From positions 3,695 through 67,694 of the forward strand of contig JAOAIU010000024.1 in NCBI GenBank assembly GCA_026414545.1: a DNA stretch of 64,000 nt. Reading direction: 5' to 3'. The DNA is from Candidatus Saccharicenans sp. GTDB taxonomy: Bacteria > Acidobacteriota > Aminicenantia > Aminicenantales > Saccharicenantaceae. Below the pieces are notes generated by a model. The model was not told where the DNA came from. It was given only the letters and a program-made list of their open reading frames with translations, and did not search any database. This document shows, piece after piece, positions 1 through 64,000 of the stretch. Numbering within the stretch: position 1 is the stretch's first letter; each line of letters opens with the position of its first letter. The position numbers and the translations under genes were made by a program.

Positions 1-468
1 GAGCGAAGCATCGGTGAACCTTAGCTTAAGCTTCTCGGCTGAGGCCTTCAGTTTAACCGGCTGCTCAATAACAATCTCCTTCGGCTTTTCTTCGACCGAA
101 GGTTTCAATCCGGCTACCCTCCTGTACTCTTCCAGGACGAGCCGATTGTTGGGATCATAAGAAAGCGCCTTTTTATAAGCATTCAGAGCTTCTTCTTTTT
201 TGCCTTCAGCCAAAAGCTGCCTGGCTTTTTCCACCGAGCTAATAGCCGCGGCTGCTTTTGCCCTGAACAGGGCCAGCCGATAAACGGTTTCTTTCGGGTT
301 TTGAATCAGGGCCTGTTCGTAATACTTAATGGCTTCATCGTAATCCTTGTTTATTTCGGCCAGGTTGCCCTGCTTGTAAGCCGGACTGAAAGAAACGCAG
401 GCCAGAAAATTTACCAGCAACAGGGCTAGCCCCAGCCACCTGACCTTTGCCCTAATGATTTTTTTCAT
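1..468 (-). CDS. TPR-repeat lipoprotein, probably the N-terminal part of a PilQ/GspD-type secretin (partial; continues past the left window edge)
   Basis: Own translation of the reverse strand from ATG at 468 gives MKKIIRAKVRWLGLALLLVNFLAC (signal peptide plus lipobox). TPR-like helices follow (DYDEAIKYYEQALIQNP, EEALNAYKKALSYDPNN), then KLKLRFTDASL, which resembles the first strand of a secretin N-domain. It starts directly after the pilP-like stop. It is absent from the ORF track because it is open at the window edge. Confidence 0.5.
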   Translation of the reverse strand, partial: MKKIIRAKVRWLGLALLLVNFLACVSFSPAYKQGNLAEINKDYDEAIKYYEQALIQNPKETVYRLALFRAKAAAAISSVEKARQLLAEGKKEEALNAYKKALSYDPNNRLVLEEYRRVAGLKPSVEEKPKEIVIEQPVKLKASAEKLKLRFTDASL

Positions 469-469
469 C

Positions 470-994
470 CTATTTCTCCTTTACCCTGACCTTCCTGGAA
501 TTTCCCCTGTCATCCTGGAAAATGACCTCATCGGCCGAAATCCTGGTTAGCTTAACCCCGGGTATCAACTCCTCCCCTTCGGCCAGGGTGACAGCCTGCC
601 CATCTACCAAGATCAGGGCCATCTTCTTATTGCCGGAAGCGACCAGACCGGAACAGCTGAGGTTCAAGCTTTCCAGAATGGAGACCTGGCGCACCGGCCG
701 GGATTCGGCCTCGAGCGGAACCGTCCTTCTGGTCAACCCCCTGGCCGCCCCGGTCGGAACCGGCCGGAATGGGTCACGCTTGACCACGGCCATCTCGGGT
801 TTCAACTTTGTTAATAATTCTTTTTTTATGAATGAGGCCCCGGTTGCTGCTTCGGGTTGGGCTGTCGAATTCTGCTGGCAGGCTAAGGCCAGCCCGCCTT
901 CAGCAACCAGCATGAGGCAGAAAATCAACGGCAGGCTGAATGCAGCCAGAATGCGTCCGATTTTCGGCTCAGGCCTTTTACTGTGTCTTTTCAT
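470..994 (-). CDS. PilP/GspC-like pilus assembly lipoprotein
   Basis: 174 aa. Lipobox LALAC after an N-terminal hydrophobic segment, and a C-terminal beta-rich segment GLVASGNKKMALILVDGQAVTLAEGEELIPGVKLTRISADEVIF typical of PilP/GspC HR domains. It overlaps the pilO-like gene, so it lies in the same operon. Confidence 0.5.
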   Translation of the reverse strand: MKRHSKRPEPKIGRILAAFSLPLIFCLMLVAEGGLALACQQNSTAQPEAATGASFIKKELLTKLKPEMAVVKRDPFRPVPTGAARGLTRRTVPLEAESRPVRQVSILESLNLSCSGLVASGNKKMALILVDGQAVTLAEGEELIPGVKLTRISADEVIFQDDRGNSRKVRVKEK

Positions 995-1547
995 GGTAAT
1001 ACCCGGAAAGAGTGAGCCTCAGGTCGAGGACACCCGCAGCGCTATCCACCTTCTGGAAATTAAGCTGGTCGAGAAGCAGGAGGCGGGGCCAGGTTTCTAT
1101 CCGGTATAAAAACTTTTTGAGTACTGGATAGCTGACCCTGACGGCAAAGGAGGCCGCCATTCGGTTGAATTGTTTCTTGCCGTTTTCATCATACTGGTAG
1201 TTGATCGGAGGAACCGCCAGTCCGCTTTGCTGGAACAGGTTTTTAACGTCCTGTCGGAAGGCTTCCAGGCCCTCGGTTCCCTGGTAGAAAGCGGTGGTCT
1301 CCAGCTCTTCCAGGTCCTTCTTGGTCTGCTGCCAGCTCCGAAATTCCTGCTTGAACTGTTCGTTCTGGGCATTGATTCTGTCCAGCTCCATGGTCAGGCG
1401 GCTGGCTTCTGTCCTGACGGCATTAAGACGATAGGTCCAGAAAAATAAGGAAACGACCACCAGCAGCACCAGGCCGGTTGCAGTCAGGCCAAGCCCGGCC
1501 AGGCATTTTCTTTCTTTCGGGTCAAACAATTCAATAAATGCCGGCAT
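978..1547 (-). CDS. PilO-like bitopic inner-membrane pilus assembly protein
   Basis: 189 aa with a single N-terminal TM (LTATGLVLLVVVSLFFW) followed by a coiled-coil segment. Position is between the pilN-like and pilP-like genes with overlapping stop/start codons. Confidence 0.5.
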   Translation of the reverse strand: MPAFIELFDPKERKCLAGLGLTATGLVLLVVVSLFFWTYRLNAVRTEASRLTMELDRINAQNEQFKQEFRSWQQTKKDLEELETTAFYQGTEGLEAFRQDVKNLFQQSGLAVPPINYQYDENGKKQFNRMAASFAVRVSYPVLKKFLYRIETWPRLLLLDQLNFQKVDSAAGVLDLRLTLSGYYHEKTQ

Positions 1548-2109
1548 CTCTGAACGTCATCTCCACTTGAAATCGGTTGTCCTGGTAATTTTCGTTAAGG
1601 ACTTTGATATCCTCAAATCTCTGAAGCTGCAGATTCTTGGTGAGCTGGGCGAGTTCATCCCGGTGCCCCAGAGCCACCCTGGCCCGGAATTCCCGGCTGG
1701 TCAGGGAAGAGGGCGGATTCAGAGTCAGCAGAAAGCTCCCCGGGGGAAGGGCTTCTTCCAGGCGGCTAAAGAAAACTACCCAGGAGAAGCTTTTTCTTTC
1801 CAGAAGACCGTTGATCTCGTCCACTGGCTCCCGGTAGCGTCGCCGCAGGTTCTCCAGCTCCCGGAAGAGTTGCTGATTCTCGGAACTGAGGCTGTCTTTC
1901 TTTTCCACCAGGATGAGATTAGACTGCCTGAGCTGGCGGAATCGGGTCAGGCTCTCCAGGTTGAACAGCACCAGGACCACCGCCGCCGCCAGGATAACCA
2001 GGACCAAGCCAACCGTCATAAAACGGTAGGGACGGCGGTTACGACGCGGCTGGCTGGCCAGGTTGATCATCAGGTTCCAGCCGTTTTTATGATAACGGTT
2101 GGCCATCAT
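1531..2109 (-). CDS. PilN-like (fimbrial assembly) bitopic membrane protein
   Basis: 192 aa with a basic N-terminus (NLASQPRRNRRPYRF), one TM, then a coiled coil. It sits immediately downstream of the pilM-like gene with a 4-nt overlap. Confidence 0.5.
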   Translation of the reverse strand: MMANRYHKNGWNLMINLASQPRRNRRPYRFMTVGLVLVILAAAVVLVLFNLESLTRFRQLRQSNLILVEKKDSLSSENQQLFRELENLRRRYREPVDEINGLLERKSFSWVVFFSRLEEALPPGSFLLTLNPPSSLTSREFRARVALGHRDELAQLTKNLQLQRFEDIKVLNENYQDNRFQVEMTFRDAGIY

Positions 2110-2999
2110 TGACCCCCCATGAGCGGCGCCAGGAACTGCTGCTCGCTCAAAACTTCTTCCACCTTAATCCCGAGCAACTTTTCCATCTCGGTGGTCAACC
2201 AGACCGGGTTTCCCAGGTTGGACCGAACATAGACCAGGGCCGGTTTCCGGCGAATTTTATCTTCTATAAAATTAACGGTGTTTTCGACTTCTTTAAGAAT
2301 GCCAGCCCGGTTGGACTCGTTCTCGGGCCAGAGTTGTTTCTGCCGGTAAAGATAAGGGGCGCTATCCAGCACGACCACCAGGCTCAGATAATCGAGGTCA
2401 GCATCGACCAGAAGGAAATCGCCCGCTTCCGCTCCCGCCCTGACCACCAGGTTAAGCACCGAAAGCGAGGGAATGGTCAGCTTGCCGGGATGCAGCTTTT
2501 TTTCGGTAAATATCGCCTCGTACTCGGCCGCCACTTCTTCCCCGAGGCAGACCACTAGAACTCTTTTCTCTCTGCCGGAATTAAAGGTCTGATAGGAATA
2601 CCGTACCCGGTCAAGGGGATGGGAAAGATGATGCTCCAGCTTCCATTCTATGAACCTGACCTGTTCGGCCGGAGCCAGGCTGGCGCTTTCCAGCTGAAAG
2701 ATAAAAGCCCGGGCACTCATTTCAGGGAGGATTACCGTGACCGAATGGCCAGACGGTTTTAACTTTCTCCAGGTTTTTTTTATGAGTTCCTGCAACCAGC
2801 CAGGCTGCGCTATGTTCTTCTGCAGAAGCTGGGCTTCCACCAGGCCGGAAGAAATGGGATGGTAAACATAATCATCCGGAGTTATCCGGAATTCGGCCGA
2901 AGTTTTCAGGGCGGCAAAGTAGGAAGGAGCAATCTGGAAGACAGCCGAGGGCCTCGGCTGTTCCAGAAAATACCGTTTTATTCTTTCTCTCACACCCAT
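2106..2999 (-). CDS. PilM-like cytoplasmic pilus assembly protein
   Basis: About 297 aa, cytoplasmic, sited between pilB and the pilN-like gene. I prefer the ATG at 2999 (MGVRERIK..., 5 nt after the pilB stop) over the TTG at 3014 used in the ORF track. The assignment rests mostly on synteny and size. Confidence 0.5.
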   Translation of the reverse strand: MGVRERIKRYFLEQPRPSAVFQIAPSYFAALKTSAEFRITPDDYVYHPISSGLVEAQLLQKNIAQPGWLQELIKKTWRKLKPSGHSVTVILPEMSARAFIFQLESASLAPAEQVRFIEWKLEHHLSHPLDRVRYSYQTFNSGREKRVLVVCLGEEVAAEYEAIFTEKKLHPGKLTIPSLSVLNLVVRAGAEAGDFLLVDADLDYLSLVVVLDSAPYLYRQKQLWPENESNRAGILKEVENTVNFIEDKIRRKPALVYVRSNLGNPVWLTTEMEKLLGIKVEEVLSEQQFLAPLMGGQ

Positions 3000-3003
3000 C
3001 CGT

Positions 3004-4614
3004 TCACTCAACAAAGGTGACTTTATTCAGGTCTTTCAGGCTGGTCACGCCGGAGAGAACCTTTTCCAGGCCAGCCTGTCGCAGAGGAATCATTCCTTCT
3101 TCCTGAGCTACTTTCTTGACTTCTGACAGCGGTTTCCTGGCCAGGATCATCTCCCTGATATTATCTGAAAGCTCCAGCAACTCGGCAATCGCCGTCCTAC
3201 CCTTGTAGCCGGTCCCATGGCAATCGTTGCAACCACGGGGCTCGTAAAAGGTCAGGTTGCGGAACCTGTCAGGATCCAGTCCCGAAAGTTCCAGGGTGAC
3301 ATCATCATACCTGGTCGGAGCCTTGCACCTGGGGCAGAGTACCCGGACCAGCCGCTGGGCCAGGATGCAGTTCAGGGCTGAAATGAAGCTGTAGGGGTCA
3401 ACCTGCATGTGCAGGAAACGGCCGATGACGTCAAAGACGTTGTTGGCATGAACCGTGGTAAAAACCAGGTGCCCGGTCAGGGCCGACTGGATAGCAATCT
3501 GGGCGGTCTCCGGGTCGCGGATTTCGCCCACCATGATCTTATCCGGGTCATGACGCAGGATGGAGCGCAGGCCCCGGGCGAAGGTCAGCCCCTTTTTTTC
3601 GTTGACCTGAATCTGAGTGATGCCTTCAATCTGATACTCAACCGGGTCCTCGATGGTAATGATCTTGTCCTCGGGAGATTTGATTTCCGTCAGGGCAGCG
3701 TAGAGGGTAGTGGTCTTGCCGCTTCCGGTCGGGCCGGTCACCAGGACCATGCCATAGGGCTGATAGATATAACGTCTGAACTTCCGCAGGACATAATCAG
3801 AAAAGCCCAGCAGGTCAAGACGCAACTCGGCAAAGGCTTCGGTGATCATTTCTTTGTCCAGGATGCGGATGACCGCATCTTCCCCGTAGATGCAGGGCAT
3901 GATGGAAACGCGAAAATCAATCGTCTTATCCTTGATTTTCAGGCGGAAGCGTCCGTCCTGGGGTACCCGGCGCTCAGAAATGTCCAGGTCAGACATGATC
4001 TTTATGCGCGATATTATCAGCGATTGGAACTGGCGGGCGAGCGGCTCCATGGCCTCGGTCAGGACTCCATCGATGCGGTATTTAACCCGGACGAAATTCT
4101 CCTTAGATTCTATGTGAATGTCGCTGGCCCGCTTCTGAACGGCAGTAAATATTATGGTATTTACCAGCTTGATGATGGAACCGTCCTGCTCGGTTAGTTT
4201 CTCTATGGTAATGACATCTTCCTCTTCACCCGTTTCCTTTTCCACCACCTGGCGGACAAAGCCCTCGGTGGCTTCCTTCAATACCTGGGCGGCGGCCTCA
4301 CTGCGACGCAGGGCTTCCTGGACGCCCCTCTTGCTGGCCGCAAACACTTCAACTTTTTTCCCGGCAAACGTCTCTATGCTATCGATGGCTGCCAGGTCGG
4401 AGGGGTCGGCTATAGCAATCTGCAAAACCCGGCCGGTATCGTGCAGCGGAACAAAATTGTACCTGTACAGAAACTCCACCGGAAATGATTGCACCAGCTC
4501 TCGGTCTAACTCCTGACTGCTCAGGTCAAGATACGGCACCCGGTATTTTTCAGCCAGTTTCTTGGCTTCCAGCTCCTCAGCCAGCAGCAGCCCGTTGGCA
4601 TCACCTTTGGGCAA
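3004..4614 (-). CDS. pilB: Type IV pilus / type II secretion assembly ATPase (PilB/GspE family)
   Basis: 536 aa with Walker A GPTGSGKTTT, an Asp box and Walker B (IMVGEIRD), a tetracysteine motif CPRC...CNDCHGTG, and a T2SSE_N-like N-terminal domain. Confidence 0.9.
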   Translation of the reverse strand: MPKGDANGLLLAEELEAKKLAEKYRVPYLDLSSQELDRELVQSFPVEFLYRYNFVPLHDTGRVLQIAIADPSDLAAIDSIETFAGKKVEVFAASKRGVQEALRRSEAAAQVLKEATEGFVRQVVEKETGEEEDVITIEKLTEQDGSIIKLVNTIIFTAVQKRASDIHIESKENFVRVKYRIDGVLTEAMEPLARQFQSLIISRIKIMSDLDISERRVPQDGRFRLKIKDKTIDFRVSIMPCIYGEDAVIRILDKEMITEAFAELRLDLLGFSDYVLRKFRRYIYQPYGMVLVTGPTGSGKTTTLYAALTEIKSPEDKIITIEDPVEYQIEGITQIQVNEKKGLTFARGLRSILRHDPDKIMVGEIRDPETAQIAIQSALTGHLVFTTVHANNVFDVIGRFLHMQVDPYSFISALNCILAQRLVRVLCPRCKAPTRYDDVTLELSGLDPDRFRNLTFYEPRGCNDCHGTGYKGRTAIAELLELSDNIREMILARKPLSEVKKVAQEEGMIPLRQAGLEKVLSGVTSLKDLNKVTFVE

Positions 4615-4630
4615 ATTGTCCTCCTCTATC

Positions 4631-5833
4631 TCACCTGGTTATCCTGATGATGTTAAAAATCGGAAGATATATAGATAATATCATACCAGCAGCCACCAGA
4701 CCGATAAATATGATGATAACCGGCTCGATCAGAGAAACCAGGGTTTGAATCCGATCCCGCAGCCTCTCGTCGTAAAAATCGGCCACCTCGGCCAGCATGC
4801 CAGGCAGGTTAGCCGAGCTCTCGCCTATTCTGATCATATCCATGGCCAGCTGGGGTAGAATTTCAGTTTTATGGAGCGAGTCATAAAGGCTCAGGCCATT
4901 CTTCAGGCTCTCGGGCACAGACTGCAGCCTCGAGGAGATGAAACGATTGGGCACGGAAAAGGCAGCCACGCTGACCGAGGACAGCAAGGTTATGCCGGCT
5001 TCAAGGAGCAGCCCCAGGGTCCGGCTGTAAAGGGCCACGGCCGAGTCAGAAACTATAAACCGAGAAAATGGCAGGCGAAGCTTCAAACGGTCTTTGAAAA
5101 TTATGAATGAAGCCCTGCGCCTTATGATAAGATAAACTAACAACAATACGAGGAACAGAAGGCCAAACCAGAGAAGGTTAGTTCTGACAAAAATGGCTAG
5201 CCTGAGCAGGAACCTGGTGAGAGCCGGAAGCTGGGCCCCGAAGTCGGCATAAAAAGTGGCAAACCGGGGCAGAACCAGCCCTACCAGCAACCCTATCAAG
5301 ATGGCCGAAAAAATAACCAGCAGGGTCGGATAAAGCAGGGCTGAGCGCACCCGGCTCCTGGTCTGGTCGATAACCTTAGCATACTGGATGTACCTGGCCA
5401 GGGAACCCGGCAAGTTGCCGCTTCTCTCCCCGGCCATCAACGAAGCCGTATAAACCTTGGAGAAAAGATTCTCATAGGGGGCAAAGGCTTCGGACAGGGT
5501 CTTTCCGCCGCGGATTTCAGATTCTACCTTACTGATGATGTCCAGAAGAAAAGGATTTTCTACCCGCTTTTTTACCAGTTCCAGGCTCTTGAGCACGGGA
5601 TAACCGGCCTTGAGCAAGGCCACCAGCTCCTGGTTAAAAAGAATGAATTCAGCCGGCTTGATTCTTTTCCCAAAGAGACGGACCTGAGAAAGCTTGATCT
5701 CTTTTCGTATGGAAAGAACGCACAACCCTTCGGCTTCAAGGGTCTTGCGGCAATCTTCGGCCGAGGCCGCCTCAAGTGTTTCCTTCAAAATGCGGCCATC
5801 AGAAGTCACGATGCGGCAGATGAAAGCTGGCAT
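4631..5833 (-). CDS. pilC: Type IV pilus / T2SS platform protein (PilC/GspF family)
   Basis: 400 aa with the duplicated GspF-type architecture: two cytoplasmic helical domains, each followed by TM segments. It includes LSEAF...P and MIRIGESSANLPGML motifs. Confidence 0.85.
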   Translation of the reverse strand: MPAFICRIVTSDGRILKETLEAASAEDCRKTLEAEGLCVLSIRKEIKLSQVRLFGKRIKPAEFILFNQELVALLKAGYPVLKSLELVKKRVENPFLLDIISKVESEIRGGKTLSEAFAPYENLFSKVYTASLMAGERSGNLPGSLARYIQYAKVIDQTRSRVRSALLYPTLLVIFSAILIGLLVGLVLPRFATFYADFGAQLPALTRFLLRLAIFVRTNLLWFGLLFLVLLLVYLIIRRRASFIIFKDRLKLRLPFSRFIVSDSAVALYSRTLGLLLEAGITLLSSVSVAAFSVPNRFISSRLQSVPESLKNGLSLYDSLHKTEILPQLAMDMIRIGESSANLPGMLAEVADFYDERLRDRIQTLVSLIEPVIIIFIGLVAAGMILSIYLPIFNIIRITR

Positions 5834-6258
5834 TTGGTTATTAACTCTCGCTTTTGACTTATCTTAAGTTAGCTCCCAGATTATGTCAATCTGTCTTTCA
5901 CCAGTCAGGGGGAGCCTGGCCCTTCCATATTTAATATAAAGCAGACCCGCAAAATAAGTTGCGGGTTGGATGGGGATTATAACCAGAAGATCAGGCAGCG
6001 CCAGCCCATCGGGCGCCACCCGGCCGTCTTGGGGAGAGGAGGTCAGTTTTAAGGCCCAGAGTAAAATAGGCAAGGCCTGAGTAATTAGCAGGTTCCCTGG
6101 CCCGAAATTATGATAAAAACGGCTTGCCATAAGTCCTGTCCAGAATTATTTTTCTAAATATTTAGTCGCAATTGGGGCCACTAAATGTAATGAAATCAAT
6201 AAGTTTCTGCATTGTCGGCAGTATTTCCAAAAAAAATTACAAAAAAATATAAAAATAG

Positions 6259-6287
6259 TTGACAAATGTCATTTCTTGGCTTATAAT
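6259..6287 (+). promoter_or_regulatory. Consensus sigma70-type promoter (TTGACA-17 nt-TATAAT) with A-tract UP-like element and an inverted repeat over the -35 box
   Basis: TTGACA at 6259-6264, exactly 17 nt of spacer, then TATAAT at 6282-6287. It is preceded by the A-rich tract CCAAAAAAAATTACAAAAAAATATAAAAATAG (6226-6258). TGACA-AA-TGTCA (6260-6271) overlaps the -35 box. The RBS GAAGGAAG and the ATG at 6309 follow. Confidence 0.7.
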
Positions 6288-6308
6288 GTAAACCGAAAGA
6301 AGGAAGCA

Positions 6309-7565
6309 ATGGGTGGCACCAGCGACCGACCCGGGTTGGATCCAACCTTCCCCTTAAGGTTAAGAGCAGCCCGTTTGAAGGCCGGCCTCAGTCTCGAGGA
6401 CCTGGCCCAGAAGCTCGGGGGAATAATAACCAGGCAGGCCATCGCCAAGTACGAAAAAGGCCTGATCAGCCCATCTCCCGAGGTGCTGGAACACCTCCTC
6501 CAGGTCCTCGAGATCCCTCCTTCCCCGGACATTCCGGAAGAAGTGCCGGAGAAACCGGAAGAATTCACGGCGGAGATTCGAGCCTGCACGGTGGGGGGAG
6601 CTTCGGTCAGTAAGAAAGAATCAATGGAATCAAAGCAGGGCAAGCCCGGGATAATTACCTGTAGGTACATCAGTAACGTAATCCCGCCCACCCCCACCAG
6701 AAGAGCCCAGTACCTGCAGAGGGCCTGGGCCGAACTGATTCCGGAAGAAGAAATAGAAATGCGTCCGGAGCCGCGCCTGGCCAGGAAACAGGTCCTCGCC
6801 CTGAGAATAATCCTTTCTGAAAAGATGAAAAATTACCTCTGGCTGGAAAAGTTGTTAAGGCAGGAAAAACTCTTCCAGCCGCCCTTCAAGCTAAAAATAT
6901 TGAAAATGGATGAAGCGGAAAAAGCGGCTGAAGATTTGCGGCGGCATTGGGACCTGGGAACCGGAACCGTGACCAACCTGTTGACCTTCCTGGAAGAGCG
7001 GGGCATAAAGACTTTCAGGCTGGCTGGCCCGGAAAAATTTGAGAGCCATTCTGGTTTTTACCGTGGACAGCCCTTCATCGCCGTGGAGGATAACCTGCCG
7101 GTGGACAGGGTCAGGTTCAGGGCGGCCGCGGAGCTGGCCCAGGTTCTGTTCGGATTGGCCAACGACCCCGAGACCATCAGGCTTTATAACAGGTTTGCCG
7201 CCGCTTTCCTGTTGCCAGCCAGGATCCTGGAAGAATACTTCCTGCCAGCCGGAAGAAAAATCGCTTTTAGCGAGCTGGCAGAAATCAAGACAAGGTATGG
7301 CATATCACTCCAGGCCATCATGCGCCGGGCCCTGGACCTGGAGCTGGTCACTGAAAGGCGTTTTCGCTCCTTCAGAGAAATGATGAACGAAAAAGGCTGG
7401 CTGTGGAAGGAGCCGGTTGAATACCGGGGTGAGGAGAACCCATCCAGGTTCAGAAGGTTGCTGCACTATGCTGTTTCCTCGGAAATTCTGACCCCGGAGA
7501 GAGCCGCCGCCCTGGCCGAGACCACGCCAGAAGAGCTAAAAAAGGAAATGGGCGAAATATTTTAA
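6309..7565 (+). CDS. XRE-family HTH regulator fused to an ImmA/IrrE (peptidase M78)-like domain that lacks the HEXXH histidines
   Basis: The N-terminal LRAARLKAGLSLEDLAQKLGGIITRQAIAKYEKG is a classic XRE HTH. The C-terminal half has ImmA/IrrE hallmarks (RFRAAAELAQVLF aligned to the usual xxxAHELGHxxx, then NRFAAAFLLPA). The metal-binding His residues are replaced by A and Q. I moved the start to ATG 6309 because the track's TTG at 6276 lies inside the promoter spacer. Confidence 0.75.
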   Translation: MGGTSDRPGLDPTFPLRLRAARLKAGLSLEDLAQKLGGIITRQAIAKYEKGLISPSPEVLEHLLQVLEIPPSPDIPEEVPEKPEEFTAEIRACTVGGASVSKKESMESKQGKPGIITCRYISNVIPPTPTRRAQYLQRAWAELIPEEEIEMRPEPRLARKQVLALRIILSEKMKNYLWLEKLLRQEKLFQPPFKLKILKMDEAEKAAEDLRRHWDLGTGTVTNLLTFLEERGIKTFRLAGPEKFESHSGFYRGQPFIAVEDNLPVDRVRFRAAAELAQVLFGLANDPETIRLYNRFAAAFLLPARILEEYFLPAGRKIAFSELAEIKTRYGISLQAIMRRALDLELVTERRFRSFREMMNEKGWLWKEPVEYRGEENPSRFRRLLHYAVSSEILTPERAAALAETTPEELKKEMGEIF

Positions 7566-7728
7566 GCCGGGCTCGCTCCGGCTCAAACGATAAAGGTGCG
7601 CGGGAGCAAAATTTGATTGGGGGTTGATGATGGGCCTTGTTAACCAACTAATCAAGATTCCACCTTAGGTCCCGGGCCTCAGGTTATCTTGATTTCTTAA
7701 AACTGACACCTTTTAAGGAGAAAACAAG

Positions 7729-8775
7729 ATGGAAAGGATTGTTAATCTTTACCTGCGGGGAATGGAACTCGAAAATCCCCAGAAACATGAGGACATGGTT
7801 CTTTTCCCCATAACCGCCAGGCTCAACCAGGGTCCGGATTACCTTACCCTGGCCGAGGCCCTGGAGAAAGGGCTGTTTGAAGTGGGCGAGGTTGGGCCAG
7901 GTGGCTCCGTACCGGAACTGAAAGCCACCAACAATGGTGAAAAACCGGTCCTGCTGCTCGACGGCGAAGAATTGAGGGGCGCCAAGCAGAACCGGGTACT
8001 CAACACCACCATCATGATCGGTCCTAAAAGCTCGGTGGTTATCCCGGTCAGCTGCGTCGAAGCCCGCCGCTGGCACGGCCCTTCCCTTCGCATGGAAAAG
8101 TCCGAGCACATGATGGCTCACTATATCCGCCGAAAAAAGATGGCCCAGGTTCACCGCAACCTGGAAATTAATCGCAGTTTCAGGTCGGACCAGTCCGAAA
8201 TCTGGGCCGATATTGATCATCTGGCTCACAATTTACAGGTAGAATCACCAACCGGAGCCATGAGCGACATCTATGAAGCCAGGGAAAAAGACCTGAAAGC
8301 TTATCTCCAGGCCTTTTCTTGCATCCCGGAACAGAAAGGTCTGCTGGTCTTCATCGAAGGCCAGCCGGTAGGTCTGGAATTTGTCTCCAGAGATGCTGCC
8401 TTCAGCCGGCTGTTCCAGAAGCTTCTCAAGAGCTACGTCCTGGAAGCTATCAACCTTAAGCACGAAAAGAAAGCCGGGAAGAAGAGTAAAAAGAATTCGG
8501 AAGCAGCAAACCCAGTCAGCCTAGAGCAAGCCAGGGTTTTTATCGATGCTGCCGGGCGATGCGAAGAAAAGAGATTCCAGTCCATCGGCCTGGGTGTTTC
8601 CTGCCGCTACCGGAGTGATTCCATGGTCGGGGCAGCCCTGGAAGTTGACGGCTCGGTGCCGCATCTGGCTTTCTTTGCGATTAATAACGGAAATGAACAA
8701 AACAGGTCCTGGCGTCAAGAAGAAAATTTCCCGCAACTTCGCATCAGGAAACGCTACCTGTTTGACGAGGAATAA
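7729..8775 (+). CDS. Conserved hypothetical protein, DUF6569 / ARPP-1-like (family name recalled from memory, needs an HMM check)
   Basis: 348 aa. The N-terminal block LFPI...DYLTLAEALEKGLFEVGEVGPGGSVPELKATNNGEKPVLLLDGEELRGAKQNRVLNTTIMI...IPVSCVEARRW matches a widespread uncharacterised bacterial family as I remember it. RBS AAGGAGAA precedes the ATG. Confidence 0.45.
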   Translation: MERIVNLYLRGMELENPQKHEDMVLFPITARLNQGPDYLTLAEALEKGLFEVGEVGPGGSVPELKATNNGEKPVLLLDGEELRGAKQNRVLNTTIMIGPKSSVVIPVSCVEARRWHGPSLRMEKSEHMMAHYIRRKKMAQVHRNLEINRSFRSDQSEIWADIDHLAHNLQVESPTGAMSDIYEAREKDLKAYLQAFSCIPEQKGLLVFIEGQPVGLEFVSRDAAFSRLFQKLLKSYVLEAINLKHEKKAGKKSKKNSEAANPVSLEQARVFIDAAGRCEEKRFQSIGLGVSCRYRSDSMVGAALEVDGSVPHLAFFAINNGNEQNRSWRQEENFPQLRIRKRYLFDEE

Positions 8776-9016
8776 GGTCAGAAGGCATGGCTCGGAGTGG
8801 CAATAACAGAAAAGGAACGGAGCGACGGCCAGCCCGTCAGCCCTCAGGCCAGTCGGCCTGGGGGCTGCCCTGGCCCGATTACCTTCCCTGCCGGCAGCTG
8901 CCGGCAGAACTGGTTTCCTTCTTGCTCTGCCAGGAGCAGCAACCAACTTTCCAGAAGGCCATGCTTTCCAAAATCTTGAAGAGCTTAATTAATTAGCCCT
9001 GGATAAGGAGGAAGAT

Positions 9017-9808
9017 ATGTGTCGTCTGCTGGGACTTATAGCCAATCAGTCGGTGGACCTTGAATTTTCTCTGGACAAGTTTAAAAAATACTCCAGCCTC
9101 AATCAGGATGGCTGGGGAATCGGCTGGTACGAGAATGGCTCGGCCAGAATCTATAAGGAAGCCCTTAGCGCTTGGGTTGACCCCGGCTACAATCAGAAGT
9201 CAAGAGAGGTCCAATCAAAAATAATTATCGCCCACGTCAGAGCCGCCACCACCGGAAAAAGGGCCAGAGCAAACTCCCATCCTTTTATGAAGGATAACTG
9301 GATATTTGCGCATAACGGTTTGGTCCCCAGAGAACACCTAATTAAGCTGCTGACCGCAGCCCATAAAAAGGATCTTGAAGGTCAGACCGATTCGGAAGTC
9401 TATTTCCGCTGGATTCTTCAATGCCTGGATAAGAACGGAGAAGTTGTAAAGGGCATCAGCCAAGCAGTTGGCGAAATTATCGGAAAAACTCATTCAAATT
9501 GCTACCACGGTTTGAATTTCCTGCTGTCTGACGGCCAGAGACTTTATGCCCTCCGCTTTTCTAATCCCGGAAGCCTCGCTTATTATTCGCTTTATTATTT
9601 GTTGCGGGACCCGAAAGTGGACGGGCCGTCAGAATTCGCCTCCGAAGAAACCAAGATCATTTTAAGAAGTAAATCCCTGAAGGGGCAACGAGCTATCCTG
9701 GTCTGCTCTGAAAAGTTGACCGAAGAAAATTGGCAGGAGATAAAACCTGGTTACCTTCTGGAGGTCGGCCCGGACCTGCGGGTCCAGGAAAACCTGGTTA
9801 TAAAATGA
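9017..9808 (+). CDS. Class II (Ntn-type) glutamine amidotransferase, YafJ/GATase_4-like
   Basis: The N-terminal MC (Cys2 nucleophile after Met removal), DGWGIGWY, AHVRAATTG, NSHPF and WIFAHNG motifs are typical of stand-alone class II amidotransferases. A strong RBS AAGGAGGAAG is present. Confidence 0.8.
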   Translation: MCRLLGLIANQSVDLEFSLDKFKKYSSLNQDGWGIGWYENGSARIYKEALSAWVDPGYNQKSREVQSKIIIAHVRAATTGKRARANSHPFMKDNWIFAHNGLVPREHLIKLLTAAHKKDLEGQTDSEVYFRWILQCLDKNGEVVKGISQAVGEIIGKTHSNCYHGLNFLLSDGQRLYALRFSNPGSLAYYSLYYLLRDPKVDGPSEFASEETKIILRSKSLKGQRAILVCSEKLTEENWQEIKPGYLLEVGPDLRVQENLVIK

Positions 9809-9908
9809 TTCCGGATATCTGGTAAGAAACGGTAACCGGGATCCCTGTCAATAGAGCGCCGGCAGAAGATTGAGGTTGACAGGAGGCCTTCAAAGTCTTA
9901 TTAATCTA

Positions 9909-10217
9909 ATGAAATCGATGAAAAAAGTTGTTTTGACCACCGGATTGATGCTGATCTGGTTAGGTTATGTCTGCTTCACCGCGGGTCAGGTTACATCCCG
10001 GCCAGAAACCAGGCAGCAGGAAACCGTGGCCCAGACCCAGCCCGATCAAGTTCCCCCCCAGGAAGTTCAGAAACCAAAGCTCGATTACATGAGCACCTTC
10101 CTTTCCAGAACCACCAGCCCCCTGGGCTTAAAGGAGGACGAGGATTTGCGCCGCCTGCTTAAACAACCCAAGACTAAATGGGCCCTCAGAGCTGGCGTTC
10201 GCCATATTTTGAACTGA
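9909..10217 (+). CDS. Small membrane-anchored or exported hypothetical protein
   Basis: MKSMKKVVLTTGLMLIWLGYVCFTAG looks like a signal or anchor, followed by a Q/P/E-rich low-complexity region. I recognised no family. The start could be 9909 or 9918. Confidence 0.35.
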   Translation: MKSMKKVVLTTGLMLIWLGYVCFTAGQVTSRPETRQQETVAQTQPDQVPPQEVQKPKLDYMSTFLSRTTSPLGLKEDEDLRRLLKQPKTKWALRAGVRHILN

Positions 10218-10270
10218 TTTTTTTTGCCTGATTGATTCAATTTTTTGGATTTAGTATATATTATTGAAGA

Positions 10271-13120
10271 ATGGCCATGAGAAGAGGTTTCTTTTATCCC
10301 TTTCTGCTGCTGGTGCTCGTACTGATTGTTCTGGGTTTCATAAACATCTCCCGCAAGCTGGCCTGGAAAGAACCATACGATGGCGTTTCCTGGGTGGATG
10401 GTCCCACCGGATTGATTGCCGCCCGTGTGGATGAAGACAGCCCGGCCTATCTTTCCGGGATAAAGCCGGGAGACATCCTCTTCTCCATAAATGACACCCC
10501 GATAAAAAATAGAATAGAGTTCGCCAAAATGCTCTGGCTTATTGACCGCCTCGAGCAGAAAGCGTTATACCAGGTGGGTCGGAGCGGCACCATCCTTTCT
10601 CCGTCTTTCTATCTCACCAAGAAGGGAGTGAGTTCCACCTATATTTACCTGATGCTCCTGGGACTGGCCACCCTGGCCATCAGCCTTATGGTCTTCTTCA
10701 ACACCAAGAGATTATTCACCGGGCCTTATGCCTTTTTTTACCTGGTTTCCTTTTCGCTATATTCCTTTTATGTTTTTTCGGCCACGGGCCAGATGGATTT
10801 CCTGGATAGCCTTTTTTACTGGCTGGACAAGTTGGCCCTTCTGGCCTTTCCCCCGCTCCTGCTTAATTTCTTCTTCATCTTTCCCCAGAAGAAAAGAATA
10901 ATCCACAAGAAGAAACGGGTTGCCCTGTTCTACATTCCGGGCCTGGCCCTCCTGGTAACCAATATCCTGCTGGCCCTTGTCCTGGAATCCAGGTTGAGCG
11001 AAGCCCAGGTCCTGGCTTTTCAGAAAATTCTGGAAAAGCTGGAACTGGCCCATTTTGCCCTTTACAGCCTGCTGGCCCTCCTCCTGATCATCCGCGACCT
11101 CATCAGCAATATCAATCCGTACATAAAGAACCAGCTCAAATGGATTGCCGTTGGCCTGGGCCTTGGTTCTTTACCTTTTGCCGCCTTTTATGTTGTTCCC
11201 TTTCTCCAGGATCGCTTGCCCACCACTCCCGGCCAGTTGAGCGTGCTGCTTCAGAGCTTGATTCCGATAACCCTGGCTTATTCCATCTCCCGGTACCGGC
11301 TGATGGATTTTGAAGTGTTGTTTAAGAAGGGAACCACCTTGGTGATTTCCTTTGCCATGCTGGCCATGGTCTATTTTCTGGTCAGCTCCCAGACCGAACT
11401 CTTTTCCGAAAACCGGTTAAATGCCATCCTTCTGGGGCTGCTGGCCATAATTCTGGGGGCCACCCTGTTCACCCCGCTGTCTGAGCTGGTTCAAACGCTG
11501 GTTGACCGGGTAATCTACAAGCGCAGCTACGAGTACCGCCGGACTCTGCTAATGATTTCAAACGTCCTCAACCGGGAACGCGACCTCAGCCGCCTGAGCA
11601 ACTTCCTGGTAGATACCATTTCAAAGGCTTTGTCCCTCAAGCACTGTGACCTTTTTCTGGCCAGGGAAAATAACCCGACTGAATTTTACCTGCTCCGGTC
11701 TTCTGAACCCGACCTGCCGATCAATTCTCTCTCAATTTCTCTCCCCGAAATGGAACTGTTACAAAAGGCCGAATTTGTCTCGCTCGTCCAGCCGGGAGAA
11801 AATCCACCCGGTTCTGGCCTGTTTGTGCCCCTGCTGGAAAAGGGGCGGGTCCATATCCTGCCGCTGCGCCTGGAAAACAAGGTCATGGGCTTCCTGGCCA
11901 TGAGCCACAAGCTGGACGAGTCCTATCTCTCTGGCGAGGACCGGGAGCTGCTGCGCACCATCTCCACCTCGGTGGCCCTGGCCCTGGAAAACGCTTACCT
12001 GTATAACCAGGAAATAATCCGGTCGCAGGAACTGCAGCGTCTGAAGGATTACAGCGATAACATCATCGAAAGTTTGACGGTCGGGGTGGCGGTCATCGAC
12101 CAGACCGGTCGAGTAATCGGTTGGAACCGGGTGCTGGAAAGGCAATTTGGACTGGCCCGGGACCAGGCTCTTAACCGTCATTTATCTGAGGTCATCGGAA
12201 AATATAATTTCCAGGCCATCTTTCCGCCCGAGACCCAGACCGAGTACCAGCTCCTGAGCGAAATCGGATTGACCACGGCCCGGGGCGAAAAGAAAATCTT
12301 CGACGTGGCCCGTACTCCCCTGTTTGACAACCAGATGAAAGCCTACGGTACCATCATCGTTTTTGAAGACATCACCGAAAAAATCCACCTGCAGCAGCAG
12401 TTGCTGACTTCAGAAAAGCTGGCTTCCATCGGACTGCTGTCAGCCGGAGTGGCCCACGAAATCAACACCCCGCTGACCGGCATTTCCAGCTACGTCCAGA
12501 TGTTGCAGAAGAAGCTGACCGACACTCACTATCTTCAGATCTTGCAGAAGATCGAAGCCCAGACTGAGAGGGTTAACCGCATCATCAAGAACCTGCTGAA
12601 CTTTGCCCGCAACCCGGCCGACGAGTATTATCACCGAGTGGACCTCAAGGAAAGCCTGGAAGAAATCATCTCGCTCATAGATTACCGGCTGAAAAGCCTG
12701 AACATCCAGCTGGAGCTGAACCTGAACCCGGTGGTGATTTACGCCCAGCGGGAAAGGCTGCAGCAGGTCTTCATAAACATCATTCTCAACGCCATGGACG
12801 CCATGCCCGAAGGCGGCAAACTGACCATCGAATGCCAGCAGAAAGAAAAGCTGGCCATGGTCAAGATCACCGACACCGGAACCGGCATCAGGCCGGAACA
12901 CCTGCCGAGAATCTTTGATCCCTTTTTTACCACCAAGGGCCTGGGCAAAGGAACCGGGCTGGGTCTATCCATCAGCTTTGCCATAGTCAAGGAACACGAT
13001 GGGCAAATACTGGTGGACAGTGCCGTCGGCCGGGGCACCACTTTTACCATCATCCTGCCCACCGCCCTGTCAGAAAAGAACCGCCCGAAAATACAACCAC
13101 GGGGAAGTCACCATGAATGA
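10271..13120 (+). CDS. Sensor histidine kinase: TM - periplasmic PDZ - polytopic membrane domain - GAF - PAS - HisKA - HATPase_c
   Basis: 949 aa. PDZ-like SPAYLSGIKPGDILFSINDTPI follows TM1, then about 10 hydrophobic helices. The H-box is GVAHEINTPL and the N/G boxes are NAMDAM, DTGTGI and GTGLGLS. The stop overlaps the start of the downstream response regulator (ATGAATGA). Confidence 0.85.
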   Translation: MAMRRGFFYPFLLLVLVLIVLGFINISRKLAWKEPYDGVSWVDGPTGLIAARVDEDSPAYLSGIKPGDILFSINDTPIKNRIEFAKMLWLIDRLEQKALYQVGRSGTILSPSFYLTKKGVSSTYIYLMLLGLATLAISLMVFFNTKRLFTGPYAFFYLVSFSLYSFYVFSATGQMDFLDSLFYWLDKLALLAFPPLLLNFFFIFPQKKRIIHKKKRVALFYIPGLALLVTNILLALVLESRLSEAQVLAFQKILEKLELAHFALYSLLALLLIIRDLISNINPYIKNQLKWIAVGLGLGSLPFAAFYVVPFLQDRLPTTPGQLSVLLQSLIPITLAYSISRYRLMDFEVLFKKGTTLVISFAMLAMVYFLVSSQTELFSENRLNAILLGLLAIILGATLFTPLSELVQTLVDRVIYKRSYEYRRTLLMISNVLNRERDLSRLSNFLVDTISKALSLKHCDLFLARENNPTEFYLLRSSEPDLPINSLSISLPEMELLQKAEFVSLVQPGENPPGSGLFVPLLEKGRVHILPLRLENKVMGFLAMSHKLDESYLSGEDRELLRTISTSVALALENAYLYNQEIIRSQELQRLKDYSDNIIESLTVGVAVIDQTGRVIGWNRVLERQFGLARDQALNRHLSEVIGKYNFQAIFPPETQTEYQLLSEIGLTTARGEKKIFDVARTPLFDNQMKAYGTIIVFEDITEKIHLQQQLLTSEKLASIGLLSAGVAHEINTPLTGISSYVQMLQKKLTDTHYLQILQKIEAQTERVNRIIKNLLNFARNPADEYYHRVDLKESLEEIISLIDYRLKSLNIQLELNLNPVVIYAQRERLQQVFINIILNAMDAMPEGGKLTIECQQKEKLAMVKITDTGTGIRPEHLPRIFDPFFTTKGLGKGTGLGLSISFAIVKEHDGQILVDSAVGRGTTFTIILPTALSEKNRPKIQPRGSHHE

Positions 13121-14492
13121 TAATGTCTTGATCCACCTGATCGATGATGAACCCATCATCCATGATGTTCTGGGGCAACTCCTGGAATCAGAGGGCTTCC
13201 AGGTTGAGATTTCTGCCTCAGGGGAGGAAGCTCTAAAAAAATTCGAGGAGCAAAAATTCGACCTGATTCTGCTCGACCTGCTAATGCCCGGCCTGGACGG
13301 TCTGGAAGTCTTGAAACAGATCAGGAAAATTGACCCGGAAGCTCTGGTGATCATCATCACCGCTTACGCCTCGGTGGAATCGGCCCTGACCGCCATCAAG
13401 ATGGGAGCCTATGATTACATTCAGAAGCCCTTCAAGAACGACGAATTACTGATGACCATCAGGCGGGCCCTGGAACACCGCCGGCTGCAGGAGGAAAACA
13501 TCAGGCTGCGCCACGAACTGAAAAAGAAGTTCAGCTTCGAGAACATCATCGGCAAGAGCCAGGCTATGATGAATGTCTTCGAACTGATCAAAGCCGCCGC
13601 CCCCACTCGCTCCACCATCCTGATTCAGGGAGAAAGCGGCACCGGCAAGGAACTGGTGGCCCGGGCCATTCACCTGAACTCCGACCGGGCCCGCCATCCC
13701 TTCGTGGTGGTCAACAGCGGCTCGTTGCCCCCGGACCTGCTGGAAAGCCACCTCTTCGGCCATGTCAAAGGTGCTTTTACCGGCGCGGTCACCGACAAGA
13801 AAGGTCTGTTCGAGGCGGCCGACCGGGGCACCATCTTCTTCGACGAAATCTCTTCTATCAGCCTGGAAACCCAGGTCAAATTGCTCCGGGTCATGCAGGA
13901 CAAAGAATTCATGCGACTGGGCGGAACCAGAACCATCAAGGTCGACGTCCGCATCATCGCCGCCACCAATACCGACCTGGAGGAACTGATCGAGCAGAAG
14001 GCTTTCCGCAAGGACCTGTTCTACCGTCTGAACGTCATTAAAATCGAACTGCCACCGCTCCGGGCCAGGAAAGAAGACATCCCGCTGCTGGTCAAGCATT
14101 TCATCGATCTTTATAACGCCGAGAACCAGAAACAGGTGGAGGGGGTCAGCGAGGACGTCATGGAAATCCTGATGGATTACGACTGGCCCGGTAATGTCCG
14201 GGAACTGGAAAACGTACTGGAAAGGGCCGTGGTGCTCTGCAAGTCCAGGGTCATCACCCGCGATGCCCTGCCGCCCTTCCTGCTGAGCGGGAAAAAAATC
14301 ATGTTCGAAGAGCTGGACAATGCCAGCCTGGACCTTAAAGAAAAGACGGTTGAATTCCAGAAAAAATTGATCCTGACCGCCCTGGAAAAAGCCGGTGGCG
14401 TTCAGAAAAAGGCGGCCCAGCTTCTGGGATTGAAGCCAACGACGCTCAACGAAATGATCAAACGCCTGAAAATAAACACCAGGCTTATATAG
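13113..14492 (+). CDS. Sigma54-dependent response regulator (NtrC/AtoC family bacterial enhancer-binding protein)
   Basis: REC domain (DLILLDLLMPGLDG), AAA+ sigma54-interaction domain with Walker A GESGTGKE and the GAFTGA loop (VKGAFTGAV), and a C-terminal Fis-type HTH (AAQLLGLKPTTLNEMIKRL). I take the start at ATG 13113; the track's longer 12999 start overlaps the kinase. Confidence 0.9.
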   Translation: MNDNVLIHLIDDEPIIHDVLGQLLESEGFQVEISASGEEALKKFEEQKFDLILLDLLMPGLDGLEVLKQIRKIDPEALVIIITAYASVESALTAIKMGAYDYIQKPFKNDELLMTIRRALEHRRLQEENIRLRHELKKKFSFENIIGKSQAMMNVFELIKAAAPTRSTILIQGESGTGKELVARAIHLNSDRARHPFVVVNSGSLPPDLLESHLFGHVKGAFTGAVTDKKGLFEAADRGTIFFDEISSISLETQVKLLRVMQDKEFMRLGGTRTIKVDVRIIAATNTDLEELIEQKAFRKDLFYRLNVIKIELPPLRARKEDIPLLVKHFIDLYNAENQKQVEGVSEDVMEILMDYDWPGNVRELENVLERAVVLCKSRVITRDALPPFLLSGKKIMFEELDNASLDLKEKTVEFQKKLILTALEKAGGVQKKAAQLLGLKPTTLNEMIKRLKINTRLI

Positions 14493-14514
14493 ATGGCCGG
14501 CCCGCAGTCGAACC

Positions 14515-17142
14515 TCATTCAAACCGTCCGGGCACCAGGTTACCCGGGTTGACCCTGACCTTCTTCAGCCGGCCGGAAAATTCGAGGTCGAACGATTGGG
14601 AGGCCGACTCGAGCCTGAGAACGTGCTCGCTCTTTCCCCGGTCCGTTTCCAGAACCACCCTGAGGGGAAAGACCATCGGTCGGCTGAGCTGCCGGACGGT
14701 CAACTTCAAGCTGGAGGTGGACCCCAGGGTCTGTACTTTTTGCTCCACCCGGACCTCGGGCAGCCGCTCGGAATAAAACCAGTCTCCAAAAAACGGCCTG
14801 AGATCCTGCCCGGAAACCCGTTCCATCGTCAGACGAAAGTCGGAGGTCCTGGCTGCCTGAAACCGGAAGTGCGAAAAGAATTCCCGCAATCCCCGGAAGA
14901 ACACCTCCTCGCCCAGCCAGTCTTTGAGCAGGAAAAGCGCCAGGGCGGCTTTGTTGTACACGATGGCCTGGTAGCCCTCAAAGTCGATGTGGCTGAGGCG
15001 AATCCCCAGGATAAGCGGCCCCAGCCTTGATTTTTTCCGGACCGAGGAGGAAATTTTCTGCAGGATTTTTTCAAAATCTCTCTGCCCGTAACGCTCTTCC
15101 AGGTAAAGGATGGTAGAAAACTGAGCCAGCCCTTCTGTGAGCCAGTTATCCCGGTACGAGGTCCAGGTCACACCATGCCCCCACCACTGGTGGGCCAGCT
15201 CGTGCGCCAGGTAATACTCCGGCCAGTAGGAAAGGTCGACCGGGCTGGAGGGGTTGATGATGATCAATTCGGGGCTGCGGGAAAAGGGCAGCTGGTCCAG
15301 AATCACCAGGCCGGCCGGAGCATGGCCACCTTGGGTGTGCCAGTAGCGCTGAGCAATGGCCAGCCGTTCGAAGGGAAAAGGCCCGAAGTATTTCTTGTAA
15401 GCCTCGAGAATGCTGGAGGCATCGTTCAGGATCTGCTTGGCCTGATGACGCCAGTCCTGGGTAGTAAAGTGCTCGATGGTCAGGCCGTTGGTGATCTTCT
15501 TGACAGAAACAAGACGGGCGATGAAAAAACTGATGTACTTAACCGGCACCTGGCTCTCGTAGATGAAGATGGAATTGCCCAGGTTTTCCAGCTCGGTTAC
15601 GCTGGCCGCTTCCTTCACCGAATACATTTCCAGGAGTCGGCCACCGGCCAGGCAATAATAGCCATCCGGAACAATCATCCGCAGCCGAAAACTGACAAAT
15701 CTTTCCCGCACCGGAGATGGGTACCAGTCGGAGGACTGGGTAAACAGGAAGCTATTGCTTATGGAAAAAAGAATGGTGGGTTCTTCCGACCGAATCTGCG
15801 GTCCGGCATCGGTCAGTGGCGGCGGTGGTACTATCTTTCCCCGGTAAAAAATTCTCAGGCCAGTTTCCTGGCCACGGGGCAGCCTCTCCGCCAGGTATAT
15901 GTAAAGATACTTGCGGAAGCGGTCCCGGCTGTAGAACAGCTCCCGACCCTTATCATCCTCAATCTTCAAGATCTGCAGCTCCGGGTTCAATCGAAGCTGG
16001 CAGCTGTCCAGATTATCGACGGTCGAGGCCAGCCGGATGGCTGCCGAGGCGGCCAGCTGGCTGCTCTCCGGCCGGTAGCTGGCTTCGATGTCATAATTTT
16101 TGACCTCAAATTTTTCCCCGAACCGGAGGAACATCCTTTTCTGCCCTTCCTCCTGGGGCGAATAGCTGTTGAGCAACCTATTCCTGGTTCTATCCAGGAA
16201 AGAAATCTCTTCCTCGGCAAAGGGAGAGTAAACATAGGTAAATTCTCCGCCCTTGACCGTTTTCAGTTCAATCACCGTCTCCCCAGCTGGCGGTAGAAAA
16301 GTCAGAAGCTCACCGGTCAGCGAATTCTCCAGGGTAAAAGACCTGGAATAATTCCGCGAAAATATGGAATAGACCCTGTTATTCAGGACCTCCTCCGGAA
16401 TTGAACCTGGGAGCCCTTCCACCGGTTCATAGAGCAAATTATCCTGGAAATAGCTGTCGCTTCCCCTGACGTAAACATATTCCAGGTCCTCTTCAAAGGC
16501 CGGCTTTCGATAAACCCGGTTCAGCTGATTTCTTTCTATTTCATCGGAGGGCCGGAAACTGACCTGGCCCCGGCCGATGATGATGATGGCCGTTTCAATC
16601 CCGGGCAGGTTATCAAAGAAGATCTGTCCTTCAGTAAAAGTAATGACGATGTCTTTCTGAGCCAGGCGGATATGGCGAGCCCGGGTGCTTCTTTCCCCGG
16701 GAAAGCGCAGGCGATAAAGGTCCTTAAGGCTACTGCTCACAAGTCTCTGGTGAATTCGCAGGCCATCGGGGCCAAGGTTGTAAGTTATCTGCCAGACTTC
16801 GATCACCGCCGAGTATTCTTTCTGTAACAGCACCTGGAAAAAGGCCCGGTTCAACCCGTTTTGATCTCGGCTTTCACCCGAAAAGAAAATGGACAGGCTT
16901 TCCAGCCCCGGCTGATTAAGGTACGCTGCCAGGGCCTGGCTTTCTGCCTGGCGTATTTCCGGCAGGCAGAGCTCCAGATAAGCCTCGAGGCTCCTGGTTT
17001 CCAGGGCCTTGACCAGTGGCCTGAGGTGCTCTGGCGCCGACGGCTGGGCAGGATAGAGACGGAGGCATAAGAAAAGGCTGGCCAACACCACCCAGGAGCT
17101 TGTCGCCGATCGTTTTCTTACCCCAAAAATTCCTCCCGGCAA
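14515..17142 (-). CDS. Exported M1-family zinc metallopeptidase (aminopeptidase N-like)
   Basis: HELAHQWWG (HEXXH) followed by WLTEGLAQF (third zinc ligand Glu), plus an N-terminal signal-like segment. The start codon is uncertain (TTG at 17142). Confidence 0.8.
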   Translation of the reverse strand: MPGGIFGVRKRSATSSWVVLASLFLCLRLYPAQPSAPEHLRPLVKALETRSLEAYLELCLPEIRQAESQALAAYLNQPGLESLSIFFSGESRDQNGLNRAFFQVLLQKEYSAVIEVWQITYNLGPDGLRIHQRLVSSSLKDLYRLRFPGERSTRARHIRLAQKDIVITFTEGQIFFDNLPGIETAIIIIGRGQVSFRPSDEIERNQLNRVYRKPAFEEDLEYVYVRGSDSYFQDNLLYEPVEGLPGSIPEEVLNNRVYSIFSRNYSRSFTLENSLTGELLTFLPPAGETVIELKTVKGGEFTYVYSPFAEEEISFLDRTRNRLLNSYSPQEEGQKRMFLRFGEKFEVKNYDIEASYRPESSQLAASAAIRLASTVDNLDSCQLRLNPELQILKIEDDKGRELFYSRDRFRKYLYIYLAERLPRGQETGLRIFYRGKIVPPPPLTDAGPQIRSEEPTILFSISNSFLFTQSSDWYPSPVRERFVSFRLRMIVPDGYYCLAGGRLLEMYSVKEAASVTELENLGNSIFIYESQVPVKYISFFIARLVSVKKITNGLTIEHFTTQDWRHQAKQILNDASSILEAYKKYFGPFPFERLAIAQRYWHTQGGHAPAGLVILDQLPFSRSPELIIINPSSPVDLSYWPEYYLAHELAHQWWGHGVTWTSYRDNWLTEGLAQFSTILYLEERYGQRDFEKILQKISSSVRKKSRLGPLILGIRLSHIDFEGYQAIVYNKAALALFLLKDWLGEEVFFRGLREFFSHFRFQAARTSDFRLTMERVSGQDLRPFFGDWFYSERLPEVRVEQKVQTLGSTSSLKLTVRQLSRPMVFPLRVVLETDRGKSEHVLRLESASQSFDLEFSGRLKKVRVNPGNLVPGRFE

Positions 17143-17341
17143 CCGGGTGCCAATTCTATTATATACGAAGTCCCGGCGGGGCCGGCATTCTAATACTGGA
17201 TAATGCAGGTTTTATGCCAGCCATGGAAGTCACTTGTGGAATGCTATCCGGCAGCAGTCAGGCTATGATCGGGCAAACCCGGAGTGGCAAAAGGCTGAAG
17301 AGCCTTAAACTTTGATTACAACCTGGTAAAAATATTTACAA

Positions 17342-17797
17342 TCAGGGCTGGGGCTTGGGTTCTTCCTTTTCCTTTTTTTCCTTCTTGAGATATTCTTCCC
17401 AGGTGACGAAGCTATGGTAGAAAATAGCATCCCCTTCATCTATTCCCCGGGTGATTTCTGTGATATGGGAAGTGGTGGCTCCAAAAGCTTCCACGGCGTA
17501 GATGACTGCCTTTTCCGGGTCGATGGTGTTGCCACAAGTATAGATGTCCAGGGCCCCGTAATTCATTTCCGGCCAGGTATGGGTGGATATATGAGACTCA
17601 GAAATCACCACCACGCCACTGACGCCGTTCGGCGGGAAACGGCTGAAAGAGATTGACCAGACCTGGGCCCCAGCAATTTCTGCGGCCTTGACCAGAATCT
17701 GCTGGACCTTTTCCACACTGCCGATGACCTTGGGGTCGCAGCCTGAAGCCTCAACGATGTAATGGTGGCCGATGGTGGAATGATGCTCTTTGGTCAT
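17342..17797 (-). CDS. speH: S-adenosylmethionine decarboxylase proenzyme (pyruvoyl-dependent, SpeH type)
   Basis: The self-cleavage motif ISESHISTHTWPE is present and the size and core are typical of class 1 AdoMetDC. There is an unusual K/E-rich C-terminal tail (EEYLKKEKKEKEEPKPQP). Confidence 0.85.
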   Translation of the reverse strand: MTKEHHSTIGHHYIVEASGCDPKVIGSVEKVQQILVKAAEIAGAQVWSISFSRFPPNGVSGVVVISESHISTHTWPEMNYGALDIYTCGNTIDPEKAVIYAVEAFGATTSHITEITRGIDEGDAIFYHSFVTWEEYLKKEKKEKEEPKPQP

Positions 17798-17869
17798 TCA
17801 GTTCCTCCGTCGTTATTTTACAATTTGATTATGGCATAAATGGAACTCATGTCAATAAACTTCTGTGGT

Positions 17870-18313
17870 TCAAACTGGAACCCGAGGGTCGTTCTTGACC
17901 ACGTTGAGCACCAGCTGGGTTACGGTGCGGTCAATGTACTTGATTGACAGGACTTTCTTGATGAACTGGTTCAGATCCTGGCGGTCGAGGAAACAGCCTA
18001 TGACCACCGAATCCCAGTCTCCGGTGACATCGAACACGGCCATAACCCGGCGGTCTTCGGCAATTTTCTGCTGGGTTTCCAGCAGTTTGCCCTGGGTAAA
18101 CCGCATCAGGATCACCGCCATCAGGCCAAAGCCGAAATATTCGGGGTTAAGAACAGGGATGTAACCCTTGATGGCTCCAGCCTCTTCCAGCTTTCTTATG
18201 GTCTGGATCACAGCCGGGACAGAAATCCCCGTTTCCCGGGCAATCTCCCGGTAGCTTTTCCTGGCATCCTGATTAAGGCAGGCGACGATTTTTCTTTCGG
18301 TTTCTGCCGGCAT
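17870..18313 (-). CDS. Lrp/AsnC-family transcriptional regulator
   Basis: 147 aa with an N-terminal wHTH (DARKSYREIARETGISVPAVIQTIRKLEEAGAIKGY) and a C-terminal RAM/ACT-like domain. It is divergent from glnA. Confidence 0.85.
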   Translation of the reverse strand: MPAETERKIVACLNQDARKSYREIARETGISVPAVIQTIRKLEEAGAIKGYIPVLNPEYFGFGLMAVILMRFTQGKLLETQQKIAEDRRVMAVFDVTGDWDSVVIGCFLDRQDLNQFIKKVLSIKYIDRTVTQLVLNVVKNDPRVPV

Positions 18314-18353
18314 GAGGCCTCCATTACGAACATAAAAATTTTTCCTTCATATA

Positions 18354-18381
18354 TTGACAATTGTCATCATTTTTATAAAAT
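18354..18381 (+). promoter_or_regulatory. Candidate glnA promoter (TTGACA, then TATAAA/TAAAAT) with a perfect 12-bp palindrome TGACAATTGTCA over the -35 box
   Basis: TTGACA at 18354-18359 and the palindrome at 18355-18366. The -10 candidates are TATAAA at 18374-18379 (14-nt spacer) or TAAAAT at 18376-18381 (16-nt spacer). It lies in the divergent lrp-glnA intergenic region. Confidence 0.5.
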
Positions 18382-18463
18382 AACTTCATAAATGAAATTA
18401 AAACTGGAAAATTTCCTAACACGTCTCTGGCGCCCATGACTATTTTAATAAATGGAGGGAAAA

Positions 18464-19861
18464 ATGCAAGAAGGAATTAAAAACCTTTACGGACTGAGCA
18501 CAGAAGCTGAAGTACTGGAGGCAGTCCGTAAGGCAGAAAACCGCATAGAGTTCGTGCGGATTATGTTCACCGACATTCTGGGACGCCCGATGGATTTCTC
18601 GATTCCGGTTTCAGAGCTGGAGAAAGCCTTTTCCGAGGGCAAGGGCTTTGATGGCTCTTCGGTGGAAGGCTTTGTCCGGATAGAAGAAAGCGACCTGGTC
18701 ATCGTCCCCGACCCCAGGACCTTCAGGGTTTTCCCCTGGACCTACCAGGGCTTTGACCCGGCCATTTCCTGGAGAGAGGCCATCATGTTTGGCGACATCT
18801 ACCAGCCGGACGGGCGCCATTATCCGGGCGATAGCCGCTACGTCTTAAAAAGAGCCCTGGAAAGGATGAAGTCCGATTTCGGTTTTTCCGATTTCAAATG
18901 CGGCCCGGAGATGGAATTCTTCATTTTCCCCGACGACCAGAACCCGGTTCCTACCGACTCCGGCGGTTATTTCTTTGCCGGCAAGCACGGCGAGGTCCGG
19001 AAGGAAATCCAGCTCCTGCTGAAAAAGATGGGCATTGAACCTGAATACGACCATCATGAGGTGGCCCATGGCCAGCACGAAATCGACCTCAGGTATCAGA
19101 ACGCCCTGGAAATGGCTGACATTGTCATGGTCTTCAGGTACATGGCCAAAAAAGTAGCCAGGATGCACGGCCTTTACCTGACCTCCATGCCCAAGCCCAT
19201 CAACGGCCAGAACGGCAGCGGCATGCACGTCCATCAGTCCCTGTGGAAGAACGGGCACAATGCTTTTTTCGAGAAAGAAGCGCCCTACCATCTGTCGGCT
19301 GAGGCCCGGCACTACATCGCTGGCATCATCCATCACGCCCGGGAGATCTGTGCCATTTTCAGCCAGTGGGTAAATTCTTACAAGAGATTGATTGAAGGAT
19401 ATGAAGCTCCGGTCTACATAGCCTGGGGCCAGAAGAACCGCTCAGCCTACATCAGAGTGCCAGAGTACCAGCCGGGCAAAGAAAAAGCCACCCGCATAGA
19501 ATTGCGCTCCCCGGACCCGGGTTGCAACATATACCTGGCTCTGGCCACCATGCTGTCGGCTGGACTAGCCGGCCTCAAGATGGGCCTGGAACTCCCCGAC
19601 CCGGTCGAGGAAAACATATACCATATGAGCACCAGCAAGCAGAAGAAGGCCGGAATCCAGGTCTTGCCCAGGAATCTGGAAGAAGCTGTCCGGCTGGTAG
19701 AGAGGAGCCAGCTGGTCCGGGAAACACTGGGCGAGCAGCTGCACGAAAAATTCATAGCCAACAAGAAAAAAGAAATCGAAGACTACCTGCGGAATGTTCC
19801 GGACGAGTACGACAAGCAGGTCAGCCCCTACGAAATAAAACGTTACCTGCCGATGCTCTGA
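18464..19861 (+). CDS. glnA: Glutamine synthetase, type I
   Basis: Beta-grasp N-domain (IEFVRIMFTDILGRP), catalytic motifs (GFDGSSVEGF, GPEMEFF, HHEVAHGQHEIDL, NGSGMHVHQSLW) and the C-terminal RIELRSPD. I prefer ATG 18464 because GGAGGG lies 4 nt upstream; ATG 18452 is also possible. Confidence 0.9.
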   Translation: MQEGIKNLYGLSTEAEVLEAVRKAENRIEFVRIMFTDILGRPMDFSIPVSELEKAFSEGKGFDGSSVEGFVRIEESDLVIVPDPRTFRVFPWTYQGFDPAISWREAIMFGDIYQPDGRHYPGDSRYVLKRALERMKSDFGFSDFKCGPEMEFFIFPDDQNPVPTDSGGYFFAGKHGEVRKEIQLLLKKMGIEPEYDHHEVAHGQHEIDLRYQNALEMADIVMVFRYMAKKVARMHGLYLTSMPKPINGQNGSGMHVHQSLWKNGHNAFFEKEAPYHLSAEARHYIAGIIHHAREICAIFSQWVNSYKRLIEGYEAPVYIAWGQKNRSAYIRVPEYQPGKEKATRIELRSPDPGCNIYLALATMLSAGLAGLKMGLELPDPVEENIYHMSTSKQKKAGIQVLPRNLEEAVRLVERSQLVRETLGEQLHEKFIANKKKEIEDYLRNVPDEYDKQVSPYEIKRYLPML

Positions 19862-20111
19862 GAGACCGCTGCTTGGCCCTGGGCCGGGTGAGGTCATTAT
19901 TGCCGGCGGGGGCCAGAGCGCCAAGAATTGAAACTAAGAGAAGCAGAGCCCTGCCCTCCATGTCCTCCTGTTCTTCAAATTTAAGTTTCAAACGAATTCA
20001 ACCGGGTGCCCCCGACGCCAATCCAGTCCGGAAGCCAGGACCTTTTTCCTTCTCCAGAATCTTAAACAGCAGCTTGAAGCTGGCAGAATAAGATTATCGA
20101 AGGCCGCTTTC

Positions 20112-21218
20112 CTATTTTAGGTCTCGATAGCAGGTATTTCTGACCGTTCCGACCATGGCCCAGAAATTTTCCAGGGGGACATCGAGCTGTAAATGGTGGG
20201 TAGGCCCGATTATCAAGCCTCCCCGCCGGCCCACGGTCCTGAGCCTTTCCAGGACTTCGTCTCTGACTTCGTCGGGCGTTCCGAAAGGGAGGGTATACTG
20301 CAGGTCCATGGTTCCCCAGAAACACAGCCGGTCTCCGAACTCCTTCTTGAGCCGGGCCGGGTCCATCGAACGGGGTTGAACCGGGTTAAGCACGTCCAGC
20401 CCGATTTCTATCAGGTCCGGAATTATCGGATATATATTTCCGTCGGAATGGTAGGCAATTTTAAGAGCCGGGTTAATCCTTTTCAGAGTGGCTATCATCT
20501 CGGCCAGTCGTGGCTTCAGGAATCTTCTCCAGTGGCCAGGAGAAATCAACATCCGGTCCTGAGCTCCGACATCATCACCCAGCCAGATCATGTCCACTCC
20601 CAGCCCGGCCAGGTTTTTGGCCACCCGCAGATGATACTTAAAAGGAATGTCAAAAAGCCTGTCCACCAGCTCCGGGTTTCTTACCATGTCCAGCAGTGTC
20701 CGTTCCAGGCCCCTCAGGGCCCAGGCAGTTTCAAAAATGGTGGTCACCACCACCCCAACTATCCAGTATTCAGCTCCGAATCGTTCAACCGTCCATCTGG
20801 CCTCGGCATATAGCTCCGGGCGGTCGGGGTCAGGTGCCCGGTAGGAGTCAACGGCCCTATCCTCGGCCAGAGGATGACTGACGATTTCGGTATAGCGGCC
20901 GCGGCCAAACCTGGTTTCGTACTCCACATTTTTCCAGCCCACACCCCACTCATCCACATAGGTCAGTCCATCCTGGCTGTAAGACCGGGTGGCATAATAA
21001 GAATTGGCCCAGCCAACTGAGGTCAGAAGCAAATCGCAGCCAGTTAATCGCTCCAGAAGGTAACTATTGCCCCGGCCATGGGGGTTGTGAGCTTCCGGGC
21101 CCAACCCTAATGATGGCCGCAGCCTGTCGGCAAATTCTGGAGTAAAGCTCAAGTGCAACGGACATCGATCCGGCTCCTGGTGGTTCAGGGCCAACCAGAC
21201 CCTTTCCCGGGGTGTCAT
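20112..21218 (-). CDS. Uroporphyrinogen decarboxylase (URO-D) family protein (MtaA/CmuA-like methyltransferase family possible)
   Basis: 368 aa. The N-terminal RERVWLALNHQEPDRCP and the TIM-barrel-like layout, including the DMIWLGDDVG motif, are typical of URO-D family proteins. The substrate is unknown and no corrinoid protein is adjacent. Confidence 0.65.
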   Translation of the reverse strand: MTPRERVWLALNHQEPDRCPLHLSFTPEFADRLRPSLGLGPEAHNPHGRGNSYLLERLTGCDLLLTSVGWANSYYATRSYSQDGLTYVDEWGVGWKNVEYETRFGRGRYTEIVSHPLAEDRAVDSYRAPDPDRPELYAEARWTVERFGAEYWIVGVVVTTIFETAWALRGLERTLLDMVRNPELVDRLFDIPFKYHLRVAKNLAGLGVDMIWLGDDVGAQDRMLISPGHWRRFLKPRLAEMIATLKRINPALKIAYHSDGNIYPIIPDLIEIGLDVLNPVQPRSMDPARLKKEFGDRLCFWGTMDLQYTLPFGTPDEVRDEVLERLRTVGRRGGLIIGPTHHLQLDVPLENFWAMVGTVRNTCYRDLK

Positions 21219-21713
21219 GAATTTCCCTTCATATGAAAATTACATGGAAATTATATTTGGAATATCGGGCTTCCGCCAGCGGCCATGTTTCGCCCCCCAC
21301 AATATTAATCAGGCTGAATAATGAGGGGCTGCTCCTTACGGTGTTTCCGTTTCTGCTTCCAGCCCTGATTCCTTGCTTGAGTTGCTCACCAGCCGTCCCC
21401 ATCCCCCCCTTTATTCACTCCCTGCTTCAGACCATCTTTCATCTCAGAAAAATTTTTCTTGACAATCATTTTCCAGCTCATATATAAGAAAATATCATTA
21501 TCAGGGTATTATAGGTTAAGAAGGAGTTATACATTAAAACCAGTCTTGCTGGTTGGTGTATATCATTATCCGGGGGATTTTTTCCTATTATCCTGCCTCT
21601 TCTTTCGCCTGACCCCGCATTTCCGCCGAATTCCATTTCAAAACGAACGCCGCTTTTCCATCCTGGCTGGAAGGGCTTTAATCAATTAAATTCCATAAAA
21701 AGGGAGGCCTGTT

Positions 21714-22187
21714 TTGAGTGTTCATCAAACCATCAACCTGGATAGCCTCCAGGAAATCGTTGAAAGGCATGGCTACAACAAGAACAAACTGATTGCCATT
21801 CTCCAGGACATCCAGGCTGTTTATCATTACTTGCCGGCCGAGGCTTTGAAGACCCTCTCCAAGCTGCTGAAAATTCCGCTGGTGGACATCATTTCCGTGG
21901 CCACCTTTTACCGGGCCTTTAGCCTGACCCCCAAGGGCCGGCATGTGGCTACCGTGTGTATGGGTACAGCCTGTCATGTCCGCGGAGCTCCGAAAATCCT
22001 GGAAGAGTTTGAACGTCAGCTCAACATTCGCCGGGGAGAGACCACTGAAGACGGCGAGTGGTCGCTGGAAACCGTGGCCTGCCTGGGCTGCTGCGCCATC
22101 GGCCCGGTGGTGGTGGTCGACGGGGACTATCATGCCCATACCAGCATCAGGAAAGTCCCCACCATCCTCGACAGGTACCGAAAGTGA
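21714..22187 (+). CDS. NuoE/HndA-like thioredoxin-fold [2Fe-2S] subunit
   Basis: CMGTACHVRGA ... CLGCCAIGPVV four-Cys pattern. The start is a TTG, with RBS AGGGAGG 6 nt upstream. Confidence 0.85.
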   Translation: MSVHQTINLDSLQEIVERHGYNKNKLIAILQDIQAVYHYLPAEALKTLSKLLKIPLVDIISVATFYRAFSLTPKGRHVATVCMGTACHVRGAPKILEEFERQLNIRRGETTEDGEWSLETVACLGCCAIGPVVVVDGDYHAHTSIRKVPTILDRYRK

Positions 22188-22195
22188 GGCCGGCC

Positions 22196-24103
22196 ATGAA
22201 AAAGATAAAAAAGTTCAGGAACATCGAAGAGCTAAAAAAGGCCATTGAACAGCAGGAAGCCGGCCGTCAGCAGGAAAAAAAGAAAAAGGTCATCGTGGTA
22301 TCCTCCGGAACCTGCGGCCAGGCCCGGGGCTCGCTCAAAGTCATCGATGCCCTGAAAAAGGCTCTCCGGGAAGAGGGCCTGAAAGACCAGGTGGCCATCC
22401 GCATCACCGGCTGCCACGGGTTCTGTGAAGCCGAGCCGAACATCATCATCTACCCGGACAGGATTTTCTACCAGAAGCTGACCCCGGCTGATGTCCGGAC
22501 CGTAGTCAAGGAAACTCTGGTCGAAGGACGGGTGGTGGAGAAATTTCTCCACCGCGACCCCCTGACCAAAGAACGGGCCTGGTACGAGAATGAAATTCCC
22601 TTCTACCAGAAGCAGAAAAGAATCGTCCTGGGCGACAATGTTTTCGTCGACCCGACCAATTTGCTCGAGTACCTGGCCATCGGCGGCTTCCGGCCGTTCA
22701 TCAAGGCCCTAACCCGGATGAAGCCAGAAGATATCATCCAGACCGTCAAGGAATCAGGGCTGCGGGGCCGGGGTGGAGCCGGCTTCCCCACCGGAGTTAA
22801 ATGGGAAGCTACCCGCCGCTCGCCGGGCGACATCAAGTACATAATCTGCAACGGAGACGAAGGCGACCCCGGAGCTTACATGGACCGCAGCGTGCTGGAG
22901 GGCAACCCCTACCGGGTACTGGAAGGAATGATGATCGGAGCCCTGGCTATCGGCGCCCGGGAAGGCTACATCTATGTTCGCGATGAATACCCCCTGGCCG
23001 TTCGCCACGTGACCATGGCTCTGGAGCAACTTCACAAAGCCGGGTTGCTCGGAGAAAAGATCCTGGGGACCGATTTCAGCTTTGACCTTCACCTGGCCAA
23101 GGGAGCCGGGGCTTTTGTCTGCGGCGAGGAGACGGCGCTGATCGCTTCCATCGAAGGTCGGGTGGGCGAACCTCGCCAGAGACCACCCTTCCCGGCCCAG
23201 AAAGGTCTGTGGAGAAAACCCACCTGCATCAACAACGTCGAAACCTGGGCTAATATTCCCTTAATCATATTAAATGGAGCTGACTGGTTCTCCAGCATAG
23301 GAACCAGCGGCAGCAAGGGCACCAAGATTTTCTCCCTGGTAGGGAAAATCAATAACACCGGCCTGGTGGAAGTGCCCATGGGCATTACCCTGAGGGAAAT
23401 TATTTATGACATCGGTGGCGGCATCCCGGAAGGCAAAGCCTTCAAAGCCGTCCAGACCGGAGGGCCGTCGGGTGGCTGCCTGCCGGCCTCCATGCTGGAC
23501 CAGATCATCGATTATGAATCGCTGACTGCAGCCGGTTCCATCATGGGCTCGGGCGGCATGATCGTCATGGACGAGAAGACTTGCATGGTCGACGTGGCCA
23601 TGTACTTCCTCAACTTCCTCCGCGACGAAAGCTGCGGCAAATGCATCTCCTGCCGGGAAGGTACCCAGAGGATGTGGGAAATCGTCAGGGATATAACCGA
23701 AGGCAAAGGCCAACCGGGAGACCTGGAATTGCTGGAAGAACTGGCCCTGGCCACCAAGGAAGCTTCCATGTGCGGGCTGGGCCAGACCGCGGCCAACCCG
23801 GTTCTGTCCACCCTGAGATATTTCCGGGACGAATACGAAGCCCACATTTATGAGAAACGCTGCCCGGCTGGAGTCTGCAAGAGCTTGATTCGTTACGCGG
23901 TCATCCCCGAAAAATGTACCGGCTGCGAGGCCTGCAAGCGGGCCTGCCCTACTGGAGCCATCCAGGGTACCAGGAAGGATGTTCACCTGATTCTCTACGA
24001 CAAGTGCATCAAATGCGGAGCTTGCCTGGAAGCCTGTCGATTTGAGGCCATTGAAGCCCAGCGCGACGAGGCCATAACCATCGTCAGGGAGGTGAAGCCA
24101 TGA
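22196..24103 (+). CDS. NuoF/HndC/HydB-like NADH-binding flavoprotein with extra N-terminal [2Fe-2S] thioredoxin-like domain and C-terminal 2x[4Fe-4S] ferredoxin domain
   Basis: GLRGRGGAGFPTGVKW (FMN/NADH site), ESCGKCISCREG (N3 cluster), N-terminal SSGTCGQARG...GCHGFCE, and C-terminal CTGCEACKRACP / CIKCGACLEACR. I take the start at ATG 22196 (MKKIKKF); the track's 22058 start overlaps nuoE. Confidence 0.9.
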   Translation: MKKIKKFRNIEELKKAIEQQEAGRQQEKKKKVIVVSSGTCGQARGSLKVIDALKKALREEGLKDQVAIRITGCHGFCEAEPNIIIYPDRIFYQKLTPADVRTVVKETLVEGRVVEKFLHRDPLTKERAWYENEIPFYQKQKRIVLGDNVFVDPTNLLEYLAIGGFRPFIKALTRMKPEDIIQTVKESGLRGRGGAGFPTGVKWEATRRSPGDIKYIICNGDEGDPGAYMDRSVLEGNPYRVLEGMMIGALAIGAREGYIYVRDEYPLAVRHVTMALEQLHKAGLLGEKILGTDFSFDLHLAKGAGAFVCGEETALIASIEGRVGEPRQRPPFPAQKGLWRKPTCINNVETWANIPLIILNGADWFSSIGTSGSKGTKIFSLVGKINNTGLVEVPMGITLREIIYDIGGGIPEGKAFKAVQTGGPSGGCLPASMLDQIIDYESLTAAGSIMGSGGMIVMDEKTCMVDVAMYFLNFLRDESCGKCISCREGTQRMWEIVRDITEGKGQPGDLELLEELALATKEASMCGLGQTAANPVLSTLRYFRDEYEAHIYEKRCPAGVCKSLIRYAVIPEKCTGCEACKRACPTGAIQGTRKDVHLILYDKCIKCGACLEACRFEAIEAQRDEAITIVREVKP

Positions 24104-24780
24104 TCACCATGAAGATCAACGGGGTGGAAGTCAAGGCTGAAGAGGGCTGGACCATCCTGGAAACGGCCAAATTCTACGGCCTGGAAATTCCGACCCTCTG
24201 CTACCACGAAGGACTTAGTCCTTATGGCGGCTGCCGACTCTGCCTGGTGGAAATAGGCGAAGGGCCGAGAGCCAAGCTGGTTTCCTCCTGCACCTATCCG
24301 GCCGAGGAAGGTCTGGTGGTGCACACTGATACCAGGAGGGTGGTCCAGGCGCGACGGATGATGATCGAGCTGATGCTGTCGGTAGCTCCTTATTCCAAGG
24401 TTATCCAGGACCTAGCCTCCAAGTTCGGGGTCACCAGGATGCGCTTCAAGATCCGCAATGAAGAGTGCATCCTGTGCGGGCTGTGTGTCCGGATGTGCGA
24501 GGAGCAGATGGACGGTAAAGCCATAGGCTTTCAGAACCGGGGCTACCAGAGAAAAATCTCGACTCCCTTCGACATCCGCTCTGAAGAATGCCGGCTGTGC
24601 GGGGGCTGTATCTATATCTGCCCGGCCTGCCAGCTGCGCTGCCAGGGCCCGCAGGCTGAAACGGCCATCTGCAACGCCTGCTTAACCCTGGAACCCAGCT
24701 GCCTGGACTTCTACGACGAACTCCAGTGCTGGATGTACGATGCCGGCCGCTGCGGCACCTGCGTCCGGGAGAAAAAATAA
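24100..24780 (+). CDS. NuoG-N-terminal-like Fe-S protein ([2Fe-2S] Fer2_4 domain plus two 4Fe-4S-type Cys motifs), no catalytic domain
   Basis: 226 aa. INGVEV...TILETAKFYGLEIPTLCYHEGLSPYGGCRLCLVEI is the NuoG/HndD N-terminus, followed by CILCGLCVRMCEE and CRLCGGCIYICPAC. No H-cluster, molybdopterin or GltD domain follows. ATGA overlap with the upstream gene. Confidence 0.75.
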   Translation: MITMKINGVEVKAEEGWTILETAKFYGLEIPTLCYHEGLSPYGGCRLCLVEIGEGPRAKLVSSCTYPAEEGLVVHTDTRRVVQARRMMIELMLSVAPYSKVIQDLASKFGVTRMRFKIRNEECILCGLCVRMCEEQMDGKAIGFQNRGYQRKISTPFDIRSEECRLCGGCIYICPACQLRCQGPQAETAICNACLTLEPSCLDFYDELQCWMYDAGRCGTCVREKK

Positions 24781-24837
24781 TGACTTTAACCATAGATACA
24801 TCATTAAATTCAACAAAGGGAAAAAGGAGGTAAAACT

Positions 24838-26415
24838 ATGACCTACACAAAAATCAACAGGAGTGCAGCCACCTTAACCAAGAATAGAACCGAAGGTTCC
24901 ATCAGCCCCTTCAGCGGGATGTGTGTGACCTGCGTGGATGGCTGTATCGGGATGTGCGAAATCGGCAAATCGGCCTACCGGGGCACCGAAGTCCTCTATC
25001 CCCAGCCGTTTGGTTTGATAACCGCGGCCGCCGAGAAGGATTATCCGGTTGACCTGTCGCATTTTAACATCATGGGCACGGCAGCCGGGGCCTGGGGCGT
25101 GCCGGCCGACAGCGACCTGGCTACGTTCGAAAAAGTAAACATAGAAACCGCGGTCGGCCGCGACAAGGGGATCAAGTTGCGAGTACCTTTTGTCATCCCC
25201 GGCATGGGTTCGACCAACGTAGCCAAGCAAAACTGGGCCGGACTGGCCGTGGGCGCAGCCATCTCCGGAGCCATCCTGACCGTCGGCGAGAACGTCTGTG
25301 GAATGGATGAGGAAGCAGAGATAAAAAACGGCCGGGTGGTCCGCTCTCCTGACATGGAAATGAGAGTCCGCTCCTTCCAGAACTGGAGTGACGGTTATGG
25401 CACGGTCGTCGTCCAGGCCAACGTGGAAGACACCCGTCTGGGAGTCCAGGAATACGTTATTGAAAAACTCGGGGTTGAGGCTGTCGAGCTGAAATGGGGC
25501 CAGGGGGCCAAGGATATCGGCGGCGAGGTGAAAATAAAATCTCTGAAGAAAGCCCAGGAATTGAAAAGAAGGGGCTACATCGTCCTGCCCGACCCGGAAG
25601 ACCCGCTGGTCATCCAGGCCTTTGAAAAGGGCAGCTTCAAGGAATTCGAACGTCACAGCCGCCTGGGGATGGTGGAAGAAGAAAGCTTCATGAAACGGGT
25701 AGAAGAGCTCAGAAAGGCCGGAGCTAAATACGTCTTCCTGAAGACCGGTGCTTATCGCCCGGCTGACCTGGCCCGGGCCGTCAAATATGCCTCCAAGGCC
25801 AAGATTGACATGCTGACCATAGACGGAGCTGGCGGTGGAACCGGCATGAGCCCCTGGCGGATGATGAACGAATGGGGCATTCCGGGAGTGGAAATCTGGT
25901 CCCTGACCTATAAATACGCTGATTACCTGGCCAAGAAGGGAGAATACGTTCCTGATATCGTCTTTGCGGGCGGCATAACCTTTGAAGACCAGATCTTCAA
26001 GGCTATAGCCCTGGGCGCTCCCTATGTCAAAGCTGTGGGCATGGCTCGCTCTCCCCTGGCCGCAGCCATGGTTGGTAAGACCATCGGCAGTCGCATCAAG
26101 GACGGACAGATTCCGGTCTATGTCGAAAGGTTCGGAAACAGCGTTGAAGAAATTTTCATCACCGCTCCTGAACTTAAGAAGAGATTCGGAGAGAGGTTCA
26201 ACGAACTGCCGCCGGGAGCCATTGGTGTCTACACTTACTTCAAGCGGTTGAACCAGGGACTGCGGCAATTGATGGCCGGAGCCCGCAAATTCTCGCTGGG
26301 TTACATCACCCGGGACGATATTGGCGCCCTGACCATGGAAGCTGCCAGAATCAGCGGCATCAAGTACATCCAGGATATCGACCAAGAGGAAGTTAATCAA
26401 ATCCTCAATTCCTGA
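24838..26415 (+). CDS. Glutamate synthase-related FMN-binding protein (GltB domain-2 / Glu_synthase family) with N-terminal Cys cluster
   Basis: 525 aa. IDGAGGGTGMSPW corresponds to the GltB FMN-domain GGTGASP motif. The N-terminal CVTCVDGCIGMC is a CxxCxxxCxxxC motif. RBS AAAGGAGG is present. No amidotransferase or GXGXG domain is adjacent. Confidence 0.8.
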   Translation: MTYTKINRSAATLTKNRTEGSISPFSGMCVTCVDGCIGMCEIGKSAYRGTEVLYPQPFGLITAAAEKDYPVDLSHFNIMGTAAGAWGVPADSDLATFEKVNIETAVGRDKGIKLRVPFVIPGMGSTNVAKQNWAGLAVGAAISGAILTVGENVCGMDEEAEIKNGRVVRSPDMEMRVRSFQNWSDGYGTVVVQANVEDTRLGVQEYVIEKLGVEAVELKWGQGAKDIGGEVKIKSLKKAQELKRRGYIVLPDPEDPLVIQAFEKGSFKEFERHSRLGMVEEESFMKRVEELRKAGAKYVFLKTGAYRPADLARAVKYASKAKIDMLTIDGAGGGTGMSPWRMMNEWGIPGVEIWSLTYKYADYLAKKGEYVPDIVFAGGITFEDQIFKAIALGAPYVKAVGMARSPLAAAMVGKTIGSRIKDGQIPVYVERFGNSVEEIFITAPELKKRFGERFNELPPGAIGVYTYFKRLNQGLRQLMAGARKFSLGYITRDDIGALTMEAARISGIKYIQDIDQEEVNQILNS

Positions 26416-26443
26416 TTCCTCTTTTCCTATCAACCAGAAGGCA

Positions 26444-26479
26444 GAGCCTGACCCGTGAAGGGTCAGGCTCGCTTTTTTT
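26444..26479 (+). terminator. Rho-independent terminator after the gltB-like gene
   Basis: An 11-bp perfect stem GAGCCTGACCC / GGGTCAGGCTC with loop GTGAA, followed by GCTTTTTTT. Confidence 0.85.
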
Positions 26480-26747
26480 AGGGACCATTCCAACCAGATG
26501 TCTCTTCAGAATTCATGACTTCTATCCAGGAGGTGGCCACCGAAGGGAGACTCTCATCACCGGGAAAACAACCGGGACTAATCTGGATCCAGCCAGGACA
26601 GTAGTAACTGGCCGCGGCTATTTAACCATCTTCTTCAGCTTAGAATATGTAGATTCCGGTCCAATCTAACCTTTAGCCGTGTCAAAACGGCCCACGGCAT
26701 AGACTTATACCCCGTTCTTATGGTATAAGAAAAAGACCTGAAGAAAG

Positions 26748-27422
26748 ATGATTACAACTATCATAAGCCTGTTCATCCTGTTGTTCGCCATCACCATTCA
26801 CGAGGCTGCCCACGGCTGGGCGGCTTACCGGCTGGGTGACCCCACGGCTATGGCTGCCGGCCGGGTGACCCTGAATCCCCTGGCCCACATCGATATTTTC
26901 GGCACGGTGATTCTTCCCCTGCTCCTGGCGGTGTTCGGGGCCCCGGTCTTTGGCTGGGCCAAGCCGGTTCCGGTCAATCCCAACTTCCTGCGAAACCCGA
27001 GGAAAGACGGGTTCTGGATTTCCCTGGCCGGGCCGGCGGCTAACATCCTGGCTGCGGTTTCTGCCCTGCTGCTCATCGTCTTGCTAAGACTAGTCAGCCC
27101 GGTAACCACCACCGCGCTCTATAACTTCCTGACTTCCCGCGGCGGTTTGCCGCCAGGACTGCAACCGTTGCAAGGCCTGGTCATCATCCTGTTCTATCTG
27201 GTTCTGATCAACACTTATCTGGTAGCCTTCAACCTCATCCCCATGTATCCGCTCGACGGAAGCGGCGTGCTGGAAGGACTTTTGCCGGACCGCCTGGCCG
27301 ATAGCTACGCCCGTTTGAGGCCATACGGTTTCCTGATAGTAATTATCCTGATTTCCGTGGGAATCCTGGACCTGATTATCAGGCCTTTACAATATTTAAT
27401 ACTGGCCATAATCTTTTTTTGA
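26748..27422 (+). CDS. Site-2 protease family (peptidase M50) membrane metalloprotease, short form
   Basis: HEAAHGWAA (HEXXH inside TM1), polytopic, with a later NLIPMYPLDGS motif typical of M50. Confidence 0.75.
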   Translation: MITTIISLFILLFAITIHEAAHGWAAYRLGDPTAMAAGRVTLNPLAHIDIFGTVILPLLLAVFGAPVFGWAKPVPVNPNFLRNPRKDGFWISLAGPAANILAAVSALLLIVLLRLVSPVTTTALYNFLTSRGGLPPGLQPLQGLVIILFYLVLINTYLVAFNLIPMYPLDGSGVLEGLLPDRLADSYARLRPYGFLIVIILISVGILDLIIRPLQYLILAIIFF

Positions 27423-27433
27423 GCACAGCTGCC

Positions 27434-28462
27434 ATGAGTCAACATCGCCAAAAAACCGTTCTGAGCGGGATGAGACCCACCGGTCCCCTGCACCTTGGAA
27501 ACTACGTGGGTGCCCTCAGGGGGTGGGTCAAGCTGCAGGAGACCCATCGCTGTTTCTTCACCATTGTGCCCTGGCATGCCCTGAGTTCAGAGTATGAAAA
27601 CCCTAAGGTCATCAAGGAATATACCTTTGAAGTGGCCCTGGACTGGCTGTCAGCCGGACTGGACCCGGAAAAATCAGTCCTCTTCATCCAATCAGAGGTC
27701 AAGGAGCACGCCGAGCTTCATCTGCTGCTGTCGATGATTACTCCCCTGCCCTGGCTGGAGAGAGTCCCGACCTTCAAGGAGCAGCAGCAGGAAATCCAGG
27801 ACCGGGAGCTTAATACCTACGGTTTCCTCGGTTATCCCTTGCTGCAGACTGCCGACATCATCATTTACAAGGCTGAAGTGGTGCCGGTCGGAGAGGACCA
27901 GGCCTTCCACATCGAGCTGGCCCGGGAAATCGTCCGCCGCTTTAACCGTTTTTATGGAGAGGTCTTCCCCGAGCCCCAGATGTTGCTGACCGAAGTGCCC
28001 AAACTGGCCGGAACTGACGGCCGCAAGATGAGCAAGTCCTACGGCAACGCCATCTACTTGAAAGATTCCCCGGAAACCATAAGGAAGAAAATCTCGCCGA
28101 TGGTGACCGACACCCGAAGAAAACGTCGCTCCGACCCGGGCGAGCCGGATGATTGCCCGGTCTTCACCCTGCACAAGGCTTTCGTCCCCGAAGAAAAACG
28201 GGCCGAACTGGCCGCCGGCTGCCGCAGTGCTTCCATAGGCTGCCTGGAATGCAAGAAAGTCGTGATTGAAGCCTTAATTCAGGAATTCGCCACTTTCCGG
28301 GAAAAAAGAGCCTATTATGAAAAACACCCGAAACTGGTCTGGGAAATATTTGAAGAAGGAAACAAGAAGGCCAGGGAAGTGGCCGAAAAGACAATGGCTG
28401 AAGTCCGGGAAGTCATGGGCCTGGTTTTCCCGGGCGGGCAATCAACTCCAGGAAAAGTGTGA
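27434..28462 (+). CDS. trpS: Tryptophan--tRNA ligase
   Basis: SGMRPTGPLHLGNYVGAL (HIGH-type region) and KMSKS, with class Ic size. I prefer ATG 27434 to the TTG at 27419. Confidence 0.9.
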   Translation: MSQHRQKTVLSGMRPTGPLHLGNYVGALRGWVKLQETHRCFFTIVPWHALSSEYENPKVIKEYTFEVALDWLSAGLDPEKSVLFIQSEVKEHAELHLLLSMITPLPWLERVPTFKEQQQEIQDRELNTYGFLGYPLLQTADIIIYKAEVVPVGEDQAFHIELAREIVRRFNRFYGEVFPEPQMLLTEVPKLAGTDGRKMSKSYGNAIYLKDSPETIRKKISPMVTDTRRKRRSDPGEPDDCPVFTLHKAFVPEEKRAELAAGCRSASIGCLECKKVVIEALIQEFATFREKRAYYEKHPKLVWEIFEEGNKKAREVAEKTMAEVREVMGLVFPGGQSTPGKV

Positions 28463-29262
28463 TGGAACCGGAAATCCAGGACAGCCAGGAAAGCCAGCTG
28501 CCAGTTTCCTACTCACCTTCCTCGGGCGAGGGTTACCAGGTCAAGCTGGAAATGTTTGAAGGTCCGCTGGACCTGCTGTTGTTCCTGATTCGCAAGAAGA
28601 AGATAGATATTCACGATATTCCCATTGCGGTTATCACCCGCGATTACCTGGACTATCTGGAAAGAAAAGACCAGATCAATCTGGACCGGGAAGCGGAGTT
28701 CCTGCTGATAGCTGCCCTTTTAATTTACATTAAGTCCCAGATGCTGTTGCCCAGGGAGCAGGAGGCCATCCAGGCCGACGACCCGCGGCAGATTTTGGTC
28801 GACCGCCTGCTGGAGTATCAGAAGGTCAGGGTGGCCTGTACCATTCTACGGGAAAAGGAAGAGGACCAGCTCCTGCGCTGGAAGCGAACCTTCCTGCCGC
28901 CGGTGGCCAAACCGGAAGAGGCGGAGCTGCTGGAAGTGAGCCTGTTTGACCTGGCCGAGACTTTCTTCCTGCTGATGAAAAAAAGGGAAAGAGAGAACCT
29001 TCAGGTGATCAAAGGCAAGGATGTCTCGGTCGAGGAAAAGATGAAAGAAATGCTCGGTTACCTGGAAAATCACGGTTCCATGGATTTCCTGGAATACTTT
29101 TCCCGCCAGGAATCTCTGCAAGAAGCCCTGGTTTCTTTCTTCTGCCTGCTGGAGCTGGTGAAAAACCACCTGGTGATAGCTGTGCAGGAACAACTTTTTC
29201 AGACTATCCGGGTCTGGCTGCGCAAGTCCAGGCCCCACAGCCACGGACAGAGCCATGAATGA
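28459..29262 (+). CDS. scpA: Segregation and condensation protein A
   Basis: FEGPLDLLLFLIRKKKIDIHDIPIAVITRDYL is the canonical ScpA N-terminus. It overlaps trpS and scpB. Confidence 0.85.
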   Translation: MMEPEIQDSQESQLPVSYSPSSGEGYQVKLEMFEGPLDLLLFLIRKKKIDIHDIPIAVITRDYLDYLERKDQINLDREAEFLLIAALLIYIKSQMLLPREQEAIQADDPRQILVDRLLEYQKVRVACTILREKEEDQLLRWKRTFLPPVAKPEEAELLEVSLFDLAETFFLLMKKRERENLQVIKGKDVSVEEKMKEMLGYLENHGSMDFLEYFSRQESLQEALVSFFCLLELVKNHLVIAVQEQLFQTIRVWLRKSRPHSHGQSHE

Positions 29263-29803
29263 CCAATTGAAAGCCATACTGGAAGTCCTGATTTTTATTT
29301 CCCAGGAACCGCTGACCCTGGAAAAAATGAAGGAAGTTCTGGGTGAGGTGCCGGATGAAGAGCTGGGCGCCGCCCTGGATGCCCTGCTGACGGATTATGC
29401 GGCCAGCGGGCGGGGAATTCAGGTTATCAAATCGGCCGGCGGCTACCTCTTTACCACCAAGCCCGAGCACGACCAGTGGGTCCGGCGGTTGCTGCAGATT
29501 GAAAAGAAGACCAAGCTGTCCTCGGCCGCCCTGGAAACCCTGAGCATCATCGCCTATCATCAACCAATAACCCAGGCTGAGATTTCAGCCATCCGGGGGG
29601 TCGATTCCACCTACTGTCTGAAAAGCCTGCTCCAGAAGAAGCTGATCAAGATAGTTGGACGGAAAAAAGCACCCGGCAATCCTTTGGTCTACCGCACCAG
29701 CGAAAGATTCCTTCAGTATTTCGGGCTCAACAGCCTGGATGATTTGCCGAAGGAAGAAGAAATTGCTAAAATCCTGGAGGAAGAGAAGCAGGCCATCTCC
29801 TGA
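29255..29803 (+). CDS. scpB: Segregation and condensation protein B
   Basis: ILEVLIFISQEPLTLEKM ... LETLSIIAYHQPITQAEISAIRGV ... PGNPLVYRTSERFLQYFGL, which is the typical ScpB tandem winged-helix layout. Confidence 0.85.
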   Translation: MNDQLKAILEVLIFISQEPLTLEKMKEVLGEVPDEELGAALDALLTDYAASGRGIQVIKSAGGYLFTTKPEHDQWVRRLLQIEKKTKLSSAALETLSIIAYHQPITQAEISAIRGVDSTYCLKSLLQKKLIKIVGRKKAPGNPLVYRTSERFLQYFGLNSLDDLPKEEEIAKILEEEKQAIS

Positions 29804-30074
29804 TGCCCTGGCCAACCGCGGGTCTTAATCCGGTCAGGCTAACCGGGACTCGCCGGTCCGGGCTCCAGGGTCACGGATGGATATAATAATAAATAGCCGG
29901 CAGCCGGAAACCTGTTCCCCGAAAACCCGATTCTGGGAAAAGGCTGACAGCCGGAGCGAGCCGATAGTCGGTTTACCCGGAGTGGCTCTAAGTAAAGATT
30001 TTTCCTATACTTAGGGTTGACAAAGGGTTTCGACTTCTATAGTATAGGAAGCTATTCTTCAATCAAAATATTCT

Positions 30075-30950
30075 ATGGAAATCATCATAGCCAGAAACAG
30101 CGGATTTTGTTACGGAGTCAGACGCGCCCTGCAGCTGGCCCGGAAGACCGGGAAAAAGGCCGGGCAGCGCATCTTCAGCTGGGGCGAAATCATCCATAAT
30201 CCCGAGGTGATCTCCGGACTGCAACATGACGGAATCAGGGTGGCTACTTCCCTGAGCCAGCTCCAGCCCGGCGATACGGTGATCATCAGGAGCCACGGGG
30301 TTTCGCCAGCCATCTATCGTGCCCTTAAAAAAAAGAAGGTCAAACTGGTGGATGCTACCTGTCCCATCGTCAAGAAAATCCAGCAGACCGTGGACCGGCT
30401 CAGCCGGGGGAGCGGAGAAATCATCATCGTCGGCAATAAGAACCACCCCGAAATTCAGGGGCTCCTGGGCTACAGCCGCGGTAAAGCCCGGGTGGTGGAA
30501 AACGAAGAACAGGCCCGGGCCCTGCCTTTCAGAAAAAGGAGAGCCGTCCTGGCTCAGTCCACTCAGGATGGACAGCTGTTTAGCCAGGTGGTGGGGCTCC
30601 TGGCCGAAAAAACCGGAGAACTGCAGGTCTTTAACACCATCTGTCAGTCGACCCGCATCCGCCAGGTGGCCACGGCCGAACTGGCCCGCCAGGTCGAGGC
30701 CCTGCTGATTATCGGCGGCAAGAATAGTTCCAACACCAACAAGCTCTACCAGATTTCCAGGCGATTGCTGCCCAGGACCTATTTCATCGAATCACCGGAA
30801 GAAATAACCCCCGACATGCTTCGGGGTGTAAATAAAATCGGACTTTCGGGCGGAGCTTCCACCCCGCCCGAAGTAATTAAAAAAACTGTTGCGGCTATCA
30901 GCCATAGCTCCCAACAGAATTCACATCAGGAGAAGGTGACCCATGATTGA
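30075..30950 (+). CDS. ispH: 4-hydroxy-3-methylbut-2-enyl diphosphate reductase
   Basis: ARNSGFCYGVRRAL, IIHNP and DATCPIVKK motifs supply the three conserved Cys. A TTGACA-type promoter candidate lies at 30017-30045. Confidence 0.9.
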   Translation: MEIIIARNSGFCYGVRRALQLARKTGKKAGQRIFSWGEIIHNPEVISGLQHDGIRVATSLSQLQPGDTVIIRSHGVSPAIYRALKKKKVKLVDATCPIVKKIQQTVDRLSRGSGEIIIVGNKNHPEIQGLLGYSRGKARVVENEEQARALPFRKRRAVLAQSTQDGQLFSQVVGLLAEKTGELQVFNTICQSTRIRQVATAELARQVEALLIIGGKNSSNTNKLYQISRRLLPRTYFIESPEEITPDMLRGVNKIGLSGGASTPPEVIKKTVAAISHSSQQNSHQEKVTHD

Positions 30951-32685
30951 CACCAAGAAGAACCCCAAGAACGACGACCAACTGACGCCAGAAGACTACG
31001 AACGTCTTCTTGACCAGTACCATCTTTCCGACCAGGAACTGAGCGCCGGTACCATCGTCCGCGGCCGGGTGGTGAAAAAGACCCCCAGCCACCTGCTGCT
31101 GGACATTGGCCACAAGACCGAGGGGGCCATTCCCCTGGAAGATTTCAGAAATCACCAGGAATTCGATGAAATTAAAGTCGGGGCGGAAATAGAAGCCATC
31201 CTGGAAAAGTCCAGGCCTCAGGACGGGTATTTCCTCCTGTCCAAGAAAAAGGCCGATGCTCTGCGGGCCCTGGAACACCTGGAAAAGGCCTATCATTCCA
31301 ACAACTGGGTCACCGGAACGATCAAGGCCAGGACCAAGAACGGCTATACCGTGGACGTGGGACTGGACGCTTTCCTGCCCGAGTCTCATGCCGACCTCCG
31401 ACCGCTCAAGGACCCTGACTCCCTGCTGGGCCAGACCCTGAAATTCAAGGTCATGAAATTCAACCGCAAGGAAGAGGACGTGGTCCTGTCCCGCAAGCTT
31501 CTGCTCCAGGACGAACGCGAAAAGAGGAAGCGCCGGGTCTTCGGACGGCTGGTCAAGGGCGGCACGGTCAAGGGCACGGTTAAGTCGCTAACCAGTTTCG
31601 GGGCCTTCATCGACCTGGGCGGCGTTGAGGGTTTACTCCACATCTCCGACCTGAGCTGGGGTAAGGTCAGCCACCCTTCGGAAGTTCTCCAGGTCGGCCA
31701 GGAGATTGAGGTGGTGGTCCTGGATTTTAACGAGAACGAAGAAAAGATTTCCCTCGGTTATAAACAGCTAACTCCGGACCCGTGGTTGACCGTTGAACAG
31801 AAGTATCAGCCTGGAACCAGAGTCACCGGCAAGGTGGTCAGCCTGACCGACTTTGGGGCTTTTGTCGAACTGGAAAAGGGAGTGGAGGGGCTGGTTCACG
31901 TCTCCGACCTGACCTGGTCCAAGAAAATGGTCCATCCCAAGAAAGTTCTCCAGGTGGGCCAGGAAGTGACGGTTCAGGTACTGGAAGTCAATCCGGAGAG
32001 CAGGCGCATTTCCCTCGGACTCAAACAGGTCACGCCCCATCCTCTGGAACTCTTCGCCCAGAAACATAACCCCGGTTCCAGGCTCAAGGGCAAGATAACC
32101 AGCCTGACTGATTTCGGGGCCTTTGTCCAGGTGGATAAAGACATTGAAGGACTGGTGCATATCTCCGATATCAGCTGGGAGAAAGTTAAGCATCCCTCCG
32201 ACAAGCTCAAGGTGGGAGAGGAGATCGAGGTGGTGCTGCTGAACGTCGACCTGGAGAAGCAGAAGGTCTCCCTGGGCATCAAGCAGCTCGAAGGTGATAT
32301 CTGGGAGGACTTCTTCCAGCGCCAGAAGGTCGGAGATGTGCTCAAGGTTAAAATAGTCCGGATCGCCGAGTTCGGAGTCTTCGTGGAAATCATGCCCGGG
32401 ATAGAAGGCGTAGTCTTCAATTCTGAGCTGGATGACAACAGGATAGAAAACCCGGCCGAAGTTTTCAAAATCGGCGAAGAAAAGATGGCCAAGATCATCA
32501 AACTCAACCCGGCCGCCCGGAAGATCTCCCTGAGTTTCCGGCAGGCCCAGGTGGACCAGCAGAAAAAAGAATTTCAGAAATACCTGGAGGGTCAGAGCGA
32601 CCGCCTGACCCTGGGCGACCTTTTAAGGGAACAGCTTAAGAACCTGCCCGGCAGGGCCAACGGCAAAAAGGAGGGTGAATCATGA
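30943..32685 (+). CDS. rpsA: 30S ribosomal protein S1
   Basis: 580 aa with six S1 repeats (recurring G..V.G.V....FGAFV.L..G.EGL.H.S. units). There is an 8-nt overlap with ispH. Confidence 0.9.
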   Translation: MIDTKKNPKNDDQLTPEDYERLLDQYHLSDQELSAGTIVRGRVVKKTPSHLLLDIGHKTEGAIPLEDFRNHQEFDEIKVGAEIEAILEKSRPQDGYFLLSKKKADALRALEHLEKAYHSNNWVTGTIKARTKNGYTVDVGLDAFLPESHADLRPLKDPDSLLGQTLKFKVMKFNRKEEDVVLSRKLLLQDEREKRKRRVFGRLVKGGTVKGTVKSLTSFGAFIDLGGVEGLLHISDLSWGKVSHPSEVLQVGQEIEVVVLDFNENEEKISLGYKQLTPDPWLTVEQKYQPGTRVTGKVVSLTDFGAFVELEKGVEGLVHVSDLTWSKKMVHPKKVLQVGQEVTVQVLEVNPESRRISLGLKQVTPHPLELFAQKHNPGSRLKGKITSLTDFGAFVQVDKDIEGLVHISDISWEKVKHPSDKLKVGEEIEVVLLNVDLEKQKVSLGIKQLEGDIWEDFFQRQKVGDVLKVKIVRIAEFGVFVEIMPGIEGVVFNSELDDNRIENPAEVFKIGEEKMAKIIKLNPAARKISLSFRQAQVDQQKKEFQKYLEGQSDRLTLGDLLREQLKNLPGRANGKKEGES

Positions 32686-32963
32686 TCAAAGCCGACCTGA
32701 TAAACATTGTTTCCCGGGAACTTAACATCTCCAAGCAGGAAGCCGAAGTAGGGGTCAACCTGTTCTTTGAAGCCATCAAAGAAGCCATCCTCAAGGGCGA
32801 GGAAATCGAATTTCGCGGTTTCGGGAGCTTTCGCTTCCGCCAGCGGGCCCCGCGAGCCGGTCGCAACCCGCGGACCGGCGAACTGGTCAAGGTGCCGCCT
32901 AAAAAAGTGCTTTACTTCAAGCCTTCCAAACTGCTTAAGGAGATGCTCAATCAGAATAAATGA
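32682..32963 (+). CDS. HU/IHF-family DNA-bending protein (IHF-like)
   Basis: 93 aa with the arm GFGSFRFRQRAPRAGRNPRTGELVKVPPKKVLYFKPSK, which is diagnostic of HU/IHF. Confidence 0.8.
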   Translation: MIKADLINIVSRELNISKQEAEVGVNLFFEAIKEAILKGEEIEFRGFGSFRFRQRAPRAGRNPRTGELVKVPPKKVLYFKPSKLLKEMLNQNK

Positions 32964-33463
32964 GATACTGTACCGCACCCTGGCGATTGAACTACGTTAA
33001 AAAGGCCCTGAAGATGAAAAACTGCGTTTTTTGCCAGGCCCTAAAGAAGAAGGATGATCGGCAATCGCTCATTCTCTACCGGGGCAGGTTCAACTTTATC
33101 ATCATCAACCGCTTCCCCTATACTACCGGTCACCTGATGGTGGCCCCCTACCGCCATCTGGCCAGCTTTGAAACCGCCCCCCGGGAAATAGTGGCCGAAG
33201 CTGTTGAACTGGTCCAGCTTGCTCTGAGGATACTGAAGAAGAGTTACCGGCCTCACGGCTTCAACGTGGGCCTCAACCTGGGGCAGCCGGCCGGGGCTGG
33301 GGTGACCGGCCATTTTCATATTCACATCGTCCCCCGCTGGCCGGGCGATTCCAACTTCATGCCGATTATCGGTCAGACCAGGGTTTTCTGCGAGGATCTC
33401 ACCGCTACCTACAACCGGCTGAGACCGTACTTTGAGCGGGAAGAAAAGAAACAGGAGAAATAA
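32960..33463 (+). CDS. HIT-family nucleotide hydrolase/transferase
   Basis: Histidine triad GHFHIHIVPRW and the N-terminal APWRLNYV...CVFC motif, as found in GalT/Ap4A-phosphorylase-like HIT proteins. Confidence 0.8.
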   Translation: MRYCTAPWRLNYVKKALKMKNCVFCQALKKKDDRQSLILYRGRFNFIIINRFPYTTGHLMVAPYRHLASFETAPREIVAEAVELVQLALRILKKSYRPHGFNVGLNLGQPAGAGVTGHFHIHIVPRWPGDSNFMPIIGQTRVFCEDLTATYNRLRPYFEREEKKQEK

Positions 33464-33466
33464 GCC

Positions 33467-35389
33467 ATGTTAAAGACCATGCGGAAAAACGTCAAATCAC
33501 TGGCCCCAATCCTCTGGATTGTCATCGCCACCTTTATCATTGCCATCTTCGCCGTCTGGGGCGGGGCCGGCCGACTGGGAGAATCCAGGCGGGAAAATAC
33601 CATAGTTCAAATTGGCCGGGCCAGCATCTCAATCGAAGATTACTTCAATGCGCTGCGGCAGCGGGTGGAAGCCATGAAAAAGGAGTACCCTGACCTCAAC
33701 CCCAACCTCCTGCGGCAGCTAAACCTTCCCCAGCAAATCCTGGAACAGATGGTCCAGCAACAGCTCCTGCTCCATCTGGCCAAGAAAAAAGGCCTGAAGG
33801 CTACCGACAGCGAGCTCCAGGAAAAGATAATGAGCTTTCCCGTTTTCCAGAGAGATGGAAAGTTTGTTGGTTTTGAGGAATACAAGAGAATTCTGGACTG
33901 GAATCATATCCCCATCCAGAAATTTGAGGACAGTCTCCGGGATGACATCCTGATCAACAAGATCTACCAACTGCTGACAGCCGGAGTGACCGCAACCGAG
34001 GACGAAGTCTGGGAAAATTACCGGAACCAGAACGAAACCGTTAAGCTCGAATACCTGGTGGCCTCGACCGACAAGATAGAGATGGCCGCCGTTCCGACAG
34101 AAGAAGAGATCAAGAATTTCTTTGAGCGGCACCGAGAAAAATACCGCGTTCCAGAAAGGCGCGAGGGGCAGATGCTCTTTCTCAAGACCGATGACCTGAA
34201 AAAAGAAATCAGCGTTTCTGACTCTGAAATCGAAAAATATTATAAAGACAACATCAGCCAGTTCAAGGAACCGGCCAAGATTAAGGTCAGCCGAATTTAC
34301 CTGACCTATACCGAGGCCGATAAGCAACAGGTTATCGAGCTGAGCAAAAATATCAAGACCAGGTTAACCGCCGGGGAAGACTTCGCCAAGCTGGCCAGCC
34401 AGTATTCCAAGGATGACAAAGCCGGCTCTGGAGGCGATTGGGGCTATTATGACTGGCAGAGCTTTACTCCTGAAGAAATCAAGGCCATAAATCAGCTGGA
34501 AGCCGGCCAGGTGACCGAGCCTCTGGACCTGGGTCAGGCCGTTTCCATACTGAAAGCAACGGAGAAAATGCCGGAAATAACCAGGTCGCTGGCCGAGGTC
34601 AAGGCTATGATTCAGAACAGCCTGGTAGAGCAGAAAGCCCGGGAGCAGGCTTCGAATCGCATGGAGAAACTGGCCAGAGTGGCCAGAAAAACCAGGAACC
34701 TGGAGCAAGCTGCCCGCAGAGAAGGATTGACCACCCAGCCCACTGGCCTTCTGAAAAAGGGCGACCCGATTGCCCAGGTTGACTCCTCCGGCTTCTTGAG
34801 CCAGGCCCTATTTGAGCTAAAAGAGAAAGAAATATCTTCACCGGTCTTTACCTACGAGGGCGTGGCCCTGGTTCAACTCACCGCTATAAACCCGGAGCAC
34901 CAGGCTACCCTGGAAGAGGTAAAAGACCAGGTGAAGTCTGACCTTATCAGTGAGCTGAAAAAAGAAAAGCTCAGGGAAAAACTGGCTTCGCTGAAATACG
35001 CCCAGGCTGTCAACTGGGAAGATTTCGCCAAGAATAACGGCCTGGAATACAAGCGAGCCGAAACTCACAAACGCGGGCAGTACCTTAGCCTGATCGATGA
35101 TACGGCTGAGCTGGACAAGCTGGCCTTCAGCCTGCCTGTGAACCAACCGAGCGAGCCCTTTGAGACCGGCGCCGGCTATGTCGTGATCAGGGTACTGGAA
35201 AGGAAAGAAGTCACTCGCGAAGATTTTGCCAAGGTCAAAGACCAGGAAATGGCTACCCTGATCAACCAGAACCGGGAAATGTTCCTCTACAGTTACCTGC
35301 AGAAGGTCAGGCAGGACATGAAAATTAAGGTCAACTACAACCTGTTCAACAAAGTAACCGACGACGTGCTGGGAAGGTTGGGCGAATAA
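33467..35389 (+). CDS. Periplasmic chaperone / parvulin-type peptidyl-prolyl isomerase (PpiD/SurA-like)
   Basis: 640 aa with an N-terminal membrane anchor, long helical chaperone regions and a central parvulin-like segment (KIKVSRIYL...FAKLASQYSKDDKAGSGGDWGYY). Confidence 0.7.
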   Translation: MLKTMRKNVKSLAPILWIVIATFIIAIFAVWGGAGRLGESRRENTIVQIGRASISIEDYFNALRQRVEAMKKEYPDLNPNLLRQLNLPQQILEQMVQQQLLLHLAKKKGLKATDSELQEKIMSFPVFQRDGKFVGFEEYKRILDWNHIPIQKFEDSLRDDILINKIYQLLTAGVTATEDEVWENYRNQNETVKLEYLVASTDKIEMAAVPTEEEIKNFFERHREKYRVPERREGQMLFLKTDDLKKEISVSDSEIEKYYKDNISQFKEPAKIKVSRIYLTYTEADKQQVIELSKNIKTRLTAGEDFAKLASQYSKDDKAGSGGDWGYYDWQSFTPEEIKAINQLEAGQVTEPLDLGQAVSILKATEKMPEITRSLAEVKAMIQNSLVEQKAREQASNRMEKLARVARKTRNLEQAARREGLTTQPTGLLKKGDPIAQVDSSGFLSQALFELKEKEISSPVFTYEGVALVQLTAINPEHQATLEEVKDQVKSDLISELKKEKLREKLASLKYAQAVNWEDFAKNNGLEYKRAETHKRGQYLSLIDDTAELDKLAFSLPVNQPSEPFETGAGYVVIRVLERKEVTREDFAKVKDQEMATLINQNREMFLYSYLQKVRQDMKIKVNYNLFNKVTDDVLGRLGE

Positions 35390-35432
35390 CCCTCTTTTTA
35401 ATAAATAAAACTTAAATTATTAAGGAGGGCAA

Positions 35433-37433
35433 ATGGAGACTGCCAAGAAATCTCTGCCGCCCGAAGCCTACCGCGAGCTGGAACCTGGTGAAAAGTATAC
35501 GCCTCTGGTTCCGGCCGAAAAGCTCATTCCCGAAGTCACCGCCCGCTCGGTGTTCTGGGGCCTGTTCATGGCTCTGTTCTTCACCTTTTCCATGGCCTAC
35601 CTGGGGCTTAAAGTCGGTACTGTGCCCGAAGCGGCCATCCCCATCGCCATTCTGGCCGTAGGACTGGGCTACACCTATTCCCGGAAAAATACAATCCTGG
35701 AAAATGTCATCATCCAGTCCATCGGGGCTGCCTCAGGAGCCCTGGTGGCCGGGGCCATCTTCACCATTCCGGCATTGTTCATCATCGGCCTGCCCATCGA
35801 TATCTTCAAAATCTTCCTGTCGACCTTCCTGGGAGGCTGTCTGGGAATCCTGTTCCTGATTCCGCTGCGCCGATATTTCTGCGCCGAGCAGCATGGAAAA
35901 CTGCCCTTCCCGGAAGCCACGGCCACCACTGAAATCCTGGTTTCGGGTGAAGGCGGCGGCGACCAGGCCAGACCGCTGATACTGGGCGTGATCATTTCTG
36001 GAATCTACGAGTTCCTGGCCATCGGGGTCCGGCTGTGGGATGAAGTCATCACTTTCCGTTTCCTGCCGTTCATGGACCGACTGGCCGAAAAGAGCCGCAT
36101 GGTCCTGAAGATTGATGCCCTGTCAGCCTTTCTGGGCCTGGGCTATGTTATCGGTCTACGCTACAACGCCATCATCGTGGCCGGCGGCCTGCTTTCCCAC
36201 TTCGCCTTTATCCCGGTCATCTGGTTCCTGGGACAGCATTTCACCGAAGCCATCTATCCCGGGAAGATTCCCATAGCCCAGATGAGTGAAGTCCAGATCT
36301 TCACCACCTACGTTCGCTACATCGGCATCGGGGCTATTTTCATGGCCGGGGTCCTGGGAATAATCAAGTCCCTGCCCATCATGGCCCGGGCCTTCTCCCT
36401 TGGTTTCAAGGAAATACTCAAGGGCAAGCAGGCTTCGGCCGAAACCATCCGGACCGACCGCGACCTGAAGATGTCCACCATCATCGCCGGTATCCTGGCC
36501 ACGGCCGTGGCCATCTTTTTCTACTTTCTCTGGATTTCCAACCTGAAATTTGCCCTGATCGGGGTGGTCATCTGCCTGGTTCTGTCTTTCCTGTTCACCA
36601 CGGTGGCGGCCACGGCCATCGCCATCGTCGGCACCAACCCGGTCTCCGGCATGACCCTGATCACCCTGATTCTGTCCAGTGTCATTCTCATTGGCGCGGG
36701 ACTGTCCGGGCAGGAAGGCATGGGTGTCGCCCTGCTGATCGGAGCCGTGGTCTGCACCGCCCTGGCCGTTTCCGGAAGCTTCATCACCGACCTCAAGATC
36801 GGCTACTGGATTGGAGCCACACCGCGGAACCAGGAAAGGTTCAAGTTTACTGGAATCCTGGTTTCGGCCCTGGCTGTGGGTGTGGCCATCTTCATCCTGG
36901 ACAAGGCTTTCTCCTTCCAGAGCGGAGCCCTGGCTGCTCCCCAGGCCAACCTGATGGCCGCGGTCATCAGGTCGCTGATGTCCAAAGAGCCGGTGACCTG
37001 GCTGCTGTATGGCATCGGGGCTTCTATTGCCCTGGTGGCCGAGCTCTGCAAGATTCCGCCGCTGCCCCTGGCCCTCGGCATGTACCTGCCGCTGGAGCTG
37101 ACCACCCCGCTTCTCGTGGGCGGGTTCCTGTCCCACCTGGTCAAGAAGTCCAGCCAGGACAAGGAGCTGGCCGAGAAGAGGCACAATCGGGGCATGCTCA
37201 TTTCTTCCGGTTTCATCGCCGGCGGAGCCCTGATGGGAATTGTCCTGGCCGTCCTGAAGCTGGCCAAGCTAGACCACTATGTCAGCCTGGGTATACCCAT
37301 GGTCCTGGAAAATGGCAAATGGGTCGACGGAACCCCGGCCGGCTGGTTCAGCCAGTATGGTGAAATCATCAGCCTGGTGGCCTTCATCCTGCTGGTCGGT
37401 TTCGTCTACTGGCAATCTAAAAAAGAAAAATAA
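35433..37433 (+). CDS. OPT-family oligopeptide transporter
   Basis: 666 aa with about 16 TM helices. The N-terminal ELEPGEKYTP...VTARSVFWGLFMALFFTFSMAYLGLKVGTVPEAAIPIAIL is typical of bacterial OPT proteins. Confidence 0.8.
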   Translation: METAKKSLPPEAYRELEPGEKYTPLVPAEKLIPEVTARSVFWGLFMALFFTFSMAYLGLKVGTVPEAAIPIAILAVGLGYTYSRKNTILENVIIQSIGAASGALVAGAIFTIPALFIIGLPIDIFKIFLSTFLGGCLGILFLIPLRRYFCAEQHGKLPFPEATATTEILVSGEGGGDQARPLILGVIISGIYEFLAIGVRLWDEVITFRFLPFMDRLAEKSRMVLKIDALSAFLGLGYVIGLRYNAIIVAGGLLSHFAFIPVIWFLGQHFTEAIYPGKIPIAQMSEVQIFTTYVRYIGIGAIFMAGVLGIIKSLPIMARAFSLGFKEILKGKQASAETIRTDRDLKMSTIIAGILATAVAIFFYFLWISNLKFALIGVVICLVLSFLFTTVAATAIAIVGTNPVSGMTLITLILSSVILIGAGLSGQEGMGVALLIGAVVCTALAVSGSFITDLKIGYWIGATPRNQERFKFTGILVSALAVGVAIFILDKAFSFQSGALAAPQANLMAAVIRSLMSKEPVTWLLYGIGASIALVAELCKIPPLPLALGMYLPLELTTPLLVGGFLSHLVKKSSQDKELAEKRHNRGMLISSGFIAGGALMGIVLAVLKLAKLDHYVSLGIPMVLENGKWVDGTPAGWFSQYGEIISLVAFILLVGFVYWQSKKEK

Positions 37434-37455
37434 AAGAAAAGAAAGGAAAGAATAG

Positions 37456-38403
37456 ATGAAAGCCAACAAACTCTATCAGGCAGCAGAAAAAGCCATCTTC
37501 CAATCCCTGAAACTCAAACCCGGTGAGAGTTTTCTCCTGGTCACCGATAAACAGAAAATGGAAATAGCGGAAGCCCTGGCCTTTTATGCCAAGAAGGCCG
37601 GAGCGGAAACCACCACCTACCTGATGACTGAAACCCTGCGACCCATCACCGAACCCACCAAATTGTTCAAGCTGCTGACGGAAAAGGCAGATGTCATCAC
37701 CTACCTCCTGGATGCCCGGATTCAGGAAAAGCCATTCCGCGGCTTCATGGTCAGCCAGGGGATGAAGCTCAGCCGCATCTGCATGATGCCCGGGATAACC
37801 GTGGACATGATGGAAAGGCTGGTCAACATCGATTTCACCAGGATGAACGAGTTCACCAAGAAGGTCATCAGGGCGATGAAAGACGCCGACCGGGTGATCA
37901 TCGAAAATGAGGCTGGGACCAACATCAGCTTCAGTGTCAAGGGACGGGAGTGGCACAACGATAACGGCGACATCGGTAAAAAGGGCAAGCACGGCAACCT
38001 GCCGGCCGGGGAATGCTACACCTGCCCGGTGGAAGAAACCTTCACCGGAAAGCTGGTCATCAGCCTGATCGACGACAAGCTGGGCCACGGCGAGATGGAG
38101 TTCAAGGAAGGCCGGCTGGTGCGCTGGAAAGGCCAGGGCATCGAAGCCATTGTGAAGAATATCGGCTCCGACCAGACCGGGTTTATCATCGGTGAGTTTG
38201 GCATCGGCACCAACCCCGGCGCCCGCATCTGTCCCAACATGCTGGAAGCAGAAAAGGCCTTCGGTACGGTCCATTTCGCCATAGGGGATTCTTACGGCCT
38301 CGGGAAAAACAAGAGCAAGCACCATTATGATGCCCTGGTGGATAAGGTAACCATCATTGCCAAGGGAAAGTACATCGCCAAGAACGGAAAATTCCTGATC
38401 TAG
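37456..38403 (+). CDS. Aminopeptidase, M29 (AmpS/PepS)-like (tentative)
   Basis: 315 aa. The layout LKLKPGESFLLVTD... / GNLPAGECYTCPVE / GEFGIGTNP / VHFAIGDS resembles thermophilic-metalloprotease-family aminopeptidases. It lies downstream of the OPT transporter. Confidence 0.5.
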   Translation: MKANKLYQAAEKAIFQSLKLKPGESFLLVTDKQKMEIAEALAFYAKKAGAETTTYLMTETLRPITEPTKLFKLLTEKADVITYLLDARIQEKPFRGFMVSQGMKLSRICMMPGITVDMMERLVNIDFTRMNEFTKKVIRAMKDADRVIIENEAGTNISFSVKGREWHNDNGDIGKKGKHGNLPAGECYTCPVEETFTGKLVISLIDDKLGHGEMEFKEGRLVRWKGQGIEAIVKNIGSDQTGFIIGEFGIGTNPGARICPNMLEAEKAFGTVHFAIGDSYGLGKNKSKHHYDALVDKVTIIAKGKYIAKNGKFLI

Positions 38404-39082
38404 CGTACGGCCAGAAAGGAAAAAACTTAACTTATCCGTTGAGGTCAGAGGGTGGAGTTTCTTCCCGGCAGGCTCGGGTCAGGCGCGTTTCTGCAGGGCC
38501 GGATGTGAAAAAAAATTCGTTAAGCCGCTAAGACTGATAGCTTGGCCTTGCCTCTCTCATCAAGGGCGGTTTAACTTTTCTGGCTATAGCGTTCCGGGCT
38601 ATTCCGGATAAAATTGATTCAGCTTTTTCTGACCGCCTCTGTCGCCTTCCGGCAGCCTGCCCAAAAAAGCCTATCCCTGTTCAATTGTCACCAAAACCAC
38701 GAGCTCGCAGTCATTAAGAGAAGGTTTTGACCACTGGCATTAAATTCACGATTGTGTTCGGCAGGTAAAATCCTGTTGTCATTCCCGGCGACGGCAGTTA
38801 ACGACTTTTGACTTCACGGGCCACAAGACGTGAAAAACCGTGCTTCTTTCCAATCAGGAGTAAAGGTGACCGGCTGGCTTCATTATCTTCAGACCTCGAC
38901 AAAACAATCGGTCTCGAAACAATCCTCTCTTACCGATAGACATAATACAAGAATCCCGCCCAAAACCTAGAAGGGTTCAAGGCTCATAACCCGAAGCACA
39001 CTACTTTCTTCAGTGAGAAAATCCTATTATATTATGCGTCTTTGATAGAGACGCTAACAATGCCGGGTCAGGTCAAAATGGC

Positions 39083-39097
39083 TGGCACGCCACTTGC
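39083..39097 (+). promoter_or_regulatory. Sigma54 (RpoN) -24/-12 promoter TGGCAC-N5-TTGC
   Basis: TGGCAC at 39083-39088, GCCAC at 39089-39093, TTGC at 39094-39097, so the GG/GC spacing is exactly canonical. RBS AAAGGAGG (39112-39119) and the ATG at 39125 follow immediately. Confidence 0.75.
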
Positions 39098-39124
39098 TCT
39101 TTAAGCAGGCGAAAGGAGGTTAAA

Positions 39125-39349
39125 ATGAAAAAGGCATTAGCCGTTACCATGACCACAATTATTCTTTTCTCCACACTTTTGCTTATTCCCCTGGCCAGCC
39201 AGGAAGTGAACCCGGCCGATTCCTGCTGGAATAACTGGGAGAGATGCCGGGCCCGGGCCCTGCAGTCCGACTTCGGTACGATAAGAACCACCCTGGCCCT
39301 GACCCTGTGCGACATCGCCCTGGGCAAGTGTTTGCTGAACGCCGTCTGA
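39125..39349 (+). CDS. Secreted twin-CX6C mini-protein, paralog 1 (74 aa precursor)
   Basis: Strong RBS and signal peptide MKKALAVTMTTIILFSTLLLIPLAS. The mature part is about 48 aa with Cys34/41/62/69. It is colinear with the next ORF, with all four Cys at identical positions and shared ERCxARAL and LxLCD blocks. Confidence 0.6.
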   Translation: MKKALAVTMTTIILFSTLLLIPLASQEVNPADSCWNNWERCRARALQSDFGTIRTTLALTLCDIALGKCLLNAV

Positions 39350-39366
39350 TTAAACAAGGAGGACCC

Positions 39367-39600
39367 GTGAAAAGAAAACTGGCTCTGGCACTTGCCATTC
39401 TGATCGGCCTCTCTATCTTCCTCAGCTCACCTTCTAACTCCCGGGCAACCGAAAAACAAGATATCTGCCTTTTAATCTTTGAGAGATGCGTGGCCCGGGC
39501 TCTGCTGGCCGACACCAGTACTCTTTCCACCTGTAATGCTCTCCAGCTCTGCGACAACCAAAGGCTCGCCTGCTATATTCTGATGATGATAATGATCTGA
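39367..39600 (+). CDS. Secreted twin-CX6C mini-protein, paralog 2 (77 aa precursor, GTG start)
   Basis: RBS AAGGAGG lies 5 nt before the GTG at 39367. The signal peptide is (M)KRKLALALAILIGLSIFLSSPSNS. It has Cys34/41/62/69 plus an extra Cys56 and a hydrophobic tail YILMMIMI. The track shows it only inside the longer 39244..39600 frame. Confidence 0.55.
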   Translation: MKRKLALALAILIGLSIFLSSPSNSRATEKQDICLLIFERCVARALLADTSTLSTCNALQLCDNQRLACYILMMIMI

Positions 39601-39614
39601 ACAGGCGAAAAAAA

Positions 39615-39648
39615 GGGGCTCCGGCCAACAGGGTCAGAGCCCCTTTTT
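39615..39648 (+). terminator. Intra-operon rho-independent terminator/attenuator after the two peptide genes
   Basis: Stem GGGGCTC (39615-39621) / GAGCCCC (39637-39643) with a 15-nt loop, flanked by an A-run upstream and TTTTT (39644-39648) downstream. Confidence 0.6.
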
Positions 39649-39673
39649 GCAAACTTAGAGAAGGAGGATTAAG

Positions 39674-40681
39674 ATGACTAAGACAAAAGGACAAACCGGG
39701 CTCCTGGACAGATTAATTCGGTTGCTCCTTCTGACTTTTTTAATAATCACTCCACATTCTGCACAGGGGCAGCAGCTAAAGATCCGGACAGCCAAAGAGA
39801 TTCCGCTCGCCGGAGCCAAGGATCGGCCTTTCTTCTTCAAGCCGGTAACCATGCAATTCTCTCCAGCTGGACTCCTGATTTCAGAATCCGGAGAAAACTG
39901 CCTGAAGCTGGTCGGAACCGATGGCCGACTGAAATTGACTATCGGCAAGCAGGGGCCAGGACCTGAGGAATTCGATTCCCCGATGGGCCTGGACCTTTTC
40001 GAAAACAGGATCTATGTGGCCGATTCTTTCAATCGCCAGGTCAAAATCTTCAATCTGGAGGGCAAGCTCCTGGGCAGTTTCAGAACCGACATAATACCTG
40101 TTCACCTGGTGGTGCTGGCCGCGGACAGGATCATCGTTTCCAACCGCCCCAACCCGTTGACTGGCCAAGAATCCATTCTTTATTGTTATGATTCCCGGGG
40201 AACGAAGAAATGGCAAGCGGTTAACCCTGTTCCTTCACCCGATTCTGTTTATTTCAGCTTGATCAACGAAGTCTTCCTGAAAAAAGACCCAAACGGAAAC
40301 GTGTTCCTGATTCACAGATACAACGACCCTCAGATCCTGAAAATTGATGCCGAGGGAAAGATAACCGGGAAAATTAAGCTGGATGAGTCCTATCCCCTTA
40401 ACCGTGTCGAGATCCCTCTCAAAAACGGAAAGAAACAAATCATCATAATCTGCTGGAATGTGGCCCATCACGGGGATAAGTTTTACCTCCAGGTACCGGA
40501 TAAAGATAGACGGGGCGACTTTGTCCCGGGAAAAGAAGTCTTCGTTATCGATAGCAATGGCCAGGTCGTCGAAAAAATAAGGTTTCCCCAGTCCGTTCGT
40601 CTCCTGGCCACCGACGGCTCAACCTTCTACATTATTAACACGGAAGATGAACTCTATGCCTACGGGGTGGACCAGGAATGA
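39674..40681 (+). CDS. Exported NHL-repeat six-bladed beta-propeller protein
   Basis: Signal-like N-terminus (LLDRLIRLLLLTFLIITPHSAQG). NHL-type repeat units are present, e.g. GKQGPGPEEFDSPMGLDLFENRIYVADSFNRQVKIFNLEGKLLGSF. RBS AAGGAGG. Confidence 0.7.
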   Translation: MTKTKGQTGLLDRLIRLLLLTFLIITPHSAQGQQLKIRTAKEIPLAGAKDRPFFFKPVTMQFSPAGLLISESGENCLKLVGTDGRLKLTIGKQGPGPEEFDSPMGLDLFENRIYVADSFNRQVKIFNLEGKLLGSFRTDIIPVHLVVLAADRIIVSNRPNPLTGQESILYCYDSRGTKKWQAVNPVPSPDSVYFSLINEVFLKKDPNGNVFLIHRYNDPQILKIDAEGKITGKIKLDESYPLNRVEIPLKNGKKQIIIICWNVAHHGDKFYLQVPDKDRRGDFVPGKEVFVIDSNGQVVEKIRFPQSVRLLATDGSTFYIINTEDELYAYGVDQE

Positions 40682-41181
40682 AGAAAACGGCTCTTATTTT
40701 CCCGGCTCTTGTTCTTATGCTCATTACTTTTGGGCCTGAAGTCCTTCTGCCTGCAGTCGGCCTCCAGACCCAAGGGCCCGCTATCTGCTCCTCGCTCGAA
40801 GAAATCGCCGGCTACCGGGAACAGCCCCTGATCCTGGTGTTCATCTCCCTGGCCTGCCACGTCTGCTGGGAAGAGCTCTTTGAGATGAAAGATTTCGTAG
40901 AAAAGATGGCTCTGCCCATCAATCTCGTCGGAGTTTCGACCGAGAGCCGGGAGCAGCTGGAAAATTTCGTCCGCCGCTATTCCTTCAGCTATCCGATAAT
41001 CGAAGACAGGAACAAGACCTTATTCAGGCGATTCCGGGTCAGGCTCGAACCGTTTGTCGTTATCCTAGATTCAAAGGGCGAAGTCTTTCACCTGGATGAC
41101 CCCATCCTCGATTTCGAGGCAAGGCGAGACCTGAACAAGAAGAAAATCCTGGAGCTGGTCGAGAAAAAAGACTGGCCTTAA
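40678..41181 (+). CDS. Exported TlpA/ResA-like thioredoxin-fold thiol:disulfide oxidoreductase (CHVC active site)
   Basis: Signal peptide MKKTALIFPALVLMLITFG. PLILVFISLACHVCWEEL is a Trx-fold CxxC motif in the usual beta1-alpha1 position, and FSYPIIED...FRV...PFVVILD fits the redoxin family. ATGA overlap with the NHL gene implies translational coupling. Confidence 0.7.
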   Translation: MKKTALIFPALVLMLITFGPEVLLPAVGLQTQGPAICSSLEEIAGYREQPLILVFISLACHVCWEELFEMKDFVEKMALPINLVGVSTESREQLENFVRRYSFSYPIIEDRNKTLFRRFRVRLEPFVVILDSKGEVFHLDDPILDFEARRDLNKKKILELVEKKDWP

Positions 41182-41400
41182 AGATCATACTTTCCTACCA
41201 ACAAAGCTTGAATTGCTCCCGGCCGGCCTGGTCGTCCGGATGTTGCCGATAAGATATCCTGAATTCTGGCTTAATCTTACCTTCCAGAAAAGCCCAGCCT
41301 GAAAATCCTTATATTTTTAGTTGAAAAATCCTGGTTTTTTTATAAATTAGAAAATAATATGAAGAAATCCAGGAAAGAAGATTAAATAGGACTGGCAACC

Positions 41401-42390
41401 ATGGGCAAATTTGACCTGAAAGTCCTCCTTCCCTACTACCAGGAGGTGGCCGTCCTGAAATATGGCGGGACCCTGGACTTCGACCGTCTGGAAAGATCCA
41501 TGGAACCGGTCAGGCTGGGGCAGGAAGAATTTTCCTACCAGCACCTGGAGATGCTGAAGCGGGACAACCTTTTCCCGGCCTGGTGGAAATTGCCGGAGTT
41601 AACCAGGCCAGAACTCGAAGCCCTGAAAGATGTTTTCCGGAACCCTCAGCCCGGGGACCAGAACCTGGTTCAGAAGCTGTTCGATATCTTTAAGAATATA
41701 GAAATCCTGTCCTGTCTGCTGCGGGTCATCTGCCCTCAGCATTACGGGATTTACAGCGCCCCGGTGGAGAACCTGCTATCGATCAAGGCCGAGACTCCGG
41801 TCAAAAAATACCTGGTTTACCTGGAAAATCTGGCCGAACTCCAGGAAGAATATGGCCTGGAGCGGATAGCCGATGTGGACATGGCTCTGTTTGCCCTTTG
41901 CTGCCTTCTGGCCGAAGGTTATATCCGGCAGAACCCTGACTATCGCCAGATCTATCTTGACTACCTGGAACAACCCAACCTGATCAAGAGAATCTCAGCC
42001 CGCAACGCCCTCAGAAACATCCGGCAGGAAAATATTTACTACCTGGACCTGGCTGAGTCCTTCCTGGAAACTGACCCGGAAATCGCCGGCATTCTGGCTG
42101 GCAAGGAACTGGAATGCCTGGTCAACGACTTATGGGAAAATGAAAAAAAACGGGCAGGTTACAAACCCTATAAAACTTCGAACATGCCGGAGAAACTCGA
42201 GGAGCTGGCCTTCAGGAAGGTAATCGGCGACCAGGAAAAAGAAGACCTGCAAGAATGGTGGAATATCAGGAATGATTGTGTCCACCTCAACCTGTCAGAG
42301 GCCAGCGAGCCAGAGCTAAAGGTATTACGGGACCGGGTCAGCGAAATGATCCTTGGCCTGGCCGACCTTAAGGCAAGAATTAAGACCTGA
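41401..42390 (+). CDS. Hypothetical protein with C-terminal HEPN-like Rx4H motif
   Basis: 329 aa, no signal peptide. WWNIRNDCVHLN (R290-H295, nt 42268-42285) lies in a predicted helical C-terminal region about 35 aa from the end, as in many HEPN/Abi RNase domains. I did not recognise the N-terminal two-thirds. Confidence 0.4.
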   Translation: MGKFDLKVLLPYYQEVAVLKYGGTLDFDRLERSMEPVRLGQEEFSYQHLEMLKRDNLFPAWWKLPELTRPELEALKDVFRNPQPGDQNLVQKLFDIFKNIEILSCLLRVICPQHYGIYSAPVENLLSIKAETPVKKYLVYLENLAELQEEYGLERIADVDMALFALCCLLAEGYIRQNPDYRQIYLDYLEQPNLIKRISARNALRNIRQENIYYLDLAESFLETDPEIAGILAGKELECLVNDLWENEKKRAGYKPYKTSNMPEKLEELAFRKVIGDQEKEDLQEWWNIRNDCVHLNLSEASEPELKVLRDRVSEMILGLADLKARIKT

Positions 42391-42516
42391 GCCGCCCAGG
42401 AGCATTTTTCTCACCAAATATTTCTTTTTCCTGGCCTTAATGAGCAAGAAAGTCGAAATCGGTCTGGCCAGGGTCTTAATACCGGCGGGACGGCAACGTT
42501 TATGACCCCGCTTGAT

Positions 42517-42536
42517 ATATGAATAGTTATTCATAT
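42517..42536. repeat. 20-bp palindrome ATATGAATA-GT-TATTCATAT (operator candidate)
   Basis: Perfect 9-bp arms with a 2-bp centre, in the AT-rich intergenic region about 185 nt upstream of the Tat-signal gene. Confidence 0.5.
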
Positions 42537-42720
42537 GTTCCTGGCCTGAACTACCAGAGCCAACTACATGTTAATTACCTGGATGGGTTCGGTAATCTCC
42601 AGCTCGTGGCTGCTTCTTGGTAAGGCGCGGGCTTGATGGTTGAGTAATTCTCTCCGGTTATGTTAAGCTGGCTCTAATGATTGGCCATGAAACTTTGGAT
42701 TTTCTCTGGAGGCAGTAATC

Positions 42721-44190
42721 ATGAAGACTCTAAAGAGGCGTGATTTTCTGAAAATTTCGGCCGGCAGCGGCGCGGCCGCGGTCGTGGCCCCGGCCCTGGC
42801 CAAATCCAGTCCTAAACCGGGCCAGAGTCGGCAGTGGACTTCTCCCCTGGCCAAAGGCCTGGTCAGTCCGGGCGGCCGAACCAGGGTCAAGGTGGCTAAA
42901 ATTTATATGGGTCTGCCCGAACCCCACTGGCCAAAGCCCTCGCTCAATCTGCAGGAAGAAATCAAAGCCTATGAAAATCAGTTCAGCCTGATGAAGGATG
43001 AATTCTCTGATGTCGATTTTGTGGTCAACATCCTGGCCAGCAAACCCGAGGATGTGCTGCAGCAGGCCGATAGGCTAAAGGAAACTGACGGCATCCTGGC
43101 CATCCACCTGACCATCTGGATAACTCCCATCCTGGAAACCATCCTGAAATTTAAGAAGCCCACAGTTCTTTTTGCCGCCCCTTATTCCGGGCACGAATGG
43201 ACCTACTTCGGCGCTCTGATGAAACAGGAAAAGGGTGAATTGCTGGACTGCTTCCTCAGCAGCGACCGGCGGGAGCTGGCCAGGGCAGTTCGTCCCTTCC
43301 GGGCTATTCATCATCTCCGGGAAGCCAGGATCCTGAACCTGACCACTGCACCCTTTGAAGACTATGCCGGGAAGGTCAGAGAAAAATTCGGCACAGAAAT
43401 AAAGAGAATTTCCCTGGACCGGGTGGAAAAGATCTTCGCGGCCATTGGTGAGACTGAGGCCCGCCGCGAGGCTGACCTCTGGTACAGGGGTGCAGAAAGA
43501 GTGGTCGAACCATCGCCGGAAGAAGTCTATAAATCGGCCCGCCTGGCCCTGGCCTTTGAAAAGCTGGTGGAAGAAGAACAGGCCACCGCTCTGACCATCG
43601 ACTGTTACGGCACCATGTGGGATAAGACCATAAAACTGCCGGCCTATCCCTGCCTGGGTTTTAGCCGGCTCAACAACCGCGGCCTCGGGGGGATCTGCGA
43701 ATCCGACCTGCGCTCGGCCATAACCCATATCATCCTTCAAGGATTATCCGGAAAACCAGGCTTTATCAGCGACCCGACGGTTGACGAAGCCAGAGATTAT
43801 ATACTCCTGGCCCACTGCATGGGCACGGTCAACATGGACGGCCCGGGAAAGCCTGGCCACCCGTACAAGCTCAGAACCGTCATGGAGCGGCAGGAAGGCG
43901 TGGTTCCTCAGGTGGAAATGCGCCTCGGGGAAAAGGTGACCCAGGCCATCATCGTGGGCACCGAGCAAATTCTTTATTTCACCGGTGAAATCGTGGACAC
44001 ACCGGTCAGACTCGAGGATGACCGTGGCTGCCGCACCAAGATTGCGGTGAGGGTTGACGGCAGCCTGGAAAAACTCTGGCAGAACTGGTCTCATGGCCTG
44101 CACCGGGTAACCTGTTACGGAAATCTGGCCAGAGAACTGCGGATGCTGTCCCGGTTCAAGAAACTGGAACTTGTAAACGAGGCGATATAA
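42721..44190 (+). CDS. Tat-signal protein; body tentatively resembles the FucI/AraA sugar-isomerase-like superfamily
   Basis: MKTLKRRDFLKISAGSGAAAVVAPALA is a clear twin-arginine signal. The C-terminal ...SHGLHRVTCYGNLARELRMLSRFKKLELV resembles the HH..x..GD...L..LA..LGI end of fucose/arabinose-isomerase-like proteins. The function call is weak. Confidence 0.4.
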   Translation: MKTLKRRDFLKISAGSGAAAVVAPALAKSSPKPGQSRQWTSPLAKGLVSPGGRTRVKVAKIYMGLPEPHWPKPSLNLQEEIKAYENQFSLMKDEFSDVDFVVNILASKPEDVLQQADRLKETDGILAIHLTIWITPILETILKFKKPTVLFAAPYSGHEWTYFGALMKQEKGELLDCFLSSDRRELARAVRPFRAIHHLREARILNLTTAPFEDYAGKVREKFGTEIKRISLDRVEKIFAAIGETEARREADLWYRGAERVVEPSPEEVYKSARLALAFEKLVEEEQATALTIDCYGTMWDKTIKLPAYPCLGFSRLNNRGLGGICESDLRSAITHIILQGLSGKPGFISDPTVDEARDYILLAHCMGTVNMDGPGKPGHPYKLRTVMERQEGVVPQVEMRLGEKVTQAIIVGTEQILYFTGEIVDTPVRLEDDRGCRTKIAVRVDGSLEKLWQNWSHGLHRVTCYGNLARELRMLSRFKKLELVNEAI

Positions 44191-44423
44191 AGAGAAGAAA
44201 GAAATTCGGCGGGGCAGAAAGGTCATTGGTTTCAGTCTTTTGATTTTGCCCTCCGCGGGTTTTCTGACTGCCAGCCAAGACTCGTTCTTGAACCCGGGGC
44301 CACTTCCAAACAGACCTCTTAACCTGGAGATACCATGTCTTAACCTGTAAGAAATTTCCATTTGAATTGAAGCCCGGGAAAAATATATATTTTCTGTCTT
44401 AAGCTCAAACCAAGGAGCTGCCC

Positions 44424-47078
44424 ATGAGATTATCTCCACTCCATCGCGGGAAAGAATTTTCCCCAATAGCCATAGGACCACTTTCAATCCTTCTGGCTTT
44501 TGCTTTTTCTTTCATCATTCTGGCTATCTTTCCTGCCCCTCTGCGGGCCGACATTACTTCGCCAGAAAAATACCTGGGCTTCCAACCAGGCCAGGATTTC
44601 AAGCTGGCCAACTGGAACCAGATTACCGGATATTTCAAGCTGCTGGACGAATCTTCCGACCGGTTAAAGGTCCTGGAGCTCGGGAAGACCACCCTCGGAC
44701 GTCCGTTGATCATGGCCATCATCACCGCCGAGGAAAACATGGTTGACCTGGAAAAATACCGGAAAATCCAGGAGCGGTTGCATGACCCCCGAGGGCTAAG
44801 CCCGGAAGAAAAAGCCCGTCTGCTGAAAGAAGGCAAGGCCATCGTCTACATTAGCTGCTCCATTCATTCCACCGAAATCGCGGCCTCCCAGATGTCGATG
44901 GAACTGGCTTACCGTCTGGCCAGCGACAACTCCCCTGTAATCAAGAGCATACTCAGCCAGGTTATCCTGCTCCTGGTGCCATCGGCCAACCCGGATGGAA
45001 TTGACCTGGTCAGCGACTGGTACTACCGAACCCTGGGCACTCCCTTTGAGGCCAGCGCCATGCCCTGGCTCTACCATTATTACGCCGGACATGATAACAA
45101 CCGGGACTGGTTCATGCTGACCCAGAAGGAAACTCAATTGATGGCCCGGGTGCTTTACCAGGAATGGTTCCCCCTCCTGGTCTACGATGTCCACCAGATG
45201 GGCTCCACTGGACCGCGCCTCTTTCTGCCCCCCTACCAGGACCCCATCAACCCCAACCTGGACCCGCTGCTACTGCGTGAACTTTACCAGTTAACCGGGG
45301 AAGCAGTCATCAGCCTCAGTCGCGAAGGGAAGACGGGCGTGGCTACCAACACCATCTTTGACGGCTGGTACAACACGGCCAACCGGGCCGCCCCGCTGCG
45401 CCACAATGCCCTGGGAATTCTATCGGAAGCAGCCAGCGCCAACCTGGCTTCTCCCATTTTCCTGAGGCCCTCCGATATCCGGGTATCCGGCGGCGGCAAT
45501 GACATCCAGTCCACCTACCTGGAACCCTGGCCCGGCGGCTGGTGGCGCCTGAGAGATATTGTGGAGTACGAGCAGATTGTGGCCACGTCCTTCCTGCGCA
45601 CCGTCTCCAGTAATAAAGAAAAATTCCTGGAAAATTATTGCCTGTTTGCCGAACGGCAGATAAATAAGGGCCTGACCGAGCCACCCTATGCTTATCTCAT
45701 ACCTGAAGAGCAGAGAGACCTGCCCACCGCTCTTAAATTGCTGGAAGTTATCCAGAAAAACGGAGCCGAAGTGCACCAGGCCACCAGGCCCTTTAAGGCT
45801 GACGGCCTGGATTACCCGGCCGGCACCTACGTGATCCTGCTGGCCCAGCCCTACCGGGCCTTCGTCAAGGACCTGCTGGAAAGTAAAGCTTACCCCCTGC
45901 CCCCGGGGCGCGACCCGGCCCAGTATCTCCCCTACGATGAAGCCAGCTGGACCCTGCCCCTGCAGATGGGGGTGAGAGTCATCGAGGTAAACGAAAAGCT
46001 TGAAGCCAGTCTGAAACTCCTGCCAGCCATCAGCCTCCCAGAAAGCCGCCTCACCGGCAGCGGTAGGTACTTCATTGTCGACAGCAGTTCCAATAACAGC
46101 CTGACCCTGGCCAACCGACTTCTGAAGAACAAGCTGCCTGCAGGCTATATTGACAGGCCAGTTGGCGCCGGAAATAAAACTTTCCGGGCCGGAAGCCTGG
46201 TCATCGAAAAGAACCGGGTAGATGAATCCAGGCTCAGGTCTTTAAGCCGGGGTTTAGGTTTGACCATCGACACCCTGGATTCCATAGGGCAGGCCAGGAT
46301 TCAACCGCTTAAAGAATACCGGCTGGCCATCTACCAGCCCTGGACAGCCAGCATGGATGAAGGCTGGACCCGCTGGGTGCTGGAACAGTTTGAATTCAAC
46401 TTCAAGGTCCTGCACAACGCCGAAATCCGGGCCGGCCAGCTGGAAAAAAGCTATACCCACCTCATCCTGCCCTCGCTGGGCGCCAGGGCCATCCTGGAGG
46501 GAAGAAGAAAGGGAGAGGTCCCACCCGAATATGCCGGGGGCCTTGGAACGGAGGGTGTCTCCGCCCTGAATTCCTTCGTTCAGAACGGCGGCGTTTTAAT
46601 TGCCGTGGAAAACTCGGTTGATTTTGCCATTGAATATTTCGGCCTGCCCCTCAAGAACATCATCGAACCTCGCCGGCCGAGCCGGGCCGAAAACGAGCCG
46701 GCCGCTACCCAGAGCGACCGGACCAGGATTTATTCTCCGGGTTCGATACTCAAGGTGATGGTTGACGGTTCCCGGCCAGAAGCTTTCGGTTATGATGGGG
46801 AAGCGGCCATCTTTTCCTACTTCAGTCCGGTCTTCGAGGCAACCAAGCCCGAGGTCCAGGGCCCGGCGGTCAAAGTCCATAACCTGGCCTGGTACCCGGC
46901 TTACGACCCGCTGCTCAGCGGCATTCTGCTCAACGGCGAGAAACTCCAGCACAAGTTGGCCGCCGTGACCTGCGAGGTGGGGCGGGGCCAGGTAGTCCTG
47001 CTGGGATTTGATGCCGTCCACCGGGCCCAGTCCCACGGCAGCTTCAAGTTTCTTTTCAATCCCATCATATATCGCTGA
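44424..47078 (+). CDS. Exported M14-family metallocarboxypeptidase-like protein (large form)
   Basis: CSIHSTEIAA (HxxE zinc site), PSANPDGID and YAGHDNNRDW are typical M14 motifs. It has an N-terminal signal/TM and RBS AAGGAG. Confidence 0.75.
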   Translation: MRLSPLHRGKEFSPIAIGPLSILLAFAFSFIILAIFPAPLRADITSPEKYLGFQPGQDFKLANWNQITGYFKLLDESSDRLKVLELGKTTLGRPLIMAIITAEENMVDLEKYRKIQERLHDPRGLSPEEKARLLKEGKAIVYISCSIHSTEIAASQMSMELAYRLASDNSPVIKSILSQVILLLVPSANPDGIDLVSDWYYRTLGTPFEASAMPWLYHYYAGHDNNRDWFMLTQKETQLMARVLYQEWFPLLVYDVHQMGSTGPRLFLPPYQDPINPNLDPLLLRELYQLTGEAVISLSREGKTGVATNTIFDGWYNTANRAAPLRHNALGILSEAASANLASPIFLRPSDIRVSGGGNDIQSTYLEPWPGGWWRLRDIVEYEQIVATSFLRTVSSNKEKFLENYCLFAERQINKGLTEPPYAYLIPEEQRDLPTALKLLEVIQKNGAEVHQATRPFKADGLDYPAGTYVILLAQPYRAFVKDLLESKAYPLPPGRDPAQYLPYDEASWTLPLQMGVRVIEVNEKLEASLKLLPAISLPESRLTGSGRYFIVDSSSNNSLTLANRLLKNKLPAGYIDRPVGAGNKTFRAGSLVIEKNRVDESRLRSLSRGLGLTIDTLDSIGQARIQPLKEYRLAIYQPWTASMDEGWTRWVLEQFEFNFKVLHNAEIRAGQLEKSYTHLILPSLGARAILEGRRKGEVPPEYAGGLGTEGVSALNSFVQNGGVLIAVENSVDFAIEYFGLPLKNIIEPRRPSRAENEPAATQSDRTRIYSPGSILKVMVDGSRPEAFGYDGEAAIFSYFSPVFEATKPEVQGPAVKVHNLAWYPAYDPLLSGILLNGEKLQHKLAAVTCEVGRGQVVLLGFDAVHRAQSHGSFKFLFNPIIYR

Positions 47079-47585
47079 TCTTATAAGCTGAGGCCTGGAG
47101 CCAGGAAAAGCAGGCAGCCAGAAGCCGGGGCTAGTGCTGAGGATAAAACCAGAAGGGCCCACTTCTTTGTTTGGTCGCCCTGGCCACGGCCCCGGGAATG
47201 ACAGGTGAAAATGAAGCTTGTTCCAGGAGAAGACCACCTGCCAGGCAGGACAGTAGTCCGGATGATGAGAATTTAGCCTGAGCTTAATTGCCAACAGAAA
47301 ATAATTATCAATGACCTGAATATCAAAGCCTGAGGGTTTTCTCCCGCAGCCCGCCCGGAGCCGAATATTTCCAGGGACCCTTTTCTGTCAGCTGACCAGT
47401 TCCAGGGCAGGCTTTGTTCAACAAGGTCTGTTCTGCGTCACGAACCAAACGAACCGTTTGTTCTTATGACAGGACCAGAACCGGTAACCCACACTTTTTC
47501 TTCAATTAATCGCCGGAATAAATTAGAATGAATATAGTCAAAAAAACTAAAACCGGGTCCAGCCTGACCCACAAGGAGAAAAAAA

Positions 47586-48416
47586 TTGGATAAAGAAAGA
47601 ACCCTGATAATAGCCTTGGTTCAGCAGATGAATACTCGAGACCGCAAAAAAAACCTGGCCAGGGGACTGGACGCTCTCGACCGGGCAGCCTCGGCCGGGG
47701 CCGGTCTCATTGTGTTTCCCGAGCTGTCTTTTCTGCCTTTCCTGCCGCAACGCCCGGCCGGCTCTGGTTTCCAGGACTGGGCGGAAACCATTCCGGGCCC
47801 CACTACCGAACTGATTTCAAGAAAGGCAGCCGAACGTCGGGTGGTGGTAATTTTTAACCTGCTGGAAATTCATGGCGGAAAAACCTACGATTCGTCTCCT
47901 GTAATTGACATCGACGGCCGCCTGGTAGGGGTCAACAGAATGGTCCACGTCATGGAAGGGCCGGGCTTTCACGAAAAGGGTTATTATCAGCCAGGAGACC
48001 TGGGAGCCGGAGTTTTTGAAACTGCGGCCGGCCGGATCGGCGTAGCCATCTGCTACGACCGTCACTTCCCGGAGTACATGCGAGCCCTGGCCCTTAAAGG
48101 TGCTGAGCTGGTGGTTACTCCCCAGGCCGGGGCCAAGGGCGAGTGGCCAGCCGGCCTGTTTGAAGCCGAACTCCAGGTGGCTGCTTTTCAGAACGGCTAT
48201 TTCTGCGCCCTGGCCAACCGGGTGGGTAAAGAAGAGGTGGTAGAGTTTGACGGCGGCTCGTTCGTGGTTGACCCTTCCGGACAGGTCATAGCCAGGGCAG
48301 TGAAAGGCGAGGAAGATATACTGCTGGCCGAGATAGATTTCAGCCTGCTCAGGCACTGCCCGGCCCACAGGCACTTTCTTCCTGACCGCCGGCCCGAAGT
48401 CTACCAGAAACTTTAA
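47586..48416 (+). CDS. Carbon-nitrogen hydrolase (nitrilase superfamily)
   Basis: Catalytic Glu in VFPELSF, catalytic Cys in GVAICYDRHFPE, and the general size and architecture. TTG start with RBS AAGGAGA 6 nt upstream. Confidence 0.8.
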   Translation: MDKERTLIIALVQQMNTRDRKKNLARGLDALDRAASAGAGLIVFPELSFLPFLPQRPAGSGFQDWAETIPGPTTELISRKAAERRVVVIFNLLEIHGGKTYDSSPVIDIDGRLVGVNRMVHVMEGPGFHEKGYYQPGDLGAGVFETAAGRIGVAICYDRHFPEYMRALALKGAELVVTPQAGAKGEWPAGLFEAELQVAAFQNGYFCALANRVGKEEVVEFDGGSFVVDPSGQVIARAVKGEEDILLAEIDFSLLRHCPAHRHFLPDRRPEVYQKL

Positions 48417-48556
48417 CTGGCCAGCTTGGGCCAGTCTTATTCGTCGCCGACCAGTGTATAATATATAGGTTGATAGCCTGAACCCGGGTTGAGGCGGTTT
48501 GAGCCGCGGTCGGTCCTGTTTATGGCTATCAATCTTCTTGAGCAAAAGGAGGCAAG

Positions 48557-48928
48557 ATGAAAATAAAAGGTCTATTAGCACTAAGCCTGCTTCTGGCTGT
48601 CTTGAGCCTGCCCCTTCTGGCCAACAAGTCGGCCGCTTCGATCGAAGCCCCAGCCACAGTCAAGGCTGGGGAAGAAGCCACCGTCATCATCCACGTCACT
48701 CATCGCGGCAATAGTAGCCTGCATCATACCAAACGGCTGGTGGTCCTGGCCAACGGCAAGGAAATAGCTCGCTGGGATTTTTCTTCGAGCCATAGGCCCG
48801 AAGCAGAAAACTTCAGCCGCGAAGTAAAGCTTAAAATCGAGGCGGAAACTGAAATCGTGGCCGAAGCCACCTGCAATCTTCATGGCAGCGCCGGCCCGGC
48901 TTCGGTCAAGATTAAGTTAGCTGATTGA
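48557..48928 (+). CDS. Exported desulfoferrodoxin/neelaredoxin Fe-binding-domain-like (SOR-like) protein
   Basis: Signal peptide MKIKGLLALSLLLAVLSLPLLA. His-rich strands (IIHVTHRGNSSLHH) and the C-terminal CNLHG match the Cys-Asn-x-His-Gly iron-ligand motif of superoxide reductases. Confidence 0.5.
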   Translation: MKIKGLLALSLLLAVLSLPLLANKSAASIEAPATVKAGEEATVIIHVTHRGNSSLHHTKRLVVLANGKEIARWDFSSSHRPEAENFSREVKLKIEAETEIVAEATCNLHGSAGPASVKIKLAD

Positions 48929-48944
48929 AGGGGGGGGTATAAGA

Positions 48945-49127
48945 ATGGTGATTGCTGGAGTATCGCTGGTTTTAATCCTGGGAATCATCAACCTGGTCCT
49001 GATTCTATTTCAGGTCAGCAGCGGAAAGAAATGGCTCAAGGTAAATTTCGCCTGGCACCGCCGCCTGGGTCTGGTGCTGCTGTTTACAGCTATAGCCCAC
49101 GCCCTCCTGGCCATTCTTTCTCTATAA
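48945..49127 (+). CDS. Small two-TM membrane protein with conserved-looking His residues
   Basis: 60 aa with two hydrophobic helices (VSLVLILGIINLVLILF; LGLVLLFTAIAHALLAIL), His in AWHRR and AIAH. It starts 17 nt after the SOR-like gene. Confidence 0.4.
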   Translation: MVIAGVSLVLILGIINLVLILFQVSSGKKWLKVNFAWHRRLGLVLLFTAIAHALLAILSL

Positions 49128-49389
49128 TTTTCAAGCTGATTTCTCAAGAAAAACTTAGTTCCTGCTAATTTAGCAGGGTATTATGTTTTTATTATGACCA
49201 AAGTGGCCAACAAGTCTGGACCTGGCCAATTGATGGCGGCGATTCCAGTACTTGATGCAATTAGAAATCAAATGTCCCTGAATGATAACTACTACCCAGA
49301 ACCTGAATAGGAGGCAGGCTTATCCTCCTATAATTATCCTTACTTCCCCTTATTAAAAAATATTTTCAAAAACCGCCAGCCCGCTAATC

Positions 49390-51849
49390 TTACCTGGTTT
49401 CCGCCTTGACAATCTGGTAGAGGCTCATGGGAGCGGTCTCAAACTCAATTTTCTGTCCATCCTGTTTGAACTGCGTCGGGGCGCCTCCAGCAGCCATCTG
49501 GCCCGAAAAATATTCTCTGATCTGTCCCAGGCTCAAGACCTGGACTGCGGTCCAGTCGGCCGGAAGATGGACTACGGCCTTGAGCCTGGAATTGGTCGGG
49601 TTAACCAGCCTGATCCGGCCCTCCCCGTCCCAGATTTCCTGGAGGTCAAAATGTTCGACTCTGGCCCCCTTCTCAAAAATCTTCAGGTAGGGCATTTCGT
49701 ACAGGTTAGAGACGATAACCAGGCCGTCATCGTCCTCGTAGAATTTCTTGGCATAGGTGTTGTAATGGCCGCAGAACTCGAACTTCCCGCCGGTGGCTTC
49801 CTTCATTTTCTTGTTGGCTTCAAGCGAATGCCACAGCAGCTGATGAGCATAATCCAGGTACATCTTCTTGCCGGTGTGCTTGTAGCCTGAAACCAGAGCC
49901 TCCATAATCCAGGGGATGTAGGTGGGAGCCGTGGCCACCGAGGAGTCAGTTCCGGTGGTCGGCTCGCCGAACTGGCCGGTCCAGTCCCCGTCTTTCCGAG
50001 CCACGCCACCCTTGAGCCAGTAAAATTCGTCGGGGAATTTATCCATGTGGATAAAGGACATCAGCATGGTATCGAGTATCTTCTCGGCATCCTTGAGCCA
50101 CTTTTCCTGGCCGGTGTAATCGTACAACCGGTAAAGGGCCTTGGCCGCAAAGGCAAAGACGTTGGCCGAAGGTTCCCCGGCATGGTCTTCGAGCAGCAGG
50201 CCGTAATTTTCCAGCACCTGGAGCTGGTTTTCCATGGCTTCCACCGCCCGGTCCAGGTATTTCTTGTCCCCGGTAAAAGAATAGGCGCTGAGCATGACGT
50301 CTATTCCGAACTCGCAAGCATCAAAAGTATTGAGGTCATCCTTCCAGATGAGCTTCGGGGGTTTGGTCCCCGGGTCCACCACCGCCCGCCAGTACCACCG
50401 CCGTCCTTCGGGGTTCCACATCAGCCCGGAATGCACCTTATCAAAATTTATAAGCAGGGCTTCCCTGGCCGCCGGGTTGCCGGTCAGCGGGTACTCGGCC
50501 AGGAGCGATTCCACGTTGTAGGGCTGGGACCAGAGAAAGCACTGCCGCTGCTTGGTATCGACCGTCTGGTCCATGAAGTAACCGAAGAAAGGATGGTCGG
50601 TTGAATTCCAACGCATTTTCTCCAGGTAAAATTTGTTAGCATTTATGGTGTACTGAAGCCAGGTGCGGTCTCCGGTAACATAGAACATGGTCATGAAAGC
50701 CTTGCCGGTCATTTCGTTATGCCAGTCATTGGTCGGCCACTCGTAGGCATGGTAGACCCAGCCCTCCCTGGTAATGGTCCTGGGCACATTGCTGACCAGA
50801 TATTTCTCCACCTCCTCCAGATTCACTTTCTCAAAATTCAGGCCATTCTGCTTCAGGTAACGATCATAGCGCGAATAGATATCCTCGTCAGAAAAAGTAG
50901 CTACCAGGTTGAAACGCGCCTCCTCCTGCGGCTTTATCTTCACCGCCTTCCAGACAAAAAGGCCGTGCTGGTGCAGAATCCACCAGCCGCCGGTGAAGTA
51001 ATTGCTGGTTGTGTCGCGTTTTATTTTCCAGGGCAGCATGCCCGAAGCGGCCAGGCCGTCGCCGCTGACGGTAAAGGTGTAGCTATCGGAAAAACCCAAC
51101 GGCTCTATATTCCTGGAGCAGAGCAGCTCGGCCGGCCCAAAAGCGGTGTCGATTATCCTATTGGCCGGCAGGGTCAGCAGGTTGATATAGGGTACCTCTT
51201 CTGCCCGGTTGTTCCTGACGCGGTGGTCAAAGAGGAGTTGCCCGCCTTTCAGGCTGATTTCCAGCCGGTGGCTCAATCCCTGGCCTTTATCGGCGGTCAG
51301 AACCAGCACCTGGCCGCGGTTTCTGTCTTTGAGCACCTCATGTTTCTCAAAATAGACATACCACCTGTAAGATGGATTCTTTTCCGACTCCTTGGCATTC
51401 CACATGGAGAGGAAGGGGTTATCAGGATAACTTTCCGGCTGACCGACCAGCCCGACAACGTCGTTGGAGCTCAGGGTCGGGTATATCTCCCGGGCCCGGT
51501 CCCAGCCCAGATATCGGTAACAGAGTTCCCCGCGGTAACGAAGTTCCTGCAGGTAATAACCGTTCCAGCGCGGGTCCAGGTCTCTCGTCTCAGGCGGTGT
51601 CTGGTAGGGATTCAGGGCCTGATGTCCTTTCCAGACATCGACGAAGTCCAGCCTCAGATAAACCCGGCCATTATCCATTTCTATGAAATCGCCGGGAGAG
51701 TCACGGCCGTCCTTATCGTTGTCGTGCCAGACCAGGTTCACCGGTTGTCCCCGGCTGGCTGTGCCCAGAATCAGGTATAAAAGAAGCGATATTATGACCA
51801 GTCCCAGTATAAAGATGAAACTGAACCACAGGCCTCGTTCGGGCTTCAT
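49390..51849 (-). CDS. Large membrane-anchored/exported protein with C-terminal (alpha/alpha)6-toroid-like repeats; function unknown
   Basis: An N-terminal TM, then recurring helical-hairpin signatures FYVTGDRTWLQY, YPLTGNPAAREAL, YSFTGDKKYLDRA, YDYTGQEKWLKDA and YKHTGKKMYLDYA, as seen in GH/epimerase/LanC-like alpha-toroids. I prefer ATG 51849 (RBS GGAGG...GAGGTGG) to the TTG at 51891. Confidence 0.5.
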   Translation of the reverse strand: MKPERGLWFSFIFILGLVIISLLLYLILGTASRGQPVNLVWHDNDKDGRDSPGDFIEMDNGRVYLRLDFVDVWKGHQALNPYQTPPETRDLDPRWNGYYLQELRYRGELCYRYLGWDRAREIYPTLSSNDVVGLVGQPESYPDNPFLSMWNAKESEKNPSYRWYVYFEKHEVLKDRNRGQVLVLTADKGQGLSHRLEISLKGGQLLFDHRVRNNRAEEVPYINLLTLPANRIIDTAFGPAELLCSRNIEPLGFSDSYTFTVSGDGLAASGMLPWKIKRDTTSNYFTGGWWILHQHGLFVWKAVKIKPQEEARFNLVATFSDEDIYSRYDRYLKQNGLNFEKVNLEEVEKYLVSNVPRTITREGWVYHAYEWPTNDWHNEMTGKAFMTMFYVTGDRTWLQYTINANKFYLEKMRWNSTDHPFFGYFMDQTVDTKQRQCFLWSQPYNVESLLAEYPLTGNPAAREALLINFDKVHSGLMWNPEGRRWYWRAVVDPGTKPPKLIWKDDLNTFDACEFGIDVMLSAYSFTGDKKYLDRAVEAMENQLQVLENYGLLLEDHAGEPSANVFAFAAKALYRLYDYTGQEKWLKDAEKILDTMLMSFIHMDKFPDEFYWLKGGVARKDGDWTGQFGEPTTGTDSSVATAPTYIPWIMEALVSGYKHTGKKMYLDYAHQLLWHSLEANKKMKEATGGKFEFCGHYNTYAKKFYEDDDGLVIVSNLYEMPYLKIFEKGARVEHFDLQEIWDGEGRIRLVNPTNSRLKAVVHLPADWTAVQVLSLGQIREYFSGQMAAGGAPTQFKQDGQKIEFETAPMSLYQIVKAETR

Positions 51850-52136
51850 GGCCACCTCACCCCTCCTCTTAGATTTTTTTATTCCTAGCAAAAATCAGAA
51901 AATAATGAAAATCCTCCCGGTTAGAAAATTTTCTGGCCTGATACCTTGCGGGCAGGAAAATCAAAATCGAGAAAAAACCCTGGCGCCAGGATGGTCATCA
52001 GTTAGAGTTTAAAAAACGGTAATCTCAAAGTCAAGGAAAGTTCAGGCGGGGAAACGGGGGCAAACGACAACGGCCGGCTTAAATCCGAACATAAAGATAA
52101 TAGTTCAGAAAACGACGATGACCAGGCCAGTTCTCT

Positions 52137-53336
52137 TTACTTATTCAGCTTTTTCTTCAGGGCCCGGGTCAGGGCCGGGACAACGGTGAACAGGTCGCCC
52201 ACAATTCCATAATCAGCTATCTGGAAAATTGGAGCTTCTGGGTCCTTGTTTATAGCCACGATTATCTTGCTGGTGCGCATGCCAGCCTGGTGCTGGATGG
52301 CCCCGCTGATGCCGCAGGCGATATAAAGGTCCGGCCGGACCGTCCTTCCGGTCTGACCGACCTGGTGGGCATAGGAAATCCAGCCGGCATCGACCGCTGC
52401 CCGGGAAGCGCCCACCGCCCCACCAAGAACGTCAGCCAGTTCGTGAATGATGGTGAAGCCTTCGGGGCCCTTCAAGCCGCGGCCACCGGAAACGATTATC
52501 TTGGCATCGGCAATGTTAACCTCGTTCTTTTCCACAATCAGGTCCAGGACGCGGGTGGCAATCTGCTCTTCCAGCAGAACCGGTTTTTCTTTTATGATCT
52601 GTCCCTGGCGGCCGGGGTCAGGAACCGGCATCTCGAAAACATGGTGTCTGACGGTGGCCATTTGCGGCCGGTAGTTCTCGCACTTAATGGTGGCCATGAT
52701 ATTGCCGCCGAAAGCCGGCCTGATCTGGAGAAGCAGATTTGAACCTTCTTCAATTTCCAGCCCGGTGCAATCGGCGGTCAGGCCAGTATAAAGGTAAGTG
52801 GCCACGGCCCCGGCCAGGTCGCGGCCCCGGGTGCTGGCTCCCAGCAGGAAAATTTCTGGCTTGTATTTTTTAACCAGTTCCACCAGGCAGCGAGCATAAG
52901 GGTCGGTACGGTAGACTTTCAGGGTGGGGTCATCCACCAGGAAGACCCGGTCGGCCCCATAGGCAATGGCTTCCCTGGCTATGGGCTCGGCCTCGTGACC
53001 GAGGACACAGGCGGTGAGAATTGTCCCGCGCCTGGCGGCCAGGCGCCGGCCCTCTCCGATCATTTCCCAGGAAATGGGCGATGCCTTCCCGTTGTACTGC
53101 TCCACCCAGACCCAGACTCCCTGGTAGGCACCAAGGTCGGAGGATTCTTTCTTTTCAACTTCTGGCAGGCTCAGGGCTCCGGTCGGACACTCGGGAACGC
53201 AGGCTCCGCAACCGGTACAGGCTTCATTCACCGTAATGATATTTTCAGCATCAAGGGCCAGAGCACCAAAGGGACAGACCTGAAGGCACAGTCCACACCC
53301 GGTACAGGCATCTCTCTTTATTTCAAGCAAAGCCAT
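52137..53336 (-). CDS. etfA: Electron transfer flavoprotein alpha subunit with N-terminal 2x[4Fe-4S] ferredoxin domain
   Basis: [12 protein letters not shown] and [12 protein letters not shown] are followed by an EtfA core ([18 protein letters not shown]). Confidence 0.85.
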
Positions 53337-53345
53337 GGTCGCACC

Positions 53346-54146
53346 TCAAACTATGATCTTTTCGGCAATGAGTTTTTCAGCCAGAAGCTCAGCCTGCTGC
53401 TCGACAGACTCAGCCTGCATTATCTGGCATTTTCCCTGGCGGGCCGGCGGAGTTTCTATCTTAACCACCCGGGTTGGAGAACCGTTAAGACCGATCAACT
53501 TCGGGTCCACCTCCAGGTCCTTAGAAGTCCAGGTGGGAATCTGTATCTTCTGGGCCCGCCTGATACCCAGGATAGTAGGATAACGCGGCTGGTTGATGTC
53601 TTTAACCACGGTAATGAGGCAGGGCAAAGTGGACTGGACCACTTCCTTTCCTTCTTCCACCAGCCGTTCCACCTCTATCTTCTTCTGCTCAAGGTCGAGC
53701 TTGGCTATCTTGCAGACGTAGGTCAGCTGGTTTATCTGGAGCTGGGTGGCCACCCCCGGTCCCACCTGGCCGGTATCGCCGTCGATCGCCTGCCGGCCGC
53801 AAAAAATCAGGTCAAAGCTTCCGATTTTCCGTATAGCCGCGGCCAGGGTATAAGCCGTGGCCCAGGTATCAGCACCGGCAAAAGCCGGGTCGCTCAGCAG
53901 AATGGCCTCATCCGCTCCCATGGCCACCGCTTCTTTCAGAGCGCTCATGGCCTGGGGCGGGCCCATGCTGATGACGGTAACCTTGCCCCCCAACTTTTCT
54001 TTCCAGCGCAAGGCTTCTTCTATGGCATAGGTGTCAAAGGGATTGACTATGCTGGGCACTCCTTCCCTGATGAGGGTACCCCTTTCCGGGTCAATCTTGA
54101 CTTCTGTGGTATCCGGTACCTGCTTGATACAAACAATAGCCTGCAC
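53346..54146 (-). CDS. etfB: Electron transfer flavoprotein beta subunit
   Basis: The MQAIVCIKQVPDT... N-terminus and DLIFCGRQAIDGDTGQVG motif are present. It lies immediately upstream of etfA. Confidence 0.85.
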   Translation of the reverse strand: MQAIVCIKQVPDTTEVKIDPERGTLIREGVPSIVNPFDTYAIEEALRWKEKLGGKVTVISMGPPQAMSALKEAVAMGADEAILLSDPAFAGADTWATAYTLAAAIRKIGSFDLIFCGRQAIDGDTGQVGPGVATQLQINQLTYVCKIAKLDLEQKKIEVERLVEEGKEVVQSTLPCLITVVKDINQPRYPTILGIRRAQKIQIPTWTSKDLEVDPKLIGLNGSPTRVVKIETPPARQGKCQIMQAESVEQQAELLAEKLIAEKIIV

Positions 54147-54434
54147 CTTTCCCTCCTGGTCGTTAAATTGCCCGCAGAACCTGTTTTTATCTTATTAATA
54201 TTGCCCGGGATAACTACTCAGAACCGGTAGCCCGTCCACAGGGGACAGCCGGCCTGCCCGGCAACAGCAGCCTTCTCAAATTTCCGAGAAATATAATCCA
54301 CCTTTAAGAATATGTCAAGAAACGCGCTTTTTAAGGAGGGGTTGCCATTCCTGGCAGCCTCGACTAAAATTAGCATTTGTTTTCCAGCCTTAAAGGCGGA
54401 TCTATTACCGGAGAATCAAATAAGGAAAAAAACG

Positions 54435-55622
54435 ATGCCCGAGAAAAGGTATGACTTTGACTCTGTACTGGACAGGCGCAATACCTGTTCTCTGAAGTGG
54501 GAATTCTGCGAACAGGTGCTGGGCGTGGCGGAGGTAATCCCCATGTGGGTGGCCGACATGGATTTCCCGGCCCCGCCCGAAGTGGTGGAAGCGGTCACCA
54601 GGCGGGCTCAACACGGGGCCTACGGCTATCCCTTTATCCCACGCTCTTTCTGGTCGGCCATAATCAACTGGATGAAAGTCCGCCATAACTGGGAAATAAA
54701 GCGGGAATGGCTGTCCAGGTGTCATGGCGTAGTCCCCGCCCTTAACATCTGCGTCCAGACCTATACTGCGCCGGGAGACAAGATAATCGTCCAGAGCCCG
54801 GTTTATTACCCCTTTTTCTCCGCCGTGGAAAACAACGGTCGCCGGGTGGCAAGCAACCCGCTCCTTTTTGAAAACGGGACCTGGCGGATGAATTTTGAAG
54901 ACCTTAAGAAAAAAATAGATCGGCGGACCAGGTTGCTCATTCTTTGCTCGCCGCACAACCCCGTCGGCCGGGTCTGGAGGAAAGAAGAGCTGGAGACCCT
55001 GGCCGACATCTGCCTGAAGCACGACCTGTTGATCATCTCTGACGAAATCCACGCCGAACATGTCTACCGCGGTCACCGACACATTCCCCTCGCCTCCATT
55101 TCCCCTGAAATCGCCTCCAAGACCATCACCCTGACCGCACCCAGCAAAGCTTTCAACATCGCCGGGCTGACCACTTCGGTGGTCATCATACCCAATCAGC
55201 GGCTCCTCAATCTTTACAAGACTCAGCTGGACAATCTGGGCCTTACAGTTAACAACATCTTCGGGCTGGTGGCCCTGGAAACAGCCTACACCCAGGGCGC
55301 CGCCTGGCTGGACCAATTGATGGCCTATCTCGAAGACAACATGGATTTCGCCCAAAATTATTTCAAAGAAAGAATCCCCCAGATTAAGTTCCTGAAACCC
55401 GAAGGAACCTATCTGGCCCTCCTGGACTGCCGGCCTCTCGGCCTGCCCCAGAAAGAACTAAACGAATTCTTCCTGAAAAAGGCCAGGGTTTATTTCGATG
55501 AAGGTCCAGTATTCGGGCCGGAGCTGGAAGGCTTCGAGCGGATGAACCTGGCCTGCCCCCGGGCCACCCTGGTCGAGGCTCTCCAGCGGATAGAGAAAGC
55601 CGTCAGAGAACTTGGCCATTAA
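54435..55622 (+). CDS. PLP-dependent C-S lyase / aminotransferase class I-II (PatB/MalY-like cystathionine beta-lyase)
   Basis: YDFDSVLDRRNTCSLKWE is the typical MalY/PatB N-terminus, SPHNPVGRVW is present, and SKAFNIAGL carries the PLP lysine. I take the start at ATG 54435; the track's 54312 extension is unlikely. Confidence 0.8.
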   Translation: MPEKRYDFDSVLDRRNTCSLKWEFCEQVLGVAEVIPMWVADMDFPAPPEVVEAVTRRAQHGAYGYPFIPRSFWSAIINWMKVRHNWEIKREWLSRCHGVVPALNICVQTYTAPGDKIIVQSPVYYPFFSAVENNGRRVASNPLLFENGTWRMNFEDLKKKIDRRTRLLILCSPHNPVGRVWRKEELETLADICLKHDLLIISDEIHAEHVYRGHRHIPLASISPEIASKTITLTAPSKAFNIAGLTTSVVIIPNQRLLNLYKTQLDNLGLTVNNIFGLVALETAYTQGAAWLDQLMAYLEDNMDFAQNYFKERIPQIKFLKPEGTYLALLDCRPLGLPQKELNEFFLKKARVYFDEGPVFGPELEGFERMNLACPRATLVEALQRIEKAVRELGH

Positions 55623-55892
55623 GGGTAGCAATAGACTCACTTGCCAATTTCCCTGGGCTGATCTTACACAGAAATGAGTTCGCCTTTACGGCAACCAGAA
55701 AGGGCAGGAACTGAGTCTTATGCTGCGTCCCTCGGGAGATCTTTTTTTCTTTTAAGAGCAGGCCCCGGTTGACAGCCAGCTCAAATTAGAATAATAAGTA
55801 TGATGATTATAACTCGGGGAGCAGACGCAGACCTTGAAGAGCATCGAGATTCAATGGCCGCTGGGAAAAATCCTGTCTGAACGGTAACCCGG

Positions 55893-57797
55893 ATGTACAT
55901 CTCTCTGATACTTAATGTTTCTCTCATTCTGGCCCTGATAACACTCTACAGCCTGATTCTCCGGGTAACCATCCTGGAAAAAAAAGCGGGAAAAATCCTG
56001 ACCGGCCTGGTCTTCGGCCTGACGGCCGTGGCTGCTATGAGCATTGCTTACAGATATGGTAGTGGACTCATCTACGACGGCCGCTCGATAATGATCTCGC
56101 TCTCCGGGCTTTATGGAGGATTATGGCCGGCCACTCTGGCCTCGTTGATATCAATGGCTTACCGGGCTCATCTCGGAGGCAATGGTATCTGGGCCGGGCT
56201 GGCAACCATAATCTTGAGCGCGCTTACCGGCCTGGCCTTCAGGTCTGTTTTCAAGTCTAAGATCAACAACCTCAGGCATTATGAGCTCTATGGATTCGGT
56301 CTGGCTGTCCACCTGGTGATGCTGGCCTGTCAGCTCCTGATTTTACCCTGGCCGAGCGGAATGACGGTTATCAGCCGAATCTGGCTGCCCATACTGCTTA
56401 TCTTCCCGCCGGCCACCGTCCTCACCGGACTGATGCTTCAAGAAGAGAACAGACGAATAAGGGCTGAGAGTAAACTGAGAGAGAGTGAGGAAAAATACCG
56501 GGTCCTGTTTGATAATGCCGGTCAGCTCATTCTGGTAGCCCAGGACGGGGTGCTAAAACTGGCCAACAAAAAAGCGCTGGAATATGGCTATGAAAGTGAA
56601 GAAATAATCGGCAAGCCTTTCCTGGATTTTATCCATCCTGACGACCGGAGGATGGTCTGGGAAAGACACCAGAAAAGATTGCAGGAGGAAACTTTCCGAC
56701 CGACCTATGAATTCAGGTTCATAGCCAGGGACGGTTCCGTCAGGTGGGTTGAGATTACCGCGGTCAAAATAGATTGGGAAGGCCGTCCGGCCACCCTGAA
56801 TTATGTCAGCGATGTGACCGGAAGAGTGATGGCCGAGCAGGAAAAGGAAGAGCTGCTCCGGGTGATCGAAAACAGCCAGAACGAAATTTATATTTTCGAG
56901 CCCGACACCCTGAAACTTTCTTATGCCAACAGGGCCGCCCTAGACAACACCGGTTACACTCTGGAAGAATTAACCTCCCTGACCCCGCTTGACCTGAAAC
57001 CGGAGTTTGACCGGGCAAAATTTTCGGCTCTGCTCAGGCCCTTGCTCGACGGCAGCCGAAAAAAACTGCTCTTTGAAACAATACATCTACGGAAAGACGG
57101 CTCCACCTACCCGGTAGAAGTTCATCTCCAGTTGGTGCAGGTGGCCCATAAGAAAAGCTTTCTGGCCATCATTCTCGATGTAACCGAAAGGAAGGCTGCG
57201 GCCAGGAACCTGGAAAAGACGCTGCAGGGAATCATCCGGGCCACGGCCAGGACGGTGGAAGTGCGGGATCCCTACACTGCCGGTCATCAGGAGAGGGTGG
57301 CCGAGCTGGCCGAAGCTATTGCCAGAGAAATGGGCCTGGATGATTCCAGGGTTCAGGCTATAAATTTCGCTTCGGTCATCCATGACCTGGGGAAAATCGC
57401 CGTTCCGCCAGAAATTCTGAACAAGCCGGGGCGCTTGTCGGACATAGAAATGGAATTGATCAAGACCCACTCCCAGGTTGGATACGATATACTCAAGGGC
57501 ATTGAATTTCCCTGGCCGGTGGCTGAAATAATCTTGCAGCACCACGAAAAAATCGATGGCTCCGGCTACCCGCGCGGGCTCAAGGATGGACAGATTCTTC
57601 TCGAAGCCAAGATAATCTGCGTGGCCGACGTGATAGAAGCCATTTCTTCCCACCGTCCCTACCGGGCAGCCCTGGGAATGGAAGTAGCCCTGGAAGAAAT
57701 CAGAGCCAATGCCGGAAAGCTATATGACCGGCAGGTGGTTGAGCATTGTCTGAACCTTATAGAAAAGAAAGGTTTCACCTTCAGCAAAACCACCTGA
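55893..57797 (+). CDS. Membrane sensor: 5TMR-LYT-like domain - PAS - PAS - HD-GYP (c-di-GMP phosphodiesterase family)
   Basis: The N-terminal helices include the YDGRSIMISLSGLYGG motif. Two PAS-like segments follow, then HDLGKIAVP and HHEKIDGSGYP (HD-GYP signature). A TTGACA-17-TAATAA promoter candidate lies at 55768-55796. Confidence 0.8.
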   Translation: MYISLILNVSLILALITLYSLILRVTILEKKAGKILTGLVFGLTAVAAMSIAYRYGSGLIYDGRSIMISLSGLYGGLWPATLASLISMAYRAHLGGNGIWAGLATIILSALTGLAFRSVFKSKINNLRHYELYGFGLAVHLVMLACQLLILPWPSGMTVISRIWLPILLIFPPATVLTGLMLQEENRRIRAESKLRESEEKYRVLFDNAGQLILVAQDGVLKLANKKALEYGYESEEIIGKPFLDFIHPDDRRMVWERHQKRLQEETFRPTYEFRFIARDGSVRWVEITAVKIDWEGRPATLNYVSDVTGRVMAEQEKEELLRVIENSQNEIYIFEPDTLKLSYANRAALDNTGYTLEELTSLTPLDLKPEFDRAKFSALLRPLLDGSRKKLLFETIHLRKDGSTYPVEVHLQLVQVAHKKSFLAIILDVTERKAAARNLEKTLQGIIRATARTVEVRDPYTAGHQERVAELAEAIAREMGLDDSRVQAINFASVIHDLGKIAVPPEILNKPGRLSDIEMELIKTHSQVGYDILKGIEFPWPVAEIILQHHEKIDGSGYPRGLKDGQILLEAKIICVADVIEAISSHRPYRAALGMEVALEEIRANAGKLYDRQVVEHCLNLIEKKGFTFSKTT

Positions 57798-58038
57798 GTC
57801 CGGAAGCACATCTCAATTTTTCCCGGAAAACAAGCTTCGTTTGCCCTGGTTACACTCTTAAGACCTTGAAGCTGTTTCTTTTTAAGCGGAACTTTTTGCC
57901 ATTCTAACTCACATTAGAATGAGCCAGGGCTGTAATTTTTTGATAAGAAGAGAAAAAAATATCCCCGTTTACAGAAGATGTTTGCCAGCCGGGTCATCGT
58001 CAATTCCTCCCGTTGACCATTTGGGATATAATTTCCGC

Positions 58039-58773
58039 ATGAAGCTTCCTTATGTCTTGCCCGGTGACCGCCTCCACAGGAACAGGTTCACCGTCGTCCT
58101 AGTCAACCCGGAAAATCAGGAAAATATCGGCCTGGTGGCCCGGGCCATGAAAAACACCGGGTTTTCCGGGCTGAGAATAACCGGGTTGACAGAACTTCAA
58201 CCGGAAGCTTTCCGGACCGCAGTCCATTCGGCCGATATCCTGAAAAAAGCTGGTCTGTATGCTTCCCTGGATGAGGCCGTTGCCGACCTGAACCTGGTCC
58301 TGGCTTCAACTGTTAGACAGAGAAAAGCCTTCAGGATACTGACCATTGATGAAATCCTGGAAAAAATAAAAGACTTTCCCGCCGAAACGAAAATCGGGCT
58401 GGTCTTCGGCAACGAAAGGACGGGCCTGTCCGACCGGGAACTGCGCCGGGCCAACTTTGTCTATTTTATTCCCCAGGCAGGCCGACAGCCGTCCTATAAC
58501 CTGGCCGCGGCCGTTCTGCTCAGCCTTTATGCCATATTCAGGGAATCAGGCTCACAGCCCATTCCACAGATAGCCCCGCCTCTGCCCCGTAAGGAACAAG
58601 AAGACTGCATAAAGCTGATTTTGAAAAAACTGGAAAAACGTGGTTTTCTGCACGACACCAACCGCGAGCATGTCACCGACCTGCTTTATGATCTGTTCGG
58701 CCGGCTGGCCCTGTCCGAGCGCGACCGTCACTTCCTGACCGCGGTCTTCAACAAGGGACTGGACCGGGAGTAA
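58039..58773 (+). CDS. SpoU/TrmH-family RNA 2'-O-methyltransferase (TrmJ-like)
   Basis: VVLVNPENQENIGLVARAMKNTGF, LVFGNERTGL and SYNLAAAVLL motifs are present. I take the start at ATG 58039; the track's 57919 extension is unlikely. Confidence 0.75.
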   Translation: MKLPYVLPGDRLHRNRFTVVLVNPENQENIGLVARAMKNTGFSGLRITGLTELQPEAFRTAVHSADILKKAGLYASLDEAVADLNLVLASTVRQRKAFRILTIDEILEKIKDFPAETKIGLVFGNERTGLSDRELRRANFVYFIPQAGRQPSYNLAAAVLLSLYAIFRESGSQPIPQIAPPLPRKEQEDCIKLILKKLEKRGFLHDTNREHVTDLLYDLFGRLALSERDRHFLTAVFNKGLDRE

Positions 58774-58995
58774 AAGAAATATTCAACCTAAAACTCGTTT
58801 TTAGCATGCTCCTGGCAAGCCAGCCGCCAACCAGAAATCTGTCCGAATTAATCTCGCCCTGGCCAACCGTTCCCCGGAACACATCCTGCAAAATCCTCGT
58901 TTAACGTCGAGACAAAAATGAAGTGAGACGGCGCAGGATTACCAGGACCCATTAAATGTTATATCATTGAGGTGATGGTTTAATCCGAGGGTCAG

Positions 58996-59397
58996 ATGGA
59001 TAGAGAAAAAAGATTCATCCTGGGACTGGTGATAATCGGGGTCATCAATCTATTTGTGGCTCTGATGACCATAGCCTTCTGGACTGGCCACCTGCTGGCC
59101 AACCGCTTTCCCAAGACTCTGCCCGTGCCCGATAATCTCTATAACGCTTTTGCCATACCCGACCTGGTCATGTCGGTCTTCCTGATAATCAGTTCGTTCG
59201 GACTGTTGCGTTTCAGGAAAACTGGCTATATCTTCGCCCTCCTGGGTGTGGGCATGTGGCTGTTCGATGTCCTGCTGGTCGCCGCCCTGACCGGCCTGTT
59301 CCGGATGGGAATCGTCATTCCCAGCCTGATTTACTGTCTCTGGGCCAGCTACTATCTCTGGAGAAAAAGAGAAATCTTCCAGCTCTTTGGAGATTAA
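58996..59397 (+). CDS. Hypothetical four-TM membrane protein
   Basis: 133 aa with four hydrophobic helices. I recognised no family. Confidence 0.4.
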   Translation: MDREKRFILGLVIIGVINLFVALMTIAFWTGHLLANRFPKTLPVPDNLYNAFAIPDLVMSVFLIISSFGLLRFRKTGYIFALLGVGMWLFDVLLVAALTGLFRMGIVIPSLIYCLWASYYLWRKREIFQLFGD

Positions 59398-59721
59398 AGC
59401 CTTTAGGTTTGCCCTCTTATCTGTTCTAAGAGCAATTGCTTCAAACCCTACCGCCTTCCTGGCCTGGTCCCTCCATAAAGGCCAGGCCCCTGCCGGCAAC
59501 TCGCAGCCAGATAATCAGGTAGCCCTTCTCGACTGATGTCCCTGCCGCCGGGCCGGCTTCCGTTCTGCCACCATCCGTCTTCAGGCGGTCAAATAGGCCG
59601 AGCATCATAACTGCATCTTAAAGAATTATCGTTTGCCTTCTGTCGCGAAGTTAAAGATAATTCTTATTCAGCCGGGCAGTTCAGGACAGCCGGTCGAAAT
59701 AAGAACAAGGTAAGTAATTTC

Positions 59722-61095
59722 ATGATTAAGGCCAGACTCAACACCTTTGATGTCACCATGATCGTGGTCAGCCTGGTCATCGGTATCGGCATCTTCCGCA
59801 CCCCGGCCATGGTGGCTTCGGCCACCAGGACTCCATTCCTGTTTTTTGCTGCCTGGATAGCCGGTGGACTCATCACCCTGATCGGAGCGCTGACCTTTGC
59901 CGAGATCGGGGCCCGCTTCCCCCAGCCCGGAGCCTATTACCAGGTGGTAGCCGAAAGCTATAATTCGCTGCTGGCTTTCTTGCTGAACTGGGCCAATGTC
60001 TTCATAATTAACACGGCCAGCGGGGCCGGCGTGGCCCTGATCGGAGCGGAATACCTGGCACCAATCATCCTGCCGGAAAAAGCCCGGACATCCCAGAACA
60101 TCCTGTTACTGGCCTTTTCCATGGTGATTGTTCTCCTGGTCCTGAATTACATCGGGATAAAATCTGGGGCTAGGACCCAGAACCTGCTCAGCCTGTCAAA
60201 AATCATGCTGATTGTTGTTCTGGCTGCAGCCGGGATTTTGAGCCAGCACAGCGGAGCTGATGTTCGGCAGGCTACGCTGCCGCTCGAAAATCCCTGGTGG
60301 CTGGCCCTAGGGCTGGGATTCATCTCTGTTTTCTTCAGTTATGGCGGTTACCAGCAGACCATCAATCTGGGAGCCGACCTGAAGGATTCCAGCCAGAACC
60401 TGCCCCGGGCGGTCATATCCGGGATGCTGATCGTTATTGCCTGCTACCTGGTCGTCAACCTGGCCTACTGGCGGGTGCTGGGACTGCCCGGAATGAGCTC
60501 AGCTAAGCTGGTGGCAGCTGAAACGGCCCGGGTGGTTTTTGGGCAAGCTGGTCATAAATTTGTTTCCCTGGCGATTTTCCTCTCAGCCCTGGGTTTCTTA
60601 AACGCCATCCTGATGCAGCTTCCCCGAACTTATCTGGCCATGGCCGAGGACCGCACCCTGCCGGGAATTTTCAAGAAAGTAAACCCCAGGACCCAGGTCC
60701 AGGAATTCGGACTGCTTTTCCTCGGGGCTTTTATGCTGCTCAGCCTGGCCTTTCTTCGAACTTTCGAAAATATCGTAAACTACGTGATGTTCCTGGACAG
60801 CCTGGGCATCGCCGTGGTGGCCTCAACTGTCTTTGTGTTGCGGGCTCGGGCCGGGAAAAACTCAGAGAATTACCGGGGCTTCCGCGTCCCGTTTTACCCT
60901 GTGCTGCCGGCCCTGTTCATATTCTTCCTGCTGAGCATAACGATTAACGTCCTTATATCCCAGCCGCGGCAGGCCCTGCTGGGCTCAGCTTTCCTGGTCC
61001 TGGGACTTCCCCTCTACCTGGTCATGCGCTACCTGGCCCGCCCAGTCTCCGGGCCCGGCGCCGGCGGAATTAAAGGCAGTGGACAGATTAGCTAA
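59722..61095 (+). CDS. APC-superfamily amino acid permease
   Basis: 457 aa with about 12 TM helices. The N-terminal VSLVIGIGIFRTPAMVA and FAEIGARFPQPGAYY are typical of APC transporters. Confidence 0.85.
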   Translation: MIKARLNTFDVTMIVVSLVIGIGIFRTPAMVASATRTPFLFFAAWIAGGLITLIGALTFAEIGARFPQPGAYYQVVAESYNSLLAFLLNWANVFIINTASGAGVALIGAEYLAPIILPEKARTSQNILLLAFSMVIVLLVLNYIGIKSGARTQNLLSLSKIMLIVVLAAAGILSQHSGADVRQATLPLENPWWLALGLGFISVFFSYGGYQQTINLGADLKDSSQNLPRAVISGMLIVIACYLVVNLAYWRVLGLPGMSSAKLVAAETARVVFGQAGHKFVSLAIFLSALGFLNAILMQLPRTYLAMAEDRTLPGIFKKVNPRTQVQEFGLLFLGAFMLLSLAFLRTFENIVNYVMFLDSLGIAVVASTVFVLRARAGKNSENYRGFRVPFYPVLPALFIFFLLSITINVLISQPRQALLGSAFLVLGLPLYLVMRYLARPVSGPGAGGIKGSGQIS

Positions 61096-61341
61096 CCATT
61101 GCCGCTAAGCTGCTCCCAAAAAATGATGAATCTAGGCCTTTTTCATACCTGCTCAAGGTAACGTTATCGGAAGAAATCCTTAATAAATCATTAAACTGGA
61201 GCCCGGGATGAATTTATCAATAATCCCCGGGAATCATATTTCCAGGGTGTCGGGTTGCTGGCCAAAAAGATGAAATCGGTCCTGGAAACCGCTGTTCTAT
61301 AAAACAATCCGTGATTAGATTTGTCTCCTCCGGGTGGCGGC

Positions 61342-61974
61342 TCATTCTTTTCCCCGGGGATTGCTGAGGTCGTCAGGATTCAGGCCCCAGATAGCATCCA
61401 GGATCAGCGGGGGGCGATATTCTTCCATGAAACGCAGGATCTCTGCCGGAGACTCGCTCATGGTAAACATCTTAAGATGCTCCGGCAACAGGAAACCCTC
61501 GCTCACCGCCCTGGCCATGAAGTCCCGCAACGGATCAAAATAGCCGGCAATATTCAGAAAAGCGCATGGCTTGCCATGATAGCCAAGCTGGGCCCAGGTC
61601 AGTACTTCAAAAATTTCTTCCAGCGTTCCCCAGCCGCCGGGAAGGGCGATAAAACCGTCAGCCAGCCCGACCACGGTGGCCTTGCGCTCGTGCATATCAT
61701 TGACCACGATCAGTTCGGAAAGGCCGGGGAAACCGAGGTTCCTTTCCAGAAGATTTCTCGGAATAACCCCGATAACCTGGCCGCCGGCAGCCAGCATTTC
61801 CTCGGCCACTTCCCTCATCAGGCCAATGCCCCCGCCTCCGAAAACCAGAGTCAGGTCCCGGGCCGCTAGCTCCCTGGTCAGTTCCCTGGCCCTTCGGGCA
61901 TAAATTTCATCCCGTCCAGGCTGCGACCCGCAAAACAGGGCTAACTTTTTCAAACTCATCTTCCTCCCGACCAT
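61342..61974 (-). CDS. LOG-family (TIGR00730-type) nucleotide 5'-monophosphate nucleosidase
   Basis: GGGGIGLMREVA and PGGWGTLEE motifs. The start is ambiguous: ATG at 61974 or 61959, or the track's TTG at 61983. Confidence 0.85.
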   Translation of the reverse strand: MVGRKMSLKKLALFCGSQPGRDEIYARRARELTRELAARDLTLVFGGGGIGLMREVAEEMLAAGGQVIGVIPRNLLERNLGFPGLSELIVVNDMHERKATVVGLADGFIALPGGWGTLEEIFEVLTWAQLGYHGKPCAFLNIAGYFDPLRDFMARAVSEGFLLPEHLKMFTMSESPAEILRFMEEYRPPLILDAIWGLNPDDLSNPRGKE

Positions 61975-61987
61975 GATTGCCAATCTT

Positions 61988-63070
61988 TCACAGATTAAAC
62001 GAAAAGGTTAAGCCGAAATAGGGTTCCCGGTATTTCTGACCGACGAATTCCCTGGTTCTCATAACAAAATACAACAGAAGGCCGGCCTGCCGCGACTGGT
62101 AGGCCAGCCCGGTCGATAGCTGGCCGTACAGGCGGTGGATATCAACCCCGTGACTCTCCTGGAAAGTATTACCCTGGAGGAGCAGGTTTCTGGCCACGGC
62201 CCGTCCTTCCAGCCTGACGAAAGCATAGACCGAAGTCCGAGTAGCCCGGCCGGCAAAAAAGTGATTGAAGAGCGGGGCCGCGGTAAATGTATCCATCTGC
62301 GGTTCCAGGTTGAAGCCGAGCTTCAGGTCAGCCACAACCGAAGAAGCTATCAATAAATTGCCGACCTGGGCCCCGGCTCCGGCCTTGACTACCGGCTGCA
62401 GACCATGAAAAGAAATCCTGGGCGGCACCAGGGTCCAGAGCCGGTTGAACCACAGCTCCACAACGGGCTCGTTCTTAAGCTGATTTTCCCAGCCCTCGGG
62501 GTAGGTCCAGCCATAGGTCCGGTGCAGCCAACGTTGAATTGTCCCGGCCAGGGATAGCGGCCCGACCACACCAACGGCCAGCCCGACCGAGTCCTGACGA
62601 AGCTGACCGAGCTTGACCAGCCCCAGGCTGACATAGAGAAGACCGGCATACGGACGGTCATCAGGTATCAATTCTTTTTCCGAGAGGTTATCTGGGGTGA
62701 ACATTCCCTGGACCAGGGACAGGCTGGCCCTCCTTTGAGTCAGCCGGAGTTGGCCCTTATCACCCGGTCCATTTTGGGCCCCACCAAGCAAACGCCGATT
62801 TAATCCAGCCAACCATTTCAGAAAGGAAGACTCGGAATTCTGGCTGAGCTCCGGGGTAATCCACATAAACTGGACACCATTGGTATAACCTTCGTCCTGC
62901 TTCAGCAAGACATCATTTTCCAGTGAAAACACAAAGCTGCCCCGGTCCCGGGCCGGTGGCCTGAATTGAGCCTGAAGCTCAAAGCTCAGGCCAAAGCTTA
63001 ATAAGAGCAGACAAGCTCCCGCTACCCGGGCTACAGCACACTTACTGGTCTTCCCCAAAAAAGGACACAT
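61988..63070 (-). CDS. Outer-membrane beta-barrel protein, LpxR (lipid A 3-O-deacylase)/DUF2219-like
   Basis: A signal peptide, then FSLENDVLLKQDEGYTNG, which resembles the ENDxF...D..YTxG start of LpxR-family proteins. The C-terminus ends in the aromatic-rich FGLTFSFNL. Confidence 0.55.
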   Translation of the reverse strand: MCPFLGKTSKCAVARVAGACLLLLSFGLSFELQAQFRPPARDRGSFVFSLENDVLLKQDEGYTNGVQFMWITPELSQNSESSFLKWLAGLNRRLLGGAQNGPGDKGQLRLTQRRASLSLVQGMFTPDNLSEKELIPDDRPYAGLLYVSLGLVKLGQLRQDSVGLAVGVVGPLSLAGTIQRWLHRTYGWTYPEGWENQLKNEPVVELWFNRLWTLVPPRISFHGLQPVVKAGAGAQVGNLLIASSVVADLKLGFNLEPQMDTFTAAPLFNHFFAGRATRTSVYAFVRLEGRAVARNLLLQGNTFQESHGVDIHRLYGQLSTGLAYQSRQAGLLLYFVMRTREFVGQKYREPYFGLTFSFNL

Positions 63071-63151
63071 CTAATTCTTATAATTCTTACTCAATCTTAA
63101 TTTCCAACCATCATAAAAGTCTTACTATTGATCCGAAAGCGGGGCCCGCCA

Positions 63152-64000
63152 TCAACTGGAAGCTGCTTTTTCCAGCCGCTTCATGATGCTGAACATGAAG
63201 GCAGCCGACAGCAGACAGGCCACCACCAGAATCGACCACAGGGCCCAGAGCGGGACCTTCATCCACAGGTAGCCCACCAGTCCCACCAGGTAATTGCCGG
63301 TAGCCGTGGCCGCAAACCAGCCGCCCTGCATCAGGCCCTTGTACTTGGGCGGGGCTACCCTGGAAACGAAGGAAATGCCCATCGGGCTCAGGAAGAGCTC
63401 GGCAATCGTCAGCAGGAAGTAGGTGCTGATCAACCAGTAGACCGAGACCAGGTACTCGGGCGGAGCCACCCTGCCTCCCAGTTCAGCCGGACTGGGCAGT
63501 CGGAGCGAGGCGATGACCAGGATGGAAAAGGAAGCTGCGGTCAGAAGCATGCCTATTCCTATTTTCCGTGGAGCTGAGGGTTCCCTTCCTATTTTATTCA
63601 AGTAAGAAAAAATTCCGATGACCAGCGGCGACAGGGCCACGATGAAGAAGGGGTTAAAGTGCTGGAAGCGCTGGGGCTGGAAGGGGCTGACCTCAGGGTA
63701 GGTGCTATAACGCAGGTAAGTCAGTCCGGCAAAGATTACAAAAGTTAATCCACCAGCTATCCGGCCGCCCTTTGACACCCCCTTCTTCAACAGGAAGACC
63801 AAACCCAGTACGGACAGGAACAGGGGCAGAAGTCCGCCCAGGTCAAACCAGAGGTTGGTTAGCCGGCCCACCTGCTTGACGGTGTAATCACGGGCAAAGA
63901 AGGTCATGGTTACGGCCGACTGATGGAAAGCCATCCAGAAGAAGATGACCACCAGAAAGACCAGGCCCAGAGCCACCAGTCGTTGCTTGGTCTGTTCCGG
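63152..64000 (-). CDS. POT/PTR2-family proton-dependent oligopeptide transporter (partial; N-terminus beyond right edge)
   Basis: FLSPMGISFVSRVAPPKYKGLMQGGWFAATATGNYL is typical of the C-terminal half of DtpT-like transporters. The reading frame stays open to the window end. Confidence 0.75.
   Translation of the reverse strand, partial: PEQTKQRLVALGLVFLVVIFFWMAFHQSAVTMTFFARDYTVKQVGRLTNLWFDLGGLLPLFLSVLGLVFLLKKGVSKGGRIAGGLTFVIFAGLTYLRYSTYPEVSPFQPQRFQHFNPFFIVALSPLVIGIFSYLNKIGREPSAPRKIGIGMLLTAASFSILVIASLRLPSPAELGGRVAPPEYLVSVYWLISTYFLLTIAELFLSPMGISFVSRVAPPKYKGLMQGGWFAATATGNYLVGLVGYLWMKVPLWALWSILVVACLLSAAFMFSIMKRLEKAASS

What the first reader, a model, noticed from the sequence alone, without database searches (positions are those of the whole stretch)
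39125..39600. Tandem paralogous precursors with cysteines at identical positions (C34, C41, C62, C69): predicted disulfide-stapled helical hairpins
The two products are:
- P1: MKKALAVTMTTIILFSTLLLIPLASQEVNPADSCWNNWERCRARALQSDFGTIRTTLALTLCDIALGKCLLNAV
- P2: (M)KRKLALALAILIGLSIFLSSPSNSRATEKQDICLLIFERCVARALLADTSTLSTCNALQLCDNQRLACYILMMIMI

They align without gaps. They share D32, C34, E39-R40-C41, A43-R44-A45-L46, D49, L61-C62-D63 and C69.

Two CX6C pairs separated by 20 residues place each Cys pair one heptad apart on the same helix face. That is the geometry of a helix-loop-helix stapled by two disulfides, conceptually like twin-CX9C/CX3C hairpins. I do not know of a CX6C version as a bacterial secreted family.

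P2 additionally has a fifth Cys and a very hydrophobic tail (YILMMIMI), which hints at membrane insertion or a different partner. Conservation of the coding pattern between the paralogs argues that these are real genes despite their size.
Basis: seen in the sequence. Interest (0 to 1): 0.75.

Follow-up and report, generated by a model that had tools for sequence, protein, structure and literature searches.

The report
Secreted twin-CX6C helical hairpin peptides
Two adjacent small genes encode secreted peptides of about 47 residues, predicted to fold into two-helix hairpins clamped by two disulfide bonds. They belong to an undescribed family seen only in Aminicenantes-type bacteria. The family gene always follows a sigma-54 promoter and precedes a beta-propeller gene and a thioredoxin-like gene, and it shares its cysteine scaffold, but not its sugar modification, with the glycocin antibiotics.

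Summary
P1 (39125-39349) and P2 (39367-39600, GTG start) are real paralogous genes. The C-x6-C-x20-C-x6-C pattern is present in 68 of 71 collected relatives, and the other three are truncated or frameshifted.

AlphaFold2 predicts a signal-peptide helix followed by a helix-turn-helix hairpin, with pLDDT 94-97 over the hairpin of P1.

New context found here:
- A P1-type gene sits directly upstream of an NHL beta-propeller gene and a TlpA/ResA-like CxxC thioredoxin gene in 32 of 33 evaluable species loci. In 25 of 38 loci an ABC-2 exporter follows; it is lost in the window's clade.
- A sigma-54 promoter (TGGCACGCCACTTGCT, 39083-39098) lies 42 nt before the P1 start codon and is positionally conserved across the family.
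- A GC-rich stem-loop follows the peptide gene or genes in every locus examined.
- Mature P1 is much more conserved than its partner proteins. P2 evolves fast and keeps a hydrophobic tail.

This family has no glycosyltransferase, no double-glycine leader and no detectable sequence similarity to them, so it is not a glycocin.

The function is unproven. I favour a periplasmic role, with a bacteriocin-like role as the main rival.

The parts
39013..39054 (+). Candidate upstream activator sites for a sigma-54 enhancer-binding protein: GTGAGA (39013-39018) and the palindrome GCGTCT-N7-AGACGC (39036-39054)
   Evidence: GTGAGAA and CGTCT blocks are conserved in the alignment of upstream regions. Related inverted repeats (TGTGAC..GTCACA) lie at similar distances in distant loci, including the promoter of an orphan P2-type gene in L011. 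Their function is inferred.
39083..39098 (+). Sigma-54 (-24/-12) promoter TGGCACGCCACTTGCT, 42 nt before the P1 ATG
   Evidence: It is the only match to TGGCAYN5TTGCW in the 64-kb window on either strand; 0.16 are expected by chance. The same motif lies at -36 to -43 in 23 of 31 related loci by a strict pattern. The remaining loci have one-base variants or a start codon that my script set too far upstream. Orphan P2-type genes carry it as well.
39125..39349 (+). P1 precursor, 74 aa: Sec-type signal peptide (about residues 1-25) plus a (CX6C)2 hairpin, Cys 34/41/62/69
39367..39600 (+). P2 precursor, 77 aa, GTG start: signal peptide plus a (CX6C)2 hairpin with the hydrophobic C-terminal extension YILMMIMI; an extra Cys at position 56
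39615..39648 (+). GC-rich stem-loop (GGGGCTC...GAGCCCC) followed by TTTTT: a terminator or attenuator between the peptide genes and the propeller gene
   Evidence: Folding energy is -28.9 kcal/mol. A strong stem-loop sits at the same place in all 33 related loci folded, despite different sequences. The simple terminator scan missed it because its loop exceeds 8 nt.
39674..40681 (+). Exported six-bladed NHL/DUF5128 beta-propeller, 335 aa, with no conserved cysteines
   Evidence: Pfam PF17170, E = 2e-6. PDB sequence hits to TRIM NHL domains, NHLRC2 and SOQ1. It directly follows the peptide gene in 32 of 33 evaluable loci. Cys conservation is at most 70%.
40678..41181 (+). Exported TlpA/ResA/StoA-like thioredoxin-fold protein, 167 aa, active site C60-H-V-C63 with cis-Pro125; its start overlaps the propeller stop by 4 nt
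   Evidence: Pfam AhpC-TSA, Thioredoxin_8 and Redoxin. NCBIfam StoA and ResA. PDB hits YkuV, StoA, ResA and MPT53. CxxC and the cis-Pro are conserved.

Best explanation
P1 and P2 are genuine products of a lineage-specific cassette controlled by sigma-54. Steps 1 and 5 are shown; steps 2 to 4 are inferred.

1. Shown: a -24/-12 promoter drives a short P1-P2 transcript. A stem-loop after P2 is well placed to let only part of the transcription continue into the translationally coupled propeller and thioredoxin genes. If so, the peptides are made in excess over the handling machinery.

2. Inferred from sequence: both peptides are exported by Sec and cut by signal peptidase I a few residues before Cys34. 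This leaves mini-proteins of about 47-50 aa.

3. Predicted: each folds into a helix-turn-helix hairpin clamped by two nested disulfides, C34-C69 and C41-C62. Helix 1 is polar and helix 2 is hydrophobic.

4. Inferred: the co-transcribed CxxC thioredoxin-fold protein forms or proofreads these disulfides. The peptide cysteines are the only conserved thiols in the exported cassette proteins apart from the CxxC itself. The cysteine-free NHL propeller is the hairpin's binding platform. In most lineages an ABC-2 pump completes the module, possibly clearing hairpin from the inner membrane.

5. Shown: P1 is the constant, strongly constrained component. P2 is a fast-evolving paralogue with a hydrophobic tail. 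P2 can be encoded elsewhere in the genome but has the same promoter type. It probably pairs with P1 through the hydrophobic helix-2 face.

For the end function I favour an endogenous periplasmic or envelope role, with the hairpin acting as a specific protein ligand or client of the thioredoxin-NHL pair under stress control. I rate this more likely than an exported antibiotic.
For: The genes are real and the family is conserved, with P1 mature dN/dS of 0.15. The hairpin is predicted with high confidence. Profile hits of the N-terminus are only to secretion signal peptides in PDB constructs, and A-x-A-type cleavage sites lie 3-8 residues before Cys1 across the family.

Cassette linkage: 32 of 33 evaluable species loci, in at least four unrelated genomic neighbourhoods. 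CxxC and the cis-Pro are conserved, and the propeller has no conserved Cys. The sigma-54 promoter is positionally conserved. The stem-loop is conserved.

Evidence for an endogenous role:
- Mature P1 is 84% identical where the propeller is 37% and the thioredoxin 47% identical (L039), and the pattern repeats across loci.
- There is one cassette copy per locus, and its divergence tracks that of the partner genes.
- No mobile-element genes were called next to the cassette in the annotated loci.
- The organisms are diderm, since the loci encode SurA/PpiD-like and outer-membrane barrel proteins, yet the cassette contains no outer-membrane export route.
- The peptides are neutral to anionic, mean net charge -1.3.
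- The ABC-2 pump is dispensable in the window's clade.
Against: There is no experimental evidence for expression, cleavage, disulfides or binding. AlphaFold output gave secondary structure only, so Cys-Cys distances were not measured. TlpA/ResA-type proteins are usually reductases, so the cysteines might be kept reduced instead. The set of features (a small hairpin, a thioredoxin, a DrrA/lantibiotic-protection-type ABC ATPase, peptide excess over machinery, a fast-evolving second peptide) is also what a bacteriocin locus looks like. The endogenous function is not specified beyond ligand or client. How common the cassette is among complete Aminicenantes genomes was not measured.
Confidence: 0.5

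Rival explanations
1. The pair is a two-peptide, disulfide-stapled bacteriocin. It would be a non-glycosylated, Sec-dependent counterpart of glycocins or of gallocin-A-type class IIb bacteriocins from a diderm phylum. The thioredoxin would fold it, the ABC-2 pump and/or the propeller would protect the producer, and the hairpins would attack the membrane or a receptor of competitors.
For: The scaffold is the same (CX6C)2 two-helix scaffold as sublancin and glycocin F, whose clusters also encode thioredoxin-like proteins and ABC transporters (PMC6405829, PMC12457901). Gallocin A is two tandem hairpin peptides, each with a disulfide, and needs the thioredoxin-domain protein BlpT (PMC10100652). 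The best NCBIfam matches of the ABC ATPase are DrrA, GldA and the lantibiotic-protection subfamily. A stem-loop after the structural genes puts the peptide in excess. P2 evolves fast: mature identity falls to 33-38% where P1 keeps 77-89%, and mature dN/dS is about 0.77 while the signal peptide is conserved. Helix 2 and the tails are hydrophobic.
Against: P1 is far more conserved than its accessory proteins and appears vertically inherited across many species. There is no double-glycine leader, no peptidase-containing ABC transporter, no glycosyltransferase and no recognisable immunity gene. Sec export reaches only the periplasm of a diderm cell. The presumed immunity pump is absent from the window's clade. 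The peptides are not cationic. The P2 dN/dS rests on six closely related pairs.
Confidence: 0.3
2. The four cysteines work in the reduced state. The hairpin would be a periplasmic thiol-based metal or cofactor binder, or a small redox shuttle. The TlpA-like protein would keep it reduced, as TlpA, ResA and CcmG do for their clients. The ABC-2 pump would supply or remove the ligand, and the propeller would act as scaffold, as in the thioredoxin-NHL proteins SOQ1 and NHLRC2.
For: The closest characterised relatives of the thioredoxin-fold protein are the thiol-disulfide oxidoreductases StoA and ResA and the thioredoxin-like protein YkuV; that StoA, ResA, TlpA and CcmG act as reductases is from my own knowledge. 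Thioredoxin-like plus NHL is a recurring redox module: in SOQ1 the thioredoxin-like domain passes electrons to a second redox-active domain (bioRxiv 10.1101/2024.11.01.621559; PDB hits). The organisms are described as anaerobic subsurface bacteria (my own knowledge, not tested here). The facing Cys pairs could bind a soft metal.
Against: The AlphaFold hairpin and the (CX6C)2 precedent point to structural disulfides. No His or Met metal ligands are conserved in the peptide or the propeller. The ATPase does not resemble CcmA or NosF more than generic ABC-2 ATPases. One P2-type gene sits next to a VKOR-thioredoxin fusion, a protein type I know as a disulfide-forming oxidase.
Confidence: 0.15
3. 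The ORFs are chance open frames, or the cysteine pattern is coincidental.
For: The genes are short. Overlapping antisense ORFs of 94 and 124 aa exist.
Against: There are 49 diverged clusters with four invariant Cys, purifying selection, conserved ribosome-binding site, promoter and synteny, and a confident structure prediction.
Confidence: 0.01

Closest known systems
Glycocins (sublancin 168, glycocin F, pallidocin, thermoglycocin)
   Same: The core is a (C-x6-C)...(C-x6-C) pattern on two antiparallel helices joined by two nested disulfides: 2MIJ has Cys 7/14/29/36 and 2KUY has Cys 5/12/21/28 (PMC6405829). Thioredoxin-family genes are dedicated to the peptide in the same cluster, and an ABC transporter is nearby. 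The peptides are small (37-50 aa).
   Different: Glycocins are defined by S- or O-glycosylation by a cluster-encoded glycosyltransferase, and most have a double-glycine-type leader cut by a peptidase-containing ABC transporter (thermoglycocin's ThgA lacks that motif). They occur in Firmicutes. Here there is no glycosyltransferase, a Sec signal peptide, a 20-residue (not 8-14) inter-Cys loop, an NHL propeller, a sigma-54 promoter and a diderm host. No sequence similarity was detected.
Gallocin A-type class IIb two-peptide bacteriocins (GllA1/GllA2; brochocin C, thermophilin 13, ABP-118)
   Same: Two adjacent paralogous peptides are each predicted to be an alpha-helical hairpin held by an intramolecular disulfide. 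They have few charges. A thioredoxin-domain surface protein (BlpT) is needed for activity (PMC10100652).
   Different: Gallocin A peptides have one disulfide, not two. They have a double-glycine leader and BlpAB export, a hairpin-like immunity peptide and quorum-sensing control. The two peptides are not a constant-plus-variable pair.
Plant alpha-hairpinins / vicilin-buried peptides (CX3C)2 and mitochondrial twin-CX9C / twin-CX3C proteins
   Same: Helix-loop-helix stapled by two disulfides between matching Cys pairs. These are the top small Foldseek matches (Luffin P1 6o3s, VBP-1 6wql, Jug r 2 peptides; all non-significant).
   Different: The Cys spacing differs (3 or 9, not 6). They are eukaryotic, use different oxidation machinery (Mia40/Erv1 or the ER), and show no homology.
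Thioredoxin-like plus NHL beta-propeller modules (human NHLRC2, plant SOQ1)
   Same: A TlpA-type thioredoxin-fold domain is paired with a six-bladed NHL propeller in an oxidising or extracytoplasmic-type compartment. Both window proteins hit these structures by sequence: the propeller hits NHLRC2 at 6e-11 and SOQ1 at 0.018, and the thioredoxin hits SOQ1 at 0.027.
   Different: Here the two are separate, translationally coupled genes in the order NHL then thioredoxin. The similarity is no closer than to generic NHL or ResA proteins. Neither NHLRC2 nor SOQ1 is known to act on a mini-protein of this kind.

Membership tests
Glycocins | Two helices carrying (C-x6-C)2, joined by two nested disulfides | tested here: met
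   The pattern is invariant in the family and helices are predicted. The spacing is identical to 2MIJ and 2KUY. The disulfides themselves are not shown.
Glycocins | Cluster-encoded glycosyltransferase (SunS/GccA type) | tested here: not met
   There is no glycosyltransferase domain in the window cassette or among the called genes of the annotated loci L001-L015. The gene order in 38 further loci leaves no room for one between the peptide gene and the ABC genes.
Glycocins | Double-glycine-type leader removed by a peptidase-containing ABC transporter | tested here: not met
   The N-termini are K/R-rich, then hydrophobic, then A-x-A: Sec-type signals. The ABC ATPase is a stand-alone 236-239-aa subunit of the DrrA/ABC-2 type with a separate 245-aa permease and no C39 domain.
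Glycocins | Glycosylated Ser/Thr/Cys in the loop or tail | not testable with these tools
   Needs mass spectrometry. The Gly-Cys-Gly-Gly/Ser loop motif of sublancin-type glycocins (PMC6405829) is absent. The loop consensus here is S-D-x-G-x-I-K/R-T-T.
Glycocins | Detectable sequence relationship to known members | tested here: not met
   BLASTP E = 0.28-0.46 on short Cys-anchored stretches. The family profile finds no PDB glycocin.
Class IIb two-peptide bacteriocins (gallocin A subgroup) | Two adjacent structural genes for complementary peptides | tested here: inconclusive
   P1 and P2 are adjacent in the window's clade only (L016-L022). Elsewhere the P2-type gene is distant or not seen in the locus.
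Class IIb two-peptide bacteriocins (gallocin A subgroup) | Dedicated immunity gene and antimicrobial activity | not testable with these tools
   No recognisable immunity gene. The ABC-2 pump is absent from the window. Activity needs an assay.
Sec-dependent secreted proteins | Tripartite signal peptide with a signal peptidase I site | tested here: met
   By inspection in all members. AlphaFold predicts an N-terminal helix at 3-19, separated from the hairpin by a low-confidence linker. Profile positions 1-20 match secretion signals of PDB constructs. No SignalP was available, and cleavage is inferred.
Sigma-54-dependent promoters | GG at -24 and GC at -12 in TGGCAC-N5-TTGC, at a fixed distance from the gene | tested here: met
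Sigma-54-dependent promoters | Cognate enhancer-binding protein | tested here: inconclusive
   The only one in the window is an NtrC-type response regulator at 12987-14492, 26 kb away. None lies within 5-6 kb of the cassette in any of the other loci.
NHLRC2/SOQ1-type thioredoxin-NHL proteins | Thioredoxin-like and NHL domains fused in one chain, thioredoxin first | tested here: not met
   They are separate genes in the order NHL then thioredoxin, overlapping by 4 nt. Sequence similarity is weak.
Twin-CX9C / twin-CX3C (CHCH) proteins | Cys spacing of 9 or 3 on each helix | tested here: not met
   The spacing is 6 in all members.

The most novel reading that the evidence does not exclude
The cassette is a class-wide, sigma-54-controlled periplasmic system. 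In it, a (CX6C)2 mini-protein is the dedicated natural client or ligand of a split thioredoxin-NHL module. That would be the first defined small-protein partner for this widespread but poorly understood module type (NHLRC2, SOQ1). A constant subunit (P1) and a rapidly diversifying, tail-bearing subunit (P2) would form a redox-gated heterodimer.
Probability: 0.2. Interest if true: 0.8.

Novelty: new variant of a known kind. Interest (0 to 1): 0.6.

Why it matters
The finding defines an uncatalogued protein family: it has no Pfam, NCBIfam or PDB match, and no paper in the held library mentioned the DUF5128 propeller family. It comes with its full genetic context in a phylum known to me only from metagenome-assembled genomes.

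It shows that the (CX6C)2 two-disulfide hairpin, so far known only from glycosylated Gram-positive bacteriocins, also exists as a Sec-exported, unglycosylated scaffold in a diderm lineage, with a different set of helper proteins.

The tight linkage of a tiny four-Cys protein to a thioredoxin-NHL pair gives a testable bacterial model for what such pairs recognise. If the bacteriocin reading is right instead, these are compact, stable peptide antibiotics from an untapped phylum.

The constant-P1 and variable-P2 asymmetry and the conserved sigma-54 control are concrete starting points for experiments.

Tried and rejected
- Pfam and NCBIfam scans of P1 and P2 found no family. My first attempt used a wrong P2 start, 39368 instead of 39367.
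- Rfam on 38300-39800 gave only sub-threshold noise, so there is no known riboswitch or sRNA in the long upstream spacer.
- The simple terminator scan missed the stem-loop because of its loop-length limit. Folding found it.
- Foldseek against PDB gave nothing significant. A profile search of PDB sequences hit only signal peptides.
- The search for related loci with the diverse peptide or propeller alignments failed because no conserved 7-10-mer was available. The thioredoxin alignment worked.
- The second word-index protein search returned few new members. A cluster look-up gave no organism names for distant members, so the taxonomic range beyond named Aminicenantes-type genomes is unverified.
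- RiPP maturation by a radical SAM enzyme is rejected. The HemN-like gene near L004 is specific to that context.
- Heme (Ccm) or Nos-type maturation is rejected. There is no CXXCH motif, and the ATPase is no closer to CcmA or NosF than to generic ABC-2 ATPases.
- A third paralogue or pseudogene in the window was not found.
- A nearby enhancer-binding protein was not found next to any cassette.
- Literature searches for DUF5128, NVEALA and BF3164 gave nothing relevant.
Full report
**1. The observation**

The two ORFs exist as described.
- P1 is 39125-39349 (+): ATG start, 74 aa, AGGAGG upstream.
- P2 starts at the GTG at 39367, not at the ATG at 39244 that the ORF lister picks, and ends at 39600 (77 aa). 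It has its own AAGGAGG, 17 nt after the P1 stop.

The two align without gaps over 71 residues. BLASTP gives 41% identity over 63 aa, E = 1e-12. Neither protein matches any Pfam or NCBIfam model.

**2. They are real genes of a real family**

A profile of the pair found 23 proteins among 5.8 billion. A profile of those found 49 clusters among 1.84 billion cluster representatives, one per 50%-identity cluster.
- Of 71 collected sequences, 68 carry C-x6-C-x(19-21)-C-x6-C, and 66 have exactly 20 residues between the pairs. The three exceptions are truncated or frameshifted.
- In a 55-sequence alignment with mean column identity 30%, the four cysteines are the only invariant columns.
- P1 orthologues show purifying selection. 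NG86 dN/dS is 0.15 for the mature part and 0.37 for the signal peptide, over 26 pairs.
- Every hit that carries an organism name is an Aminicenantes or Candidatus Saccharicenans genome. A few are labelled Clostridiales or Eubacteriales by submitters but are syntenic with the others. Organism names could not be obtained for the most distant members.

**3. Anatomy of the peptides**

All members start with a K/R-rich stretch, then a hydrophobic stretch, then an A-x-A-type site 3-8 residues before the first Cys. The family profile's only PDB matches are the secretion signal peptides left on recombinant Fab chains. Sec export and signal peptidase I cleavage are therefore inferred, giving mature peptides with a median length of 47 aa.

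AlphaFold2 predictions:

| Peptide | Signal helix | Hairpin helices | Turn | pLDDT over hairpin |
|---|---|---|---|---|
| P1 | 3-19 | 30-47 and 52-72 | 48-51 | 94-97 |
| P2 | 2-19 | 33-47 and 52-76 | 48-51 | 84-91 |

In P2 the hydrophobic tail continues helix 2.

The sums 34+69 and 41+62 are equal. The two Cys pairs therefore face each other in an antiparallel hairpin centred near G51, which predicts nested disulfides C34-C69 and C41-C62. I could not read coordinates, so this is an inference from register and precedent.

Helix 1 is polar (mean GRAVY -0.75) and helix 2 hydrophobic (+1.17). Net charge averages -1.3, range -5 to +2. The consensus core is C-[YW]-[DN]-x-[WYH]-E-R-C-R-x-x-A-L-x-x-D-x-G-x-I-[KR]-T-T-L-x-L-T-x-C-D-x-A-L-G-x-C.

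P2's fifth Cys (C56) is missing from its nearest orthologues but recurs in two other P2 lineages. The hydrophobic C-terminal extension defines a P2-type subfamily, with tails of 6-18 residues.

**4. Context: a conserved cassette**

In the window the peptide genes are followed by two genes:
- an exported six-bladed NHL/DUF5128 beta-propeller (39674-40681);
- overlapping it by 4 nt, an exported TlpA/ResA/StoA-like thioredoxin-fold protein (40678-41181) with a C-H-V-C active site and the cis-Pro.

The same peptide-propeller-thioredoxin order occurs in at least four unrelated genomic neighbourhoods.

I then anchored a search on the thioredoxin gene in one genome per GTDB species. This gave 38 loci.
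- In 33 of them enough upstream sequence is present to judge. In 32 of those a P1-type gene lies directly upstream of the propeller. L040 is the one exception.
- In 25 of the 38 the cassette continues with a 245-aa polytopic membrane protein with no Pfam match, and a stand-alone ABC ATPase. The ATPase's best NCBIfam matches are DrrA, GldA and the lantibiotic-protection subfamily.
- These two genes are absent from the window and its clade.

The propeller has no conserved cysteine (at most 70%), whereas the thioredoxin CxxC is conserved. Besides the CxxC, the four peptide cysteines are therefore the only conserved thiols among the exported cassette proteins. That makes the peptide the obvious client of the thioredoxin.

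**5. Regulation**

The 720-nt spacer upstream of P1 contains TGGCACGCCACTTGCT at 39083-39098. This is a textbook sigma-54 -24/-12 promoter, ending 27 nt before the ATG.
- It is the only match in the window on either strand.
- It is invariant in the alignment of close relatives.
- It lies at -36 to -43 in 23 of 31 loci by a strict pattern. The remaining eight have one-base variants or a start codon that my script set too far upstream.
- Orphan P2-type genes in L011, L012 and L014 carry the same kind of element about 40 nt upstream, which suggests one regulon.
- Inverted repeats lie 50-110 nt further upstream. In the window these are GTGAGA and GCGTCT-N7-AGACGC. Elsewhere, including L011, they are TGTGAC..GTCACA. 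They are candidate activator sites; this is inferred.
- No activator gene is adjacent. The only one in the window is an NtrC-type response regulator at 12987-14492.

Directly after the last peptide gene, every locus examined has a strong GC-rich stem-loop. In the window it is 39615-39648, followed by TTTTT. The design therefore yields a short, abundant peptide transcript with partial read-through into the machinery genes.

**6. Evolutionary asymmetry**

Mature P1 is much more conserved than its partners:

| Comparison with window | Mature P1 | Propeller | Thioredoxin |
|---|---|---|---|
| L039 | 84% | 37% | 47% |
| L023 | 80% | 38% | 51% |

In the same genome pairs, mature P2 falls to 33-38% identity while mature P1 stays at 77-89%. 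Among the closest P2 orthologues, mature dN/dS is about 0.77 against 0.09 for the signal peptide. That estimate rests on only six pairs and is noisy.

P2-type genes are adjacent to P1 only in the window's clade (L016-L022). In other lineages they sit elsewhere:
- before a CN-hydrolase gene in L012 and L014;
- divergent from a VKOR-thioredoxin fusion gene in L011.

One assembly, CAYQZX01, has the cassette on one contig (L023) and an orphan P2-type gene on another (L015). The window has no third copy or remnant.

**7. Most likely mechanism**

- Shown: the genes, the family, the invariant cysteines, the cassette linkage, the promoter and the stem-loop.
- Predicted: the hairpin fold.
- Inferred: Sec export and cleavage; oxidative folding into a (CX6C)2 hairpin by the co-transcribed thioredoxin-fold protein; the cysteine-free NHL propeller as binding platform; an ABC-2 pump that removes hairpin from the inner membrane where present; pairing of P1 and P2 through the hydrophobic helix-2 face.

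For the end function I weigh two readings.

A bacteriocin-like role is suggested by:
- the scaffold;
- the thioredoxin;
- the ABC-2 ATPase type;
- the peptide excess;
- the fast-evolving P2.

An endogenous periplasmic role is favoured by:
- the extreme conservation and apparently vertical inheritance of P1;
- Sec export into the periplasm of a diderm cell with no outer-membrane route in the cassette;
- the lack of a double-glycine leader, a peptidase-containing ABC transporter, or an immunity gene;
- the neutral to anionic charge;
- the loss of the pump in the window's clade.

I put roughly 0.5 on the endogenous client/ligand model, 0.3 on the bacteriocin model and 0.15 on a reduced-thiol (metal, cofactor or redox-shuttle) model.

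**8. Comparison with what is known**

Glycocins are exactly this scaffold.
- Sublancin (PDB 2MIJ) has Cys 7, 14, 22, 29 and 36. Glycocin F (2KUY) has Cys 5, 12, 21, 28 and 43.
- Both have two helices nested by two disulfides.
- Their clusters encode thioredoxin-like oxidoreductases, an ABC transporter and a glycosyltransferase (PMC6405829; PMC12457901).

The present family fails the defining glycocin features. It has no glycosyltransferase, no double-glycine-type leader and no peptidase-containing ABC transporter, and no sequence similarity. It is a structural analogue, not a member.

Other comparisons:
- Gallocin A (PMC10100652) is the closest two-peptide analogue: tandem hairpins with one disulfide each, dependent on a thioredoxin-domain protein.
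- Plant alpha-hairpinins were the top small Foldseek hits, though non-significant. Together with twin-CX9C proteins they are fold analogues with different spacing.
- The thioredoxin-NHL pairing recalls NHLRC2 and SOQ1. Here the two are separate genes in the opposite order, and the similarity is generic.

**9. Verdict**

It is an undescribed, lineage-restricted (CX6C)2 hairpin family, embedded in a conserved cassette of three to five genes controlled by sigma-54. It is a new variant of a known kind, the disulfide-stapled helical-hairpin peptides. Its function is still open.

Noticed in passing
window 12987-14492 (+): An NtrC-type sigma-54 enhancer-binding response regulator (Response_reg, Sigma54_activat and HTH_8 domains). 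It is the only activator of this kind in the window and lies 26 kb from the only strong sigma-54 promoter match.
   Followed up: partly
window 38755-38815 (+): A conserved block in the long M29-P1 spacer: GGTAAAATCcTgTTGTCA..N17..TAACGA. It looks like a sigma-70 -35/-10 pair and is shared by six related loci about 300 nt upstream of the sigma-54 promoter. Its purpose is unknown; it could be a second promoter, an IHF or activator site, or a small transcript. Rfam found nothing there.
   Followed up: partly
window 41401-42390 (+) and 42721-44190 (+): Two conserved proteins of unknown function: one of 329 aa with a weak DUF4145 hit, and one of 489 aa with a TAT signal. They follow the cassette in the window, L001, L009/L010 and L012, and lie between the cassette and the orphan P2-type gene in L012. 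They are absent from the L004 context, so they are probably not part of the core cassette.
   Followed up: partly
window 47079-47585: A 500-nt gene-free spacer between the M14 carboxypeptidase and CN-hydrolase genes. At the equivalent place before the CN-hydrolase gene, L014/L015 (after the M14 carboxypeptidase gene) and L012/L013 (after the 490-aa TAT-signal protein gene) carry an orphan P2-type gene with its own sigma-54-type promoter. The window has no remnant there, so P2 appears to have been relocated next to P1 in this clade.
   Followed up: yes
L011 4477-6255: An 84-aa P2-type gene (P0063) is divergently adjacent to a 411-aa VKOR-Thioredoxin_4 fusion, a protein type I know as a disulfide-forming oxidase. 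This is a second, independent link between the family and disulfide chemistry.
   Followed up: no
window P2 residue 56; L020 3708-3932; P0016: An odd fifth cysteine, six residues before Cys62, recurs in three separate P2 lineages but is absent from their nearest relatives. It could make an intermolecular disulfide (a P2 dimer or a mixed disulfide).
   Followed up: partly
window 48557-48928 (+): A desulfoferrodoxin-like protein (PF01880) with an apparent N-terminal signal peptide. This would be an exported superoxide-reductase-like protein, which is unusual, since to my knowledge these are normally cytoplasmic.
   Followed up: no
L040 525-752 and 6378-6620: This is the only evaluable cassette without a P1-type gene upstream of the propeller, and its propeller has a lipoprotein-like signal. 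An 80-aa ORF 4 kb downstream has a C-x6-C-x21-C-x6-C pattern, an otherwise unrelated sequence, and a TGGCAC-N5-TTGC motif at -86.
   Followed up: no
window 39073-39357 (-) and 39183-39557 (-): Antisense ORFs of 94 and 124 aa overlap P1 and P2. They have no support and are best regarded as chance frames opposite conserved coding sequence.
   Followed up: yes
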